This document shows positions 1 through 64,000 of a stretch of 64,000 nt of DNA, piece by piece. Position numbers and translations under genes: made by a program. The notes under the pieces are model-generated. The model saw only the letters and a list, made by a program, of their open reading frames with translations, ran no database searches and had not been told where the DNA came from. This stretch comes from an uncultured delta proteobacterium (lineage in GTDB: Bacteria; Desulfobacterota; Binatia; UBA9968). The first letter of the stretch is position 1. The number at the start of each line of letters is the position of its first letter. The stretch lies in the NCBI GenBank assembly GCA_963728565.1, contig CAVSLC010000010.1:267978-331977 (forward strand), given 5' to 3'.

Positions 1-362
1 TTCTCAGCGGTGCCGCCCACGCGGTGTTCAACGGCAAGATTCTCGTGCATAAAGACGCTCAGAAAACCGACGCTCGGCAGACCAATAGAAACTTGCTACT
101 CTCTGAACATGCGGTAGTAAACACCAAGCCGCAGCTGGAAATCCACGCCGATGATGTGAAGTGCAGCCACGGCTCGACAATTGGACAACTCGACAAAGAT
201 GCGCTTTTCTATCTCAGGTCCCGCGGCCTGGATAGAGCCGAGGCCCAGAGTCTTCTGAGCTACGCATTTGCCAGTGATCTCGTCGGGCGAGTGCGCATCG
301 CACCGCTTCGGGCACGACTGGATGAGTATATGCTTAAAAAGTTTAAACGGAGCCAAAGCTAA
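1..362 (+). CDS. sufD: Fe-S cluster assembly protein SufD, C-terminal part (5' end lies outside the window)
   Basis: Motifs FNGKILV..AQKTDA.QTN.NLLLS, KPQLEI.ADDVKCSHG and LFYLRSRG; directly upstream of sufS. Confidence 0.93.
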   Translation, partial: LSGAAHAVFNGKILVHKDAQKTDARQTNRNLLLSEHAVVNTKPQLEIHADDVKCSHGSTIGQLDKDALFYLRSRGLDRAEAQSLLSYAFASDLVGRVRIAPLRARLDEYMLKKFKRSQS

Positions 363-366
363 GAAC

Positions 367-1629
367 ATGAAAGCTGCTCGGGAAAAACGGTTGCTGCAAT
401 CGGGCGCTGAGAGTTTCAACGTCGATAAGATTCGACGAGATTTTCCGATCCTCAAAGAGCGGGTTCATGGCAAGCCATTGGTTTATCTCGATAACGGCGC
501 TACCAGTCAGAAGCCGCAGGTCGTCATCGACGCCCTGAATCGTTACTACAAGTCGGAAAACTCCAACATTCATCGTGGCGTGCATTATCTTAGCGAGCGG
601 GCAACCGCAAATTATGAGGCGGCGCGAGAAAAGATCCGTCAGTTTATCAACGCTGAACGCGGGCACGAGATTATTTTCGTGCGAGGGACCACGGAAGCCA
701 TCAATCTGGTCGCGCAAAGCTACGGAAGAAGCTTTCTAAAAGCTGGCGATGAAATCGTCATCTCAGCCATGGAGCATCATTCCAATATCGTTCCTTGGCA
801 AATTTTATGCGGCCAAATCGGTGCGCGCCTGCGTGTCGTCCCGATCAATCATGATGGCGAGTTTGTTGTCGACGAATATCGCCGTCTGTTAAACGAGAAC
901 ACTAAACTGGTCTCGCTGACGCATGTCTCGAATGCTTTGGGAAGCATCGTACCTGTCAAAGAAGCTGTTCGGCTGGCGCATGAGCGAGCCGTCCCGGTGT
1001 TATTGGATGGCGCGCAAGCGGTGCCACATTTCAAAGTGGATGTTCAGGATATCGGCTGCGATTTTTACGCTTTTTCGGGCCATAAGCTTTTCGGACCCAC
1101 CGGCGTCGGAGTGCTCTATGGAAAGGCCGAGCTGTTAGACGCTATGCCGCCTTATCAGGGTGGCGGGGATATGATCAGCTTGGTGACTTTCGAGAAGACT
1201 CACTACAATGTGCTACCCTATAAGTTTGAAGCGGGGACGCCGAACATCGCAGGCGGTATAGGATTGGGAGCGGCGATCGACTACTTGAACGGCTTTAACT
1301 GGGATGAGGTGTGCGCGCATGAAAGCGATCTGCTCGCATACGCAACCAATGCGCTGTCGGAGATTGAATCAATCCGGATAATCGGTTCAGCCAAGGACAA
1401 AGCCGGAGTTCTGTCATTTGTTTCCGATCATATCCACGCCCATGACGTCGGCACCATTCTCGACCAAGAAGGAGTCGCCATACGAGCCGGACATCATTGC
1501 GCCATGCCGGTGATGCAGCGATTCGGCGTGCCGGCAACGGCGCGCGCATCCTTTGCTTTCTACAACAATCGTGACGACGTGGACGCGCTGGTACGAGGAA
1601 TTCATCGAGTGTTAAAGGTATTTAGTTAA
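367..1629 (+). CDS. sufS: SufS-family cysteine desulfurase
   Basis: YLDNGATSQKP, FSGHK (PLP Lys) and RAGHHCA (catalytic Cys); ATG at 367 chosen, just after the sufD stop. Confidence 0.96.
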   Translation: MKAAREKRLLQSGAESFNVDKIRRDFPILKERVHGKPLVYLDNGATSQKPQVVIDALNRYYKSENSNIHRGVHYLSERATANYEAAREKIRQFINAERGHEIIFVRGTTEAINLVAQSYGRSFLKAGDEIVISAMEHHSNIVPWQILCGQIGARLRVVPINHDGEFVVDEYRRLLNENTKLVSLTHVSNALGSIVPVKEAVRLAHERAVPVLLDGAQAVPHFKVDVQDIGCDFYAFSGHKLFGPTGVGVLYGKAELLDAMPPYQGGGDMISLVTFEKTHYNVLPYKFEAGTPNIAGGIGLGAAIDYLNGFNWDEVCAHESDLLAYATNALSEIESIRIIGSAKDKAGVLSFVSDHIHAHDVGTILDQEGVAIRAGHHCAMPVMQRFGVPATARASFAFYNNRDDVDALVRGIHRVLKVFS

Positions 1630-2084
1630 TGTCAGAATTGGATGAGCTTTACCAAGAAGTGATCTTGGATCACAACAAGAGTCCACGCAACTTCCGTGAA
1701 ATAGTGGATGCCAATCGCCGATCCGAAGGCTACAACCCTCTGTGCGGCGACCACGTGACGGTCTTTGTGAACTTGGCAGAGGGAGTGATTCGGGACATCA
1801 GCTTCAAGGGATCCGGGTGCGCCATCTCCAAGGCATCGGCTTCATTGATGACTACCGAGCTGAAGGGCAAGTCGGAGGCTGAAGCGGAAAGAGTGTTTGA
1901 CACTGTCCACAAGATGCTTACGGGTGAGATCGGTGTGGAGGAGAGCGATCTTGAACGCCTCGGTAAACTAAAGATATTGTCGGGAGTATGCAAATTCCCG
2001 GCGCGAGTGAAATGCGCCAGTTTGGCTTGGCATACTATGAATGCGGCATTGAAGGGAAGCGACAAGGTTGCTTCAACAGAGTGA
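1629..2084 (+). CDS. sufU: SufU/NifU-type Fe-S sulfur-transfer protein
   Basis: LYQEVILDH, NPLCGD, GCAISKAS and RVKCA motifs; start overlaps the sufS stop. Confidence 0.93.
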   Translation: MSELDELYQEVILDHNKSPRNFREIVDANRRSEGYNPLCGDHVTVFVNLAEGVIRDISFKGSGCAISKASASLMTTELKGKSEAEAERVFDTVHKMLTGEIGVEESDLERLGKLKILSGVCKFPARVKCASLAWHTMNAALKGSDKVASTE

Positions 2085-2112
2085 TGCTGCAGGGCGCAGG
2101 AGGGCGGACGGC

Positions 2113-2667
2113 ATGCAACCTGAAAAACCCATTACCGTCAAGCGCGACTGTGATGTGCTGATGGTCCCAAGCGGAGAAAAGTTGAAGTTGGTCTCCGGTA
2201 GCACAGTATGGCTAACTCAGTCTCTAGGCGGCAGTTATACGGTAATGACCGACCGGGGTTATACGGTTCGTGTCGAGGGAAAAGACGCCGATGCTATCGG
2301 GCTGGAGCCGGTACTGGATGGACAATCCCGCCAGGATTATTTGGCGAATGATATCGAAGCAGTCGAGAGCCGAGTCTGGGAACAGTTAAGATCCTGTTTT
2401 GATCCCGAGATCCCAGTCAATATTGTCGAGCTAGGACTGATCTATGACTGCGCGGTGACCCCTATAGAAGGCGCTTATCGGGTCAGCGTTAAATTCACGC
2501 TGACCGCTCGCGGATGTGGCATGGGTGAGGTTTTGAAGCGAGACATCGCGACGAAGTTGCTAGCAATTCCAGGGGTGCGCGAGGCCGATGTCGAGTTGGT
2601 CTGGGATCCGCCCTGGAGCCAAAGCCGTATCTCTGCAGCTGCGAAACTGCAATTGGGCATGGCATAG
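2113..2667 (+). CDS. sufT: Long-form SufT/DUF59 Fe-S assembly protein
   Basis: N-terminal TQSLGGSYTV..RVEGKDADAIG domain plus DUF59 motifs DPEIPVNIVELGLIY, TLTA.GCGM and VWDPPW. Confidence 0.85.
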   Translation: MQPEKPITVKRDCDVLMVPSGEKLKLVSGSTVWLTQSLGGSYTVMTDRGYTVRVEGKDADAIGLEPVLDGQSRQDYLANDIEAVESRVWEQLRSCFDPEIPVNIVELGLIYDCAVTPIEGAYRVSVKFTLTARGCGMGEVLKRDIATKLLAIPGVREADVELVWDPPWSQSRISAAAKLQLGMA

Positions 2668-2697
2668 CGACCGTCGCGACTAAAGCGGGAGTAAACT

Positions 2698-3018
2698 ATG
2701 GAAAGTATCAACCAGCTGGTTATTGAAAGCGAAGTCCTGGAGGCGCTAAGAACCTGTTTTGACCCCGAAATTCCAGTTAACATCTACGAGTTGGGGCTAA
2801 TTTACAACGTCAACGTTGAAGAGGGTGGCGCGGTAACAATCACCATGACTCTGACTTCGCCTCACTGTCCCGCCGCCCAATCTATGCCAGCCGAAATTGA
2901 AGAGAAGGTCAAGGCTGTTTCCGGGGTGAGTGACGTCAAAATTGACCTGGTGTGGGATCCGCCATGGGATCCAAGCAAGATGTCTGAGGCGGCCCGGCTT
3001 CAGCTTGGGATGATGTAG
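2698..3018 (+). CDS. Stand-alone DUF59 (MIP18/SufT-like) Fe-S assembly protein
   Basis: DPEIPVNIYELGLIY, TLTSPHCP and VWDPPW. Confidence 0.88.
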   Translation: MESINQLVIESEVLEALRTCFDPEIPVNIYELGLIYNVNVEEGGAVTITMTLTSPHCPAAQSMPAEIEEKVKAVSGVSDVKIDLVWDPPWDPSKMSEAARLQLGMM

Positions 3019-3055
3019 GCGCCCGGCAGCGAGCTTTTATAATCAAAATCGACCT

Positions 3056-3463
3056 ATGGAGAATCTCTTCGTCCAGCTCGGCGGCGAGCTCAAACTCAGA
3101 AAAATTGTCGACACATTCATCGAGCGGGTTTTTGCCGATCGGATGATCGGGTTTTTCTTTCGCAAAGCCGACAAAGACCGTATCAAGGAGATGGAATATC
3201 AACTTGCGGCCAGTTTCTTAGGAGCCAGCGTAGAATACCAGGGACGACCGTTGGATCGGGCGCATGCCCGGCACCCAATCATGGGAGGTCATTTCGCGCG
3301 GCGCAAGCAGATTTTAAAAGAGACCCTGGAGTTGTATGAGGTTGCCGAGAACATCAAAGAGGCATGGTTAAAACATACAGAAGATCTCCGGCCTCTAATT
3401 ACAGGTCAGGGCGGTTCCGGGTGCGATCCCATCGACGCGCGCCGCAAGGCAACCGGCTCCTGA
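3056..3463 (+). CDS. Group I (N-type) truncated hemoglobin-like protein
   Basis: LF.QLGG start, D..I.FFF (CD1), Y.GR.L..AH (proximal His) and HF pattern of 2/2 globins. Confidence 0.8.
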   Translation: MENLFVQLGGELKLRKIVDTFIERVFADRMIGFFFRKADKDRIKEMEYQLAASFLGASVEYQGRPLDRAHARHPIMGGHFARRKQILKETLELYEVAENIKEAWLKHTEDLRPLITGQGGSGCDPIDARRKATGS

Positions 3464-3560
3464 AACTCTCCCTTTCCCTCGCCATTCCGGTTGTGATCTC
3501 TTATAACCTTGTGTTATTAGTAATCAATCCGGCTACGGTATTCATCAGGAATATTCCTTA

Positions 3561-4424
3561 GTGAAATTAGCTGACCTTTATGCCCAGCCCGGGTTAACAC
3601 TCTCAGTTGAATTTTTTCCTCCAAAAACAGACAAAGGCGAGGAAGCCCTCTTCGGCGAGATCGAATTAATCAAATCGCTGAGACCCGCTTTTTGTTCTGT
3701 GACATACGGGGCTGGCGGAAGCACGCGCGAAAAAACCGTCGATCTCGTGGATCGAATTCATCGCGAGTGCGGTCTCGAAACGATGTGCCATTTGACCGTG
3801 GTTGGCCAGTCAAAGGATGATGCTCGCGGAGTCCTCAGGCGCCTGCAGGAAAAAGGTTTGGAAAATGTCCTGGCTCTGGGTGGGGATCCTCCGGCGGGTA
3901 TGGCGAATTGGCAGCCGCATCCGGATGGTTTCCAGCATGCCGTAGAACTGGTTCGAGAGGCCATTTCTTTCGGCTACTTCTCGGTTGCCGTGGCAGGCTT
4001 TCCCGAGATTCATCCGCGAGCTAAAAGCAGGGCCTCCGATCTGGGTTACCTGAAGGAAAAAATTGACGCTGGGGCTCAAGCGATCATCACCCAATTATTC
4101 TTCGATAACGATCAATATTATCGCTATTTCGAAGATGTCAGAAAACTAGGGATCCAGGTGCCGATCATTCCGGGCGTTCTGCCGATTGTTTCCGCTCCCC
4201 AGATCCGCCGCTTTACCGCTTTATGTTGCGCGCGAATTCCACCGCAGTTGGAGCAAGCGTTGAGCAAAGTTGAAAACGACGATAATGCGGCAATTCAACT
4301 CGGAATCGAATATGCGACACGTCAATGCGAGGCGTTGATCCAGTTCGGCGTTACAGGGCTTCATTTCTACTCCTTGAATAAATCGCATTCAGTTGCCGCG
4401 ATCTGCGGTAATCTCGGAATTTAG
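3561..4424 (+). CDS. metF: 5,10-methylenetetrahydrofolate reductase
   Basis: SVEFFPPK, SVTYGAGGSTR, ITQLFFD and LHFYSLN. Confidence 0.94.
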   Translation: MKLADLYAQPGLTLSVEFFPPKTDKGEEALFGEIELIKSLRPAFCSVTYGAGGSTREKTVDLVDRIHRECGLETMCHLTVVGQSKDDARGVLRRLQEKGLENVLALGGDPPAGMANWQPHPDGFQHAVELVREAISFGYFSVAVAGFPEIHPRAKSRASDLGYLKEKIDAGAQAIITQLFFDNDQYYRYFEDVRKLGIQVPIIPGVLPIVSAPQIRRFTALCCARIPPQLEQALSKVENDDNAAIQLGIEYATRQCEALIQFGVTGLHFYSLNKSHSVAAICGNLGI

Positions 4425-4486
4425 AGCTCTCTGCTGACTTCCTCGTTGAATTCAACGTTTGCCGATAGTACGTTTCACAGATACCG

Positions 4487-5992
4487 ATGTCGACGTCCGA
4501 AAAAGAACTTGTAGAAGAGACCGGCGAGCAAATTGAAGTGCGCCGGCAGAAGCTCGCAAAACTCAGGGAAGCCGGTCACGAAATCTACCCCAATGACTTT
4601 CGACCCAATCACACCACAGCGGAAGTCATATCCAAGTTCAACGAGTGCAGCGAGGAAGATCTCCCGACCCTGGCAACAGATATCATCTTGGCCGGGCGCA
4701 TCATGGGCATACGTAAGTTCGGCAAGGCTTCGTTCTTTCACCTTCAGGATCGTAGAGGCAGGCTGCAAGTCTACGCGCGCAAAGATCGTCTCGGCGACGA
4801 GGGATATGCTTTGTTCCAGTCGTTTGACGTCGGCGACATAGTCGGCGTATCGGGCCATCTCTTTCGCACCAAAACAAAGGAATTGACCCTCGAAGCTGAA
4901 AGCGTCCGACTGCTGGCGAAATGTCTCCGGCCTTTGCCGGAAAAATGGCATGGTTTAGCCGATGTTGAGGCGAGATACCGCCAGCGCTACGTCGATCTAA
5001 TGGTCAACCCCGAAGTGCGGGATGTCTTCGAGACGCGCTCTCGGATCCTCCGTTTAGTGCGGAAGTTTTTTGAGCAGCGAGATTTTCTCGAAGTGGAAAC
5101 TCCAATGATGCAGGCAATTCCCGGGGGAGCCGCCGCCCGGCCGTTTACCACTCATCATAACGCCCTCGATCTTGAACTATTCCTGCGGATTGCCCCCGAG
5201 TTGTTTTTAAAGCGCCTGCTGGTGGGCGGTATTGAAAGAGTTTTTGAGCTCAACCGCAATTTCCGCAACGAAGGAATTTCGGTGCGGCATAATCCTGAAT
5301 TTACCATGCTGGAATTTTATCAGGCCTACGCAACATTCGAAGATCTCATGCGTCTAACGGAAGAATTATTTGTCTCGCTTGCCAATGAGGTGGCCGGCAG
5401 CCTTCAGATTCCTTACGGAGAGCACCTCATCGATCTGACGCCGCCCTGGCAAAGCATGACGATTGCCGCTGCCATCGCGCTCTATGGTAGCGTCGAGACA
5501 AAAGAAATTGCCACTATCGATGGGTTGAAAAGCTTCGCAAAGAGTCAGGGTTTGCAGATAGATGTCAATGCTCCTTATGGCACTTTGTTAGTTGAAGTTT
5601 TCGAAGAGGTGGCGGAGGTGAAAATAATCCAGCCGACATTTATTTCCGGATATCCCATTGAAGTCTCTCCCCTGGCCCGCAAGAACGACAACAATCCTGC
5701 GTTAGTGGATCGATTTGAGCTATTTATCGCCGGGCGCGAGCTGGCCAATGCCTTCTCCGAGTTGAACGATCCGGCGGATCAGCGGCGGCGGTTTGTCGAA
5801 CAGATGAAGGCGCGCGCCGCGGGAGATGATACCGCCAATCCAATCGACGAAGATTATCTGCGCGCGCTTGAATATGGGATGCCGCCGGCCGCGGGTGAAG
5901 GCATCGGCATCGACCGGCTGGTGATGTTTTTCACCAATTCGGCCTCTATCCGTGACGTTATCTTATTTCCATTGCTCCGTCCGCAGCGCTAG
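4487..5992 (+). CDS. lysS: Lysine--tRNA ligase (class II)
   Basis: RYRQRYVDL, LRIAPELFLKRL, FRNEG..HNPEF and GIGIDRL. Confidence 0.97.
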   Translation: MSTSEKELVEETGEQIEVRRQKLAKLREAGHEIYPNDFRPNHTTAEVISKFNECSEEDLPTLATDIILAGRIMGIRKFGKASFFHLQDRRGRLQVYARKDRLGDEGYALFQSFDVGDIVGVSGHLFRTKTKELTLEAESVRLLAKCLRPLPEKWHGLADVEARYRQRYVDLMVNPEVRDVFETRSRILRLVRKFFEQRDFLEVETPMMQAIPGGAAARPFTTHHNALDLELFLRIAPELFLKRLLVGGIERVFELNRNFRNEGISVRHNPEFTMLEFYQAYATFEDLMRLTEELFVSLANEVAGSLQIPYGEHLIDLTPPWQSMTIAAAIALYGSVETKEIATIDGLKSFAKSQGLQIDVNAPYGTLLVEVFEEVAEVKIIQPTFISGYPIEVSPLARKNDNNPALVDRFELFIAGRELANAFSELNDPADQRRRFVEQMKARAAGDDTANPIDEDYLRALEYGMPPAAGEGIGIDRLVMFFTNSASIRDVILFPLLRPQR

Positions 5993-6017
5993 CCCGCCCG
6001 AGCCAATTTATCCGAGC

Positions 6018-7265
6018 ATGAATTACGAGCTTTTCATTGGTCTCAGGTATCTGAGAGCTCGCCGACAAGAAACCTTCATCTCGCTGATCACGGTTATTTC
6101 CGTGCTTGGCGTTATGATCGGCGTGATGACTTTGAACGTGGTCATGGCGGTCATGACGGGGTTCGAGGAAACACTGCGCGATCGCTTGCTCGGGATCAAC
6201 GCACATATCGCTTTGCTGAAGTCCGGCGATCAGCTTTCGGAATACGAAGAGCTAGTCCAGCAAGTGGTCAAGCAGGAGGGTGTAGTCGCCGCCTCGCCGG
6301 CGATTTACGGCCAAGTGATGTTGACGTCCGGCTCACGGGTTTCGGGAGTGGTTGTTCGTGGTGTCGATCCGGACCGTGTCAATGCCGTTGTCGATTTGCA
6401 GCGCTACATGAAACAAGGAAGCATCGCCGGCCTCAAGCAGCAGAATCCGGTTCAGGTGCAAGATCGCACCATCATGCTGCCTGGCGTGATCATGGGCGAG
6501 CGGCTGGCGGCTCAGCTCGGGGTCTTTGTCGGTAGTCCGATTCAGGTGGTCTCTCCGCTTGGAAGTCCGACAGCCATCGGCGTTATTCCAAAAGTGCGCC
6601 GGTTTGTCATCACCGGGCTCTTGAATACCGGAATGAGTGAGATTGACTCGACCCTGGTGTTTATGGGACTTGCCGACGCGCAAAAATTTTTCGAGCTTGG
6701 CGATGCGGTCAGCAACATAGAAATCCGGGTCGATGACGTCAATCAATCGCGCGCGATTGCCGATCGGATTCAGCTACAATTGGGATTTCCCTATCTTACG
6801 GAAGATTGGACCCGGCTATGGCCGAACCTGTTTTCCGCGCTGCAGTTGGAAAAGACCGTCTATTTTTTGGTGTTGCTGTTGATGGTTCTGATCGGCGCTT
6901 TTAACATCATTTCGACCCTAGTCATGGTGGTGATGGAAAAACGGAAGGATATTGCGATCTTGATGTCGATGGGTGCGACCCGAGCCAGCATCCGAAAGAT
7001 CTTTTTGCTCAAGGGATTTATCATTGGCATTGTCGGCACGACGTTGGGCCTGCTTCTTGGCCTTCTGGTCTGCACATTGATCGCCCAGTACCGGTTTGAG
7101 CTGCCCAAAGACGTGTTCTTGATCTCCACAGTTCCGGTGCGGATTTATTTTAGTAATTTTATGATCGTGACCGTGGCATCATTCTTTGTGTGTTTGCTCG
7201 CCAGCATTTATCCGGCTCGGCAAGCCGCCAAACTGGATCCGGTCGAGATCATCCGTTATGAGTAG
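6018..7265 (+). CDS. lolE: Lipoprotein-releasing ABC transporter permease LolC/E
   Basis: FIGLRYL, AVMTGFE, AFNIISTL.M.V.EK..DIAIL and YPA..AAKLDP; upstream of lolD. Confidence 0.9.
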   Translation: MNYELFIGLRYLRARRQETFISLITVISVLGVMIGVMTLNVVMAVMTGFEETLRDRLLGINAHIALLKSGDQLSEYEELVQQVVKQEGVVAASPAIYGQVMLTSGSRVSGVVVRGVDPDRVNAVVDLQRYMKQGSIAGLKQQNPVQVQDRTIMLPGVIMGERLAAQLGVFVGSPIQVVSPLGSPTAIGVIPKVRRFVITGLLNTGMSEIDSTLVFMGLADAQKFFELGDAVSNIEIRVDDVNQSRAIADRIQLQLGFPYLTEDWTRLWPNLFSALQLEKTVYFLVLLLMVLIGAFNIISTLVMVVMEKRKDIAILMSMGATRASIRKIFLLKGFIIGIVGTTLGLLLGLLVCTLIAQYRFELPKDVFLISTVPVRIYFSNFMIVTVASFFVCLLASIYPARQAAKLDPVEIIRYE

Positions 7266-7947
7266 TCTCCTGTCCGCGCGCGACATCGATAAATCCTACA
7301 GCGAAGGAGGAAGGGAAATCGTCGTGCTGCGTCACTTGAGCCTGGAGTTGCAAACCTCCGAGCGGTTGGCGATTGTCGGAGAATCCGGTGTCGGTAAAAG
7401 CACGCTTTTGCATATACTGGGGACTCTGGACCGGCCGACCAGCGGACGAATCATTTATTCGGGCAAGGAGTTACCATTGGACGACGAGGCCGCCGTCTCT
7501 GCTTTCCGCAATCGAGAGATCGGTTTTGTTTTCCAGTTCCATTACTTGTTGCCGGATTTTTCAGCTCTCGAGAACGTCATGCTGCCGGCGCTGATCCAAG
7601 GGATGTCGCCGGCGCAGGCCCGGGAGCAGGCGGAGGATCTCCTCGAATCCGTCGGACTCAAAGAGCGAATGAGCCATCGCCCTGGTAAACTATCCGGAGG
7701 CGAGCAGCAGCGGGTATCGGTGGCGCGATCGGTGATTCTCCAGCCCAAACTGATTCTCGCCGACGAACCGACGGGGTCATTGGACTTTCGCATCGGGCAG
7801 GAGGTGCATGACCTGCTTTTTCAGCTCAATGAACAGCGCGGGGTCGCGCTGATTATCGCAACGCACAACCGTGACTTCGCTGAAAAGATCGGTCGGCAGT
7901 TGGAGTTGCGTGATGGCCAGTTGTTCCCGGTCACTCACTGCGGTTGA
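7258..7947 (+). CDS. lolD: Lipoprotein-releasing ABC transporter ATP-binding protein
   Basis: GESGVGKST, GFVFQFHYLL.DF, LSGGEQQR and ADEPTG. Confidence 0.92.
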   Translation: MSSLLSARDIDKSYSEGGREIVVLRHLSLELQTSERLAIVGESGVGKSTLLHILGTLDRPTSGRIIYSGKELPLDDEAAVSAFRNREIGFVFQFHYLLPDFSALENVMLPALIQGMSPAQAREQAEDLLESVGLKERMSHRPGKLSGGEQQRVSVARSVILQPKLILADEPTGSLDFRIGQEVHDLLFQLNEQRGVALIIATHNRDFAEKIGRQLELRDGQLFPVTHCG

Positions 7948-8026
7948 TTTAGCTTTACAAGATCAGGCAAATTTGCTAAAAAATTCAGCATTGTCATCCC
8001 TCCAAAGAGGTCTTGCCCCGGGCAGA

Positions 8027-10491
8027 ATGAAACCGCAATTCACTATCGTTGAATTTCTCCAGACAGTGCTTTGTTGTGTTTATGTCCTTTCACTTACGTC
8101 GACTTCAGCCTTGTGGGCACAGGAAAAGGTTGGCCTTAAAGACGTCAGGATAACCGGCAATGTGAGAGTCGAAGAAGACGGTATTCGACTTCATATCAAA
8201 AGCCGAGCCGGTGCCGATTTCGATCCCGCTCTCGTCGAACAAGACGTCAAAGCGATTTTTAGGATGGGATTCTTCGACGACGTCGAAGCCCAGCTCTCCC
8301 CTGAGAACGTATTGATCTATTCAGTCAAAGAGAAACCCTACGTGCGCGAGGTAAGAATACAGGGCGCCTCACAAGTAGGGCGTGAGAAAATCGAAACCGC
8401 TCTCGGCGTGACGCCGCGAACGGTTCTCGACCGGAGCAAGGTTGCCGAGGGTATCGAGAAGGTCAGAAGGCTGTACGGCGAGCAGGGGTACGGGAATGCT
8501 CAGGTGGATTATGCCGTATCGGTTGAATCTAACAATCAGGCCGTTTTGGTCCTTGATATAAACGAGGGGAATCGGCTGTTGATCAAGAAGATCAGCTTCG
8601 AAGGTAATCGCACGTTTAGCGAAAGCGAACTCAAAGGCTTGATGGCGACGAAGGAAGAGTGGCTCTTTTCTTTCATAACAAATCGCGGTGTTCTGGATCG
8701 CGATATCCTGACCAATGATGTTGCCATTTTAGGTAATCATTACATCGATCACGGCTACATCGATCATAAGATCGATGAGCCGGTGGTGTTACGCGGCCGC
8801 GATGGCCTGGAATTGGTGATCAGAGTCCACGAAGGGCCGCAATACCGTGTCGGCAAGGTCGAGATCGGCGGGGACTTGATTCAAGGCGGCGAAGAGATGC
8901 TGAAGCGGGTGAAAATCACCGAAGGGCAGATCTTTAGAGGCAGCCGTTTGCGTGACGATATTTCCGCCTTGACCGATCTCTACTCCAACAAAGGGTTTGC
9001 TTTCGCGCAAATCGAACCGGTCACCAAAGTCAACGCCAGTGAAAAGAAGGTCGATATCGCGCTGGTCATCGCTAAAGGTCCGCCGGTGTACTTCAATCGA
9101 GTTTTAGTCGCGGGGAACACCAAAACCAGGGATAAGGTGGTTCGCAGGGAGTTACTGACTTCCGAACAAGAGCTCTATTCCAGTTCGAAGATCTCTCAGA
9201 GCCGAAACGCGCTTCAACGGACCGGGTATTTTGAGGACGTCCAGCTGACCACGAAAAAGACTGACCAACCTGATACGGTGGATCTCCTGGTCGATGTTAA
9301 GGAAGGGCCTACCGGCACATTCACCTTGGGGGCCGGTTTTAGCAGCGGGGACGGGTTTATTTTCAATGCCAGCATCGCCGAAAAGAATTTGTTTGGCCGC
9401 GGCCAGGGACTTAACGGCAGTTTCGCAATCGGCTCCAGTCGCCAAGACTTTATAGTCGGGTTTGCCGAGCCGTACTTCAACGACACTCCGATGGCTTTAG
9501 GGGTCGATGCCTTCAACACGCAGCGCGAATTCAACGATTTCGATGAAAGAAAGTTGGGTTTCGGAATCAATACTAGCTATCCTTTGAAGGATCTCAGCGT
9601 GCCGTTTTATGGCCGGCTTAGGAAGCAGCCTGCGCTCGGATCGGATCAATTGGCCAGCAATCCGGCGCCCTCGGTTTGGGATTATATGCGCGGCGGAATA
9701 GGTTATGACTTTACTCGTGAGACCATCAATAATGTCGAGGCCACGGCTCCAACGACAATTCAGGACGAAAAAGGCACATCGTTAACCAGCGCGATGACCC
9801 CAAGCATTAGCTACGACAGCCGGGATCATTTCTTTAACCCGACCGAGGGAGCTAAATCCGCTTTCTCGGTCAAGTTTGCGGGATTGGGCGGCGATAATCG
9901 TTTTATCAAATCAGATTTGAGCGGTCGCTGGTATTATCCTCTTTTGAAAGACCCTAACTGGGGCGGCGCCTATGTGCTGTCTTTAGGCGGATCCCTGGGG
10001 TACGGCGTCGGATTGGTCCAACGCTCTGATAGTATAAACGATTTGCCGCTGTTCGAGCGTTACTTCCTTGGCGGAATCAATTCCGTGCGCGGCTTCGCGG
10101 AACGAAGCCTCGGTCCGCGGGAACCCGCCAATTGCGATAGATGGGATAATGCACCGACACTGAAGTAGTCGGTGGCGACAAGGCGATGGTACTGAGCGCC
10201 GAACTGATGTTTCCAATCATGGAGCAATTCGGGCTTCGCGGCGTGGCTTTCTTCGATATGGGTAATTCGTTCGGTGGATCTGATAAGTTCAGTATCACTG
10301 ACCTTAGAAGATCGGTCGGTTTCGGAGCGCGATGGATGTCCCCGTTTGGTCCTTTGCGTGTCGAGCTTGGATTCCCCCTGAACAAGCAATCCGATGATGA
10401 AACTTCGGTCATCGGCTTCACTCTGGGCAGCCCAGCCCTAGCTGGCATTCTTGTCCCCTGTCCACTAAGCTCTAATTTTCTGGAGGCGTAA
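8027..10491 (+). CDS. bamA: Outer-membrane protein assembly factor BamA; frameshift near 10145 and possibly a second near 10431 (true stop perhaps 10441)
   Basis: POTRA repeats (GNTKTRDKVVRRE) and VRGF motif; the C-terminal SPFGPLRVELG lies in the next frame (10186-10491), joined by ..CTDTEVVGGDKAMV. Confidence 0.9.
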
Positions 10492-10998
10492 GTGAAATAT
10501 TGGTTGGTTTTGTTTTTGAGTCTTCTGTGTATTCCAGCAGTTGGAGCCCAAGACCGGGTCAAAATCGGCTTTATCGACATACAGCGCGCGATCTCGGATT
10601 CCAACGCCGGTAAACGGGCCAAGGAACGATTTCAGGCGCAGGTGAAAAAGGCGGAAGCTGAGCTTCTTAAAGAAAAGACCGAGCTCGAGCGGCTCAAGGC
10701 GGATCTGGATAAAAAGGGACCTCTGATGAAGGAGGAAGAGCGGCGCAACTTGGAGGTTGATCTGCAGAGACGATACGTCAATTATCAACGAACAATGACT
10801 GACCAGCAACAGGAGCTTCGGCAGAAAGAGGGCGCATTAACCGGAGACATCCTCAAAGAGCTCGAGAAGATTGTCAACGAGATCGGAAAATCCGACAAAT
10901 TTACTTTGATCTTGGAACGAAACCAAATTCTTTACAGCGACCAAGGAATCGACGTCACAAACAAAGTGATCGAAGTTTTCAACAGCCGCAATAAATAG
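10492..10998 (+). CDS. skp: Periplasmic chaperone Skp/OmpH
   Basis: Signal peptide, KIGFIDIQR, coiled coil and DVT.KVI; lies between bamA and lpxD. Confidence 0.92.
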   Translation: MKYWLVLFLSLLCIPAVGAQDRVKIGFIDIQRAISDSNAGKRAKERFQAQVKKAEAELLKEKTELERLKADLDKKGPLMKEEERRNLEVDLQRRYVNYQRTMTDQQQELRQKEGALTGDILKELEKIVNEIGKSDKFTLILERNQILYSDQGIDVTNKVIEVFNSRNK

Positions 10999-11000
10999 AA

Positions 11001-12066
11001 GTGCCGCCGCGAGAACGAATACTTCGCGATTTGGCCGAGTACGTCGGCGGCCGAATTATCGGCGACGATTCCGTCAAGATCTCTAGAGTTTCGCCGATCG
11101 AAGAAGCCGGTACGGGCGATATTACCTTTCTCGCTAACCCTCGCTACGCCAGGTTCATTTCGGCTTCCAAGGCCAGCGCGATTATCGTCGCGCCCCAACT
11201 GGTGGCCCCCGAGCGAGCGCAAACCGGTCAAGGTTTCTTAGAGGTGGCGCAGCCCTATGTGGCGTTTGCTAAAATTCTTCAGCTGTTTGCTCCGGGTGCC
11301 GAGTATCGCCGGGAAATTGCTCCTTCCGCGCATATTGATCCGACCGCAAAGCTTGGTCACGATGTCTCGGCCTACCCCAATGTCTATATAGGGAAATCCG
11401 TCCTGATCGGAGATCGCAGCGTTTTGCTTCCAGGGGTGTTTTTGGGCGATCGAGTGGAGATCGGTAGCGACTGCGTGCTGCATCCCAACGTGGTCGTTCG
11501 CGATGGATGCCGGCTCGGCAACAGGGTCATTCTTCATGCGGGTGTGGTTATTGGCAGCGATGGCTTCGGCTACGCGGGGAGCGGCGAACATAGGATCAAG
11601 ATCCCTCAGGTGGGCATCGTCGAGGTCGAAGACGATGTCGAGATCGGCGCCAATACAACGATCGATCGCGCAACTCTTGGCCGCACACTCATTGGACGAG
11701 GCGCTAAAATCGATAATCTCGTGCAAATTGCGCATAATGTTACCGTGGGAGCAAACTCGGTGATCGCGGCGCAAGCCGGGATCGCCGGCAGTACGAAATT
11801 GGGCAAGAATGTGACTTTGGCCGGACAAGTGGGGGTAGTCAATCATATCGAGATCGGCGACGGAGCGGTCATCGGACCGCAGTCCGGAGTGCCTCAGTCT
11901 GTGCCAGCGGGAGCGTTGCTGTCTGGGCGGTATTGGCGTAGCGCCGCATCACGAGTGGCTAAAGGTGATGACTCTTTTGCCGCAGCTACCTAAGCTGTGG
12001 ACACTGGTGCGGCGCCTCGAGAAGCAAGTGGCACAGCTTGCGAATCGGCAACCAAAGGAAAAGTAG
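11001..12066 (+). CDS. lpxD: UDP-3-O-acylglucosamine N-acyltransferase LpxD; frameshift near 11926
   Basis: Hexapeptide repeats, GSDGFGY, KIPQVG and KIDNLVQIAHNV; alternative frame gives ..APHHEWLKVMTLLPQLPKL..KEK* ending at 12066. Confidence 0.93.
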
Positions 12067-12070
12067 GGTT

Positions 12071-12508
12071 ATGGTCGAGGTCAAAGACATCCTAAAATAT
12101 CTTCCCCATCGGTATCCGTTTCTGTTGGTCGATAAGGTTTTGCAAATCGATGGAGAAGAGAAAATCGTCGCTATCAAGAATGTCTCGTTCAACGAGAATT
12201 TCTTCCAAGGCCACTTTCCCAACCGCCCGGTGATGCCGGGAGTATTGATCTGTGAAGCTATGGCTCAGGTCGGCGCGATCTTCGCACATAACGCCCGCGG
12301 CGGTATGGAAGATAACAAGGTGTTCGTGCTTACCGGTCTGGATAATGTGAAATTCAAACGGCCGGTGGAACCCGGAGACCAATTACGAATGGAATTGACC
12401 TGTTTGAAGCGCCGCGGCAGTTTCTGGAAAATGCACGGGAACGCGTTGGTCGACGGCAAGCTGGTGGCTCAGGCTGAGATTTCCGCCATGGAAATCGACA
12501 TGCCCTAG
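12071..12508 (+). CDS. fabZ: 3-hydroxyacyl-ACP dehydratase
   Basis: LPHRYPFLLVD and FFQGHFP.RPVMPGVLI.EAMAQ. Confidence 0.96.
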   Translation: MVEVKDILKYLPHRYPFLLVDKVLQIDGEEKIVAIKNVSFNENFFQGHFPNRPVMPGVLICEAMAQVGAIFAHNARGGMEDNKVFVLTGLDNVKFKRPVEPGDQLRMELTCLKRRGSFWKMHGNALVDGKLVAQAEISAMEIDMP

Positions 12509-12516
12509 GGTTCACC

Positions 12517-13293
12517 ATGAGCAGGATCCACCAGACAGCTTTGATCGATCGCCATGCGGAAATAGATACTGACGTTGAGATCGGCCCTTACAGTGTTATT
12601 GGCGCCGGAGTAAAAATCGGCCAACAAACCAGAGTGGCGTCTCACGTGGTGATTGAAGGCCGCACTTCAATCGGCCAAGGGAACACGATCTATCAATTTG
12701 CCACCATCGGATCCAGGCCGCAGGATCTCAAGTACAGGGGAGAGGCCAGCGAATTGATCATCGGCAACCACAACACCATCCGAGAATACGTCTCGCTTAA
12801 TCCAGGAACCGCCGGCGGCGGAATGGTCACCCGTGTGGGTGACCATAATTTGTTGATGATGCACTGCCATATCGCTCACGACTGTCTGATCGGCAGCCAC
12901 AATATCATTGCCAATGGCGCCACGCTGGGCGGGCATGTGATGGTCCAAGATTATGTGATCGTCGGCGGCTTGGTTGGCATTCATCAGTTCGCCCGTATCG
13001 GCTCGGGAGCGATTTTGGGAGCGGGATCAATGGTTTCCAAAGATGTTCCGCCTTTTTGCAATGCCACCGGTGATCGGGCCCGTCTTCGCGGGCTCAACCT
13101 CGAAGGACTAAAACGCCGGGGTTTTACTACCGCCGCGATCGACGCTTTGAAGAAGGCTTACCGGATAATATTCCAATCGAAGCTCAAAACCAAAGACGCG
13201 CTAGAAAAGGTCCGCCGCGAGATATCACCCACGGCCGAAATCGATATCTTGTTAGCTTTCATCGCCCAATCTCAACGCGGCATTTGCCGATAG
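12517..13293 (+). CDS. lpxA: Acyl-ACP--UDP-N-acetylglucosamine acyltransferase
   Basis: Hexapeptide repeats, PQDLKY, HIAHDC, HQF and GLN.EGLKRRGF. Confidence 0.96.
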   Translation: MSRIHQTALIDRHAEIDTDVEIGPYSVIGAGVKIGQQTRVASHVVIEGRTSIGQGNTIYQFATIGSRPQDLKYRGEASELIIGNHNTIREYVSLNPGTAGGGMVTRVGDHNLLMMHCHIAHDCLIGSHNIIANGATLGGHVMVQDYVIVGGLVGIHQFARIGSGAILGAGSMVSKDVPPFCNATGDRARLRGLNLEGLKRRGFTTAAIDALKKAYRIIFQSKLKTKDALEKVRREISPTAEIDILLAFIAQSQRGICR

Positions 13294-14147
13294 CTGAGGT
13301 CACCTCCGATCCAGCGCTCGCCAGCGTGAACTCTCTTTACGACAAGCGAATAGGTTTAATCGCCGGCAACGGTCGGTTCCCCTATATTTTCGCTCAGGAA
13401 GCCAAACGAGGCGGATACTCTGTTGTAGCAGTTGCTCATCGCGACGAGACACTTGCAGAGATTGAGAACGTTGTCGACGAATTGACCTGGGTTTACGTTG
13501 GACAGCTGGGAAAAATCATCCGCACCTTTCATCGCGCGCAAGTCACCCAGGCGGTCATGGCAGGTGGGATTCGCAAAGTGAGGCTGTTCGGCAATTTCCG
13601 ACCTGACTTGCGTGGTGCCAACTTTCTGGCCCGTCTGAAGAGTCGGGACGATGATGCCTTACTTCGTGGTATCGCCAACGAGCTTGAGAAGGACGGGATT
13701 ACGATTTTGGAATCAACTCTGTGCGTGCCGCAAATTATTACCACTGCCGGCGTTCTGACCCGCCAGGTGCCATCCGATCGGCATTGGAAGGACATCCGTT
13801 TCGGCCTCCATGTTGCCAAAGAAATCGGCCGTCTGGGTATTGGCCAAACCGTTGTAGTAAAAAATGGCATGGTGATCGCCGTAGAGGCGGTGGAAGGCAC
13901 CGATGAGGCGATTAAGCGGGGCGGTAGTTTGGCGCGTTCCGGTTGTGTGGTCATCAAGGTCAGCAAGCCGAACCAAGATCTGCGCTTCGACGTTCCCGCC
14001 GTTGGCGTGGAAACTATCAAAATACTTCGCCAAGCCGGCGCGGTTGCTTTAGCTCTAGAAGCGGGGAAAACATTATTGTTGGAGAAAGATGCGCTGCTCG
14101 CGGAGGCCGATGCCGGCGGAATCGCTGTTGTCGGCGTGGCCGCTTGA
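13284..14147 (+). CDS. lpxI: UDP-2,3-diacylglucosamine pyrophosphatase LpxI
   Basis: GLIAGNG.FP, IGQTVVV, AVEAVEGTD and KP.QDLRFD.P.VG. Confidence 0.92.
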   Translation: MPIAEVTSDPALASVNSLYDKRIGLIAGNGRFPYIFAQEAKRGGYSVVAVAHRDETLAEIENVVDELTWVYVGQLGKIIRTFHRAQVTQAVMAGGIRKVRLFGNFRPDLRGANFLARLKSRDDDALLRGIANELEKDGITILESTLCVPQIITTAGVLTRQVPSDRHWKDIRFGLHVAKEIGRLGIGQTVVVKNGMVIAVEAVEGTDEAIKRGGSLARSGCVVIKVSKPNQDLRFDVPAVGVETIKILRQAGAVALALEAGKTLLLEKDALLAEADAGGIAVVGVAA

Positions 14148-14160
14148 GCAGCAATTAAAC

Positions 14161-15093
14161 ATGCATCCACGCCGGAAAATCCCAGCTGCGGTCATCGGGG
14201 TCGGATACTTAGGTAAATTTCATGCGGAGAAGTATGCCGCCTCGGAAAAGGCTGATCTCGTCGCTGTGGTCGATGAGGATAGTGCCCGTGCCGCTGAAAT
14301 TGGCGGCGGCGTGGGAGCCGTGGGATTGACCGATTACCGCGAGCTATTCGGCCGAGTACAGTGTGTCAGTATTGCCGTTCCAACTCGGGTCCACTATCAA
14401 GTCGCCAAAGACTTAATAACCGCCGGCATCGATGTGCTGGTCGAAAAACCGCTCGCGGCAAACCTGGACGAGGCAAGGGATTTGGTCGCCCTGGCCGAGT
14501 CTCGGAATTGTATTCTGCAGGTGGGGCATCTGGAGCGCTTTAACCCGGCAATCCGGCGCCTCGAAGGAGTCATCAAAGAGCCGAAGTTCGTCGAATGCCA
14601 TCGGTTGGCACCGTTCGTCGAAAGAGGCACGGATGTTGACGTCGTGCTTGATCTGATGATTCACGACATCGATGTTATTGCCAGCTTGGTTCGTTCTCCG
14701 GTGATTCGTGTGGAGGCAGTTGGCGTGCCGGTTCTGACCGAAACGCCGGACATTGCCAACGCCCGGCTGATATTTGCCAACGGCTGCATCGCCAACGTCA
14801 CCGCCAGCCGAGTCTCGATCAAGCGGGAACGAAAAGTTCGATTCTTTCAACCTGACGCTTATATCTCAATCGACTACGATCAACGCCGTGCCCAGATAAT
14901 CTACAAGCCGGCGCCGGGCGCGGGATGGCTAGACCTGCGCAGTGAAAACATCGAATTCAAGGAAGGAGATGCTCTCGCCGATGAGATCGACTCATTTCTC
15001 GATTGTGTGCGCTCGCGAACGGCCCCCCTGGTCAGCGGCGTTGACGGCCTCAACGCCTTGGAAATAGCATCGTTGATCCGAGCTCAGCTTTGA
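14161..15093 (+). CDS. gnnA: Gfo/Idh/MocA oxidoreductase, GnnA-like (UDP-GlcNAc 3-dehydrogenase)
   Basis: VIGVGYLGKFHA, LVEKP, VGHLERFNPA and VVLDLMIHDID; located between lpxA/lpxI and lpxB. Confidence 0.72.
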   Translation: MHPRRKIPAAVIGVGYLGKFHAEKYAASEKADLVAVVDEDSARAAEIGGGVGAVGLTDYRELFGRVQCVSIAVPTRVHYQVAKDLITAGIDVLVEKPLAANLDEARDLVALAESRNCILQVGHLERFNPAIRRLEGVIKEPKFVECHRLAPFVERGTDVDVVLDLMIHDIDVIASLVRSPVIRVEAVGVPVLTETPDIANARLIFANGCIANVTASRVSIKRERKVRFFQPDAYISIDYDQRRAQIIYKPAPGAGWLDLRSENIEFKEGDALADEIDSFLDCVRSRTAPLVSGVDGLNALEIASLIRAQL

Positions 15094-15120
15094 TCTGCCC
15101 GAAGTGTCGACATTTCGCTT

Positions 15121-16270
15121 ATGAATCGTGGCAGAGAGATCATGCTGGTCGTCGGCGAAGCCTCCGGCGATATGCATGGGGCCAGCCTGGTCAAAGCGTT
15201 ATTGAAGCGAGATCCGAATCTCACGTTCTTCGGCGTCGCCGGCGACCAGCTGCAACGAACAAGTTTCGAGACCCTTTTCACCGTGTCGAAACTGACCGGA
15301 ATGGGGCTCCTCGAATTGGCAGGCAACATCAAAAATATTATCGCAGCGTATCGTCTTTTGCGCCGGACATTGCGGACACGCAGACCGAGCCTTCTCATCC
15401 TCATCGACTTCCCGGAATTCAATTTGCGACTGGCCAGGCTCGCTAAAAAACTCGATGTGCCGGTGCTCTATTACGTTAGTCCCCAGGTATGGGCGTGGCG
15501 CCGCGGCAGAATCCGGGAAATCGCCCAGGTAGTTGACAAGATGGCGGTGGTGTTCCCGTTTGAAGTCGAGTTCTATGAGGGACACCACGTGCCAGTCGAA
15601 TTTGTCGGCCATCCATTGCTGGATGTCGTGCGGGTGAGTCAAAAACGTGAGTCTATCTTGAGCGAACTCGGGTTGGACAAAGAAAGGCCGGTCATCGCGT
15701 TGCTTCCGGGGAGCAGGCGAAAAGAAGTTGCTTATCATTTGCCGATAATGGTTGCCGCGGCCACCGAGTTGAAGCGCGTTGCGCAGGCGCAGTTTTTTTG
15801 TGTCAGAGCCAATACCCTGGATCGAGCGGAGTTGCAGAAATCGCTGGATCGCGCCGGCTTCGTGATACCTATAGTCGAAGGCGGACGTTACAACGCCATA
15901 AATGCCGCGGATCTTGTCTGGGCGGCTTCCGGGACCGCCACCTTGGAAACAGCGCTGCTCGAGAAACCGATGATCGTGGTTTATCGGGTTTCCTGGGTCA
16001 CGTATTGGCTTGCTCGCTTGTTGGTCAAGATCAAATATATCGGCATCGCCAACATCATCGCCGGGAAGGCGATTGTTCCAGAATTGGTTCAATCGGATCT
16101 GTCGCCCGAACGGCTTGTGCAGGAGAGTCAGTCGATACTCAATGATCACGAAGCCCGCAGGACAATGATCGCAAACCTCCGTAGTGCTCCGAGAGCAACT
16201 CGGTGCCCCCGGCGCCGCCAATCGCGTCGCCGAACTGGCCGTCTCATTGATGGCGCCAGTCAAAGCTTAA
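15121..16270 (+). CDS. lpxB: Lipid-A-disaccharide synthase LpxB; frameshift near 16180
   Basis: GEASGD.HGA, ID.PEFN, YVSPQVWAWR, LLPGSR and SGTATLE; alternative frame gives LREQLGAPGAANRVAELAVSLMAPVKA* ending at 16270. Confidence 0.93.
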
Positions 16271-16285
16271 TTAGACTGAGACTCT

Positions 16286-18040
16286 GTGAAAACCTATCGA
16301 CGCTTACTGCCCTTTTTGAAGCCGTATATTTGGCCCTACTTCGCATTGGGCATTGTTTGCATGCTTGGCTATAGCGCCACCGACGGCGTGATTCCATTCC
16401 TGGTGCGGAGCGTGTTCGATGATCTTTTTCAAAAAAAGGATCCGAACATGCTGCGCTATGTTCCTTTAGCCATCATCGTAGTCTTTAGCGCGCGCGGTCT
16501 GCTCAACTTCGGCCAGCATTATTTCAGTGATTATGTTGGGCTGCGCATTATCAATGACGTGCGCAACCAACTCAACTGCCATCTGCAATATCTGTCGCTG
16601 GCTTTTTTTTACCGGCATCCCACTGGAACACTTCTCTCTCGGGTGGGCAATGACGTCACTCTATTGCGTGCCGTGCTTACGGATGCGCTGGCCTCGCTGG
16701 TGCGAGACAGTCTCTCGGTGATCGTGCTGATCGGCGTTGCCTTTTACCAGGATTGGGTCTTGGCCTCGATCGCGTTTTTTGTATTTCCCGCATCGGTTCT
16801 GCCGGTGATGCGCATGAGCAGAAAAATCAAGCGGTTCACCAAACGCGGGCAGATCAGCACGGGTAATCTAACCGCCCTGCTGCAGGAAAGCGTCCAAGGT
16901 AATCGCATCGTCAAGGCGTTCGGCATGGAAGAGTACGAGATCAAACGTTTTACCGCGGAGAATTGGCGGCTTTTCAAGCAATCGGTGCGGGCAAGCCGAA
17001 TCAAGGCGGTGGTCACTCCAACGATGGAATTTTTGGCTTCCTTCGGGATTGCCGGAGTCGTCTGGTACGGAGGTTCGAGCGTCATCGGCGGCGGTCGAAC
17101 GCAAGGCGAGTTCATGGCTTTCATGGCCGCAATGATGCTCATGTACCAGCCGTTTAAATCCCTTGCCAGAACCTATGCAGCGGTTCAGCAAGGGATTGCC
17201 GGGGCGGAAAGAGTCTTCGAAATCCTGGATACGCGTGCCGACGTGCAGGAACGTCCCGGCGCCCGAGCGGCTCAGAGGTTCACGGAATCCATCGAATTTC
17301 ATGATGTGAGCTTCGGTTACGGTGAAAAGCTGGTCTTGAAGGATATTAACTTGCGCATTAGCGCCGGTGAAATGGTCGCGCTCGTCGGGATTAGCGGTGT
17401 CGGCAAAAGCACCATGGCCGACCTGATCCCGCGCTTTTACGATGTTACGGCCGGCGCCGTTACTATGGACAACATCGATATCCGAGACCTCACGTTGCGA
17501 ACGTTGCGGCAGCAAATCGGTCTGGTAAGTCAGCATACCTTTCTGTTTAACGACACGATCCGCAACAACATCAGTTATGGCGATCCGGAACGCAGCATCG
17601 ATGCTATCATAGCCGCCGCCAAGGCGGCCTATGCCCACGATTTCATCATGTCGTTGCCCAGGGGCTACGATACCAACATCGGTGAAATGGGGCTGCAACT
17701 TTCCGGCGGTCAAAGGCAGCGGCTCGCGATTGCGCGGGCACTCTTGAAAGACGCGCCGATTCTGATTCTCGACGAGGCGACTTCGGCTCTCGACGCCCAA
17801 TCAGAACGATCGGTGCAAAATGCTCTCGATAACCTGATGACCCGACGGACCACAGTAGTGGTGGCGCACCGGCTGTCGACGATTCGTCGCGCGGACCGAA
17901 TCGTGGTTTTGGTTGGCGGAAAAATCGCTGAACAAGGTCGTCACGAGGAACTGATGGCGCGCAAGCAGGAATACAGCCGCCTCTACAGTATGCAGTTGCT
18001 CGAAGATGTCCAACCGGTCGAACCAAAGATCATGCACTGA
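16286..18040 (+). CDS. msbA: Lipid A flippase ABC transporter
   Basis: TM domain plus GISGVGKST, LSGGQRQR and ILDEATSALD; between lpxB and waaA/lpxK. Confidence 0.9.
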   Translation: MKTYRRLLPFLKPYIWPYFALGIVCMLGYSATDGVIPFLVRSVFDDLFQKKDPNMLRYVPLAIIVVFSARGLLNFGQHYFSDYVGLRIINDVRNQLNCHLQYLSLAFFYRHPTGTLLSRVGNDVTLLRAVLTDALASLVRDSLSVIVLIGVAFYQDWVLASIAFFVFPASVLPVMRMSRKIKRFTKRGQISTGNLTALLQESVQGNRIVKAFGMEEYEIKRFTAENWRLFKQSVRASRIKAVVTPTMEFLASFGIAGVVWYGGSSVIGGGRTQGEFMAFMAAMMLMYQPFKSLARTYAAVQQGIAGAERVFEILDTRADVQERPGARAAQRFTESIEFHDVSFGYGEKLVLKDINLRISAGEMVALVGISGVGKSTMADLIPRFYDVTAGAVTMDNIDIRDLTLRTLRQQIGLVSQHTFLFNDTIRNNISYGDPERSIDAIIAAAKAAYAHDFIMSLPRGYDTNIGEMGLQLSGGQRQRLAIARALLKDAPILILDEATSALDAQSERSVQNALDNLMTRRTTVVVAHRLSTIRRADRIVVLVGGKIAEQGRHEELMARKQEYSRLYSMQLLEDVQPVEPKIMH

Positions 18041-18054
18041 ACTATCCTCGAGCG

Positions 18055-19344
18055 ATGGGCTATCTAACTTACAATGTGTTTATTACACTGTCTTTCTTGG
18101 TCGCCTTGCCAGTTCTTCCACTGCTGCTGTTCGGAGGAGAACGCTTCCGGGCTGGGTTCGGGCAGAGACTAGGGTGGTATTCAATCGACAGTGCAGTTCG
18201 GTCCAAGGCTCAACGACCGCTCTGGATACACGCGGCTTCGGTCGGGGAGGTCCGGTCCGTGCGCGCGTTGAGCGAACAACTTAGGCGGCGCTTTCCTGAT
18301 CGTGCTATCATCCTATCCACCTTGACGCATACGGGAAACCTGACCGCGCGTCAAAATCCGGCGATTGATCGGGTTATTTATTTGCCCTTGGACCTTTGGT
18401 GGACAGTGCGACGAGCACTGGCTGTTTTCGACCCAGCTGTGTTGATTTTTATCGAGACCGAAATCTGGCCCAATTTGTTGCGTCAAGCTCATCGCAAAGG
18501 GTTACCGACCATTCTTCTGAGTGGGCGCGTTTCCGAGAAGGGATATAATAATTACCGCCGGCTCGGGTGGTTCTTCAAAAAAGTCTTTCGATTGTTAAGA
18601 GCCTGTGGCATGCAGTCGGAAATCGATCGACAGCGAATCATCAGGCTGGGGGCAGCGCCCAGCCGGGTCTCGATTACTGGCAACCTAAAGGATGCCGCTG
18701 TGCTGGGTGACGAAACGGCGCGGTCCGAGATCTGCGAGCAAAGGCCGGGCGACAGCTGGATTTGGGTCGTAGGTAGTTCGCATCGAGGGGAGGAAGAAAT
18801 TGCCTGTGCGGCGTTCAAAACCTTGAAGCAGCAATTCCCGCGGCTGCGCATGATTCTAGCGCCGCGTCATCCGCAACGTTTCGCCGAAGTAGGAAAACTG
18901 CTGGCTACCAGCGGAGTTTCATTTGAAAAGAAAAGTAGCATCGGAACCAAGCGCGAGTTCCAACGTGACGTCCTTTTTTTGGACACCATCGGCGACTTGG
19001 AACGTTTTTATGCCGACGCCGATTTGGCATTTGTCGGCGGCAGCCTGGTAGATGCGGGGGGGCATAATCTTTTGGAACCGGCTCGCTTGCGCAAACCCGT
19101 TCTCTTCGGTCCCTATACTTCGAATGTGAAGTTGCTGGCGCGGAGGCTGAAACAAAATGGCGGCGGCTTTGAAGTACGAGGCGTCGAAGATTTAGTGCGT
19201 GAAATAAGCGAACTGCTGTCGGATCCGCAAAAACGCCGGCTAGCTGGGGATAAGGCGTATGAAGTCGCTGTCATAGATGACACCGTCATCGATCAAAGCT
19301 TGAATATTGTCGCCAGATATCTCCCCGCGTCCGCCGCTACCTAG
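18055..19344 (+). CDS. waaA: Kdo transferase
   Basis: WIHAASVGE, ETEIWPN, LAPRHP.RF and GGHNLLEPA. Confidence 0.95.
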   Translation: MGYLTYNVFITLSFLVALPVLPLLLFGGERFRAGFGQRLGWYSIDSAVRSKAQRPLWIHAASVGEVRSVRALSEQLRRRFPDRAIILSTLTHTGNLTARQNPAIDRVIYLPLDLWWTVRRALAVFDPAVLIFIETEIWPNLLRQAHRKGLPTILLSGRVSEKGYNNYRRLGWFFKKVFRLLRACGMQSEIDRQRIIRLGAAPSRVSITGNLKDAAVLGDETARSEICEQRPGDSWIWVVGSSHRGEEEIACAAFKTLKQQFPRLRMILAPRHPQRFAEVGKLLATSGVSFEKKSSIGTKREFQRDVLFLDTIGDLERFYADADLAFVGGSLVDAGGHNLLEPARLRKPVLFGPYTSNVKLLARRLKQNGGGFEVRGVEDLVREISELLSDPQKRRLAGDKAYEVAVIDDTVIDQSLNIVARYLPASAAT

Positions 19345-19379
19345 TTGGTCGGCCGTCGCCATACACGTTTGGAGTCTTG

Positions 19380-20504
19380 ATGAGAAGCATTGGCATTCAG
19401 CGCGTTTGGCAACGAAGAGGAGCATCGGGCAAACTTCTGTGGCTCTTGCTTTGGCCCTCCTCGTGGGCTTACCGGTTCGCCGTAGCATTCCGCAATTTTT
19501 TATATCGATGCAAGTGCGCTCGAGTTCACGCACTGGACTGTCCAATCATCAGTATCGGCAACCTATCGGTGGGCGGGACCGGAAAAACTCCGGCGACCTT
19601 GTGGTTGGCGCGACGCTTGATGGAACGCGGCTATAAAGTGGGTATTCTCAGCCGCGGCTATAAGCGGAAAGGGACGGGGTCGGTCATTTTATCCGGAGAT
19701 GACAGCATTTCGTCGACAACCATCGATGGCTCTGAAGCGCTCGCGGCCGGCGATGAGCCGGTCATGATGGCGCGCATTTATGGGTTATCTGTGAGCGTGG
19801 CCAAAAATCGATATCAGGCCGGCCTCGAGCTATTGGCGAAAAAAAACATGGACGTGCTTATACTGGATGACGGGTTTCAGCACCGGAAATTAAAGCGCGA
19901 TTTCGATCTGGTGCTGCTAGGGGAGGATGTCCCGGGATGGCTGTTGCCTTGCGGTCCATTCCGTGAACCGACCCGCTCTCTGAGGCGGGCCGACTGTTTT
20001 CTGGTCACCGGGGCTGCCGAACGCTGGCAGAGATGGATTCAGGCGAACGGAGGGCGTCCCTCTTTCCGAGCAATGCTTCAGCCGCAGGCGCTGATCGGCT
20101 TCGAAGCCGATCAGCGCAAAGAATACCCCCTTACGCTGCTCTACCGCAGTAAAATTCTGGCGGTCGCCGGAATCGCAAAGCCGGCAAATTTCTATCAAAC
20201 GATACACGAGTATGATGGCGACATCGTCGATACATTAGAGTACCCGGACCATCACGACTACTCGGCTGCGGACTGGCAACAGATTAATCGGATCGCGCGC
20301 GACGTCGATCTTATCGTGACCACCGAAAAGGATATTCTGAAGCTGATGCGCTTCCCCTTTGCGCGGGGTAAGTTGTTGGCGCTGCGTGTATCGATGGCGG
20401 TGACGCAGGAAGAAGATGTACTCGACCTCGTGATCGGCACTATCCGTAAGCACGGCCCTAAGACGGAAGACGAACGTAATCGCAGTCCAGCGCTGTCAGT
20501 GTAA
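19380..20504 (+). CDS. lpxK: Tetraacyldisaccharide 4'-kinase
   Basis: SIGNLSVGGTGKTP, LSRGY, GDEP, DDGFQH, LLP.GP.RE and TTEKD. Confidence 0.95.
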   Translation: MRSIGIQRVWQRRGASGKLLWLLLWPSSWAYRFAVAFRNFLYRCKCARVHALDCPIISIGNLSVGGTGKTPATLWLARRLMERGYKVGILSRGYKRKGTGSVILSGDDSISSTTIDGSEALAAGDEPVMMARIYGLSVSVAKNRYQAGLELLAKKNMDVLILDDGFQHRKLKRDFDLVLLGEDVPGWLLPCGPFREPTRSLRRADCFLVTGAAERWQRWIQANGGRPSFRAMLQPQALIGFEADQRKEYPLTLLYRSKILAVAGIAKPANFYQTIHEYDGDIVDTLEYPDHHDYSAADWQQINRIARDVDLIVTTEKDILKLMRFPFARGKLLALRVSMAVTQEEDVLDLVIGTIRKHGPKTEDERNRSPALSV

Positions 20505-20585
20505 TGCTTGATCGACCAGGCATTGCCGGACGGGACGGGCGAGCTGCCGGGAGCATCGAGTCATTCAGATAGCAGGAGGCTTAAC

Positions 20586-21527
20586 ATGAAAGTGCTAGTC
20601 ACAGGTGTTGCCGGCTTCATTGGCTCCCATTTGGCGGAGAAACTGCTCAGCAAAAAATATGACGTTCTCGGAGTCGACAAGTTTTTGGATAACTACCCGC
20701 GTCGATTCAAAGAGAAGAACCTTGGGACACTGTTGAAAAACCCGAAGTTCAAATTTCTCGAGGAAGATCTCCTACAGGTAAATCTGAGGGAGCTTTTGAA
20801 GGATGCCTCCTATGTCTTTCATTTGGCGGCGCAACCCGGAGTCCGTTCTAGTTGGGGTGATGAATTCATCCAGTATAGTCAGAACAACATTATGGCGACT
20901 CAGCTACTTCTGGAAGCCGGTAAAGAATCCCGCGTCAAGAAGATTGTTTACGCCTCTTCTTCCTCGGTTTACGGCGATACTAACGATCTTCCCATGCGCG
21001 AGGAAGGTAATACCCGGCCGGTATCGCCGTACGGCGTCAGCAAGTTGGCGGCGGAACATCTTTGCTATCTCTACTGGAAAGCTTACGGCCTCCCAACAGT
21101 ATCTCTGCGGTTCTTTACGGTGTATGGGCCGAGGCAAAGGCCGGACATGTTCTTTCACATTTTCATGGATCGTCTGCGCAAGAATGAGGAAGTTCCCCTT
21201 TATGACGACGGCGAGCAAACCCGGGACTTTACTTATTGCGCCGACATTGTTGATGGACTCCTAGGAGCGGCGGTTTACCCGGGCGCGGGCGAAGTGTTCA
21301 ACCTTGGCGGCGGTACGGAGAGCTCCGTTCTCAATGCGATCCATATTGTCGAAAAAATATCCGGCCGCAAGGCAAAGCTAAAGACCTTTGAACGGCAAAA
21401 AGGGGATGTACGGCACACCCGAGCGCGACTTGATGCGGCCGCTGAGAAGTTGCGCTATCGCCCTCAGGTTAGTTTGGAAGAAGGTTTAAGCCGGCAATGG
21501 CACTGGATTCAGAGGCTTGACGGTTGA
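20586..21527 (+). CDS. NAD-dependent nucleotide-sugar epimerase (UDP-glucuronate 4-epimerase-like)
   Basis: TGVAGFIG, HLAAQPGVR, ASSSSVYG, YGVSK and RFFTVYGPRQRPDM; AGGAGG RBS. Confidence 0.85.
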   Translation: MKVLVTGVAGFIGSHLAEKLLSKKYDVLGVDKFLDNYPRRFKEKNLGTLLKNPKFKFLEEDLLQVNLRELLKDASYVFHLAAQPGVRSSWGDEFIQYSQNNIMATQLLLEAGKESRVKKIVYASSSSVYGDTNDLPMREEGNTRPVSPYGVSKLAAEHLCYLYWKAYGLPTVSLRFFTVYGPRQRPDMFFHIFMDRLRKNEEVPLYDDGEQTRDFTYCADIVDGLLGAAVYPGAGEVFNLGGGTESSVLNAIHIVEKISGRKAKLKTFERQKGDVRHTRARLDAAAEKLRYRPQVSLEEGLSRQWHWIQRLDG

Positions 21528-21583
21528 TAAGATAGTCTCATGTCAACCAGTCGCCTATGAAGCATCATCAACAGGAGAGCCGT

Positions 21584-22444
21584 ATGCTTGATTACTCTGA
21601 GGAAGATGTCGGCAATATCGTATTGCTGGAGCACGTCAATCTCCAGGTGCCGGACCAACCTATGGCGATGCTTTTCTACATTGTCGGCCTCGGATTGACC
21701 CGTGATCCTTATCTGAACGTTGGCCTCGGCAATATGTGGGCTAACATAGGCGAACAGCAGTTCCACTTGCCGACCAGATCTGCGCAGAAAATCTCGGGTC
21801 ATATCGATCTGGTCATGCCGGATCTCGAAGCGCTTGGAGAACGGCTTTCATTAGTTGAAGCAGCGCTCAAAGATACGCAGTTTTCATGGTCGAGCAACCA
21901 GGATCACGTTGCCGTCACCTGTCCTTGGGGCAACCGGTTTCGCTGTTACGAGAGCGGCCCGGCCTTTGGTGATATGGCGCAGGGACTTGCCGCGGTTGAT
22001 TTCAACGTGCCCGAAGGAACTGCAGCGGCAATCGCGAATTTCTACCAGAACGTACTCGCCGCGCCCGCTACCGTCGAAACTGGTTCGGACCATGCCGTGG
22101 CGCAGGTGAATATTGGGCGTAATCAATGTCTGCGTTTTCGGGAGTCGAAAGAATCGATCCCTCCTTACGACGGCCACCATATTGCGATCTACGTGTCAAA
22201 CTTTTCACGGGCGCATGATTTTCTGAAAAGGCATCAGTTGATATCGGAAGATGTGCGCAATCACCAGTTTAGGTTTCAATCGATTATAGAAGCCGATAGC
22301 GGCCGGACTGTGTTTCTTCTGGAGCATGAGGTTCGAAGCCTGCACCATCCTATGTTCAACCGTCATTTCGTCAATCGCGACCCGGCACAGAGCCAGCGCA
22401 ATTATCGCCGCGGCCGGGATGCCCTGATACCGTTTCGCCCATGA
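21584..22444 (+). CDS. Hypothetical protein, probable VOC/glyoxalase-like fold
   Basis: EHVNLQVPD..A..FY..GLGL, QFHLP and YDGHHIAIY resemble VOC repeats; AGGAG RBS. Confidence 0.6.
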   Translation: MLDYSEEDVGNIVLLEHVNLQVPDQPMAMLFYIVGLGLTRDPYLNVGLGNMWANIGEQQFHLPTRSAQKISGHIDLVMPDLEALGERLSLVEAALKDTQFSWSSNQDHVAVTCPWGNRFRCYESGPAFGDMAQGLAAVDFNVPEGTAAAIANFYQNVLAAPATVETGSDHAVAQVNIGRNQCLRFRESKESIPPYDGHHIAIYVSNFSRAHDFLKRHQLISEDVRNHQFRFQSIIEADSGRTVFLLEHEVRSLHHPMFNRHFVNRDPAQSQRNYRRGRDALIPFRP

Positions 22445-22512
22445 TCATGGAGCTTAAACGGGGTTTGCACGTGTTTGACGTTCATTAGAAAAATAGCCAG
22501 CTAGGGGGAATT

Positions 22513-22680
22513 ATGCCGATCAGCAAAGAGCTCCTCGATATTTTGGCGTGTCCGAAGTGCAAGGGCGATATTCATCTAAATGATCGCGGCGATGGTCTTG
22601 TCTGCGACGCGTGTCGTCTCATGTATCCGATAAAGGATGATATTCCCATCATGCTCATTGACGAAGCCGAGCCTATTTGA
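22513..22680 (+). CDS. Trm112/YcaR (UPF0434) family protein, 55 aa, absent from the ORF track
   Basis: Hand translation MPISKELLDILACPKCKGDIHLNDRGDGLVCDACRLMYPIKDDIPIMLIDEAEPI*; GGGGGA RBS. Confidence 0.92.
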   Translation: MPISKELLDILACPKCKGDIHLNDRGDGLVCDACRLMYPIKDDIPIMLIDEAEPI

Positions 22681-23778
22681 ATGATTCCGGCCGATTGGGA
22701 AAATGTTCTGGTTGTTCAAACCAGCTTTCTCGGAGATACGGTTCTAACTTTGCCGTTGCTGTCGGAAATCAAGCGGCGCTATCCCGCCGGAAAGCTGACT
22801 TTGCTTTGTGCACCCGCTGCAGCGGAGTTGTTGAGATCGCACGAGGCCATCGATGAAGTCATGATCGATGATAAACGACGCCAGGACGCCGGTATCTTGG
22901 GGTTATGGCGTAAAGCCAGAGCTCTCGAACAAAAAAAATTCACGCTTGCCATTTCTCCGCACAAGTCGATGCGTAGTGCCTTGTTGTTGTTCCTAGCCGG
23001 AATTCCCCGGCGTGTGGGTTTCCGACAGAGTAAGGGAGCATTCTTGTTCCACGCTTTGGCCAATCGGGACCCGCTGCGTCATGATGTTGAAAGAAATCTT
23101 TCCATACTGGAGGTTTTGGGAATCCCTACGGAGACGTGCCAGCCGGCCATCAATCTTCCCGTGCCCGCGGCCAGCAGAAAGCGGGGTAGCCGGTTATTTG
23201 AATCCGCCGGCGTTGATCTAAACAAAAAAGTCATAGGGATTAATGCCGGTTCTGTTTGGCCTACAAAGCGTTGGTCGCCCGATCTGTTCGCCCAAGTAAT
23301 CGGAAAATTGAAGCAGGATGTAGATTGCGAAATTGTTCTTTTCGGCGGTCCCGAGGATCACCAGACAGTCGCACAAATCCAAGCGCTGTGTGGAACCGAC
23401 GTCACAAACTTGTGCGGTAAAACGGCTCTCCAAGATTTGCCCGCGGCGGTCAGCGTATGTGATCTGTTTATCACGAACGATAGCGGGCCGATGCATATTG
23501 CGGTTGCCTGCGGCGTTCCGCTGGTTGCGATATTCTGTGCTACGACACCCTCTCTGGGCTTTTACCCATACAGTTCCAAAGCCGTGGTCGTGCAAAAGGA
23601 CCTCCACTGCCGCCCCTGTAGCTCTCACGGAGGGAGACGCTGTCCGTTGGGAACGGAAGATTGCATCAAACTCGTTGGGTCGGAAGATGTCTTTCAAGCA
23701 GCCATGCGAATCCTGCAAGCTAACGACCGACTGCCGCCAGGTTCCAGCATTCACGAGCCTCAGTATCTCAATTTGTAA
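22681..23778 (+). CDS. waaF: LPS heptosyltransferase (GT9, WaaF-like)
   Basis: QTSFLGD.VLT.P, GSVWPTKRW, TNDSGPMH.A and C-terminal CRPC..C..C. Confidence 0.85.
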   Translation: MIPADWENVLVVQTSFLGDTVLTLPLLSEIKRRYPAGKLTLLCAPAAAELLRSHEAIDEVMIDDKRRQDAGILGLWRKARALEQKKFTLAISPHKSMRSALLLFLAGIPRRVGFRQSKGAFLFHALANRDPLRHDVERNLSILEVLGIPTETCQPAINLPVPAASRKRGSRLFESAGVDLNKKVIGINAGSVWPTKRWSPDLFAQVIGKLKQDVDCEIVLFGGPEDHQTVAQIQALCGTDVTNLCGKTALQDLPAAVSVCDLFITNDSGPMHIAVACGVPLVAIFCATTPSLGFYPYSSKAVVVQKDLHCRPCSSHGGRRCPLGTEDCIKLVGSEDVFQAAMRILQANDRLPPGSSIHEPQYLNL

Positions 23779-23829
23779 AAGTCTCGCCCAGCCTCCCTTG
23801 CTCAAGACCACCGCTGGCTTAGGTTCAAC

Positions 23830-24597
23830 TTGTTTAGCGACGAACGAATTTGGGGCGCCGGCGCCGCGGGGTTCATTAGGATAATTGCTGAGCCGCGCCG
23901 CCGCTTCGTGCTGCGCGCCGACGTGGCGGATGAACTTCAGATTGATATGTTCCGGGGAGACAATCATCCAGGTCAATTGAGCCGGTTTGCAGGAAGGGAG
24001 ACACTAAGAAGTGTCACCTTAAAAAACGGCGAAAACGCTCTCATTCGCGCCTACCGCCACGGCGGGGTTTTTCGCTGGATCACCGGGAAGAAGTTTTTCT
24101 CCTGGCCACCTCGCCCGTTCCGAGAATTAGCGATCACTGAAGAGTTGCGTCGCCGGGGTGTCCCGACAGTCGAGGTGTACGGCGCGGGCGTGGAGGGTAT
24201 TATCGGCCCTTTCTACCGCGGCTGGCTCATCACCCGAGAGTTGAAGGGTTCCTATGATTTGTGGACAGCATTACAAAACGGTTTTGTTCATAATTGGACG
24301 CCTGAGAAGGTCCTTCGAGCGGTGGCCAGCAGCCTGCGCTCGTTGCATCGCGAGGGTGTTTACCACAGCGATTTGAATCTTAAGAATATACTAGTGAAGG
24401 CAGAGCCCGCCGGGGTGAAAGGTTATATTATTGATTTTGACAAGGCGGTATTGTTCGTCGGCGGCCTGCCGGACCCGCTTGTGAAGAAAAACTTGCGGCG
24501 TCTTTTACGTTCCGTATCGAAGCTCGATCCACAACGACAATATCTGCCCGCGGCGGATTGGGATAAGTTAGTGACTTGGTATTATGAGGCGGATTAG
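23830..24597 (+). CDS. kdkA: Kdo kinase KdkA-like
   Basis: R.YRHGG, RPFREL, HSDLNLKNIL, IIDFDK and NLRRLLRS match the KdkA pattern. Confidence 0.75.
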   Translation: MFSDERIWGAGAAGFIRIIAEPRRRFVLRADVADELQIDMFRGDNHPGQLSRFAGRETLRSVTLKNGENALIRAYRHGGVFRWITGKKFFSWPPRPFRELAITEELRRRGVPTVEVYGAGVEGIIGPFYRGWLITRELKGSYDLWTALQNGFVHNWTPEKVLRAVASSLRSLHREGVYHSDLNLKNILVKAEPAGVKGYIIDFDKAVLFVGGLPDPLVKKNLRRLLRSVSKLDPQRQYLPAADWDKLVTWYYEAD

Positions 24598-24710
24598 AGA
24601 ATCGGCGTAGCTCGGAGGAGCATACCGATCGTGCTGTATGTTCGATGGGGAGCCAATGAGATTCAAGCGAATATCTGTGGTTCAAACGCGCAGGCAGTGA
24701 AGGTGCGGCA

Positions 24711-25571
24711 TTGATTTCTCGGCTGAGATATCGCGAGCTAAAGGAAGATGGCTGGAGTCTCACGGTCGATTCAGATAGCTGGTCCCGGTCGCTCTGGCGG
24801 GTTATCTTGGCAAACATTCACGAACAGGTGCCTAGCCGGCATCCGCAAACCTTGAAGTTGAACTTGCCGGAAAGCCAACAGCAGAGTTACTTCTTAAAAG
24901 TCTACCATCCCGCATCAGGGTGGAGCGCGGTGAAAGACTGGTTTCGGGCTTCGAAGGCACTGCGTTTTCTAGAACAAGGGATGGCGCTTTCCGAGGCCGG
25001 ATTCCTCGTTCCACCGGCACTTGCGGCTGGCGAGAAACGTCACTTCGGCATGTTGGAAACGGCATTCGTGCTCACAGCCGCTATCGATGGTGCGCCTTTG
25101 ACGATCTTTCTAGAGAACAATGCCGGGGGCACGAGCGCGGCGCTTTCCGTCATCGAAAAGAGAGCGGCGTTGCAAGCTTTGGCGCGGCAAATCCGCCGCT
25201 TTCACGATCTTGGATTCGTCCACGGTGACTTGGTGGCTTCAAACATCTTTGTCCGCCGGGATCCGGCAATGAATTTACAGTTTATTTTCATGGATAACGA
25301 CCGCACCCGACGATATCCTAAATGGCTGCCGCAGTCTTTATGGAAGCGCAATTTAGTGCAGCTCAACCGATTGCCTCTCTCATCCATAGCCTTGCAAGAT
25401 CGAATTAGATTCTTTCAAGAGTACTCAGGAGCGCGGCGCGCAGCCGATCTCGATCGCCCGTTCCTGAAGTGGCTGGAACAAAAGACTCGCGAGCGCCGCA
25501 GGCAATGTGACTCGGTCGATGCGACGATTAGCTTTCGACAGTTAATGCGTTCGCCAACAGAAAGCAATTAA
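24711..25571 (+). CDS. LPS kinase (Kdo/WaaP/InaA family)
   Basis: YFLKVY, HGDLVASNIFV, FMDNDR and NLVQLN. Confidence 0.8.
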   Translation: MISRLRYRELKEDGWSLTVDSDSWSRSLWRVILANIHEQVPSRHPQTLKLNLPESQQQSYFLKVYHPASGWSAVKDWFRASKALRFLEQGMALSEAGFLVPPALAAGEKRHFGMLETAFVLTAAIDGAPLTIFLENNAGGTSAALSVIEKRAALQALARQIRRFHDLGFVHGDLVASNIFVRRDPAMNLQFIFMDNDRTRRYPKWLPQSLWKRNLVQLNRLPLSSIALQDRIRFFQEYSGARRAADLDRPFLKWLEQKTRERRRQCDSVDATISFRQLMRSPTESN

Positions 25572-25582
25572 CTTCAAAGACG

Positions 25583-27299
25583 ATGGTAAAGGCGACTAAC
25601 CGGAACACCCTGGTTCATTTGATTCTTCTGGCAGGGGTTTGCGCGTTGGTATTCTTGCTCTTCCTGGATAGGACTCCGTTTCACGACAAAGGAGAGCCGC
25701 GCGAGGCGCTCGTGGTTCGCGACATTGTGCTGGAAGGACGTTGGTTGCTTCCTTTAAGGGCTGGCGAACACATCGCTTCGAAGCCGCCGCTGTTCCATTG
25801 GTTTGCCGCTGGAGCTTCGATTCTTCAGGGCGAAATGACCGAAGCCAGCATCCGCTTTCCCTCGGCTTTTTTCGCGACGCTCGGTGTTTTCCTTTGTTAT
25901 TTTTTTGCGAGACGGCTATATGATTCGAAAACCGGGCTTTGGGCAGGTTTGATTCTTGCCACAACCGCGTTGTACTACGCCGCCGGCATCGAAGCTCGGG
26001 TCGACATGACCTTGGTCTTTTTTGTTACCCTGACCCTGGTTCTGTTTTTTTCAATTTATCGCGGCTTTCTGCAACATGCCATCTGGTGGTATCTGTTTTT
26101 CATAACCGCCGGGGCCAGCGTCACCGCGAAAGGACCGGTAAGCATTGTTCTTTGCGGTTTAGTGATTGCTATATTTTTAATGCTGCGAAAGAGATGGGAT
26201 ATTTTAAGGACCATGCTTTGTCATCCGGGATTGCTCCTCGGTATGGTACTCTGCGTTGCGTGGTACGCTGCGGCACTTTACCTAGGAGGAGACGAATTTT
26301 TTAACCTGCAGTTCGTCAAAGAAAACTTCGCGCGATATTTTGTCCATGGTGAAGGGGGAACCGGACACCAGAAGCCATTCTACTATTTCGTTCCGTACCT
26401 TTTTACATTGGGAATGCCTTGGACTTTGTTTTTGCCGGGTGTCATCTGGTCCTATTTCTCGGATCGCTTCCGCCTGAGAGAGGACTTACTCTTCCTCGGT
26501 CTGTGGGCCGCTACAGTTTTCGTGTTCTTTTCTCTTTCAGCAGGGAAAAGACCGCCGTATATTTTGCCTCTTTATCCGCCCGTGGCATTGCTCATCGCGC
26601 TGTGGCTTCGCGATCAGACGGTCGGAAGTTTTTGGAAAGCCGGCTATTTCAAATTTGTCGCCGTATTGGCATCTCTGACCGGAGCTGTTCTTGGTGCGGC
26701 TTTGGTGATTTACTCGACTCGGTTGGATGTTGTTTCGGTGCTCCTATCGCTCGGAGTAGCGATACAAGAAAACGTCTCCACTGAAGTTTCAAGTCTATTG
26801 AGCGCGTTACGCGATATCGGCTGGCTCGTTCCTGTGTCGTTTGTGGCTGGCATGGTGCTTTGGTTTTCAGTTGCGCGGAGTCTTTACCGATGCCGCATTG
26901 ACACCGCAGTGGCCCAGATGGTGCTGGTCTCGGTTTTAGCGATTGCTTTCGCGCGCAGCTTAATTCTTCCGAATTTAGCGAAGATGGAAAGCTATAAAGA
27001 TTTTATGCAAATCGGCAACGGCAGCAGCTGCCGGCGGGCAGTCCCTCATTCTATTTCCACGTCACATCGATCCGTCATCGATTATCTTCTATGGCGAAAG
27101 CAAGGTTGAGATCCTTCCCGATGATGTGGCAGTGCTGCAGAGAAAAATAACTCAATCCAAAGATTATATTATCGTCGAGGAGGATCTTTGGAATAATCAG
27201 ATAGCCGAGAGTTCATCGATCCCGGTTCTCGAGCGCAGTCGCGGCAGCGGTCCCGACGGGGACGCCCGGCTCGTTCTGGTTCGAGGCTACGGAAACTGA
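25583..27299 (+). CDS. ArnT/GT83-like polyprenyl-phosphate-sugar transferase; frameshift near 27010
   Basis: DKGEPRE, KPPLF.W, KGP, H.KPFYYF and K...YILPLYP with many TM helices; frame continues SATAAAAGGQSL..RGYGN* to 27299. Confidence 0.85.
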
Positions 27300-27491
27300 C
27301 TTACGGCGTCGGCGCGATCAGCGGCGTCTAGATCGCGGGGCTGACTATTTATTTGCCGACCGGCAATGTCTTCGCGAAGAAGAGGCATAGCGGTTCCCAG
27401 AACTTGGGTTTGGCAATTCTCCCGGCTCGGATTGTAACGATCGGATCATCTAAGAATCGATCCTGAACCTAATCGATTAACCCTGCCAATC

Positions 27492-28653
27492 TTGAAAATC
27501 GCCTTAGTTCATAAACGGCTCGATCTAAAGGGCGGAACCGAAAGGGACCTTTATTTAACGGCTGAAGGGCTGCGCGATCTCGGCCACGAGGTCCATCTAT
27601 TCTGCAGTGAATTCGCGGTACAAGCCCCCGCCGGTGTGGTCGCGCATCGTGTTCCGGTGGTGCCTTTTGGAAGAACCGCTCGCCTGTGGAGTTTTGCCCT
27701 GGTCGGGTCGAGGCTCGCTGCGGCAAAGCATTGTGATGTCATCATTGGCTTTGGACGTATTCTCAAGCAGGACGTCCTGCGCTGCGGCGGCGGCTCCCAT
27801 CGATATTTTCTGAAACAACTCGGCGCCGAAGGCGGTTGGCGTCGCCGCGCCTGGCAAAAATTGAGTATTTATCACCAGAGCGTTCTGGCAATTGAACGCC
27901 GGCAGTACGGCATCGATGGATTCAAAGAAATCATCGCGGTGTCCGACAAGGTGAAAAACGATTTGATGCGCATCTACTCGATTCCGGAGCATAGAATCAG
28001 AGTGATTTATAACGGGGTCGATCCAATTCGTTTCACTCCGAGTCGCCGAGAGAAGGCGCGGGTGGTAATCCGAGACCAGTGGGGAATCCCACGCACCGCT
28101 ACGGTAGTCTTGTTTATAGGCAGCGGCTTCCAGCGGAAGGGGCTGGATCGTTTGCTTGCAATTTGGAAATCCCAGCGATTACAGAAGACCTGGTTATTGG
28201 TGGTCGGCGATGACGCTGGCATCGCGCGCTATAGGAAACTGGCAGAGACGGTGGGACAGGGACGAATCATATTGACGGGACGACAAGCTGACGTTGAAAG
28301 CTATTATGCCGCGGCAGATATGTTGGCATTGCCTGCTGCGCAGGAAGCGTTCGGCAATGTAGTCCTGGAGGCGCTTTCGTCGGGCTTGCCGGTCCTGGTG
28401 AGCCGCGAAGTCGGAGCAGCTGAAGTCCTGAGCGGTGCTCTGCTCCAAGGGATTGTCGACAATCCCGAGGATCCAGTAAAATTAGAAACCCAATTGGTCG
28501 CAACTCCTGGAGCACGCGGCCGACCCGGAGCTTATCAGAGAGGCGACAACGGTAGCGGCCCGATTCTCCTGGCAGAATCACTTCAGAGAACTAGAAGATC
28601 TCTTGTTCAGAATTGGCTCGTCCAGGTGTGGCCACCGCGCAAATGTTGCCTGA
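27492..28653 (+). CDS. GT4 glycosyltransferase, WaaG-like; frameshift near 28500
   Basis: GGTER, FIGSGFQRKG and EAFGNVVLEA; alternative frame ..RFSWQNHFRELE.. ends at 28653. Confidence 0.82.
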
Positions 28654-29485
28654 CTTCGTTTTGCTCCGGCATCGAGCCACATCGGTTTGGATTGATGCAA
28701 AGTTCAATAAGCCGGCACTTATAGAGCTAATCTGGGATCCTGATCGATTTTTTTCCGATAAAAGATGCGTCGTTGTTAAAGATCAGAAGAAAATCAAGGT
28801 TGGGCGCATAGCAGTCGAAATCTCTGGAGAGCTTTACCGGATATTCATCAAACGTTACAACGCGTTTTCCTGGCGCGCTCGGTTACTGTCGATTTTCACC
28901 CGATCCGGCGCCTTCCGATCCCTGCAAGGCGCGGCCATTTTACATAGGGCCGGTTTCGCAACCGCGAAGCCGATTGCGGCGCTGGAATCACGCCGCTGGG
29001 GAGTGGTAACCAAAAGCTTCTATCTCAGCGAGGAAATAGCCGGTGGAAAAACCGCCGACGCCTATTGGCGTGAAGATCTAACGACCGCTCAACCTCATAG
29101 TTTTCGGCATCGGCGGCGGTTTCTAAGCGGCTTGGCTCTGACTTTCCAGGCGCTTCATCGGCAGGGTGTTTACCACAATGATCTGAAGGACGCCAATATC
29201 ATAGTGGTTGCCGAAAAGAATGCTGAGCTGTTTTACCTTCTCGATCTCGAAGGGACGCGGCGATATGCCGATCTCAATCTCAGGCGCAAGATCAAAAACA
29301 TCGTTCAGCTGAACCACACTCTGGGCCGTCTTCTCCGTCGTACCGAGAAAATGTATTTCCTTAAAGTTTATCTCGACTCTAGCTTTGCCAGTAAGCCAAT
29401 CAAGCGGCGCTGGGTTGCCGCAGTGCTTGAGCAAAGCAGGCGGCGCGATCTGAAGTCACGACGGGTCGCTAGAAAACCAGTCTAA
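28643..29485 (+). CDS. LPS kinase (WaaP/InaA family)
   Basis: FIKRY, HNDLKDANII and LLDLEG. Confidence 0.8.
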   Translation: MLPDFVLLRHRATSVWIDAKFNKPALIELIWDPDRFFSDKRCVVVKDQKKIKVGRIAVEISGELYRIFIKRYNAFSWRARLLSIFTRSGAFRSLQGAAILHRAGFATAKPIAALESRRWGVVTKSFYLSEEIAGGKTADAYWREDLTTAQPHSFRHRRRFLSGLALTFQALHRQGVYHNDLKDANIIVVAEKNAELFYLLDLEGTRRYADLNLRRKIKNIVQLNHTLGRLLRRTEKMYFLKVYLDSSFASKPIKRRWVAAVLEQSRRRDLKSRRVARKPV

Positions 29486-29659
29486 GATCATGCTCGGTCG
29501 GACCTTGTCCGTCGGAATCACGCTGCGGCGCTACCGATAACCAACAATTCCTAGTGGCCTTGGAGTAAACGGTTTGATGTCAGTTAATCTTCTATCCAGC
29601 AGTTGTACGACAATTACCTGGTTGTGAAAGCAAGCCGGCGCTATCTATGAACCGCCGAG

Positions 29660-30581
29660 GTGATCTTGTCCGCTAAAGTCAGTATTTTGATTCCTACGCA
29701 TAATCGCGCAGGCAGTTTGAAGCGGCTCTTGGATAGTTTGGAAGCATCGGCAGGTCTCGAGGAAACTCCGTTGGAGATTATCATAGTCAACAATCATTCG
29801 ACGGATGCCACGTCGCAGCTTCTCATGGAAGTATTGGCTCAGGATAGAAGATTTCCAATCCTAGTATTGGACGAGTTTAAACGCGGTAAATCTTGGGCAT
29901 TGAACCTCGGTTTAGGACGTGTAACCGGAAGCTTGGTATTGCTACTCGACGACGACATTTCAGTCGATAGATTTTGCGTCGCCGAGCATGTTGCGGCTTA
30001 TAAAGATGGGTTTTTTGATGCGGTTCAAGGGAAGGTTTTAGCTGGCCTCGACCCCGAAGGACAACCGGCCGATATGGCGCGGCTGAGAGAGTATAACATC
30101 CCATTAGTCGATCATGGTGACGCATCGTGTGAGGTTCGCGGATTTACCGGGACCAATGTTTCACTCAAGCGTGAGGTATTTGAAAAGGCCGGACTTGTTT
30201 GACACCCGGCTGGGCCCTGGCGCATCCGGGTTTAGCGAGGACACTGAGTACTCAAGGCGCATTCGGGAAAACGGGTTCAAAATAGGGTATGCTCCCAAGG
30301 CGATTATTTATCACGAGCTCAATCCGGAACGATACGGCAGTTCCTACAGCCGAATTGTTCAGTATCGCAAAGGGATCAGCCGAAGTATTTATCGGAACGA
30401 TTCTCTGGTATTTCGTGTCTTACCTGATCTCATCGGCAATTGCATTCGCTACCTGGCTTACACCGCCATGGGACGGCGGCAAAAAGCCTATAAGACCCAA
30501 GGGCGAATTGCGAAAAATTACGGTTATATAGCCGGGAAGGTGCAGAAGCGGGTGCTTCAACAAAGACGGACTCGATCATAA
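29660..30581 (+). CDS. GT2 glycosyltransferase; frameshift near 30195
   Basis: SILIPTHNR, IIVNNHSTD, LLDDD and GTNVS; GLFD.RLG..SEDTE continues in the next frame. Confidence 0.82.
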
Positions 30582-30794
30582 CTGCGGTCATGAGATCTCT
30601 CGCCCCGGTGATCAAAGCTACTTCGGTCTAGTTTGTTCGTCCGATGAAGCATTCGAAAAGTCATCAGATCACCTAATTCGATCAGGCGCTGTTTTTATTT
30701 AGAGGCCTAGCGCTATTATAATTAGTTTGTTGAGGATTTTAGAGCGGCAACTTTTGCGCCGTGAGTCAGCGCGATCACCTTGTCTTGTGAAGCC

Positions 30795-31604
30795 ATGGAT
30801 GACGGACAGCTCCACTCCGCATCGAAACCTAGCGTTTCGGCAATCATCGTTTGTTACAACGAGGAAGAGAATATTGGCCGTTGTTTGAAGAGCTTGCGAT
30901 GGTGCGATGAAATCGTTGTAGTAGATTCGTTCAGTACCGACCGTACGGTAGAGATCTGCCGGCAGTTCACGAATATTATCATCCAGCGCGAATGGGCGGG
31001 ATATCGGGACCAAAAGGCTTTCGCCCATTCGAAAGCGACCAAAGATTGGGTGCTTATGATAGATTCCGACGAAGAAGTGACGCCGGAGCTACAAAACGAG
31101 ATCCTTGAGCAATTAGCAGTCGCCGGCACGTTTTGCTCAGGATTCCTGCTGCCCCGGTTGGTGTTTTATCTAGACCGCTGGTGGCGCCGCGGCGGGTGGT
31201 ATCCGGATTATGACGTTCGATTGTTTCGCCGAGAGCTTGCCACGTGGGGCGGGACCGATCCCCATGAAAAAATCATCGTCGACGGCCCGGTGCGCCGCCT
31301 GCGAAACCCGCTGCATCATTTCTCGTATCGGAATATCGATGACCATATCCAACGAATCAATCGGTTTACTTCCATTTCATCCAGAGAACTCCGCACGCAA
31401 GGTGAACGCTGGCGCCTGAGCGATGCCTTGCTACGGCCGGCATTCAGATTCTTTCGTTCTTACTTCTTAAAGCGAGGTTTCATGGAAGGCTTTGCCGGCT
31501 TCCATGTGGCCGTCACTGCCGCCATGTACGTCTTTTTGAAGTATGCTAAGCTCTGGGAACTTGAGCTGAAGGAGAAAAAGGAAGTTGGGCGGAAGCGGTC
31601 ATAG
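30795..31604 (+). CDS. GT2 glycosyltransferase (KdtX/WaaE/LgtF-like)
   Basis: NEEENI.RCL, VVDSFSTDRT, DSDE and GWYPD. Confidence 0.85.
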   Translation: MDDGQLHSASKPSVSAIIVCYNEEENIGRCLKSLRWCDEIVVVDSFSTDRTVEICRQFTNIIIQREWAGYRDQKAFAHSKATKDWVLMIDSDEEVTPELQNEILEQLAVAGTFCSGFLLPRLVFYLDRWWRRGGWYPDYDVRLFRRELATWGGTDPHEKIIVDGPVRRLRNPLHHFSYRNIDDHIQRINRFTSISSRELRTQGERWRLSDALLRPAFRFFRSYFLKRGFMEGFAGFHVAVTAAMYVFLKYAKLWELELKEKKEVGRKRS

Positions 31605-32688
31605 CCGCTTGCTGAAAATTCTGCACATCGATCCTGAAAAAAATTGGGGAGGTGGGGAGGCGCAGGTGGTCGGTCTTCTGCAAAATCTTTCGCGCTGGGG
31701 CCACCGCAATGATCTTGCGACGCCTGCTGATGGTGAGTTATTTCAGCGCTCTATCGCGGGTGTCCGAAAAATTCCTCTTACCGTCCGCAACGATCTGGAT
31801 ATAAGAGCAGTTCCCGCGCTGCGGCGTCTCATTCGGCAGGAAAGATACGACATCGTCCATTTCCATACAAAGAGAGCGCATGCGCTCTCTTTGTGGCTGC
31901 CCCGAGGCGAGCGCAGGCCGAAGTACATTGTAACGCGACGCATGGACTACCCCGAGCCGAAAAATTTTTACACTCGGTACCTTTATAATCGCCGGGTAGA
32001 TGGGGTTGTCGCCATTTCTCGTTCGGTTCTGGATTGTTTGTCGGAGGCGGGTGTCAATGGTCGCTCCATTCGTTTGATCTATAGCGGCATCGATCCACAG
32101 CCGTTCAGAGACCTGCCAAGCGACGAGCAGCGCGCCAACGATTCAGCAGTCATTGCAATGCTTGCGGTTTTGGAAGAGCGAAAAGGACATCGGTTCCTGT
32201 TGGATGCGGCGCGAGTGCTTAAAGATCGGGGTCGAAGAATTCGATATGTATTCGCCGGCGACGGCTCTCAAAAAGGTCAGCTTCAAAGGATGGTGCAGAC
32301 ATTAGGATTGCGAGAGGAAGTATCTTTTGTTGGCTTCGTTAAAGATGTTCCGAAATTTTTGTCTTCAATCGACGTTCTGGTGCTGCCTTCATTGTATGAA
32401 GGCTTAGGCGTGGCGGCGCTTGAAGGAATGGCTGCGGGAAAGCCGGTGGTAGCAACTCGGGTCGGCGGCCTAGCCGAATCGATTGTCGATGGCGAGACCG
32501 GATTCTTGGTGCCGCCCCGAGATGGCGTTGCGCTTGCGGATGCTATCGAAAGACTAGTTGCCGATCCCTCCATGGCACGAGCAATGGGACGGAAAGGGGC
32601 AGCGCGGGTTTTGAGTAATTTCACCATCGAGCAGATGGCAAGCCAGAACGAAGCCTTTTACTACGCATTGCTCGACGGCACGGCATAA
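31585..32688 (+). CDS. GT4 glycosyltransferase
   Basis: WGGGEAQ, RKGH, PSLYEGLG.A.LE.MA.GKPVV and GETGFLV. Confidence 0.88.
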   Translation: MGGSGHSRLLKILHIDPEKNWGGGEAQVVGLLQNLSRWGHRNDLATPADGELFQRSIAGVRKIPLTVRNDLDIRAVPALRRLIRQERYDIVHFHTKRAHALSLWLPRGERRPKYIVTRRMDYPEPKNFYTRYLYNRRVDGVVAISRSVLDCLSEAGVNGRSIRLIYSGIDPQPFRDLPSDEQRANDSAVIAMLAVLEERKGHRFLLDAARVLKDRGRRIRYVFAGDGSQKGQLQRMVQTLGLREEVSFVGFVKDVPKFLSSIDVLVLPSLYEGLGVAALEGMAAGKPVVATRVGGLAESIVDGETGFLVPPRDGVALADAIERLVADPSMARAMGRKGAARVLSNFTIEQMASQNEAFYYALLDGTA

Positions 32689-32711
32689 AGGTGCCGGAGA
32701 GAGACCCGTCC

Positions 32712-33704
32712 ATGTTTGACAGCAAGCGATTAGCGGAGATCTTAAACAACTTTCGCAAAATACATTTACTTGTGGTCGGCGATCTCATGCTCGATCGCTT
32801 CATTTGGGGCGAGGTTGAGAGGCTTTCTCCCGAAGCGCCGGTGCCGGTATTGCGGGTATGTTCAGAGAGTTCGCGTCTGGGTGGCGCTGCCAACGTGGTC
32901 CACAACGTCAGAAGTTTGGGGGCGCAGGTGTCCGCGTGCGGGGTGGTGGGCGCGGACGGGGCGGGTAAAACGTTAGTCGCTGATCTCCAGCGCATTGGCG
33001 CATCCACTAGCGGGGTATTTGCCGATCGAGAGGTTAACAGCATTCAAAAAACACGAATCATCGCTCGTCCAAGTCATCAGCAAATCGTTCGTTTGGACCG
33101 TGAAAATCACACCGCAATCAGCGATGCGACTCTCGCGAAAATCTGCCGGTTCATCATGAGGAAAGCGAGCCGCTTCGATGGAATCCTGGTGTCGGATTAC
33201 GGTAAGGGAGTCATTCACCCAGAGTTGCTGAATTGTCTCGCCAGTCTCGCCGCAAACAAAAATATTCAGCTCGTTATCGACCCGAAGAGGGAAAACTATG
33301 AGCGCTATCAACACGCATCTTTGATAACGCCCAACAAAGACGAAGCTAGCGCTGCATCGGGCGTAACCATTCGTGATGACCAGACCTTGACGATGGCTGG
33401 ACAGCGCTTGCTACAGATGTGGCGCGCAAAAGCAGTTCTCATCACCCGGGGCCCGGAAGGAATGAGTCTTTTTAGGCGGCGCCAACCCGCGCAACATTTT
33501 CCAACTCAACCGCGCGAGGTTTTCGACGTCACCGGAGCCGGCGACACGGTAGTGGCAGTTTGCGCGCTGGCGCTGGCTGCCGGCGCCCGTTACGAAGAGG
33601 CGGCGGTGCTGGCTAATCATGCCGCTGGCTTGGTCGGTGATGAAGTCGGCACAGTCGCAGTGCCGTTGGCCAGACTCACTCGGATCATAAAGGACCTGCC
33701 ATGA
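32712..33704 (+). CDS. rfaE1: D-glycero-beta-D-manno-heptose-7-phosphate kinase (HldA/RfaE1)
   Basis: VGDLMLD, SPEAPVPV, GGAANV, SDYGKG and DVTGAGDT; no adenylyltransferase domain. Confidence 0.92.
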   Translation: MFDSKRLAEILNNFRKIHLLVVGDLMLDRFIWGEVERLSPEAPVPVLRVCSESSRLGGAANVVHNVRSLGAQVSACGVVGADGAGKTLVADLQRIGASTSGVFADREVNSIQKTRIIARPSHQQIVRLDRENHTAISDATLAKICRFIMRKASRFDGILVSDYGKGVIHPELLNCLASLAANKNIQLVIDPKRENYERYQHASLITPNKDEASAASGVTIRDDQTLTMAGQRLLQMWRAKAVLITRGPEGMSLFRRRQPAQHFPTQPREVFDVTGAGDTVVAVCALALAAGARYEEAAVLANHAAGLVGDEVGTVAVPLARLTRIIKDLP

Positions 33705-34568
33705 AGAGCATGACGGGTTATGGCGAAGCTTCGCATCAGGACAAGCATGCGAAGATCACCGTCCAGGTGAGAAGCTTGAATCATAGACATCTCGATCTTC
33801 AGCTAAGAGTGCCCCGCGAATATCTCGGCTTTCGAAGAGGAGATCCGCAAGAGCTTGCGGGAAACCGTCAGCCGCGGACGCATCGAGCTTTTCATTAACA
33901 GAACGTCGACGCCGGGTCATGCGCGAGAGGTTGAGCTGGATGAAGAGCTGCTTGGCAAGTATCTGAAGGCGATCCAGCGCGCCAAGAACAAGTTTCACCT
34001 GAAAGGTGAAATCGGAGTTTCGATTTTCTCCAGCGTTCCCGATTTGCTACGTGTACGCGATACCGAAGTCAATCTGCGAATGGAAAAACAAGCGCTGTTC
34101 ACCGCGGTCCGATCGGCGCTTCAAAAGCTCGAAGATTCCCGCATCCGTGAAGGACGTCACTTGAGGATCGATATGCAGTCGCAGCTGCGGCACTTGAAGA
34201 GCGCTGCCAGCGACTTGGAAAAGCATGCCAGTCAGTTTGCTCCATCGATGACGAAAAGCTCGGCGGCAGCAAAGAGCGACGAAGCAACAACCAAGCTCGG
34301 CAATGAAGCCATAGACACAATCAGTGCAGTGTTCAAAGGCGACATCAACGAGGAGGTGGTGCGGCTTAAAACACATACAGCTGCGTTAGGCACGATTCTG
34401 CGGGCGTCCGGAGCCGTAGGAAAAAAGATCGATTTCATTCTCCAGGAGATTCAGCGGGAGCTCAATACCATCAGCGCGAAAGTCCCTGTCCTTGACGTGG
34501 TTCAGTTGGTGCTGCAGGGAAAGGAACGAGTCGAAAAAATTCGCGAACAGACGCAGAACGTCGAATGA
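33701..34568 (+). CDS. yicC: YicC/YloC family endoribonuclease; frameshift near 33830
   Basis: MKSMTGYG..RSLNHR.LD in one frame, and EEVVRL..GKKIDF..QE..RE.NT..IREQ.QNVE in the next. Confidence 0.88.
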
Positions 34569-35215
34569 AAACGAATCGGGTCATCAACAAACGCAAAGGC
34601 ATCGTCTTCATTCTGTCGGCGCCTTCAGGAACGGGTAAAACTACCGTGATCAGCGAAGTGTTGGAACGATTCCCGGATATTTCTCTCTCCGTCTCCTATA
34701 CCACGCGAGCGCCCCGAGCGGGAGAAGAGCATGGACGCGATTATCATTTCATCAGCCACGCCAGGTTTGTGGCGATGACGGCTAAAGGCGAATTCGCCGA
34801 ATCGGCCAGCGTTCATGATTTCTTTTATGGCACCCCGGCGCGGACCTTGAATCGCGCAACGACCAGTGGCAGGGACCTGTTCCTGGACATCGATGTGCAG
34901 GGCGCCCGGCAGATCAAAAGAAAATATCCTGAAGCGGTATCAATTTTCTTGCTGCCGCCGTCGTGGAGCGAACTGAAGCGGCGATTAGGCGGCCGTGCCA
35001 CGGATGACCGTGCGATCATCCGCCGGCGCTTGGCCAATGCCCGGCGTGAAATCCAGGATGTAATTCAGTACGATTACTATATAGTCAATAGCGAGATCGA
35101 AGAAGCTGTGGGGACCTTGGAAGCGATTATTTTGGCCGAAAGGCAAAAGATTTCAAGGGTCACAGCTTGGGGAATCGCTCCTTTAAGGAGGCAAGCGAAA
35201 GTTCGTAACGTATGA
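34565..35215 (+). CDS. gmk: Guanylate kinase
   Basis: SAPSGTGKTT, SYTTR.PR.GE, YGT and LDIDVQGA. Confidence 0.95.
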   Translation: MKTNRVINKRKGIVFILSAPSGTGKTTVISEVLERFPDISLSVSYTTRAPRAGEEHGRDYHFISHARFVAMTAKGEFAESASVHDFFYGTPARTLNRATTSGRDLFLDIDVQGARQIKRKYPEAVSIFLLPPSWSELKRRLGGRATDDRAIIRRRLANARREIQDVIQYDYYIVNSEIEEAVGTLEAIILAERQKISRVTAWGIAPLRRQAKVRNV

Positions 35216-37425
35216 GTAAGGAAATCAAAATTGGCGACGTGATCGAGAAGGTCCGGTCGTATCATCCCGCCGCTGACGTGGAGGTCATCCGCAAGGCCTA
35301 CGAATTCTCCGCCAAAGTTCATCAGGGGCAGAAAAGAGCCTCAGGTGAGCCTTATTTAATTCACCCTCTGGCCGTAGCCAGCATCATCAGCGACTTGAAG
35401 CTCGATGAGCCCAGCATCGTCGGTGGTTTGCTGCATGACACGGTCGAGGATACCTTGACGACCCTCGATGAACTCAAGAGCATCTTCGGCAAGGAAATTA
35501 CGGCTCTGGTTGACGGCGTCACCAAACTGAGCCGGACCAACTTTAGCAGCCGCGAAGAGAAGCAAGCGGAGAACTTTCGCAAGATGCTCGGCGCCATGGG
35601 GAAGGATGTTCGGGTCATTCTCATCAAGCTCGCCGACCGAGTTCACAACATGCGCACGCTCGATCACATGCCGCCTGACAAGCAGATCCTGACCGCCCAA
35701 GAAAGTCTGGATATCTATGCGCCGATGGCGCATCGACTGGGCATCGCCTGGATCAAAACCGAACTGGAGGACTTGTCGCTCAAGTACCTGCATCCCGAGA
35801 TCTATCATCAGCTTAAGCGCAATGTCGCAAGGAAGAAAACCGACCGGGAAAAATATATCGAGGAAGTGATCTCAGTCATTGCGCGCAAACTCGAGTCCGA
35901 AGGGATCGAGGCCGATGTGACCGGCAGGCCCAAACACTTCTTCAGTATTTACCAGAAGATGGAGAGTCAGAATTTGCTCTACGATCAAATCTACGATCTG
36001 GTCGGGTTTCGGGTTCTAGTGGACACTCCGAGAGAAGCTTACGAAGCATTGGGTATCATCCATTCGCATTGGCGTCCCGTTTCAGGGCGGTTTAAAGACT
36101 ATATCGCGGTGCCTAAGCCGAATATGTATCAATCGCTGCACACCAGTGTGATCGGTCCATACGGTGAAAGAATGGAAATTCAAATCCGAACCCACGAAAT
36201 GCATCGAGTGGCGGAAGAAGGCATCGCAGCGCACTGGCGCTATAAAGAAGGAGAAGATTTCCACGTCAGCGACATACAACGATACACCTGGCTGCGTCAG
36301 CTGCTGGAATGGCAACAGAATCTGCAGGATCCGCAGGAATTTCTGCATAGCTTGAAGGATGATCTTTTTTCCGAAGGGCTTTATGTTTTTACGCCCAAAG
36401 GTGATTTGCTCAACTTTCCGAAGGGCTCGACGGTTATCGATTTCGCTTACCGCATTCACTCCGACATAGGGCTGCACTGCTCCGGAGCCAGGGTCAACGG
36501 CCAACTGGTTTCGTTAAAGTACATTTTACGCAGCGGCGACACTGTCGAAATCATCACGACGCCTCAGCAGGTCCCGAGCCGGGACTGGTTGAAACTGGTC
36601 AAAACACCAAGAGCCAAATCCAAGATAAGAAATTGGCTTAAGGCGCAGCAGCGCGAGCGCAGCGTCGCCCTAGGGCGGGAAATTTTAGAGAGCGATCTGC
36701 ATCGGCATGGCATGGATTACGGAGTCTTGAGAACCCAGGGAAAGCTGCAGGTTTTGCCCAAAGAGCTTGGCCTGAAGGATGAGGAGGCATTACTGGCGGC
36801 CCTGGGCTACGGCCGGATCACCGCGCGGCAGATTTTAGTAAAGCTTGTTCCACCGGAAAAACTCGAGCCCGCACACAAACAGCCTGAAAGTTCACTCGAA
36901 CGGCTCTTCCGCCTGGCATCGGGAAAAATCAAGCATCTCGGTATTCGCGTCAAAGGGATCGACGACGTGCTGGTTCGGTTCGCTTTGTGCTGCCATCCGC
37001 TACCCGGAGAACACATCGTCGGCTTTATAACCCGCGGCAGGGGCGTCACCGTTCATACCGTCGGCTGCCCGACCATTCTTGAGAGCGATCCCCACCGCAA
37101 AATTGAGGTTACCTGGGAAGAAAATGTTCAGGCGCCGCGGCCGGTGAAGATCGAAGTGAGTTGCGTGGATCAGCCCGGCCTGTTAGCCGCGATTAGCGCC
37201 GCGATCACCAGCGCCAAAGCCAATATCGCCCGCGCTCAGATTCGAACGTTCACGGGACAAAAAGCAGTGAACACCTTCGAGGTCATGATCAAGAGCTCCG
37301 AGCACCTAAAACAGGTGCTGCAGAATATCTTGAAAGTTAAAGGAGTCTATAAAGCGGTTCGCGCGCGCGGTCGTACTGGCGGTACGCCCGAAAAAGATCA
37401 CGCAGCCAAAGCAGAAGTTCAGTAA
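35212..37425 (+). CDS. rel: Bifunctional (p)ppGpp synthetase/hydrolase Rel
   Basis: Intact HD hydrolase motif (LLHDTVED), RFKDY and YQSLHT synthetase motifs, TGS and ACT domains. Confidence 0.95.
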   Translation: MSKEIKIGDVIEKVRSYHPAADVEVIRKAYEFSAKVHQGQKRASGEPYLIHPLAVASIISDLKLDEPSIVGGLLHDTVEDTLTTLDELKSIFGKEITALVDGVTKLSRTNFSSREEKQAENFRKMLGAMGKDVRVILIKLADRVHNMRTLDHMPPDKQILTAQESLDIYAPMAHRLGIAWIKTELEDLSLKYLHPEIYHQLKRNVARKKTDREKYIEEVISVIARKLESEGIEADVTGRPKHFFSIYQKMESQNLLYDQIYDLVGFRVLVDTPREAYEALGIIHSHWRPVSGRFKDYIAVPKPNMYQSLHTSVIGPYGERMEIQIRTHEMHRVAEEGIAAHWRYKEGEDFHVSDIQRYTWLRQLLEWQQNLQDPQEFLHSLKDDLFSEGLYVFTPKGDLLNFPKGSTVIDFAYRIHSDIGLHCSGARVNGQLVSLKYILRSGDTVEIITTPQQVPSRDWLKLVKTPRAKSKIRNWLKAQQRERSVALGREILESDLHRHGMDYGVLRTQGKLQVLPKELGLKDEEALLAALGYGRITARQILVKLVPPEKLEPAHKQPESSLERLFRLASGKIKHLGIRVKGIDDVLVRFALCCHPLPGEHIVGFITRGRGVTVHTVGCPTILESDPHRKIEVTWEENVQAPRPVKIEVSCVDQPGLLAAISAAITSAKANIARAQIRTFTGQKAVNTFEVMIKSSEHLKQVLQNILKVKGVYKAVRARGRTGGTPEKDHAAKAEVQ

Positions 37426-37443
37426 GGCCCGTATGTTTAAAAG

Positions 37444-37635
37444 TCAGGCGACTTTTTGAACCCGGCCTGAATGGATGCAATCGGTGCATACCAATGCGCG
37501 TTTAACTCGACCGTCAAAGTTGCCCTTGACCCGCTGCAAGTTCGGACGCCAGGTGCGCTTGGTTTTGTTGTTGGCGTGGCTGACACTGTTTCCGACCGAG
37601 CGACCTTTGCCGCATAGGGAGCAAATTCTAGCCAT
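37444..37635 (-). CDS. rpmB: 50S ribosomal protein L28
   Basis: [31 protein letters not shown]. Confidence 0.96.
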
Positions 37636-38113
37636 CTGAGTTCTTTATCCTCTCGATTATTTCTGTTGTTGAAAAACCTTTCATATACGGAACGACCACT
37701 ACTCTACCGCCTGCTTCTTCTACCATGTCCGCGCCGATAATCTTCTCGGTGTTCCAATCCCCGCCTTTAACCAGCACATCGGGCCGTATGGCCGAGATCA
37801 GATTATGAGGGTCCGGCTCGTTAAATAGAACAACGAAGTCGACCATTTCCATCGCGCCTAATAACTCGCAGCGGTCCAATTCCGGCAGCACCGGACGCGT
37901 GGGTCCCTTGATCTGCTTGATCGACTGATCGCTGTTGATGCCGACGATCAGCAAATCTGCGCAAGCTCTTGCTGCCCTTAAAACATGCACATGTCCTCGG
38001 TGAAGCAAATCGAAGCACCCATTGGTGAAAGCTACTTTCTTGCCGTTGGTGCGCGCGCCGACGACGATTGCCTTGACCTCATCAAGGCTTTTGAGCTTTC
38101 CCGACACACACAT
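37628..38113 (-). CDS. rfaE2: Heptose 1-phosphate adenylyltransferase (HldC/RfaE2)
   Basis: [27 protein letters not shown] and STT.II. Confidence 0.93.
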
Positions 38114-38177
38114 TGGGTAGCATGATCAGCCGTTGTTTTCAATTATAACTACTCGTGATTTCGACGTTATCGACTTC

Positions 38178-38206
38178 TTGACCGCTCTGGCAAATTTGGT
38201 TAAGGT
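38178..38206 (+). promoter_or_regulatory. Candidate sigma70 promoter for the UbiD gene
   Basis: TTGACC-17 nt-TAAGGT upstream of the AGGAGG RBS. Confidence 0.45.
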
Positions 38207-38266
38207 CTGAGTTGCAAGCCCAACGTCTTCATAGCTTTGTCTGCCGAGAAAACTTAGGAGGTATCA

Positions 38267-39706
38267 ATGGAATATCAGGATCTTAGGGATTGGATCCAAA
38301 TTGCGGATGAAATGGGGGAACTCAAGACCCTCAAGGGTTGCGACTGGAACCTTGAGATCGGCGCCATCACCGAGCTCGTGGCCCACAAAGAAGACGGCCC
38401 GGCGGTGCTTTTCGAAGACATCAAAGGTTATCCCAAGGGCTACCGCGTACTTTCCAACTCGCTTTCGTCACGCAAGCGGCTGGCGCTCACACTAGGGCTT
38501 CCCCCGGGCGAGACCAAGATGGATTTCGTCAAAATCTGGAAAGACAATTACAAAAGCATCAAGCCGGTCCCGGCAAAGTTTGTTAAGAAAAGCGCGCTGT
38601 TCGATAACGTCTACAAGGACGGCGATATCGACATGTTTAAATTTCCGACGCCATTTTGGCATGACAAAGACGGCGGTCGTTATATCGGCACTGGCAGCGT
38701 CGACATTACGCGCGATCCCGATGAGGGCTGGGTCAATTACGGCACTTACCGGGTGATGATCCACGACAAGAACAAGTTGGGATTTTACATCTCGCCCGGC
38801 AAGCACGGCCGCATTCAGCGGGAAAAGTACGCCGCCAACGGCAAGCCATTCAAGATCGCCATGTCGTTCGGGCATGATCCGCTAACTTTTCTCGCCGGCA
38901 GCATCGAAGTTCCGTACGGTGTGCCTGAGTATGAGTTTATTGGCGGGTTGCGCGGCGAACCCTTCGAAATGATCGAAGGCGAGTATTCCGGGCTGCCAAT
39001 TCCGGCCAACGCCGAGATCGTGGTCGAGGGGGACGTTCATTTCGATAATCCGACGGTAGAAGGGCCGTTCGGCGAGTGGACCGGCTACTATGCCAGCGCG
39101 GAACGCGCCGAACCGTGGGTCGAGGTAAAGCGGCTTTATCATCGCAACGACCCGATCATTCTCGGTTCGCCTCCGGGGCGACCGCCCGCGGAGTTGGGAT
39201 GGTACCGTTCGTACCTGCGGTCGGCTCTCATCTGGGATGAAATGGAAAAAGCCGGCGTGCCGGATGTAAAGGGTGTTTGGCTCACAGTTTCCGGCGGCAG
39301 CCGACTGATGATGTGTGTTTCCATCAAGCAGCGCTATCCGGGCCATGCCAAACAGGCTGCCGTCATTGCATCGCAGTGTCATGCCGGCGCGTATCTTGGC
39401 CGCTTCGTCGTGGTCGTCGATGACGATATCGATCCATCGAACACGGACGACATGATCTGGGCGATGTCGACTCGTTGCGAACCCGAGCAAGACATCGATA
39501 TCCTGCGGCGCTGTTGGAGCGGCCCGCTCGATCCGGTGATTCACCCGACCAAGAAAGGCTTTAACTCTCGCGCAATCATCGATGCCACTCGACCCTATGA
39601 GTGGATGAAAGATTTCCCGCCGGTTGCCGAGTCGAGTAAGGAAGTTCTGGATGCGACGGCTAAGAAGTGGGGCGCCGAGCTGTTCAGCACCAACGGCAAG
39701 AAATAG
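38267..39706 (+). CDS. UbiD-family (prFMN-dependent) decarboxylase
   Basis: DLRDWI, GPAVLFE, DGGRYIGT, NYGTYR, EGPFGEWTGYY and VVVDDDID. Confidence 0.93.
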   Translation: MEYQDLRDWIQIADEMGELKTLKGCDWNLEIGAITELVAHKEDGPAVLFEDIKGYPKGYRVLSNSLSSRKRLALTLGLPPGETKMDFVKIWKDNYKSIKPVPAKFVKKSALFDNVYKDGDIDMFKFPTPFWHDKDGGRYIGTGSVDITRDPDEGWVNYGTYRVMIHDKNKLGFYISPGKHGRIQREKYAANGKPFKIAMSFGHDPLTFLAGSIEVPYGVPEYEFIGGLRGEPFEMIEGEYSGLPIPANAEIVVEGDVHFDNPTVEGPFGEWTGYYASAERAEPWVEVKRLYHRNDPIILGSPPGRPPAELGWYRSYLRSALIWDEMEKAGVPDVKGVWLTVSGGSRLMMCVSIKQRYPGHAKQAAVIASQCHAGAYLGRFVVVVDDDIDPSNTDDMIWAMSTRCEPEQDIDILRRCWSGPLDPVIHPTKKGFNSRAIIDATRPYEWMKDFPPVAESSKEVLDATAKKWGAELFSTNGKK

Positions 39707-39727
39707 CAGCTAAATACTTCATCGAAG

Positions 39728-39770
39728 AGCAAGGGGCAAGTCGATTCATCGACTTGCCCCTTGCTGTTTT
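39728..39770 (+). terminator. Rho-independent terminator
   Basis: Perfect 17-bp stem AGCAAGGGGCAAGTCGA / TCGACTTGCCCCTTGCT with TTCA loop, followed by GTTTT. Confidence 0.85.
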
Positions 39771-40008
39771 GTGTTGCTGCTTTCGTGGATGTCCCTGCCG
39801 CAGGACGACTGGATGGGCTTTCATTCCGCACGCATCCCTGTCGCAGCCGATGCCGCATAGCGGACAAGCCCGGGGGCTTCGACAGGTACGGCTTAGATTC
39901 CAGCTTGCTTACATTTCGTCGCCGGTGTGGTGACCGCGCGGCCATGTTGAGTGTCAGCAGTGATGTGGCGGTCAGCGGCGTAAAGCCATTGCGCCCGCGT
40001 CGCATGCT

Positions 40009-40359
40009 TTAACGGTGCGGTCTGAGCTGCTGGATTTCGTCCGCCGTTATCCTGCGTCTTGCGGTAGCGAGCGCGATTTCCGCTCTTTTCTCGGTGAGGT
40101 AAACCAGATGCTCGACTTCGTTGGCATCCTTTTCCTCGGCCCAAACGCGTTCAGCTTCTTCGAGAGTCGAACGGGTTTTTTCCAAAGCAACCGCGGCGCG
40201 CCCGGCGACTGCCGGGTCTCGCCGCACTTTTTCATAGGCATCTCGTGCTCGATCCAATGCCGGATTATGCACTGCGCCGCATGAGCCGGAAAGAATGGCC
40301 AGCACCGACAGCGTCGCTGCCCTTGCTCTCCAGTTGTGCACAGTATTCTTCGGACTCAT
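40009..40359 (-). CDS. DUF4398-like putative lipoprotein without an OmpA domain
   Basis: Lipobox-like LSGSC; L..AR.AY, A.VAL..A..L..AE and VEHL.YL...RAEIA pattern. Confidence 0.6.
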   Translation of the reverse strand: MSPKNTVHNWRARAATLSVLAILSGSCGAVHNPALDRARDAYEKVRRDPAVAGRAAVALEKTRSTLEEAERVWAEEKDANEVEHLVYLTEKRAEIALATARRRITADEIQQLRPHR

Positions 40360-40835
40360 TATCGATTCCTTGACGTTTCCGTGGCCGATCCGCGCATTGC
40401 GTCGCCTTCGAGTTCCCGGCGAAGTACGTCGCCGCGCCGGCGAATGTAATCCGCAGCCAAGCGTGTAATCTCGGCTTCAGCCTTTGCTTCGGCAAGCTCC
40501 GCTTCTACGTCAGCGGCTTCGGCGAGACGGCGAGATTCGGTATTCCTCCCGGCAGCCATCGCTTTTCTGGCCTGTTCCAGTTTTTCTTTGGCTCTTTGCA
40601 GCTCCATCGGAGCGAGTTCGTCCGCCCGGGCCTCGGCAGCCGTGCGCAAGCTGAGTTCGGCCTTTGAAAAGGCTCCAACCGTGAGCATAGCCGTGCGTTC
40701 CGAGTTCAGAGGCAAGATGCTGCAGCCGAAAGATAGAAATGTCGCTGAAAAGATCAGGCATATGACGATCCAGAAGCGATGCTGTGCTTTTGCGCGCGGC
40801 AACACGCGCAAGTTGCTGTAAACGATCATGCCCAT
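40359..40835 (-). CDS. DUF4398 domain putative lipoprotein
   Basis: LSFGC lipobox; AP.EL..A.EKL..A..AM and RRLAE.A.V.AELAEAKA. Confidence 0.7.
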   Translation of the reverse strand: MGMIVYSNLRVLPRAKAQHRFWIVICLIFSATFLSFGCSILPLNSERTAMLTVGAFSKAELSLRTAAEARADELAPMELQRAKEKLEQARKAMAAGRNTESRRLAEAADVEAELAEAKAEAEITRLAADYIRRRGDVLRRELEGDAMRGSATETSRNR

Positions 40836-41344
40836 CGGTCTCCTTTCAAGGTTGTTTATTTAGCCGCCAAGCACGAACTTGCTAGGCGAAAACGCGCAAT
40901 CCCCCTGATGCAAAATTGTATAGCGCTGAACATTAACTACAAGACTTGGGATAGGGTTAAAGTCGAATTACTTGCGACGACCAAATCGAGGATAGGGAGA
41001 CCGGTTTAATGCGTCTGCGAACGCTTTGATCATGCTGATTTATGAGGTGAAGCGCAGAAAAGTTTTGGTACCACAAAAATTACGGGTTCGATGGCATTTT
41101 TCAGGCCCGTGTTTCGCCGGGAGATGAGCGACAGAAAAATCTGTGAATAGAACCGCAGTTTTATTTCTCTTCGTCCGTGCACATATCGGCTTCAACGAAG
41201 TATGACGTACCGCAATGTACGCAACACTAGCGCAAGTATATTCCGCCAGATATGTTGAGTTAGAACGCTTGCAATCGCCGGCCGCGAGCCGTGTAGCTAA
41301 ACTCTACTCTCCCTTGGGACTTAGATTAAGAAAGAGGAGCGCGC

Positions 41345-42106
41345 ATGTTTCCTTATCGCGATGAAAACGAGACTCAACGCACAGCGATCGTAACGCTGAC
41401 GCTGATTGCGCTAAATGTGTTTGCCTGGCTGTTCGTTCAAGGGGCTGGTAGCACGCTGGCGCTGGCGCGCTCGGTATGCGAGCTTGGGCTGATACCCGGA
41501 GAACTGACGGGGTCGATCGCTCCCGGTACGCAATTTCCCATGGGGGAAGGGATTGCCTGCGCTACTGATCCCGGCCGTCAGCTCTCCCATGTCTTGACGC
41601 ACATGTTCTTGCATGGCTCGTGGATGCATTTGTTGGGGAACATGTGGTTCTTGTGGCTATTCGGCAATAATGTCGAAGATTCCATGGGACGATTGCGGTT
41701 TATCGTGTTCTATCTTCTGTGCGGTTTGACGGCTGCAACCGCCCAGATTATCACCAGCCCCGACTCGGCGATTCCAATGGTTGGCGCGTCCGGAGCTATC
41801 AGCGGAGTCATGGGCGGTTACCTGCTGCTTTATCCGAGAGTGCGCGTCTATACATTGCTGGTCCTTGGTTTCTTCATTACCTCAATGGCATTGCCGGCCT
41901 GGGTGATGCTCGGTTACTGGTTTCTGATTCAGTTCGTTAGCGGCTGGGTTTCTTTCGGTGGAGAGGCAGGCGGCGTCGCTTTCTGGGCTCACGTCGGTGG
42001 ATTCGTAGCCGGAATTGTGCTCGTGAAACTGTTTGCGCGCTCGGATTATGTGGCTGAGCATAAGGCCCATCACTGGCGGCCGCGCCGAGTTATGAATAGT
42101 TGGTGA
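41345..42106 (+). CDS. Rhomboid intramembrane serine protease
   Basis: MFLHGSWMHLLGNM, VGASGAI (catalytic Ser) and AFWAHVGGF (catalytic His). Confidence 0.94.
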   Translation: MFPYRDENETQRTAIVTLTLIALNVFAWLFVQGAGSTLALARSVCELGLIPGELTGSIAPGTQFPMGEGIACATDPGRQLSHVLTHMFLHGSWMHLLGNMWFLWLFGNNVEDSMGRLRFIVFYLLCGLTAATAQIITSPDSAIPMVGASGAISGVMGGYLLLYPRVRVYTLLVLGFFITSMALPAWVMLGYWFLIQFVSGWVSFGGEAGGVAFWAHVGGFVAGIVLVKLFARSDYVAEHKAHHWRPRRVMNSW

Positions 42107-42222
42107 CCCGCGCAAGCCGTCCAACGGGAGAATGGCCACCAGCCGATAGCGCTATGCAGGTCCGACGCACAACGTCTCAATGATCCATTGAGCAACACCG
42201 CAAGTCGCCGTCATCGTCGCTT

Positions 42223-43128
42223 CTACGTTGAAGCTCGAATCACCAATACTGGATTTTCCGAATGCCGCACCACCGTTTCTGTGACGCTGCCCAGCACCCA
42301 GCGCCTCACTCCAGAACGCCCGTGAGTGGACATGGCAATCAGCCCTCCCGGTACGTTTTTGGCGAAGGATATGATCTCATCCGCGGGTAACCCTTCCTTG
42401 GCCGCGAAAGATACCCTGGCGACTCCGAGCTTCTTTACATCGGCGATCTTGGCCTCGAGATACTCGCAAGCTTCCTCTCTCATCTCGTTCAGCAAATCGT
42501 CCATCGGCAATGCATACCCCTCGACCCCGGCATATGCAGTGGTCGGAATGTTATAGGCGCGGATCAACACGATCTCCAGATTCCTCTGCTTGGCAAGCTC
42601 AATCGCGGTCGGCAATACTCTTTCCGCCAAGTCGGATCCGTCCAACGGTACTATCAGCGACTTAAGCGTCGGCCCGTCTTCGCTTCTGGTATTTTCTGTT
42701 GCACGAATCAATAAAACCGGATTGCTGGCTTCCCGGAGAACTTTTTCGGCGACGCTGCCGAGCAGCCAGCGGTTCATGCCGGAACGACCATGGGTCGCCA
42801 TCGTGATCAACGTATCTTGGTCCGCCGCGGCTTTTTCAATAATCACTTCTTCAGGCCTGCCGCTGTCCACCACCGTTTTGATCTTCGCTGCAGTTAAAGT
42901 AGCGGCGAGCGTTTGTAAGTATTTCTCACTGGCGCGAACCGCGTTGTCCACCATCGTATCAAGGTGCAGCGCCCGCTCGGCAGTCATATGACTCGCCATA
43001 TTCGCGACATCGACCACCGCTAACAGTTCAACCACAACATTCTTGTCCTGTGCCAAATATCGGGCGTACGGCAGCGCCTTTTCAGCCGCCTTTGATCCAT
43101 CCAGCGGTACAAGTAGTTTGGTAAACAT
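42223..43128 (-). CDS. Tandem-domain universal stress protein
   Basis: Two repeats of VPLDGS..AE..LP.A and M.THGRSG..RW.LGSV.E. Confidence 0.93.
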   Translation of the reverse strand: MFTKLLVPLDGSKAAEKALPYARYLAQDKNVVVELLAVVDVANMASHMTAERALHLDTMVDNAVRASEKYLQTLAATLTAAKIKTVVDSGRPEEVIIEKAAADQDTLITMATHGRSGMNRWLLGSVAEKVLREASNPVLLIRATENTRSEDGPTLKSLIVPLDGSDLAERVLPTAIELAKQRNLEIVLIRAYNIPTTAYAGVEGYALPMDDLLNEMREEACEYLEAKIADVKKLGVARVSFAAKEGLPADEIISFAKNVPGGLIAMSTHGRSGVRRWVLGSVTETVVRHSENPVLVIRAST

Positions 43129-43476
43129 GGCCTTCTCCTTGATCGTGATACGTCTCGGTTCGATCCTCAGGTACGCGGTGCGCGAGACTTGCGATCTATT
43201 TTCGACCTTCTCTTATAAGGTGTCGATTTCACTTCCTTTAATGACGTCGGGAACGTATTCATCAAGCAAATCAGCAGATCGCGGGCGCGGCAGACTGGAT
43301 TTCAGGGGGTTTGAGCCGTGTTATGCGGGACCAGGCCCGCCATTTTTTACAAGGTAATCGGCTTCGTAAGCAAAGTGGTCGATCGCGGGAAGATGGCCAT
43401 ACGTTTCTCGGATTCGAATGTCTCATGCGCTTCTGTCTCTCTCAAAAGGACATGACCAGAGTGGCGCGGTTCCTAG

Positions 43477-43590
43477 CTACTTGGAAGAATTGCCGTTCCG
43501 CCGGGAGCCGATCCAGGCCATGATCAGATCGCAGATCAAGATAAAGATCACCACTGTCACGACATACAACAGTTCTGTTTCCTGTGCCAT
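43477..43590 (-). CDS. Putative 37-aa single-pass membrane peptide, absent from the ORF track
   Basis: MAQETELLYVVTVVIFILICDLIMAWIGSRRNGNSSK*; GAGGA 4 nt before the ATG. Confidence 0.45.
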   Translation of the reverse strand: MAQETELLYVVTVVIFILICDLIMAWIGSRRNGNSSK

Positions 43591-43961
43591 AGAATCCTCG
43601 AGTGCAGAGAGCGTCTTCTCATTTTAATATAACAGTATGGCAATAACTGTGCCTTTTTAAGCGAGGCGGTCATAACCAAGTCGCGGCTGTATGCGGGTGA
43701 TTTCCTTGTCGGATTGTCGAGCTCGGATCTAGGTTCGGCGGCCCTGTCACCGAAGTGTTTCCATTGTTGCGAATAATCGGCACAGGCTTTCTTGCGTATC
43801 AAGAAATATTAAAGAGCCGGGAGCTTGGACGGCTTGGCAGCCGAACGGGACTTGGTAGTGGTTCAGTTCGAGGTTTCTTTGATCGTACCCGGGGAAAGAA
43901 CGATCTTAGGGCTTATCCTGAATCTCGCCGAGGGATTCGGAATCACATCAGAGTATGGTGC

Positions 43962-43988
43962 TGTCATCCCGAACGAAGTGAGAGATCT
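43962..43988 (+). repeat. Single REP-like short element
   Basis: TGTCATCCCGAACGAAGTGAGAGATCT resembles the GTCATCC(T/C)GAGCGAAGCGAAGGATCT type of intergenic repeat; one copy seen. Confidence 0.45.
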
Positions 43989-44074
43989 TTCGAAAGAACC
44001 ACCCTCATAAATCGCCTGATGTGGCTGGACGGCCTTTTTGGTAGTAAGTTAAACTGTTTGCAACGGATAAGCTA

Positions 44075-44456
44075 ATGACGTCCTGGGGAAACGATCTAGT
44101 GACCGAGTTGGAGAGAATCGGCGAAGCGGAAGTGCGTACGCGGCTGGCACGCGGTGAATTCGGAATGGTTGGGAGCTCCAAATCGACAGCCGTTAAAGCA
44201 TGGTTGAATTCCAAAGAATCCGAACGCCGCGCTGCATGGGAGACTAAAGGCGTTAGCGAATTCCGAAGAGGCTTTTTCCACGGCGCGCACGGCCGCTGCG
44301 GCGGCCGCGGAGGCTATATCTCGTTCTCGTGAGGCGATGACGCTCAGCCGATTGGCCGCAGCTAACTCACGTCGGGCAAATGTTATTGCTATCGTTGCGA
44401 TGGTTTGCAGCATCGTGGCTGTCATGACTGCTATAATCATCGCGATCTCAAATTAG
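44075..44456 (+). CDS. Hypothetical tail-anchored helical protein; frameshift near 44247
   Basis: MTSWGNDLVTELERIGEAEVRTRL.. continues in the next frame as ALANSEEAF..RANVIAIVAMVCSIVAVMTAIIIAISN*. Confidence 0.55.
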
Positions 44457-44608
44457 TTCCGCAAGCAGAATTTACAGGATGTTGAGGCGATAAGCCTGAC
44501 ACATAGCGACTCGGTGGCAAGACACACCACCGGTAAATAGAGTTTGGTTTATGACCGGCGTGGAGAAGTCGAAGACAAATCCAGCCGCGTCTTTGATTAG
44601 AATCAATT

Positions 44609-45612
44609 ATGACTACTCCTCTGTTTTCGTTCTTTACCAATCGCTCGCGACGAGTCGTGGAAACCGTCACCCCGGGGCGCACGTTGGCGGATGTCGTCCT
44701 CCCTCCCCAAACCCGGCGGACATTGGAGCACGCGCTAGCTCAAGTGCGAAATCACGAACTGATCTTTGGCCGCTGGGGTTTAGGTGAGCGGCACACGGCG
44801 GGACGCGGTTTAGCTTTTAATTTTGCCGGGGCGCCTGGGACGGGAAAGACCATCTGCGCCGAGGCGATTGCGCATGAACTCGGCCTGAAGCTTCTCGTTG
44901 TCGACTACGCTCAAGCAGAGTCGATGTGGTTCGGCGAAACGCCTAAAAACATAGTCGCGGCATTTCGCGCCGCCGCCGAGCAAAGCGCGGTGCTGTTCTT
45001 TGATGAAGCTGATGCCATTGCAACGCGCCGCTCGGCGGGAACCATTTTGCCGCACGACCGCGAGAGCAACTTGACCATCAACGTTCTCCTTCGCGAGCTA
45101 GAAGCTTTCAATGGGATCGTGATCTTTGCGACCAACCTAGCGGCGAATTTTGATCCGGCATTTGAGCGGCGCATCCGAACCCATGTGCTGTTTGAAATGC
45201 CGGGAGTGGAGGAGCGCGTCCGTATTTGGGAGCTGCAAATTCACCCGAAAAAGACACCCCTCGGGGCGGATGTAGATTTCCGCCGGCTCGCCGAGCGCTA
45301 CCAGATGAGCGGCGGCGACATCAAAAATGCGGTTATCAAGGCAGCGGCGGCTGCTGCGGCCGAATCCGGTCCTGACCTAGGCAAGCAAATAGGCCAGGAG
45401 CATTTTGAAAGGGCCGCCCAAGACGTGCTTTCGGCGAAATCAGTAATGCAGCAGTCGCTTTTTCGAAGGCGGTATCGCGGCATCCGATTCCGATGAGCGA
45501 GTGGCGAAGCGTTGCGGCGCGATGGCGCACCGCCGTTGTCGTGGCTTTAGGGCTGGCCGGCACTGCATTGATTGCGGCGCTCGCCGCCGTCGCATTGACC
45601 CTCCTGCGTTAG
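44609..45612 (+). CDS. AAA+ ATPase with probable C-terminal TM anchor; frameshift(s) near 45460-45510
   Basis: GAPGTGKT, FFDEAD and ATN....D.AFERR (SRH); downstream frame encodes RWRTAVVVALGLAGTALIAALAAVALTLLR*. Confidence 0.8.
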
Positions 45613-45762
45613 ACCATCTGGGGCGCAGCCAAGCCCGCCATGATCCTCGCAGATATCAGCCGAGATCCTGCATGTAAGTATTTGGATCATTTGCGCCCGG
45701 CAACAATCTTAGGCGATAATAGTACCCCGGCATGTTCCGAGAGCGCCGCCGGAGCACTTAGC

Positions 45763-46149
45763 ATGGCGAAAATTCTGATTGTCGACGACAACCCGGACGT
45801 ACGCGAAGTACTTCGATGTCAGCTCGAAATGCTAGGTTATCTGGTGATCTCGGCCGAGAATGGTTATACGGGAATTGCAAAAGCGATTGCAGAGCAGCCG
45901 GACCTAATCTTGATGGACATCATGATGCCGGAGATGGATGGCTGGCAGGCGAGCCGAGCTGTGCGCGGCAATCCCGAGACCAAGGACATCCCGATTCTTG
46001 CAGCCACGGCGATGTGTCGCCGTGCTGATCTCGATGCTTGTCTGGAAGCCGGTTGCAACGGTTACATCGTCAAGCCCTTCACAATGATAGAATTGAAGCG
46101 AAAGATTGGCGAGCTTATCACACGAAACTGCAGCGATAATCATTCTTGA
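45763..46149 (+). CDS. Single-domain response regulator (CheY/DivK-like)
   Basis: KILIVDD, PDLILMD..MP.MDG and GY..KPF. Confidence 0.9.
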   Translation: MAKILIVDDNPDVREVLRCQLEMLGYLVISAENGYTGIAKAIAEQPDLILMDIMMPEMDGWQASRAVRGNPETKDIPILAATAMCRRADLDACLEAGCNGYIVKPFTMIELKRKIGELITRNCSDNHS

Positions 46150-46410
46150 TTAATCACCAGGCGTTCTGCTCAAGAACCCACGGCAAACACACCTGGCTCG
46201 AACTGCCTGTTGATCTTCGGCTTGATATCAAGCTGCCCGGCTCGGTTGACTCCAGACAAACAAAACTGCCAGTCCGGACGCTAAACAGCTTGCAAACTGG
46301 CGCCAAGCCAGGCACTGAAATGTCTACGTGCGTTCTGATTTGGCGCGCTAATTCGTAATCGCAGCTTCGGCCGTGCGCCTGAAATTATCGTTCCTACAGT
46401 GGGGTAGATA

Positions 46411-47427
46411 ATGGGACTGAACCGTCGCCTTTTACGGCAACAATTGATTGCATTGGCGGTCATCGCTTTGTCGTCGACAGTATCGCATGCTCAAGAACGG
46501 CCGACCATTCTCGCCGGACATGGAACGCTCTCTGGATCGATCCTGCCTCTCTGGGTCGGGACCGATGCAAAGTTGTTTGAGAAGCATGGTCTGCAGGTCA
46601 GGCCAATTTATCTGCCGCGCGCCGCAGGCAGGCCGGCGCTGGTGAGCGGCGACATCCAGGTGTATTTTTCCGCCGGGCCCCCAGTGGTGCAGATGCGCTT
46701 GAGCGGGGGAGACGTAGCGGTTACCTCCTGTGTGGTTCACAAGCTCACGTCCAAGATAATGGTGCACCCGGCAATCCAGAGGATTGCCGATCTGCGGGGG
46801 AAAGTTGTGGCGGTCGCCAATCCAGGTTCCGCCAGCGATTTTGCCGCTAAATTATTTATGGCACGCCAGCGAATGAAGCCCGGGCAGGATGTTTCGATCA
46901 TCTATAGCGGTTCCACCAGCGCTGCCTTTGCCGCGCTGGCCAATGGCCGAGTGCACGGCATCTTTGCGTCACCGCCCAACGATATCCAGGCTGCGGCGGC
47001 AGGTTTCAAGCCGTTGCTGGAATTAGGCGACCTGAACATTCCCTATGCCGGGAATTGCACTACGGTGCTGCGTTCTTATGCCGCGAAACAGCCGGCTCGC
47101 ATGCGCAGCTTCGTCGCCGGCATCACCGAGGCAGTCGCCTATATCAGAAGGCGCCCGAGTGAAGCCAGGAGCATTTTACAAAAGTATACCCGGGTTTCTG
47201 ATAGTGCGATCCTGCAACACACCTATGATTCTGAAGTCCAATACATGGAGCCCGTGCCGACTCCGACTGCCGAAGGGGTGAGAAGCATTCTCGACCATCT
47301 AGGAGTATCGGGGCAGCAGGCCGAGGTTTTCATCGCTGAATTTGTCGACAACCGCTTTATGAAGCAGCTCATCGATGACGGCTTGCTCAAACAAATATAT
47401 CCGGACGGGGTGCCGACCAAAGAATGA
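46411..47427 (+). CDS. ABC substrate-binding protein, NMT1/SsuA-like
   Basis: Signal peptide (..SHA-QE), LFEKHGL, DLRGK.VAV and D.RF...L. Confidence 0.82.
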   Translation: MGLNRRLLRQQLIALAVIALSSTVSHAQERPTILAGHGTLSGSILPLWVGTDAKLFEKHGLQVRPIYLPRAAGRPALVSGDIQVYFSAGPPVVQMRLSGGDVAVTSCVVHKLTSKIMVHPAIQRIADLRGKVVAVANPGSASDFAAKLFMARQRMKPGQDVSIIYSGSTSAAFAALANGRVHGIFASPPNDIQAAAAGFKPLLELGDLNIPYAGNCTTVLRSYAAKQPARMRSFVAGITEAVAYIRRRPSEARSILQKYTRVSDSAILQHTYDSEVQYMEPVPTPTAEGVRSILDHLGVSGQQAEVFIAEFVDNRFMKQLIDDGLLKQIYPDGVPTKE

Positions 47428-47471
47428 CCGTGCGCGCGGGACGAAATTCGGAAGGTTTTGGCAGCGCGACG

Positions 47472-48173
47472 TTAGTTGAGCTGAGACTTCCATCCTGAGA
47501 AGCTCAGCATCTTGCCGGTGATCCCGCTTGCTTCATCCGAGGCTAAATGAACAAAAACATCGGTTACAGATTCCGGGCGACTGCCGCTATAGCCGGTCAA
47601 TTTGGTTGCGACGTAACCTGGTTCTACGGAGTTGACGCGGATGTTTGAAGCGCGGACTTCCGCGGCCAGGGTCTGAGTGAATCCTTCCAGTCCCCATTTT
47701 GAAGTGGCATAGGCGATAAAGTTGGGGTAGGCGCCGCGCCCCACCATCGATGAAACGTTGATGATCGAGCCGCTTTTTTGCTTGACCATGACGGGCAACA
47801 CCGACTGAGTAACGAGAAACGGTCCGCGCAAATTTACTGCAATCGTATAATCCCACTTCTTCACTTCGAGCTGAGTGATTGGAACCGGCCGGGTCATCAC
47901 TCCCGCGTTGTTCACCAACACGTCGATACGTCCAAAGTCTTTTATAACATCGCCGACAAAGTCTTTAACAGAATCTTCGACGGAGACATCGCAGGACCAA
48001 CCTTTGGCCTCTGCTTTCAACTTTTGAATGTCTTGAACCGTCTCATCGATCTCCGATGTCGTGCGCGCGCAAATCGCCAGCCTGGCGCCCTCGCGCGCGT
48101 AAGCCAAGGCGACCGCTTTACCGATTCCTCTTGCTCCGCCGGTGACCAGCGCGACTTTGTCTTTTAGCTTCAT
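47472..48173 (-). CDS. Short-chain dehydrogenase/reductase
   Basis: TGGARGIG, NNAG, SS and YATSK. Confidence 0.92.
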   Translation of the reverse strand: MKLKDKVALVTGGARGIGKAVALAYAREGARLAICARTTSEIDETVQDIQKLKAEAKGWSCDVSVEDSVKDFVGDVIKDFGRIDVLVNNAGVMTRPVPITQLEVKKWDYTIAVNLRGPFLVTQSVLPVMVKQKSGSIINVSSMVGRGAYPNFIAYATSKWGLEGFTQTLAAEVRASNIRVNSVEPGYVATKLTGYSGSRPESVTDVFVHLASDEASGITGKMLSFSGWKSQLN

Positions 48174-48391
48174 TGAGGTGTCCCTGGTTAGATGTAATCA
48201 GTCTTATGTCTACTGAATTGGTTTGCCAAAGCAAGATGACTTGATTGCGCAGTTTGATCGGACAGCTAACAGGGGGCCATTGGATGATCGGCGTAACCGA
48301 CGAGCAATGGCCGGATAAAGCGCCCTGATCTGACAGCTTGAGCGTTGCCGCATCTGGCGATACAAGAGAGAAGAACTGGGAGGGAAACACA

Positions 48392-49270
48392 ATGGATGTG
48401 CTCAGTACGACCGGATACCAACGCAGGCCGCCTCATTTGGTCGCCGAGTACAAGGGCTTTTTCGCCAGTGAAGGGCTCGAAGTTCGCTTTCACGAAACGA
48501 CCTATGCTCCGGATCATAACCGTGGCATGGCCGAGGGACGTTGGGATTTCACGCTCAGCAGCGCGGATACGATGATTGCGCGCACAACCACCGATGGAGT
48601 TGATTATGTTCTTTTCATGCAAGCGGAAGAGGGATTGAGCGCGTACCTGATTGGCCAGCCGGAGATTTCGTCGATCGCGCAGCTGCGCGGAGAACTGCTT
48701 GCCGGCGATCCCGGCGATTCGAACCTCGATCTCATTCGCAAGAAGATTCTGCGTCGTCATGGGATGGACGATGATCAATATGAAATTGAAATCATCGGCA
48801 GCTCGCCCAAACGGCTGGAGGCTTTCTTAAACGGCAGAGTCGCTGCCGCGATGTTGACGCCGCCGGCTTGCGACAAAGCGTTGGCAGCGGGCGGGGTGCT
48901 GCTCGCCAACGCCGAAGACTATGTCCCCGGTTGGCCGCTGACGTGCGGCTGGACATTGCGGCGCTGGCTACTTGAACATCGCGATCTGACGGTGCGCTTC
49001 ATTCGCGCGTGGGCGGCGGCAACAGACTGGTTGCTGACGCCCCAAAATCGGACGGAAACTCTGGAACTGATCATGGCCAACGAAGGGCTCAACCGAGATT
49101 CCGCAGAGCAGGCTTATCGCAAGGTCGTGCCGCACGCGCGGATAAATCCGGCCGCGATCAACACGGTTATCGAGCTAAGAAAGGAAATGGGTGTGTACAA
49201 ACCACCCTACGATCCACCGGAAAGATTTTTCGATTCAAGCTATTGGCGTGAAGCGATGAAAGCGACGTGA
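48392..49270 (+). CDS. NMT1/THI5-like substrate-binding-fold protein lacking a signal peptide
   Basis: VAEYKGFFASEGLEV, I.SIAQLRG and RFIRA; N-terminus not hydrophobic; GGAGGG RBS. Confidence 0.75.
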   Translation: MDVLSTTGYQRRPPHLVAEYKGFFASEGLEVRFHETTYAPDHNRGMAEGRWDFTLSSADTMIARTTTDGVDYVLFMQAEEGLSAYLIGQPEISSIAQLRGELLAGDPGDSNLDLIRKKILRRHGMDDDQYEIEIIGSSPKRLEAFLNGRVAAAMLTPPACDKALAAGGVLLANAEDYVPGWPLTCGWTLRRWLLEHRDLTVRFIRAWAAATDWLLTPQNRTETLELIMANEGLNRDSAEQAYRKVVPHARINPAAINTVIELRKEMGVYKPPYDPPERFFDSSYWREAMKAT

Positions 49271-49520
49271 TTGAAAACGTGCTCGTGTTGGAAGAAGAGA
49301 CGTGCTTGCTTTGTGTTACCCAAAATTAAGCTTCTCCGTCTCGGGTCTTACTTGGCTTCACTTTAATCGTTGGCTTCTGCCACGAACACGATCCCACGAA
49401 CACCAGTATTATGCCGCTTGCCATGCCCCGGTCACAATGTAAAATGGAGTCCAAATTGAGAATGGTTCATTTAAGAGTTACACGAACTTCTAAGCTCTAG
49501 TCAAAGGAGGCACATCGATC

Positions 49521-50543
49521 ATGGTCAACACAAAAGAACTGGAAACCGTTGCTCGAGGCATGGTGGCAAAAGGCAAGGGGATATTGGCGGCCGATGAAAG
49601 TATGGGAACCATCAAGCGCCGCTTTGACAGCATCAAAATTGAATCCAACGAAGATAACCGCCGCGCCTATCGCGAGATGTTGTTTACCACCAAAGGCATC
49701 GAGGAAGCGATTAGCGGCGTGATTCTCTTTGATGAAACGCTGCGCACGAAGGCCAGCGATGGGACGCCGTTCGCGCAATTGCTGTCCAAGAAAGGCATCA
49801 TGCCCGGCATCAAAGTCGATAAAGGCCCGGTGGACATTCCTAATTTTCCCGGCGAAGTTGTCACCGAAGGATTGGACGGACTACGCGCGCGGCTGAAGGA
49901 GTACAAGGAACTCGGCGCCAAATTCGCCAAATGGCGAGCGGTGATCTCGATCGGCGATGGAATACCGACCTATACTTGCCTAGAGCTCAACGCCGAGGCG
50001 CTAGCTCGGTACGCGGCGCTGTGCCAGGAAGCCGGCATTGTTCCGATTGTCGAACCGGAAGTGTTGCTCGACGGCTCCCACACCATCGAACGGGCTCAGG
50101 AGGCGACGGAGCATACGTTGAAGGTCACTTTCACGCAGCTTTTTCTGCAGCGGGTTTATCTCGAAGGAATGATTCTCAAGCCTAGCATGGTGGTTCCAGG
50201 AAAGGACTCTCCTAAGAAAGCCAGTGTTGAAGAAGTTGCCGAGCGCACGATTCGTTGCCTGAAGCGCACCGTCCCGGCAGCGGTTCCGGGCATCGCTTTT
50301 TTGTCAGGCGGACAGAGCGCGGAGAGCGCTACCGAACATCTCAATGCCATGAACGGCATGGGACCGCTCCCTTGGGAGGTTACGTTCTCTTATGCGCGGG
50401 CCCTCCAGGACCCGGCTTTGAAAGCGTGGAAAGGCGATCCGGGCAATATCGGCGCAGCACAGAAAATTTTCTACCATCGGGCAAAATGCAACAGCGCGGC
50501 TCGCAGTGGCAGCTACAATAAACAGATGGAGGCGGCTGCGTAG
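49521..50543 (+). CDS. Fructose-bisphosphate aldolase class I (glycolytic, eukaryote-like type)
   Basis: GKGILAADES, FAKWR, VPIVEPEVL, ILKPSMV (Schiff-base Lys), FLSGGQS and FSYARALQ. Confidence 0.95.
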   Translation: MVNTKELETVARGMVAKGKGILAADESMGTIKRRFDSIKIESNEDNRRAYREMLFTTKGIEEAISGVILFDETLRTKASDGTPFAQLLSKKGIMPGIKVDKGPVDIPNFPGEVVTEGLDGLRARLKEYKELGAKFAKWRAVISIGDGIPTYTCLELNAEALARYAALCQEAGIVPIVEPEVLLDGSHTIERAQEATEHTLKVTFTQLFLQRVYLEGMILKPSMVVPGKDSPKKASVEEVAERTIRCLKRTVPAAVPGIAFLSGGQSAESATEHLNAMNGMGPLPWEVTFSYARALQDPALKAWKGDPGNIGAAQKIFYHRAKCNSAARSGSYNKQMEAAA

Positions 50544-50573
50544 AGTTCGCTTGCGATTACCAGAGCAGGAGCG

Positions 50574-50609
50574 AGAGGCGGTCATTGGAATGACCGCCTC
50601 TTTTATTTT
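50574..50609 (+). terminator. Rho-independent terminator after the aldolase
   Basis: AGAGGCGGTCAT-TGGA-ATGACCGCCTCT followed by TTTATTTT. Confidence 0.88.
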
Positions 50610-50689
50610 AGTCGTGATGGTTGAATGCAGTTCCTAAGAAACCCCATCGCTCTACTAACCGCCAGCTGCAGTGCCGGATGCAATCTTCA

Positions 50690-51697
50690 CTAGCGTAGAA
50701 AAATTTCTTGGTACTCTTTTTTCTTCTGGGCAAACGCCTTTGAGTCGAGATCGTGCATTTCAACGAACTGAATTTTTTCCGCATCGGCAATCGGCGGATA
50801 AATTCCCTTGCGATTGACGAATTCGCCTTGCTTGGCGAGGATCGTCATGCTTTCCGCACCGAGGAAGCTGTCGATAAAAGCCTTGCCTGCGTTCGGGTGC
50901 GGTGCCTTGTTGCCAAGCGTTAGATAGTGGCCGTCGCCCATCATCTTGCCGAGCCTCACGTAATCGATCGGCGCGCCTCTCTCGCCGAAGGTATGAACGT
51001 ATTTAACGTAGGTGATGCCGACCGGCGTCTCGCCGCTAGCCACGCGCTCCGCTGCCGGCAACAGAGACTCGACCATGATCGGTTTGGTTGCGGCCAAGTC
51101 GCGGATGAATTTCTCGGCCTTCTCCTTGCCCAGCAGTTTTTCCAGGCTCGCGACCCACTGAGTCGTGGTCGTGTGCTGGGTCGGATCGGCCATTACCAGC
51201 TTGCCCCGATATTGAGGCTTGAGTAGATCTTCGAGTGACTTTGGTGCGTCGCCAGGTTTGATAATGCTCTTGTTGTAAAGAATTCCGATCATGACGTTGC
51301 GGTAGCGAGGGCCCAGTTTGGGGTCGATGGATTCCTTGGTAAATTCTTTGGCCGAAGGCGATTCGTAATTCGCGAAGATTCCTTCTCTCGACATGATCTG
51401 CATCGGATTGTCGTTGGTCAGAATCACATCGAAGCCCGGTTTGCCGGCGCGATACTCGGTCAAAGCCCGATCCATTACTTTGGTCGATGACGCTCTCCAG
51501 TACTCCAGGTCGATGCCGGTCTTTTGCCTGAAGACCTTGAAAACAGCCTCGGCGCTGTCGGTTTCCAAGGATCCGTAAACCGTCACCTTGCCTTCTTTTT
51601 TTCCTGCTTCGACGAGTTTCGGATCCTGCGCATAAACCGGCGCCGCGATCAAGGCAGCGCCCAGCAGGGCTAATAACAGACGTAGTTTTTTATGCAT
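50690..51697 (-). CDS. ABC substrate-binding protein (AfuA/FbpA-like cluster)
   Basis: Signal peptide, KKEGKV.VYGS, PKS.EDLL.P.YRGK and APHPNAGK.FID. Confidence 0.85.
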   Translation of the reverse strand: MHKKLRLLLALLGAALIAAPVYAQDPKLVEAGKKEGKVTVYGSLETDSAEAVFKVFRQKTGIDLEYWRASSTKVMDRALTEYRAGKPGFDVILTNDNPMQIMSREGIFANYESPSAKEFTKESIDPKLGPRYRNVMIGILYNKSIIKPGDAPKSLEDLLKPQYRGKLVMADPTQHTTTTQWVASLEKLLGKEKAEKFIRDLAATKPIMVESLLPAAERVASGETPVGITYVKYVHTFGERGAPIDYVRLGKMMGDGHYLTLGNKAPHPNAGKAFIDSFLGAESMTILAKQGEFVNRKGIYPPIADAEKIQFVEMHDLDSKAFAQKKKEYQEIFLR

Positions 51698-51896
51698 CGA
51701 TTCCTCCGGGGTGTTGGTTAAGAGTTGCTGCGGTCAAGAGCGGTTACAATGAATAATCACCTAGCATGCGGTGGTATTTTCATTCTGGGATCATTGAGGT
51801 TAGCAGGGTAGCTGAGTCGAGCTCTGACACTCAGCAGTCCAAATTGGGCCTTGCGTTCGGTCAACTTGTGCAAGACGCAAGAGGAGTCGAGCGCCG

Positions 51897-54308
51897 TCAA
51901 GATATAGCGTCGGCTGCGGGCCGCTCGGCGGCCTCGAAGCCGACGCTGGCGCCGTTGGATTCCAACGCAAGCAACAAGGCGTCATCGACAGTTTTAAGAA
52001 ATTCAAAGCGCATCCCGTCGCGCGCCGGCGGAGGGATCTCGTCGATGTCCCGTCGATTCAGCTCGGGCAGCAAGACGTGTGTGATACCGGCGCGTTTGGC
52101 GGCCAGTATCTTTTCCCTGATCCCTCCCACGGGCAGGACGAGGCCGCGCAGGCTGATCTCGCCGGTCATGGCGACATCTTTGCTGACCCGGCGCCCGGTC
52201 AGCAGTGAAACCAGAGCGACAAAGAGCGTGGCACCGGCGCTGGGACCGTCTTTGGGGATCGCGCCGGCGGGAAGGTGGATATGCAGATCGTTCTTTCGAA
52301 ACACCTCTGGGTCGATGCCCAGCGTTTCGGCCCGTGATTTGACCAAACTCAAGGCGGCCTGCGCGCTTTCCTTCATTACATCGCCCAACTGGCCGGTCAA
52401 AATCAGTCGACCTTCTCCCGGCATTTTGGTCACTTCGACAAACAAAATATCACCGCCCACCGGAGTCCAGGCCAAACCGGTCGCAACCCCCGGTAAGCTG
52501 GTGCGCAGCGCGATCTCGTTAAAAAATTTTTTCTGGCCGAGGTAATTGACGACCGATTCGGCATCAATGGTGATCGGCTCGGTGAGACCTTCGGCAACCC
52601 GCGCGGCGACGCTCCGGCACACAGCGCCCAACTCGCGCTCGAGTTGGCGGACGCCGGCCTCTCGAGTGTACGACCTGATGATTTCCCGGATAGCGTCATC
52701 AGTGAAATGAATCTGTTCCGGTTTGAGACCATTCTCAACCGTCTGTCTCGGAATGAGAAAACCTTTGGCAATGGCTAATTTGTCGTCCTCGATGTAACCG
52801 GGCACTTCGAGGATTTCCATGCGATCGCGGAGCGGCCCGGGAATGGTATCGAGGACGTTTGCCGTGGCTATGAATAGGACCTGGCTCAGATCGAAAGGCA
52901 CAGCGAGATAGTGATCCTGAAAGGTGTTGTTTTGCGATGGATCCAGAACTTCGAGCAGTGCCGCCGAAGGATCGCCGTGAAAGCTGGCGCTGAGCTTGTC
53001 GATCTCATCGAGCATAAAGACCGGATTTCTGCTGCCGGCCTTTCTAATGCCTTGGATGATATTGCCCGGAAGCGAGCCGATGTAGGTGCGGCGATGCCCC
53101 CGGATATCCGCCTCGTCGTGCACGCCGCCCAGACTTTGTCGCACGAATTTGCGATTCATCGCTCGGGCGATGCTTTGTCCGAGCGAAGTCTTGCCGACTC
53201 CCGGAGGCCCGACTAAACACAGGATCGGGCTTTTTCCTTCAGGCTTGAGTTTACGCACCGCGAGAAATTCGACGATACGTTTTTTTACCTTCTCGAGACC
53301 GTAATGATCCGTGTCGAGAATCTCACGAGCCTTGGGCAGATCGATTTCCTCTTCGGTGAGAATACTCCACGGCAGTTCTACCAACCAGTCGAAGTAGGTG
53401 CGTAGCGAAGAATATTCGGGTCCCCCCTCGGGCATGCGCTGCAACCGGTTGAGCTCATTAAGCGCTTCCTTTTCCACCTCGGGAGGCATCTTCGCATCAT
53501 ACATCTTCTGGCGCAGATCCTCCGCCTCCACGCCTTTGCCGTCCTCCTCACCAAGCTCTTTTTGAATCGCCTTTAGCTGCTCACGGAGAAAGTACTGGCG
53601 CTGCGCTTTGGTCATCGAGTCCTTGGTCTCTTCGCTGATTTTCTTGCTTAGTTCCAGGACTTCGATTTGGCGCGCTAACTTTTCTGAAACTCTTTGGGCG
53701 CGGTTTACCGGGTCCAGCGTTGCGAGTAACTCCTGTTTCTCAGCCGTTGGTATGTCGAGTGTCGAGGCGATCATATCGATCAACATCAAAGGATCTTCGA
53801 TCCTCTCGATGGTCGTTTTCAACTCGTTCATCGGCTCGGGCAGCAAAGACAGCGCTCTCGACGCTTCTTGACGCAGATTAACTATTCTTGCCTCGAACTG
53901 TTTGGTCTGTGGGATCGTCTCTTCCACCATTGTGATCCGCGCGATCAGCAGCGGATCGACCTGGAGAAACTCGGCTATTTCGAAGCGGCGGCGGCCTTGG
54001 GCAATGATTTGCCGCTGCCCATCCGGCAGGCTGAACATCCTGAGTATGTCTGCTGCCGTGCCGATGTTGTACAGGTCTTGAGGCGTCGGGTTTTCCACGG
54101 CCGGGTCTCGTTGACCGACAAAACCGACCGGCAACTGCTGTCGCACCGTCTCTTCAATAGCTTGCAGACTCGCCGGGCGACCGACCACGAGCGGCATGAT
54201 CGTCGACGGAAAGAGCACCGCGTTGCGCAGCGGCAAAATGACCATTGCCCCTTCCGGGATGTTTATCCGAGGTTTGGACTTAGGAGTTTCCGCCGGTTCA
54301 GCTTTCAT
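51897..54308 (-). CDS. lon: ATP-dependent Lon protease
   Basis: LPLRN.VLFP, GPPGVGKT, LDEIDK, PKDGPSAG (Ser) and VGGIREK (Lys); ATG overlaps the hsp20 stop. Confidence 0.96.
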   Translation of the reverse strand: MKAEPAETPKSKPRINIPEGAMVILPLRNAVLFPSTIMPLVVGRPASLQAIEETVRQQLPVGFVGQRDPAVENPTPQDLYNIGTAADILRMFSLPDGQRQIIAQGRRRFEIAEFLQVDPLLIARITMVEETIPQTKQFEARIVNLRQEASRALSLLPEPMNELKTTIERIEDPLMLIDMIASTLDIPTAEKQELLATLDPVNRAQRVSEKLARQIEVLELSKKISEETKDSMTKAQRQYFLREQLKAIQKELGEEDGKGVEAEDLRQKMYDAKMPPEVEKEALNELNRLQRMPEGGPEYSSLRTYFDWLVELPWSILTEEEIDLPKAREILDTDHYGLEKVKKRIVEFLAVRKLKPEGKSPILCLVGPPGVGKTSLGQSIARAMNRKFVRQSLGGVHDEADIRGHRRTYIGSLPGNIIQGIRKAGSRNPVFMLDEIDKLSASFHGDPSAALLEVLDPSQNNTFQDHYLAVPFDLSQVLFIATANVLDTIPGPLRDRMEILEVPGYIEDDKLAIAKGFLIPRQTVENGLKPEQIHFTDDAIREIIRSYTREAGVRQLERELGAVCRSVAARVAEGLTEPITIDAESVVNYLGQKKFFNEIALRTSLPGVATGLAWTPVGGDILFVEVTKMPGEGRLILTGQLGDVMKESAQAALSLVKSRAETLGIDPEVFRKNDLHIHLPAGAIPKDGPSAGATLFVALVSLLTGRRVSKDVAMTGEISLRGLVLPVGGIREKILAAKRAGITHVLLPELNRRDIDEIPPPARDGMRFEFLKTVDDALLLALESNGASVGFEAAERPAADAIS

Positions 54309-54739
54309 GAATGCTTCCTTAGCTGAATAATTAGCAGGCCTTCCTTCAATGTGATCTCGCCGAGTATTAACGGGGTTTCGCCTGCTATTACCCTGAGACG
54401 CCGCTCGAAATGACCGAGCGGAATTTCCCATATTTTTAGATCCCCGTCGTTGCAACACTTGGGCAGAGGCCGATGACCGGTGATCACCAGTTCGTTGGCA
54501 TCGATTCGCACTTGTACCTGGTCCGACGATACTCCGGGAATGGCAGAGATCACCCAGAGACTTTCATCGGTTTCGATAACGTTGACCGGAGGCTCCCAGC
54601 TCGGAGCCCGACTTTGAGATGACCGATACTGGGTCGCCGCGGCAATCTGTATGAAGTTGCGCTGGATCCGCTCTGCTCGGTGGAGCAAATCGTTGGCTCG
54701 AGACCATATGAATAAATCCCAATCGTCGCGTTCGGCCAT
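54305..54739 (-). CDS. Hsp20/alpha-crystallin small heat shock protein
   Basis: WEPPVNVIET, IPGV, EIP.G.FERR and EGLL.I.LRK; translationally coupled to lon. Confidence 0.85.
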   Translation of the reverse strand: MAERDDWDLFIWSRANDLLHRAERIQRNFIQIAAATQYRSSQSRAPSWEPPVNVIETDESLWVISAIPGVSSDQVQVRIDANELVITGHRPLPKCCNDGDLKIWEIPLGHFERRLRVIAGETPLILGEITLKEGLLIIQLRKHS

Positions 54740-55393
54740 TTTAATCGCTGCCTCCAACAACTAAGGGGCACATTACTAGCGGAGTGAAGGCTCATCCCTC
54801 GGTGAGTCCGATTCGGCGTGCAACGTCCCCTTGTCATTGTCACACCAACCGCAACGCAGCTACTGTATCAACAGTAGGAATGGCCGCAACCAATGTCAAG
54901 AAAGGCGACGGTTATATTTGCAGCGGCAGCGTTGGCGAGAGCACGTGTTGATTCTTCCCAACCGCGCTTGCAAGCAGCAAGTGGCAGCTCCGATTGCGAC
55001 TATCTCCGGTCTCACCGCTCCGATAAGTTGATTGTCGCTTCCGAGCGCGCCCCGTGTGTCTAGCTGACAGTATCGCGTTATTAGCGCAGGTGATGGCAAA
55101 AATTGGACCCCTGACAAGGCTACAACCAAATGTTTGCTTCTGTATCATCTGGAAGCCAAATTGCGCTTGGCCCGGCAAGCGGTCGTCTGAAATGCAACCA
55201 AGCGGCGATCTAATCTCCGGCTACTTCTTCTTGAGCTCAGGCTGCAGGTCGCCAGCAGTGATGCCGATACAACTCGTACAACGCTACATTTTGTATCAAG
55301 CCCTGAATTGCACCTGCAAAACCGAGATGCCGATGAATGACACTGGCCGGAGCTACTTGTTGCTCTTTACAGAAATTGTTACGTTGAATGTAG

Positions 55394-56644
55394 ATGATCC
55401 GTATTCTGTTCCTGCCTTTGATGTTGCTGCTGGGTTGTGCGGGGCCTACTCCGGTCACCAAAATCGACCCGATGATCGTTGGCGAAGCAACTTTCTTCCC
55501 AACCATCGCCGCGCATACCGACGCCCCCATTATGGGCGGTAATAAGATCGATGTGCTGCTCAACGGCGAGCAAACCTTCCCAGCCATGCTCAAAGCGATC
55601 CGCGGCGCGCGCAAGTCGATCACCTATGCCCAATATCTTTATCAAGATGGCGCCATTGCCTATGAGCTTGCCGAGGCATTTGCCGAGCGTTGCCGCGCCG
55701 GCCTGACGGTGAAACTTCTGCTCGATTCACATGGTGGCGGCAAGATCCCCAAAGACATTCCCCAGCTTTTGACCGACGCCGGCTGTCAACTCGAATGGTT
55801 TCGCCGTGTCAGATTATTTCAATTCATCACCCCATGGGAGCTGTTGAATTACAATTATCGCAATCACCGGCGTATCCTGGTGATCGACGGCACACTGGGT
55901 TTTACCGGGGGCCACGGCGTGGCCGAAGAATGGACCGGGGACGGGCGCACCGACGGTAAATGGCGCGATACCGACGTCCGGGTCGAAGGGCCGATTGTCC
56001 AACAAATGCAGGCCGCGTTCGTGGAGAGTTGGCGCGATACCACCGGGCATATCCTCGCCGGTGATCTTTATTTCCCGGCGCTGAAACCGGTGGGCAAGGT
56101 CAATGCGCAGGTGGTTAAAAGCTCGCCCCTCGGCGGCACCTACGAATCGTACATGCTGTTGCTCCTTTCGATCTCGTCGGCGCGCAAAAGCATTCATCTC
56201 TCGAACCCGTATTTTTTACCCGACGAGCGCATGCAAGAAGCGCTTTTGGACGCGGTGAAGAGGGGAGTGTCGGTAGTCGTGCTAACGCCGGGGAAAATCG
56301 ATCATAAGCTGGTGTATTGGGCCAGTCGCAGGGGATTCGAGCCTCTGCTGCTCGGTGGCATTCAAATCTACGAATATCAGGCGGCGTTGATGCACGCCAA
56401 AACCATGGTGGTCGACGGGGTCTGGGCGCATGTCGGCACCACCAACCTCGACAACCGTTCATTTGCCCTAAACGAGGAAATCAATCTAATCGCTTACGAC
56501 CGCGCCGTTGCCGATGAGCTCGAGAAGGCGTTTGCGGATGATTTAAAGTATTCAAAAAAATTGACCTACGAAGCCTGGAAGGCTCGTCCGTGGCGTGAGA
56601 AATTTCTCGAACTCTTCACGATTCCTCTCAAAGAACAACTCTGA
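55394..56644 (+). CDS. Phospholipase D / cardiolipin synthase (ClsB-like) with a lipoprotein signal
   Basis: LLLGC lipobox, NHRRILVIDG..GFTGG, WRDT and MHAKTMVVD..VG.TNLD.RSF. Confidence 0.88.
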   Translation: MIRILFLPLMLLLGCAGPTPVTKIDPMIVGEATFFPTIAAHTDAPIMGGNKIDVLLNGEQTFPAMLKAIRGARKSITYAQYLYQDGAIAYELAEAFAERCRAGLTVKLLLDSHGGGKIPKDIPQLLTDAGCQLEWFRRVRLFQFITPWELLNYNYRNHRRILVIDGTLGFTGGHGVAEEWTGDGRTDGKWRDTDVRVEGPIVQQMQAAFVESWRDTTGHILAGDLYFPALKPVGKVNAQVVKSSPLGGTYESYMLLLLSISSARKSIHLSNPYFLPDERMQEALLDAVKRGVSVVVLTPGKIDHKLVYWASRRGFEPLLLGGIQIYEYQAALMHAKTMVVDGVWAHVGTTNLDNRSFALNEEINLIAYDRAVADELEKAFADDLKYSKKLTYEAWKARPWREKFLELFTIPLKEQL

Positions 56645-56706
56645 CAATCTCCCTATAGAATCGCCGTGCCAAGTATCGCGGCTCATCAGCATTGAGCGGC
56701 AACTCA

Positions 56707-57318
56707 TTATCTTGGCATCAACGCACTCAGAAGAAGGTGCGTCGGCAGATAAATGAACAGCGGGGCGCCGACTAGCAGCAATATCAAGTAGACTGCGGCG
56801 GATATTTTTCTTTGCGGCTGATTTCCCGGTCCGAACACCCAATTGATATTTTCTTCCGGTGGAGTGAAAAAAAAACATATTGGCATCACCAGCCAGAACA
56901 GACTGGTTTGGGCGATCCAGGCCCGGGTGTCGTATCCGAAACAGCAAACCTGCCAAAGCAAAATTATCGGCAGAGGAACATGAAACAGCGACAACCCGCG
57001 CAGCCAGAGCGGCTTATCGGACTTGAACATATAGCCGGCAAGTCCGAGAATCTGCCTGCCGGTAATCAAGCCGATGAAGAACTCGATATTCCATGCGAGC
57101 TCCAGCAGGAGCACCGAGACTGTTTGCATGCTCGCCAGCAACGAACTTTCTAACCAGAGAGCCGCCAAGCCAATAAACAGAGCAAGATCGGAGAACCAAA
57201 GAAAATTTGACGGACCGTACTGCCGCCAATACGCCGGCACGAGAACGCATACGAAAAGGGTGTAGAGAAGACTGATCGAGTATGGAATGGGACAGGTGAA
57301 GAATTCACTTAGCAGCAT
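56707..57318 (-). CDS. Hypothetical multi-pass membrane protein
   Basis: About six hydrophobic segments with NFLWFSD, LSLFH and ENINWVFG. Confidence 0.7.
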   Translation of the reverse strand: MLLSEFFTCPIPYSISLLYTLFVCVLVPAYWRQYGPSNFLWFSDLALFIGLAALWLESSLLASMQTVSVLLLELAWNIEFFIGLITGRQILGLAGYMFKSDKPLWLRGLSLFHVPLPIILLWQVCCFGYDTRAWIAQTSLFWLVMPICFFFTPPEENINWVFGPGNQPQRKISAAVYLILLLVGAPLFIYLPTHLLLSALMPR

Positions 57319-57458
57319 TGCAGCTCAACGAATCTCCCGGCTGGTACCGTACTATGCGCTGCTTGGCTATGAGCAGGCAAGGAAGTCTGGGTTTCAACCT
57401 TACGGAACACAGGTGGAGAATATTGGATGCCGGTATCTGCGGCAGGTGATGATCGCGG

Positions 57459-57722
57459 CTAAGCTGTGACAATATCCCCGCGACTGACGGAAGGAACCTC
57501 CAGCCAATCATTCGGGCCGAGATCCAGGTTACGGATCTTGAAGTTGCCCTTGCCGGTATCGTCCTGAGAGATCTCAATGGATCTGGACTCGCCACCTTTC
57601 AAGGTGAAGGTTCCGACAGTCTGATTACAAACGTTATCAAATATTTCAAACTCGTTGGTGGTTAGCGTCGAACTGCTGTTGCGTAGGATTACGGTGATCT
57701 TTTCCGCCGGGACCATAACCAA
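57459..57722 (-). CDS. Small hypothetical beta-rich protein
   Basis: 87-aa ORF with protein-like composition, filling the gap between genes. Confidence 0.5.
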   Translation of the reverse strand: MVMVPAEKITVILRNSSSTLTTNEFEIFDNVCNQTVGTFTLKGGESRSIEISQDDTGKGNFKIRNLDLGPNDWLEVPSVSRGDIVTA

Positions 57723-57853
57723 TTATTATCAAGATTTATTCAGGGCCGCAAAACTCCGAGTCGAGCAATTGGGCCCAAACACCTGCGCCCTTGGCTAGAG
57801 ACTCGACGTGCCCGATGGCTACCCGTGAGCGGCTCGCATGTTATATTGCTGGA

Positions 57854-58243
57854 ATGAAAAGCCAACTGAGCCCGGGTCTATCCCGTACAGCAACCTATTT
57901 AACAACGCTGGAGATGCGGGCGCGACAACTCGCCCGCGACGTTTTCTCAACCCCGGCGATGATCGGCCTGATGGAAAGAACTTGCGTTGAGTTGACCGAG
58001 CCTTACCTGGAAGAAAATGAACAGACAGTCGGAATTCACGTCGATGTCAGGCATCTAGCACCGACGAATATCGGCCAGAGCGTTACGGTCACTGCCGAGC
58101 TTCTCGAAGTTAAGGGCAACAAGCTGCGTTATAGGGTATCGGCGACCAACGATCATAACGTGAAGATCGGCGATGGCACGCACGGTCGGGCGGTGATCAA
58201 CACAGCGCGTTTTGCAAAAGGTTCGGAAGCTGACAGAACATAG
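57854..58243 (+). CDS. FlK-like hot-dog thioesterase
   Basis: VFSTPAMIGLME (Thr, Glu), TVG..V.VRHLAPT (His) and G.H.RAVI. Confidence 0.87.
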   Translation: MKSQLSPGLSRTATYLTTLEMRARQLARDVFSTPAMIGLMERTCVELTEPYLEENEQTVGIHVDVRHLAPTNIGQSVTVTAELLEVKGNKLRYRVSATNDHNVKIGDGTHGRAVINTARFAKGSEADRT

Positions 58244-58274
58244 CCCAATCGCGCATACAATCGGCGCATCGTAT

Positions 58275-59663
58275 TTATCCGGGCAGGAAATCTTCCAGAC
58301 GAACCGTTTCCCATCCCATGGGTTTTAGCCGTTGAAAAGGCTGGCGCGCCTGTTCGCCGGCGCAAAGCGGCGGCTTGGTGGCGTCGATGATCACTTTGCC
58401 GCCGACCCGGTGCCAGTACGGTCCTCCCGGCGGCACGGGCTCGACACCGGTCGGATCCATCGGATGAATGCGAGTTCCGGGAATGACGATGATGTCGTCT
58501 TGCGGGTTGCAGCGCGTATTGATCGCCCAGAGAACTTCCCAGTAGTTAAAAATATTGACGTCTTCATCGACCGCGATGGCCACCTTCGGGTGCAGGATCG
58601 GACTCGATAGAACCCCCATTAAAATTTGTTTAGCCTCGCCGTAGAAGCGCGGCGTCATTTGCACGACGATGCCGAACAAGCCGGGTAGCACCAGAAGATT
58701 GTGCAAATTGACATAGCCGCCGATGTTTTTGATGTGATTGTAGACCGCGACGCCGAAAGGAACTTTGTGAAAGATGCAGCCTTCGACCTCCGAGCCATTC
58801 TGGATCGCTTTGAAGATTGCATCGTGGCGTCTGGTGATGCAATCGATCTCTATCACCGGATTTTTCCCCATGCCGGCGACGTAGTAATCATGGAATTCGG
58901 AAAAAGGCCCTTCGTCTTCGCGCACGTTTGGCAGAATGCGTCCTTCAAGAATGATCTCCGCATCGAACGGCACTTCGAGATCGTTGGTCTCGCATTTCAC
59001 CACCCTGGCGGATTCCCCGATCAGGCCGCCGGCCAATTCCAGCTCATCCATTTCGAACGCGCCGGTGCTGGCCGCGGCCATATAGTAAAGCGGATGGTGG
59101 CCGATAAAAATAGAAACCGGCATGGCCTGATTGCGCGCTTCATGCTTGTTGAGAATTTCTCGGGTGTGCCGCGGCACAATCAAAGCCCCGGTTTTTCTCG
59201 GCCCTTTGATCTGCAAACGATGGAAGGCGACGTTGCGGATACCGCTGTCCGGATCCCGCGCAACCATCAATCCGGATGCGATGTAGGGAGTCTCTTCACT
59301 GCCTGCTACATGCGCCGGCAACTCGGTCAGATCGACTTGATCGCCCTTCAGGATGACTTCCTTGACGGGACCGCTCGAGACCAGCTCGACGGGGCATCGT
59401 TTGAGAGTTCGTTCGGCGGCGCTGGGAATTAATTCTTCAATGGTGGTATCGAAGGCAATCGCCGCATGGCGCAAGTTGGCGGGGGCCATGCCCAGGCTGC
59501 GCCACCCCGGAAAGCCGTCGAGGTTTTCGAACAGCAAGCCTTTCTCACGCGACTGATATAGCAGCGCGCCCATTTGCGTGTGCGGATGTACCGGTTTGGC
59601 GATACGAATGAGCTCGCCCGCTTCTTCCAATTGCTTAATCCAACTGCGCATATCTCTCGACAT
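58275..59663 (-). CDS. Second UbiD-family decarboxylase
   Basis: DMRSWI..LE..GEL, RNVAFHRLQ, EGPFSEFHDYY, IAVDEDVNI and IIDATKP. Confidence 0.92.
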   Translation of the reverse strand: MSRDMRSWIKQLEEAGELIRIAKPVHPHTQMGALLYQSREKGLLFENLDGFPGWRSLGMAPANLRHAAIAFDTTIEELIPSAAERTLKRCPVELVSSGPVKEVILKGDQVDLTELPAHVAGSEETPYIASGLMVARDPDSGIRNVAFHRLQIKGPRKTGALIVPRHTREILNKHEARNQAMPVSIFIGHHPLYYMAAASTGAFEMDELELAGGLIGESARVVKCETNDLEVPFDAEIILEGRILPNVREDEGPFSEFHDYYVAGMGKNPVIEIDCITRRHDAIFKAIQNGSEVEGCIFHKVPFGVAVYNHIKNIGGYVNLHNLLVLPGLFGIVVQMTPRFYGEAKQILMGVLSSPILHPKVAIAVDEDVNIFNYWEVLWAINTRCNPQDDIIVIPGTRIHPMDPTGVEPVPPGGPYWHRVGGKVIIDATKPPLCAGEQARQPFQRLKPMGWETVRLEDFLPG

Positions 59664-59774
59664 TGTTGTCCTCGCGCCTTCGAAATCTCAGAGTTGAATC
59701 GGCTTCTGCGTTTCAGCCGCCAGCTTCTCGGTTCTGTCCCATTGGAGCTGTCGTTAGCTGCTGCGTAACCTGGA

Positions 59775-60800
59775 TCATTGCGGCTTGCCGTTGCCATAGA
59801 GTTTCTTCACAAAAGATGATGCTTCAATCTTCTTTAAGAAAGAGTGGTCGATAAAATCTTCGGCGCGTTGAGCGTTAGCCTCCGCTGAACTGGAGAAGTT
59901 CAGCACGCCCTGAACCGAGTCGGATGAAACATAGGGCACACGTTGTTGAAAAGCGGGGAGAAAGGTCTCGTAGGTGACCTTGAGCGCCTCGGGGTCGGCG
60001 ATCTGAGTGTACTTGGCGATCGCCTTGATTCCGACATCCGGTTGTTCTCGGGTCATTTTCATCGCCTCGATATAGGCTTTGAGAAAGGCGTCGACACTTT
60101 CTGGATTATTCTTGGCGAAGGCGCGGTTTACCCCGATAGCGGTATGGATATAGCTGAGGTTGAGCGCGCCGAGGTCGATCAGCTCTTTGTAGCCCATCTT
60201 TCTGGCGCGCAAGGTTGTCGGTGCCGACAGCGTCGTCGCATCGACGATGCCTTTTTCCAGAGCGCCTAGTTGCGGCACGGGTCCGCCGAGATAAACCGAG
60301 CTCACGTCTTTGCCGAGAGTCAAACCGAACTGTTTCAGGGCAATGATCGTGGCCAGTTCGATGGAGCCGCCCTTAGCATCCACCGCAACGGTTTTTCCTT
60401 TGAGATCTTCGGGACGGGTGATTTCCGAACGTGAATAAATAGAGAAAATCAGGTGATTGGATGTGCTGGCGATGTAGGCAATGCCGGCGCCGCGAATCGC
60501 GCCTTCCACGAGAGCGCCGCCGAGGGCGGCGATCGGCGCCGTGCCCGCGACCAGCATCTGCGCCGCGGCTGGCCCGGTACCGCGGAGCAAAAGCAACTCC
60601 TTTACTCCCAGGCCATGCTTTTTGAACAAGCCCTGTTCCTGCGCGACGTACAGCGGCGTCATGACGCCGCTCGGGGATGCATAGCCGATGGCGATGTCGT
60701 CCTGTCTTGCCTGGCCTCGCGCGGCTTCAGCGGCAATCGCCACACAGATCACAACCAAGAAGATGATGCCGGCGGTGCGTTTGTCACGATCGGTAAACAT
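59775..60800 (-). CDS. ABC substrate-binding protein, NMT1/SsuA-like
   Basis: Signal peptide, PLYVAQEQGLFKKHGL, DLKGKTVAV and FIDHSFL. Confidence 0.85.
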   Translation of the reverse strand: MFTDRDKRTAGIIFLVVICVAIAAEAARGQARQDDIAIGYASPSGVMTPLYVAQEQGLFKKHGLGVKELLLLRGTGPAAAQMLVAGTAPIAALGGALVEGAIRGAGIAYIASTSNHLIFSIYSRSEITRPEDLKGKTVAVDAKGGSIELATIIALKQFGLTLGKDVSSVYLGGPVPQLGALEKGIVDATTLSAPTTLRARKMGYKELIDLGALNLSYIHTAIGVNRAFAKNNPESVDAFLKAYIEAMKMTREQPDVGIKAIAKYTQIADPEALKVTYETFLPAFQQRVPYVSSDSVQGVLNFSSSAEANAQRAEDFIDHSFLKKIEASSFVKKLYGNGKPQ

Positions 60801-60936
60801 TGTTCCTCCTCAAGGCTGGTGAAACGGCCTTGCAAGAAGCGACGGACCCAGGGCAGACGATGTCAACCTGAGTAGCTCTGGGTTCCGACGGGAAAGCAAT
60901 CGGGAGTTTCCAGAAAGCTCTCAGGGTCCCGCCTGG

Positions 60937-61293
60937 CTAACGGGCGGAGCGGATCTCCATCTCCAGCCCGTGCGGATCCTGTACAAAAATAGTTGTGAGC
61001 TTGCCTGACTGATCACGATTTTCGCGCAGGATTCGCGCGTTCTTTGCTTTGAATTCTTTTGCCGCCTGCTCGATATCATCGCTGATGAACCCGTAGTGGT
61101 GTACGCCGGTTTTGTCGGACGATTCCATTAGTTGTATCGATGGCGCGCCATCGATAGTCACAAAACAGAACGAGTAACCCGCGGCGCCTTTTCTGATAGC
61201 GGTGGGCTGACCGCCGAAGTGCGCTCGATAAAACTCGATCGATTCATTGATATCTTTGCAATAGATCGCGACATGCTCCAATCGATTGCTCAT
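60937..61293 (-). CDS. VOC/glyoxalase family protein
   Basis: EHVAI...D..ESIEFY, HHYGF..DDI and F..DP.G..MEI. Confidence 0.88.
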   Translation of the reverse strand: MSNRLEHVAIYCKDINESIEFYRAHFGGQPTAIRKGAAGYSFCFVTIDGAPSIQLMESSDKTGVHHYGFISDDIEQAAKEFKAKNARILRENRDQSGKLTTIFVQDPHGLEMEIRSAR

Positions 61294-61333
61294 AGATTTC
61301 TCCTTAATTCAGCGATTGGTGGTTAATATCTTG

Positions 61334-61455
61334 CAGGCTGCTCACAAGATCCAAAGACAAGTTACAAGCCTGAAGACGGAAATCTGAAAGGGAAATTTCA
61401 AATTTTCAGCTTTCATAACTCATCCTTCAAAGCATAGGATTTTTTCAGCGGCCTG
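61334..61455. mobile_element. Putative MITE-like element of about 122 bp with imperfect terminal inverted repeats
   Basis: Left end CAGGCTGCTCACAAGATCC versus reverse complement of the right end CAGGCCGCTGAAAAAATCC (15/19); AT-rich interior with TTTCA-type repeats at about 7-nt spacing. Confidence 0.5.
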
Positions 61456-62385
61456 TCAGAATCCGAGTTTCTGTGCGTTCAAATAATAAATTTTCTGTTT
61501 ATCACTGTCTGGAATATCGAGCTTCGACATCGCCGCTAAAGTCATCGGATAGAACTGATCGTCGCGGCCGCCTCTCCCGTGCGGGTAATCGGCGCCGAAC
61601 AGGATCTGGTCGGGACCGACGGTGTCGTAGACGAGCTTGATGAATTCGGCGCGGATCGGACCGGCGGTATCGTAGTAGATCTTTGTAAAGTATTCCTCCG
61701 GCTCCCGCCGGCACTCTACATTTCCCTCGCGCCAGTTGAGCCGGTCGAGGTAAAGCAGAATCATGCCGCCAAGATGCGAGGCAATGAGCTTGATGGCCGG
61801 ATAGCGATCGAATACACCGCTATAAACGATGCGCGATATCGCCAGAGAGCTGTCGGTGGGCCAGAGGAGCTTCTGGTGCAGCGAATATTTGTTCCAATTG
61901 GTTTGGCATGGCGCATTGGCCGGATGAAGAAACAGCGGTTTTCCACCTGCCGCGAGCGCGTCCCAGAAGGGTTTGAATTCCGGCTCGTCGAGGTATTTTC
62001 CGGCCAGATTGGTCGACAGGATCACGCCATGCATCTTGAGATCGCGGTAACACCGTTCGAGCTCCCGCACACAATCATCAAGGTTGACCATCGGCAAACG
62101 GGCAAACGCTTTGAAGCGGCGCGGGTGCTTTGCGTGGGCTTCGGCAAATGCGTCGTTGATGATGGTGCACAGCTCCAGCGCCTTGCGCCGGTCGCCTCCG
62201 TGTTCGATTCGCCCGCCGGTATTGGAGAGCACGCCGACATCGATGCCGTGTTGATCCATCACATTGAGGTATTCCTGATGGTCAAAGCCGTGGAATCCCA
62301 CTCCGCGAACGTCGCTTTGTGATTGCTCGGGCACGAGTTCGAGAAATTTCTTTGGAAAGGCATGAAAGTGCGTATCGATAATCAT
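61456..62385 (-). CDS. Amidohydrolase-2 family protein (ACMSD/LigW-like decarboxylase or hydratase)
   Basis: IDTHFH, LFLHP, SHLGG, YYDT and LFGADYPH. Confidence 0.88.
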   Translation of the reverse strand: MIIDTHFHAFPKKFLELVPEQSQSDVRGVGFHGFDHQEYLNVMDQHGIDVGVLSNTGGRIEHGGDRRKALELCTIINDAFAEAHAKHPRRFKAFARLPMVNLDDCVRELERCYRDLKMHGVILSTNLAGKYLDEPEFKPFWDALAAGGKPLFLHPANAPCQTNWNKYSLHQKLLWPTDSSLAISRIVYSGVFDRYPAIKLIASHLGGMILLYLDRLNWREGNVECRREPEEYFTKIYYDTAGPIRAEFIKLVYDTVGPDQILFGADYPHGRGGRDDQFYPMTLAAMSKLDIPDSDKQKIYYLNAQKLGF

Positions 62386-62597
62386 GCGGCCTCCTCCAGC
62401 TAGCTAACTGCCGGCGCGACGCAGAGTGAAAAGTTATTCCAGTAAAGGTTTATATGGCCGCTTATCGCATAGCGTAGGCGGGTGTCAACCGATGTGCCCG
62501 CGCATCCAATTGCTAAGATGCGGCGCTAAACCACTTTGAGAGAAGAAGTCGCTCTATGTCGGGGAGTCCAAAAAATTCTTGCGATCAATCAGCAATG

Positions 62598-62626
62598 TTG
62601 CCGCCGCGGCTCTCAGGTGGTACAAG
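62598..62626 (+). promoter_or_regulatory. Candidate sigma70 promoter for the GST gene
   Basis: TTGCCG-17 nt-TACAAG with an extended -10 TG. Confidence 0.4.
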
Positions 62627-62648
62627 GCCATCAGATGGAGGTGACGTC

Positions 62649-63209
62649 ATGAAGCTCTTTTCTTACGGCCCCTGACCCTACGCTCACAGGACAAGGCTTG
62701 TCCTGGCGGAAAAAAAGATTCCCTATGATCTGATCGAATGCGACCTCGGCAACAAGCCCAAAGATCTTCTCGAGTTAAATCCTTACGGCAAAGTTCCTGT
62801 GCTGGTCGATGGTGATGCGGTTGTTTACGAGTCCGCGATTATCGACGAGTACCTGGAAGAACAGTATCCCGAGGCGCCGTTGATGCCCAAAGACCCACTG
62901 GCCCGAGCGCGCATAAGAATTTGGATCGATTACTGCAACACCCGCGTGCAGCGCGCCGCCGGTTATATCGCCCACAACTACAAAGTCGAAGAGTCTGGAA
63001 CGGAGCTTCGAACGTACCTCGAGAATCTGAATCGACAGATGCAAGGGCGAGAGTACATAGCCGATGGATACTCTCTCGCGGATATCACTTACATTCCTTT
63101 CTTCGTCAGACGCGAGCGTTATCAGGTAAGCATTGGTGATGACTTGCCGCACGTCAAAGCTTGGATGGAGCGTTTGCTCGAGCGGCCCGCGGTGCGCGCG
63201 ACGCCGTAA
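62649..63209 (+). CDS. Glutathione S-transferase (omega/Cys-GST-like), probable selenoprotein with Sec at codon 9, 186 aa
   Basis: GGAGGTG RBS, then MKLFSYGP-UGA-PYAHRTRLVLAEKKIPY..LNPYGKVPVL..ESAII.EYL, in frame with track ORF 62799-63209. Confidence 0.85.
62681..62708 (+). promoter_or_regulatory. Putative bacterial SECIS hairpin
   Basis: CGC-TCA-CAGGACAA-GGC-TTGTCCTG-GCG: 8-bp perfect stem with a G-starting loop 19 nt after the UGA at 62673-62675. Confidence 0.7.
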
Positions 63210-63523
63210 TCGGCTGGCGGAGAGTCTCTGAGCTCAAATATCGGGGCTCAGCGGTCAAAGAGGGACTTGTCTGCTAAGTGACAAAAAGCATGCAAACGCG
63301 GTCTCAATGGCTTGATAGTGCCTCCGCGAACTGCAAAAACTGCCTAAGCTGCTGCTTGCATGCAGCAGCTTCATCGATCGAAATATTTTGTATCAATTCG
63401 CTACGGCGGTGCTGTTTGGCAGCGCTAAAGAGCTTCACAGAAGCTGTTTCTAAAGCGCAATTTGCCGCCTTAAGCTAAAGTTTTTGTTGCTTAAGATACA
63501 ATCTTGGTTTAATTTGTCCCGGC

Positions 63524-63880
63524 ATGTCGTGTAATCTGCTTCTGGTTGAAGACAACCCCTTGTCCCGCCGGAACCTGGCAATGTTTCTTCAGCAAGCCGA
63601 ATTCACGGTTCACCAGACCGACAATGGCGAGGCTGCGTTAGAGCTTATTTCCCGGGTCGATTTTGACATCGTCATCTCTGACTTTCGTCTGCCGGGAAAG
63701 GTGAACGGCCTAGATGTCCTAAAGTATCAAAGTTGTAGGGGTTCGGGAAAACGTCTCATTCTCATTACTGCGTTCGGTTCCGAGCAAGCTCAAGCAGAAG
63801 CCGCAGCGGTAGGCGCGCTTTACTTCGAAAAGCCGATCTCTTTGCGCGATCTGCTTGATACAATTCAGTTTACGCATTAA
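63524..63880 (+). CDS. Single-domain response regulator receiver
   Basis: LLVED, DIVISD..LP..NG, LITAFG and EKP. Confidence 0.88.
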   Translation: MSCNLLLVEDNPLSRRNLAMFLQQAEFTVHQTDNGEAALELISRVDFDIVISDFRLPGKVNGLDVLKYQSCRGSGKRLILITAFGSEQAQAEAAAVGALYFEKPISLRDLLDTIQFTH

Positions 63881-64000
63881 CGCGACACTCCGTTGATAGC
63901 CGTGTCAGTTCGCGCCGGTTGGCTGCGTGCAGGGAAACAACTATGTTCGAGACTTTGAGCAACGTTTTTACATCCGAGGGCCTCGAGCCGCACGGCCACT

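Follow-up and report, generated by a model that had tools for sequence, protein, structure and literature searches.

A glutathione S-transferase with a predicted catalytic selenocysteine, conserved in one order of soil bacteria

The gene at 62649-63209 of the 64,000-nucleotide stretch of DNA considered here (the window, taken from contig CAVSLC010000010.1 of an uncultured delta proteobacterium placed in the GTDB lineage Desulfobacterota; Binatia; UBA9968) very probably encodes a complete, cytosolic-type glutathione S-transferase (GST) of 186 residues, whose predicted catalytic residue is a selenocysteine (Sec, U) within a U-P-Y-A motif. The TGA found early in its reading frame almost certainly encodes this catalytic residue, as judged from the conservation of both the UGA and the hairpin that follows it, from the Sec machinery of the genome and from the Cys-containing homologues of the protein. 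The same observations lend support to the initial annotation of the window, which had taken the gene for a U-P-Y-A selenoenzyme. By family definition, the gene belongs to a known selenoprotein family that has been predicted computationally.

The anatomy of the gene can be read directly from the sequence. A Shine-Dalgarno-like GGAGGTG on the plus strand at 62637-62643 precedes the ATG at 62649-62651 by a 5-nt spacer; the element had been noticed before and is indeed present, one base to the left of the position first implied. The coding sequence, on the same strand (62649-63209), comprises 186 codons followed by the TAA at 63207-63209, with the TGA at 62673-62675 as codon 9 in the motif G-P-U-P-Y-A, directly 5' of helix alpha-1. 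No further stop interrupts the frame between this TGA and the TAA, so that the start, the in-frame TGA and the complete GST frame all stand as originally described. When TGA is translated as U, the product has 186 residues and an N-terminus reading MKLFSYGP-U-PYAHRTRLVLAEKK, and it matches the Pfam families GST_N_2 (2.5e-21), GST_N_3, GST_N and GST_C (5.5e-9). A promoter and terminator scan of 62300-63600 returned nothing above the expectation from shuffled sequence.

When considered across the order to which the source genome belongs, the TGA is a constant feature of this gene. A six-frame search of 41 same-order genomes, which represent three families and 22 genera and include G000, yielded in 39 of them a match of 54-99% identity containing exactly one TGA. 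The two exceptions are G010, whose contig starts at codon 24, so that the TGA codon is cut off, and G036 (93% complete), where the search returned only paralogues of at most 43% identity. The loci that were read number 40, from 37 genomes (G008, G034 and G012 were left out), the fortieth being the cut G010 contig; in all 39 readable loci, from 36 genomes, the TGA occupies the identical codon and precedes P-[YF]-A-H-R-T-R. Two unpublished genomes are involved, namely G012, which enters the 41-genome tallies only, and G018, which as locus L029 contributes a single row to the alignments, to the codon counts and to the tree; the tally without both is 37 of 39 genomes, and the claims made here are independent of either. 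An in-frame UGA conserved among orthologues, which is one of the marks of a selenoprotein gene, is thus found. A wider search of the phylum (301 genomes, E up to 1e-45) returned orthologues solely in two genomes of family f1, G000 and G015; at this threshold the eight same-class genomes from other orders gave none, and neither did the remaining genomes sampled from the phylum. The gene resides in soil bacteria that carry the labels Deltaproteobacteria, Ca. Binatia or Syntrophobacteraceae. Two marine gammaproteobacterial loci (L072, L075) and one from Myxococcales (L074) were also considered and set aside as GSTs without Sec, 26-27% identical, that offer no link to the marine Sec-GSTs.

The second element is a candidate bacterial SECIS hairpin on the plus strand at 62687-62705, which reads CAGGACAA-GGC-TTGTCCTG and forms an 8-bp stem (CAGGACAA/UUGUCCUG) around a GGC triloop at 62695-62697. 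The spacer between the UGA and the stem measures 11 nt and the loop starts 19 nt after the UGA, exactly where the initial annotation had put it. That annotation also described an additional CGC/GCG pairing below the hairpin; the pairing is present in the window sequence but is not conserved, since pair 9-36 can be made by only 18 of the 34 sequences compared, and the remaining two pairs follow from Ala codons in any case. Folded as a single sequence the region is unexceptional (minimum free energy of -13.4 kcal/mol, z = -1.17, with 30 of 200 shuffles folding equally well or better), and the case for the hairpin is therefore one of comparison and not of folding energy. An Rfam scan of 62550-62850 (E up to 10) returned no SECIS family, and two chance snoRNA matches were its only output. 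Within the source genome the hairpin motif is confined to the two Sec-GST genes, and the fold downstream of the stop in selD contains no obviously similar hairpin.

Comparison of codons reveals how strictly the hairpin is kept. Among 34 sequences with less than 95% mutual nucleotide identity (the L029 row included), just three of the 69 conserved columns with degenerate codons use a single codon throughout, and all three (Arg AGG, Arg AGG and Val GTC) lie within the hairpin, whereas five other conserved Arg columns employ four to six codons each. The mean codon entropy is 0.30 for the six hairpin columns against 1.39 for the remaining 63 (Mann-Whitney p = 8e-5); the 34 sequences share kinship, so that this p value overstates their independence, but the contrast remains striking. 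Of the eight stem pairs, six do not vary in any of the 34 sequences, the closing pair is kept in 30 (one U-A and one U-G are seen) and the stem pair 21-27 in 28, while 21 sequences have GGC as their loop and 13 have GGA. L071, a distant Sec homologue whose N-terminal frame and TGA were read, has U-P-F-A as its motif, is 57% identical over residues 2-112 and carries the hairpin GAGGACGA-GGA-UCGUCCUC, in which both the 11-nt spacer and the GG of the loop are retained. In its stem, one C-G pair has become G-C and one A-U pair has become G-C, both of them compensatory changes, and since the stem is near-invariant within the order, the covariation comes from this one distant homologue together with one closing-pair change. 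Judged by these alignments, the hairpin is under nucleotide-level selection, with a synonymous-site constraint that is confined to it. A conserved RNA stem-loop immediately 3' of the UGA, another mark of selenoprotein genes, is accordingly present despite the weak single-sequence z-score, and homologues sharing the UGA together with the hairpin, to which the initial annotation had tied its proposal, do exist: the UGA is shared by 39 of 39 readable loci, and the hairpin is constrained across the 34 sequences and L071.

Decoding of UGA as Sec presupposes a dedicated machinery, which the initial annotation had expected to lie elsewhere in the genome, and this is where it was detected. The source genome (4.53 Mb in 28 contigs, 80.6% complete) encodes selA (607.5 bits), selB (395.7 bits) and selD (382.3 bits), mutually adjacent on contig C28, and a tRNA-Sec on contig C25 (74.2 bits), called by ARAGORN as tRNA-SeC with anticodon tca; all machinery scores exceed the curated cut-offs. 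The selD gene itself has one in-frame TGA, at which the frame reads ...VKAAG-U-AAKLGP, so that its product would also be a selenoprotein. The full set expected of a genome with selenoproteins (selA, selB, selD and tRNA-Sec) is therefore in place. In G015, which is 100% complete by markers and consists of 240 contigs, the TGA gene is present and no selD was found above the cut-off.

The residue that corresponds to U9 in related proteins points in the same direction. When 1.84 billion representatives were searched exhaustively with HMMER, 33 proteins were obtained at E <= 1e-30; 17 of the full-length, stop-free matches were aligned with the Sec-GST as its nearest full-length non-Sec homologues, and in these the U column is occupied by Cys in 12 and by Ser in five. 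Cys homologues with a C-P-[FY]-A motif are found at 50-51% identity, as exemplified by P0122 (51%), with R-C-P-F-A-H-R-T-R, and P0124 (50%), with L-C-P-Y-A-L-R-T-R; Cys at the UGA position is a further feature by which selenoproteins are recognized. Among proteins of known structure, U9 aligns with the Ser of the tau GST 7dwf and with the Cys of the SspA-like 6v91 and 4qq7. An AlphaFold2 model built from alignment A1 (mean pLDDT 96.6, pTM 0.92) has a GST fold in which strand 2-5 is followed by U9 and then by helix 10-21, so that U9 directly precedes the helix, and its best Foldseek matches are glutathione-bound SspA-like, tau, omega and DHAR structures (TM 0.82-0.92). The thioredoxin-like N-terminal domain and the helical C-terminal domain that define the GST superfamily are both recognized, by Pfam and by Foldseek (probability 1.00 for many GSTs). 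In the GST fold, glutathione is bound by the Pro of a V-P motif after strand beta-3 and by an E-S motif before helix alpha-3. Here these are V49-P50 and E61-S62, and in alignment A1 P50 is invariant and S62 nearly so, so that the glutathione site typical of the superfamily is present.

Three other explanations of the early TGA have to be weighed against Sec. The one that survives best, and that is still very improbable, holds that the UGA is decoded as an ordinary residue, either Trp or Cys, through a near-cognate or suppressor tRNA or a reassigned code. Such a decoding is embodied in one public gene call, P0001, a code-4-style call with W at the TGA and the one full-length record among the best 120 protein clusters. 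However, TGA terminates 14 of the 34 long open reading frames in the window, which means that the code is standard and that TGA is otherwise an ordinary stop; the genome has a complete Sec pathway; the homologous residue is a redox Cys; and plain read-through would need no hairpin, whereas the one found 11 nt downstream is under nucleotide-level selection.

The public protein records lend themselves to a second explanation, according to which the UGA terminates translation and the true product is an N-terminally shortened GST of 136-177 residues made from a downstream start. In a word-indexed search of 5.8 billion proteins, 119 of the best 120 clusters comprise 136-177 residues and cover 73-95% of the query, and the seven of these that were examined all start after the TGA. 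Gene callers, however, yield shortened forms of this kind for any selenoprotein, and the proteins so defined would be devoid of strand beta-1, of the catalytic residue and of part or all of helix alpha-1, according to the confident model. Between the TGA and the annotated starts lies one of the best-conserved parts of the protein (P-Y-A-H-R-T-R-[LI]-V-L-A-E-K), and a start codon with a Shine-Dalgarno sequence lies eight codons ahead of the TGA; taken together, these observations make a shortened product scarcely credible. The names given to such records by NCBI include "glutathione S-transferase family protein", also with the addition "partial". If the TGA encodes Sec, as is argued here, a whole, widespread clade of soil-bacterial GSTs has been deposited with its first 9 to 50 residues missing and thus lacks its catalytic residue in the databases, and functional or structural inference from those shortened records would be wrong.

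Independent assemblies bear on whether the TGA is real. Contigs of four public soil runs were compared with 62450-63350. The DNA contig X1 (record 1) covers 62450-63283 with 21 differences, all of them listed and none within 62596-62797, and the 712-nt contig X15 from a metatranscriptome (RNA) library (record 3) covers 62590-63279 with 16 differences, again all listed and none within 62647-62797; both are therefore identical to the window over 62647-62797, which includes the TGA and the hairpin. Two further contigs from RNA libraries, X16 (record 7, 62642-62985) and X17 (record 9, 62572-62746), bridge the TGA, and bridging alone is claimed for them. The word shares of the sequencing runs (0.19-0.42) indicate relatives or parts, from a different strain, and as RNA libraries can hold DNA, X15, X16 and X17 give a hint of transcription and no proof of it. 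The TGA is thus a real codon and no read error, as the initial annotation had supposed, being found in 39 of 41 related genomes and in independent soil contigs that are identical over the TGA and the hairpin. An early in-frame stop, viewed alone, resembles that of a pseudogene, but a nonsense pseudogene or an error of sequencing or assembly has a negligible probability and is refuted as far as sequence comparison reaches, because 39 of 39 readable loci with 54-99% protein identity share the TGA codon and keep the remaining frame intact, the soil contigs have it as well, and a paralogue on contig C13 carries a matching TGA and hairpin.

This paralogue, at C13:52978-53529, is a second Sec-GST of the source genome, 54% identical to the first, with the motif SCHT-U-PYA and the loop GGA in its hairpin. 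In the tree, the window gene falls into an SYGP-U clade (support 84/91) and the C13 paralogue into an SCHT-U clade (99/99). A third Sec clade, HWPT-U-PWC, comprises genes of G009, G017 and G033 and, by tally, of the unpublished G012, and differs in its hairpin (AGUGCG-GAU-CGCACU, with the loop 20 nt after the UGA). The tree leaves more than one branching order for the backbone that connects the Sec clades and P0122, the nearest Cys homologue, which sits on a long branch, and is compatible with replacement of Cys by Sec as well as of Sec by Cys. Genes of the SCHT type sit after Opp/Dpp-type ABC permease genes and, in three relatives, before a DUF3105 gene. As for the surroundings of the window gene, an amidohydrolase_2 protein, a glyoxalase-fold protein, an NMT1-like binding protein and a UbiD-like decarboxylase are encoded divergently upstream, and a single-domain response regulator is the downstream neighbour. 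The initial annotation had suggested that the GST may serve this divergent catabolic cluster. A tblastn search for the neighbours in 35 orthologue loci, some of which are one contig counted twice (under a genome handle and as a named record), placed them beside the GST in nine loci only, namely the same-genus L021-L027 and the near-identical named MAG contigs L060-L065; synteny with the amidohydrolase, the glyoxalase and the response regulator was not detected in the other 26, which leaves such a service without support. With the neighbours limited to same-genus loci and near-identical MAG contigs, synteny was dropped as a clue to function.

If the UGA is indeed read as Sec, SelB loaded with Sec-tRNA(Sec) would bind the apical portion of the hairpin (8-bp stem, GG loop), which starts 11 nt past the UGA, and would deliver Sec at codon 9 in place of termination. 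By analogy with Cys-type GSTs, the resulting selenolate would be positioned at the N-terminus of helix alpha-1, in the intact glutathione-binding site formed by V49-P50 and E61-S62, where it would probably form a mixed selenosulfide with glutathione. The same analogy suggests that thiol-transfer, deglutathionylation and reductase steps are its likely reactions rather than simple conjugation. As to the supply of glutathione, a GCS2-type glutamate-cysteine ligase is present, and no gshB was found in the source genome, at 80.6% completeness; gshB is present in G005, G015 and G025, and it was not found in G026 and G037, two single-contig complete genomes of family f3 that both carry Sec-GSTs, which makes the thiol substrate there uncertain.

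A broader and distinctly speculative reading, less likely to hold than to fail when its parts are taken jointly, is that this soil lineage harbours an order-wide selenoenzyme system and does not simply repeat the marine Sec-GST. Such a system would combine a lineage-specific radiation into up to three Sec-GST clades (SYGP-U-PYA, SCHT-U-PYA and HWPT-U-PWC), each with its own hairpin, an origin of that radiation independent of the marine examples, and a tie between one of the clades and a peptide- or glutathione-type ABC importer, with some hosts seemingly devoid of glutathione synthetase. If this were true, it would point to imported glutathione, or some other thiol, being used in a selenium-dependent manner that has yet to be described.

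The hairpin may be set beside the SECIS element of E. coli fdhF. In both, a stem-loop forms shortly after the UGA, within the coding sequence itself, and its apical loop opens with a G. In contrast to the fdhF type, the stem here is a perfect 8 bp with a 3-nt GG[CA] loop and no bulged U, and the hairpin is without a match to an Rfam model and, in this genome, confined to the one gene family. An 11-nt spacing, the same as that observed here, is reportedly required for the minimal fdhF element, as described by Liu et al. in 1998. The near-invariant 19-nt hairpin and its 11-nt spacer would offer a compact, well-defined SECIS for work on recognition by SelB.

As to the protein, its closest relatives in both sequence (E about 5e-30) and fold (TM 0.82-0.87) are the SspA-like GSTs 4qq7, 6v91 and 4hoj, and in the SspA-like Burkholderia proteins C-P-F-S is aligned with the U-P-Y-A found here. 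Among the PDB sequence matches, the SspA-like proteins are followed by the tau GST 7dwf and then by GSTO1. Identity with SspA was considered and rejected, since the score of 109.9 bits falls below the NCBIfam equivalog cut-off of 314 (NF007016) and the protein is thus not an SspA equivalog; we know of no Sec form of SspA. NCBIfam offered no dedicated model of a selenoprotein GST, SspA being its best match, far under the cut-off, and its models of Uxx-star glutaredoxin-like selenoproteins gave trace matches of 20-27 bits against cut-offs of 66-97. A likeness to the omega class (human GSTO1, PDB 1eem) and to other Cys-type GSTs (lambda, DHAR and CLIC) resides in the motif at the start of helix alpha-1, where the catalytic Cys of C-P-[FY]-A is replaced by Sec to give U-P-Y-A. 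GSTO1 is matched by phmmer with E = 1.5e-23 (query 2-184 to chain 25-214), and U9 would be placed at residue 32, the catalytic Cys32, if the alignment is free of gaps. Members of the omega class are extended at the N-terminus, by about 20 residues, and at the C-terminus, and the two extensions pack together. In contrast, the protein described here has neither (186 residues against 241 in GSTO1), is more similar in sequence to SspA-like and tau GSTs than to omega GSTs, and would employ selenium instead of sulfur as its nucleophile. These differences argue against the omega-class membership that the initial annotation had brought into play, and the most fitting description of the protein is that of a short GST of the Cys type in which Sec replaces Cys.

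The closest known system is the GST-like selenoprotein family itself. Zhang, Fomenko and Gladyshev, in the part of their 2005 Sargasso Sea study that lists new selenoprotein families, include a GST with four sequences (COG0625; PMC1088965), and the 2008 tabulation from the GOS data sets 12 Sec GST sequences against 1,036 Cys homologues (PMC2398784). The corresponding entry of the Olavius symbiont study gives the Sec form of GST as "not detected" (PMC1976440), and the family lists of two later reviews, from 2022 (PMC9312934) and 2026 (PMC13188914), contain the entry "GST-like" with no motif beside it; in its account of such families, the 2026 review describes nearly all of them as bioinformatic finds that are functionally uncharacterised (PMC13188914). 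No bench study of a natural Sec-GST was found in the literature searched. The order includes genomes assembled into one or two contigs. If cultured strains underlie those assemblies, the advantage of Sec over Cys in a GST could be tested there.

In kind, the present finding leaves knowledge of this family unchanged. It adds the order-wide conservation of the UGA, a quantified synonymous-site constraint in the hairpin with compensatory changes in a distant homologue, an 11-nt spacer, two to three paralogous Sec clades and the scale of the mis-annotation. The window gene shares with the family as outlined in those sources a GST of COG0625 or PF13409, an in-frame UGA, a downstream bacterial SECIS and its origin in computational prediction, and it is through this definition, not through the marine sequences, that it is matched to the family. 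The GST-like records described in those sources are marine and metagenomic, whereas the gene described here resides in soil bacteria, where its presence within a single order is near-universal, at 39 of 41 genomes, and where it is accompanied by paralogues that make up two or three Sec clades.

The genome in which the window lies carries selA, selB and selD adjoining one another (loci L001, L003 and L005; contig C28, 34981-39495). Its selD contains an in-frame TGA, read as …VKAAG-U-AAKLGP, and therefore encodes a Sec-type selenophosphate synthetase; a Sec-type selD was likewise found in four of the five relatives checked. For the relative G015, whose assembly is rated 100% complete in 240 contigs, no selD scored above the cut-off, the best match reaching 72 bits; this genome has a TGA-containing GST despite the lack of such a match, and the missing selD may reflect an assembly gap. 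A second match to the tRNA-Sec model in the window's own genome (locus L013; contig C23, 157339-157424) scored 47.3 bits, barely above the gathering score of 47, and probably represents a tRNA with a long arm, for instance tRNA-Ser or tRNA-Leu.

Divergently from the window's Sec-GST, on the minus strand, runs a set of genes at 58275-62385 that comprises a UbiD-like decarboxylase (462 aa), an NMT1/THI5-like binding protein (341 aa), a glyoxalase-fold protein (118 aa) and an amidohydrolase_2 (309 aa), while a stand-alone response-regulator receiver domain of 118 aa is encoded downstream of the GST on the plus strand (63524-63880). Neither the divergent run nor the receiver gene was found beside the GST outside loci of the same genus and near-identical named contigs.

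The same genome encodes a second Sec-GST paralogue (L058, L077; contig C13, 52978-53529), which has the motif SCHT-U-PYA, is 54% identical to the window's Sec-GST and shares its hairpin, except that the loop is GGA. Directly before this paralogue lie Opp/Dpp-type ABC permease genes (BPD_transp_1 and OppC_N), and in three relatives (L069, L073 and L076) the SCHT-type Sec-GST is followed by a DUF3105 gene; this gene setting may link the SCHT-type enzymes to peptide or glutathione import. As regards glutathione supply, a GCS2-type ligase is present in the window's genome, and the glutathione synthetase gene gshB was found neither in this 80.6% complete assembly nor in G026 and G037, two single-contig genomes of the f3 family that both have a Sec-GST; gshB was detected in the relatives G005, G015 and G025.

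Further afield, a U-P-F-A Sec-GST homologue (L071) is borne by the named record CAZCWX010000199.1, a MAG contig labelled 'uncultured Enterobacteriaceae', a label that looks doubtful given this gene family. Finally, a third Sec-GST clade, represented by L083, L084 and L085 (from the related genomes G009, G017 and G033, respectively), displays HWPT-U-PWC, that is, a U-x-x-C motif, and has a hairpin of its own, AGUGCG-GAU-CGCACU, whose loop lies 20 nt downstream of the UGA.
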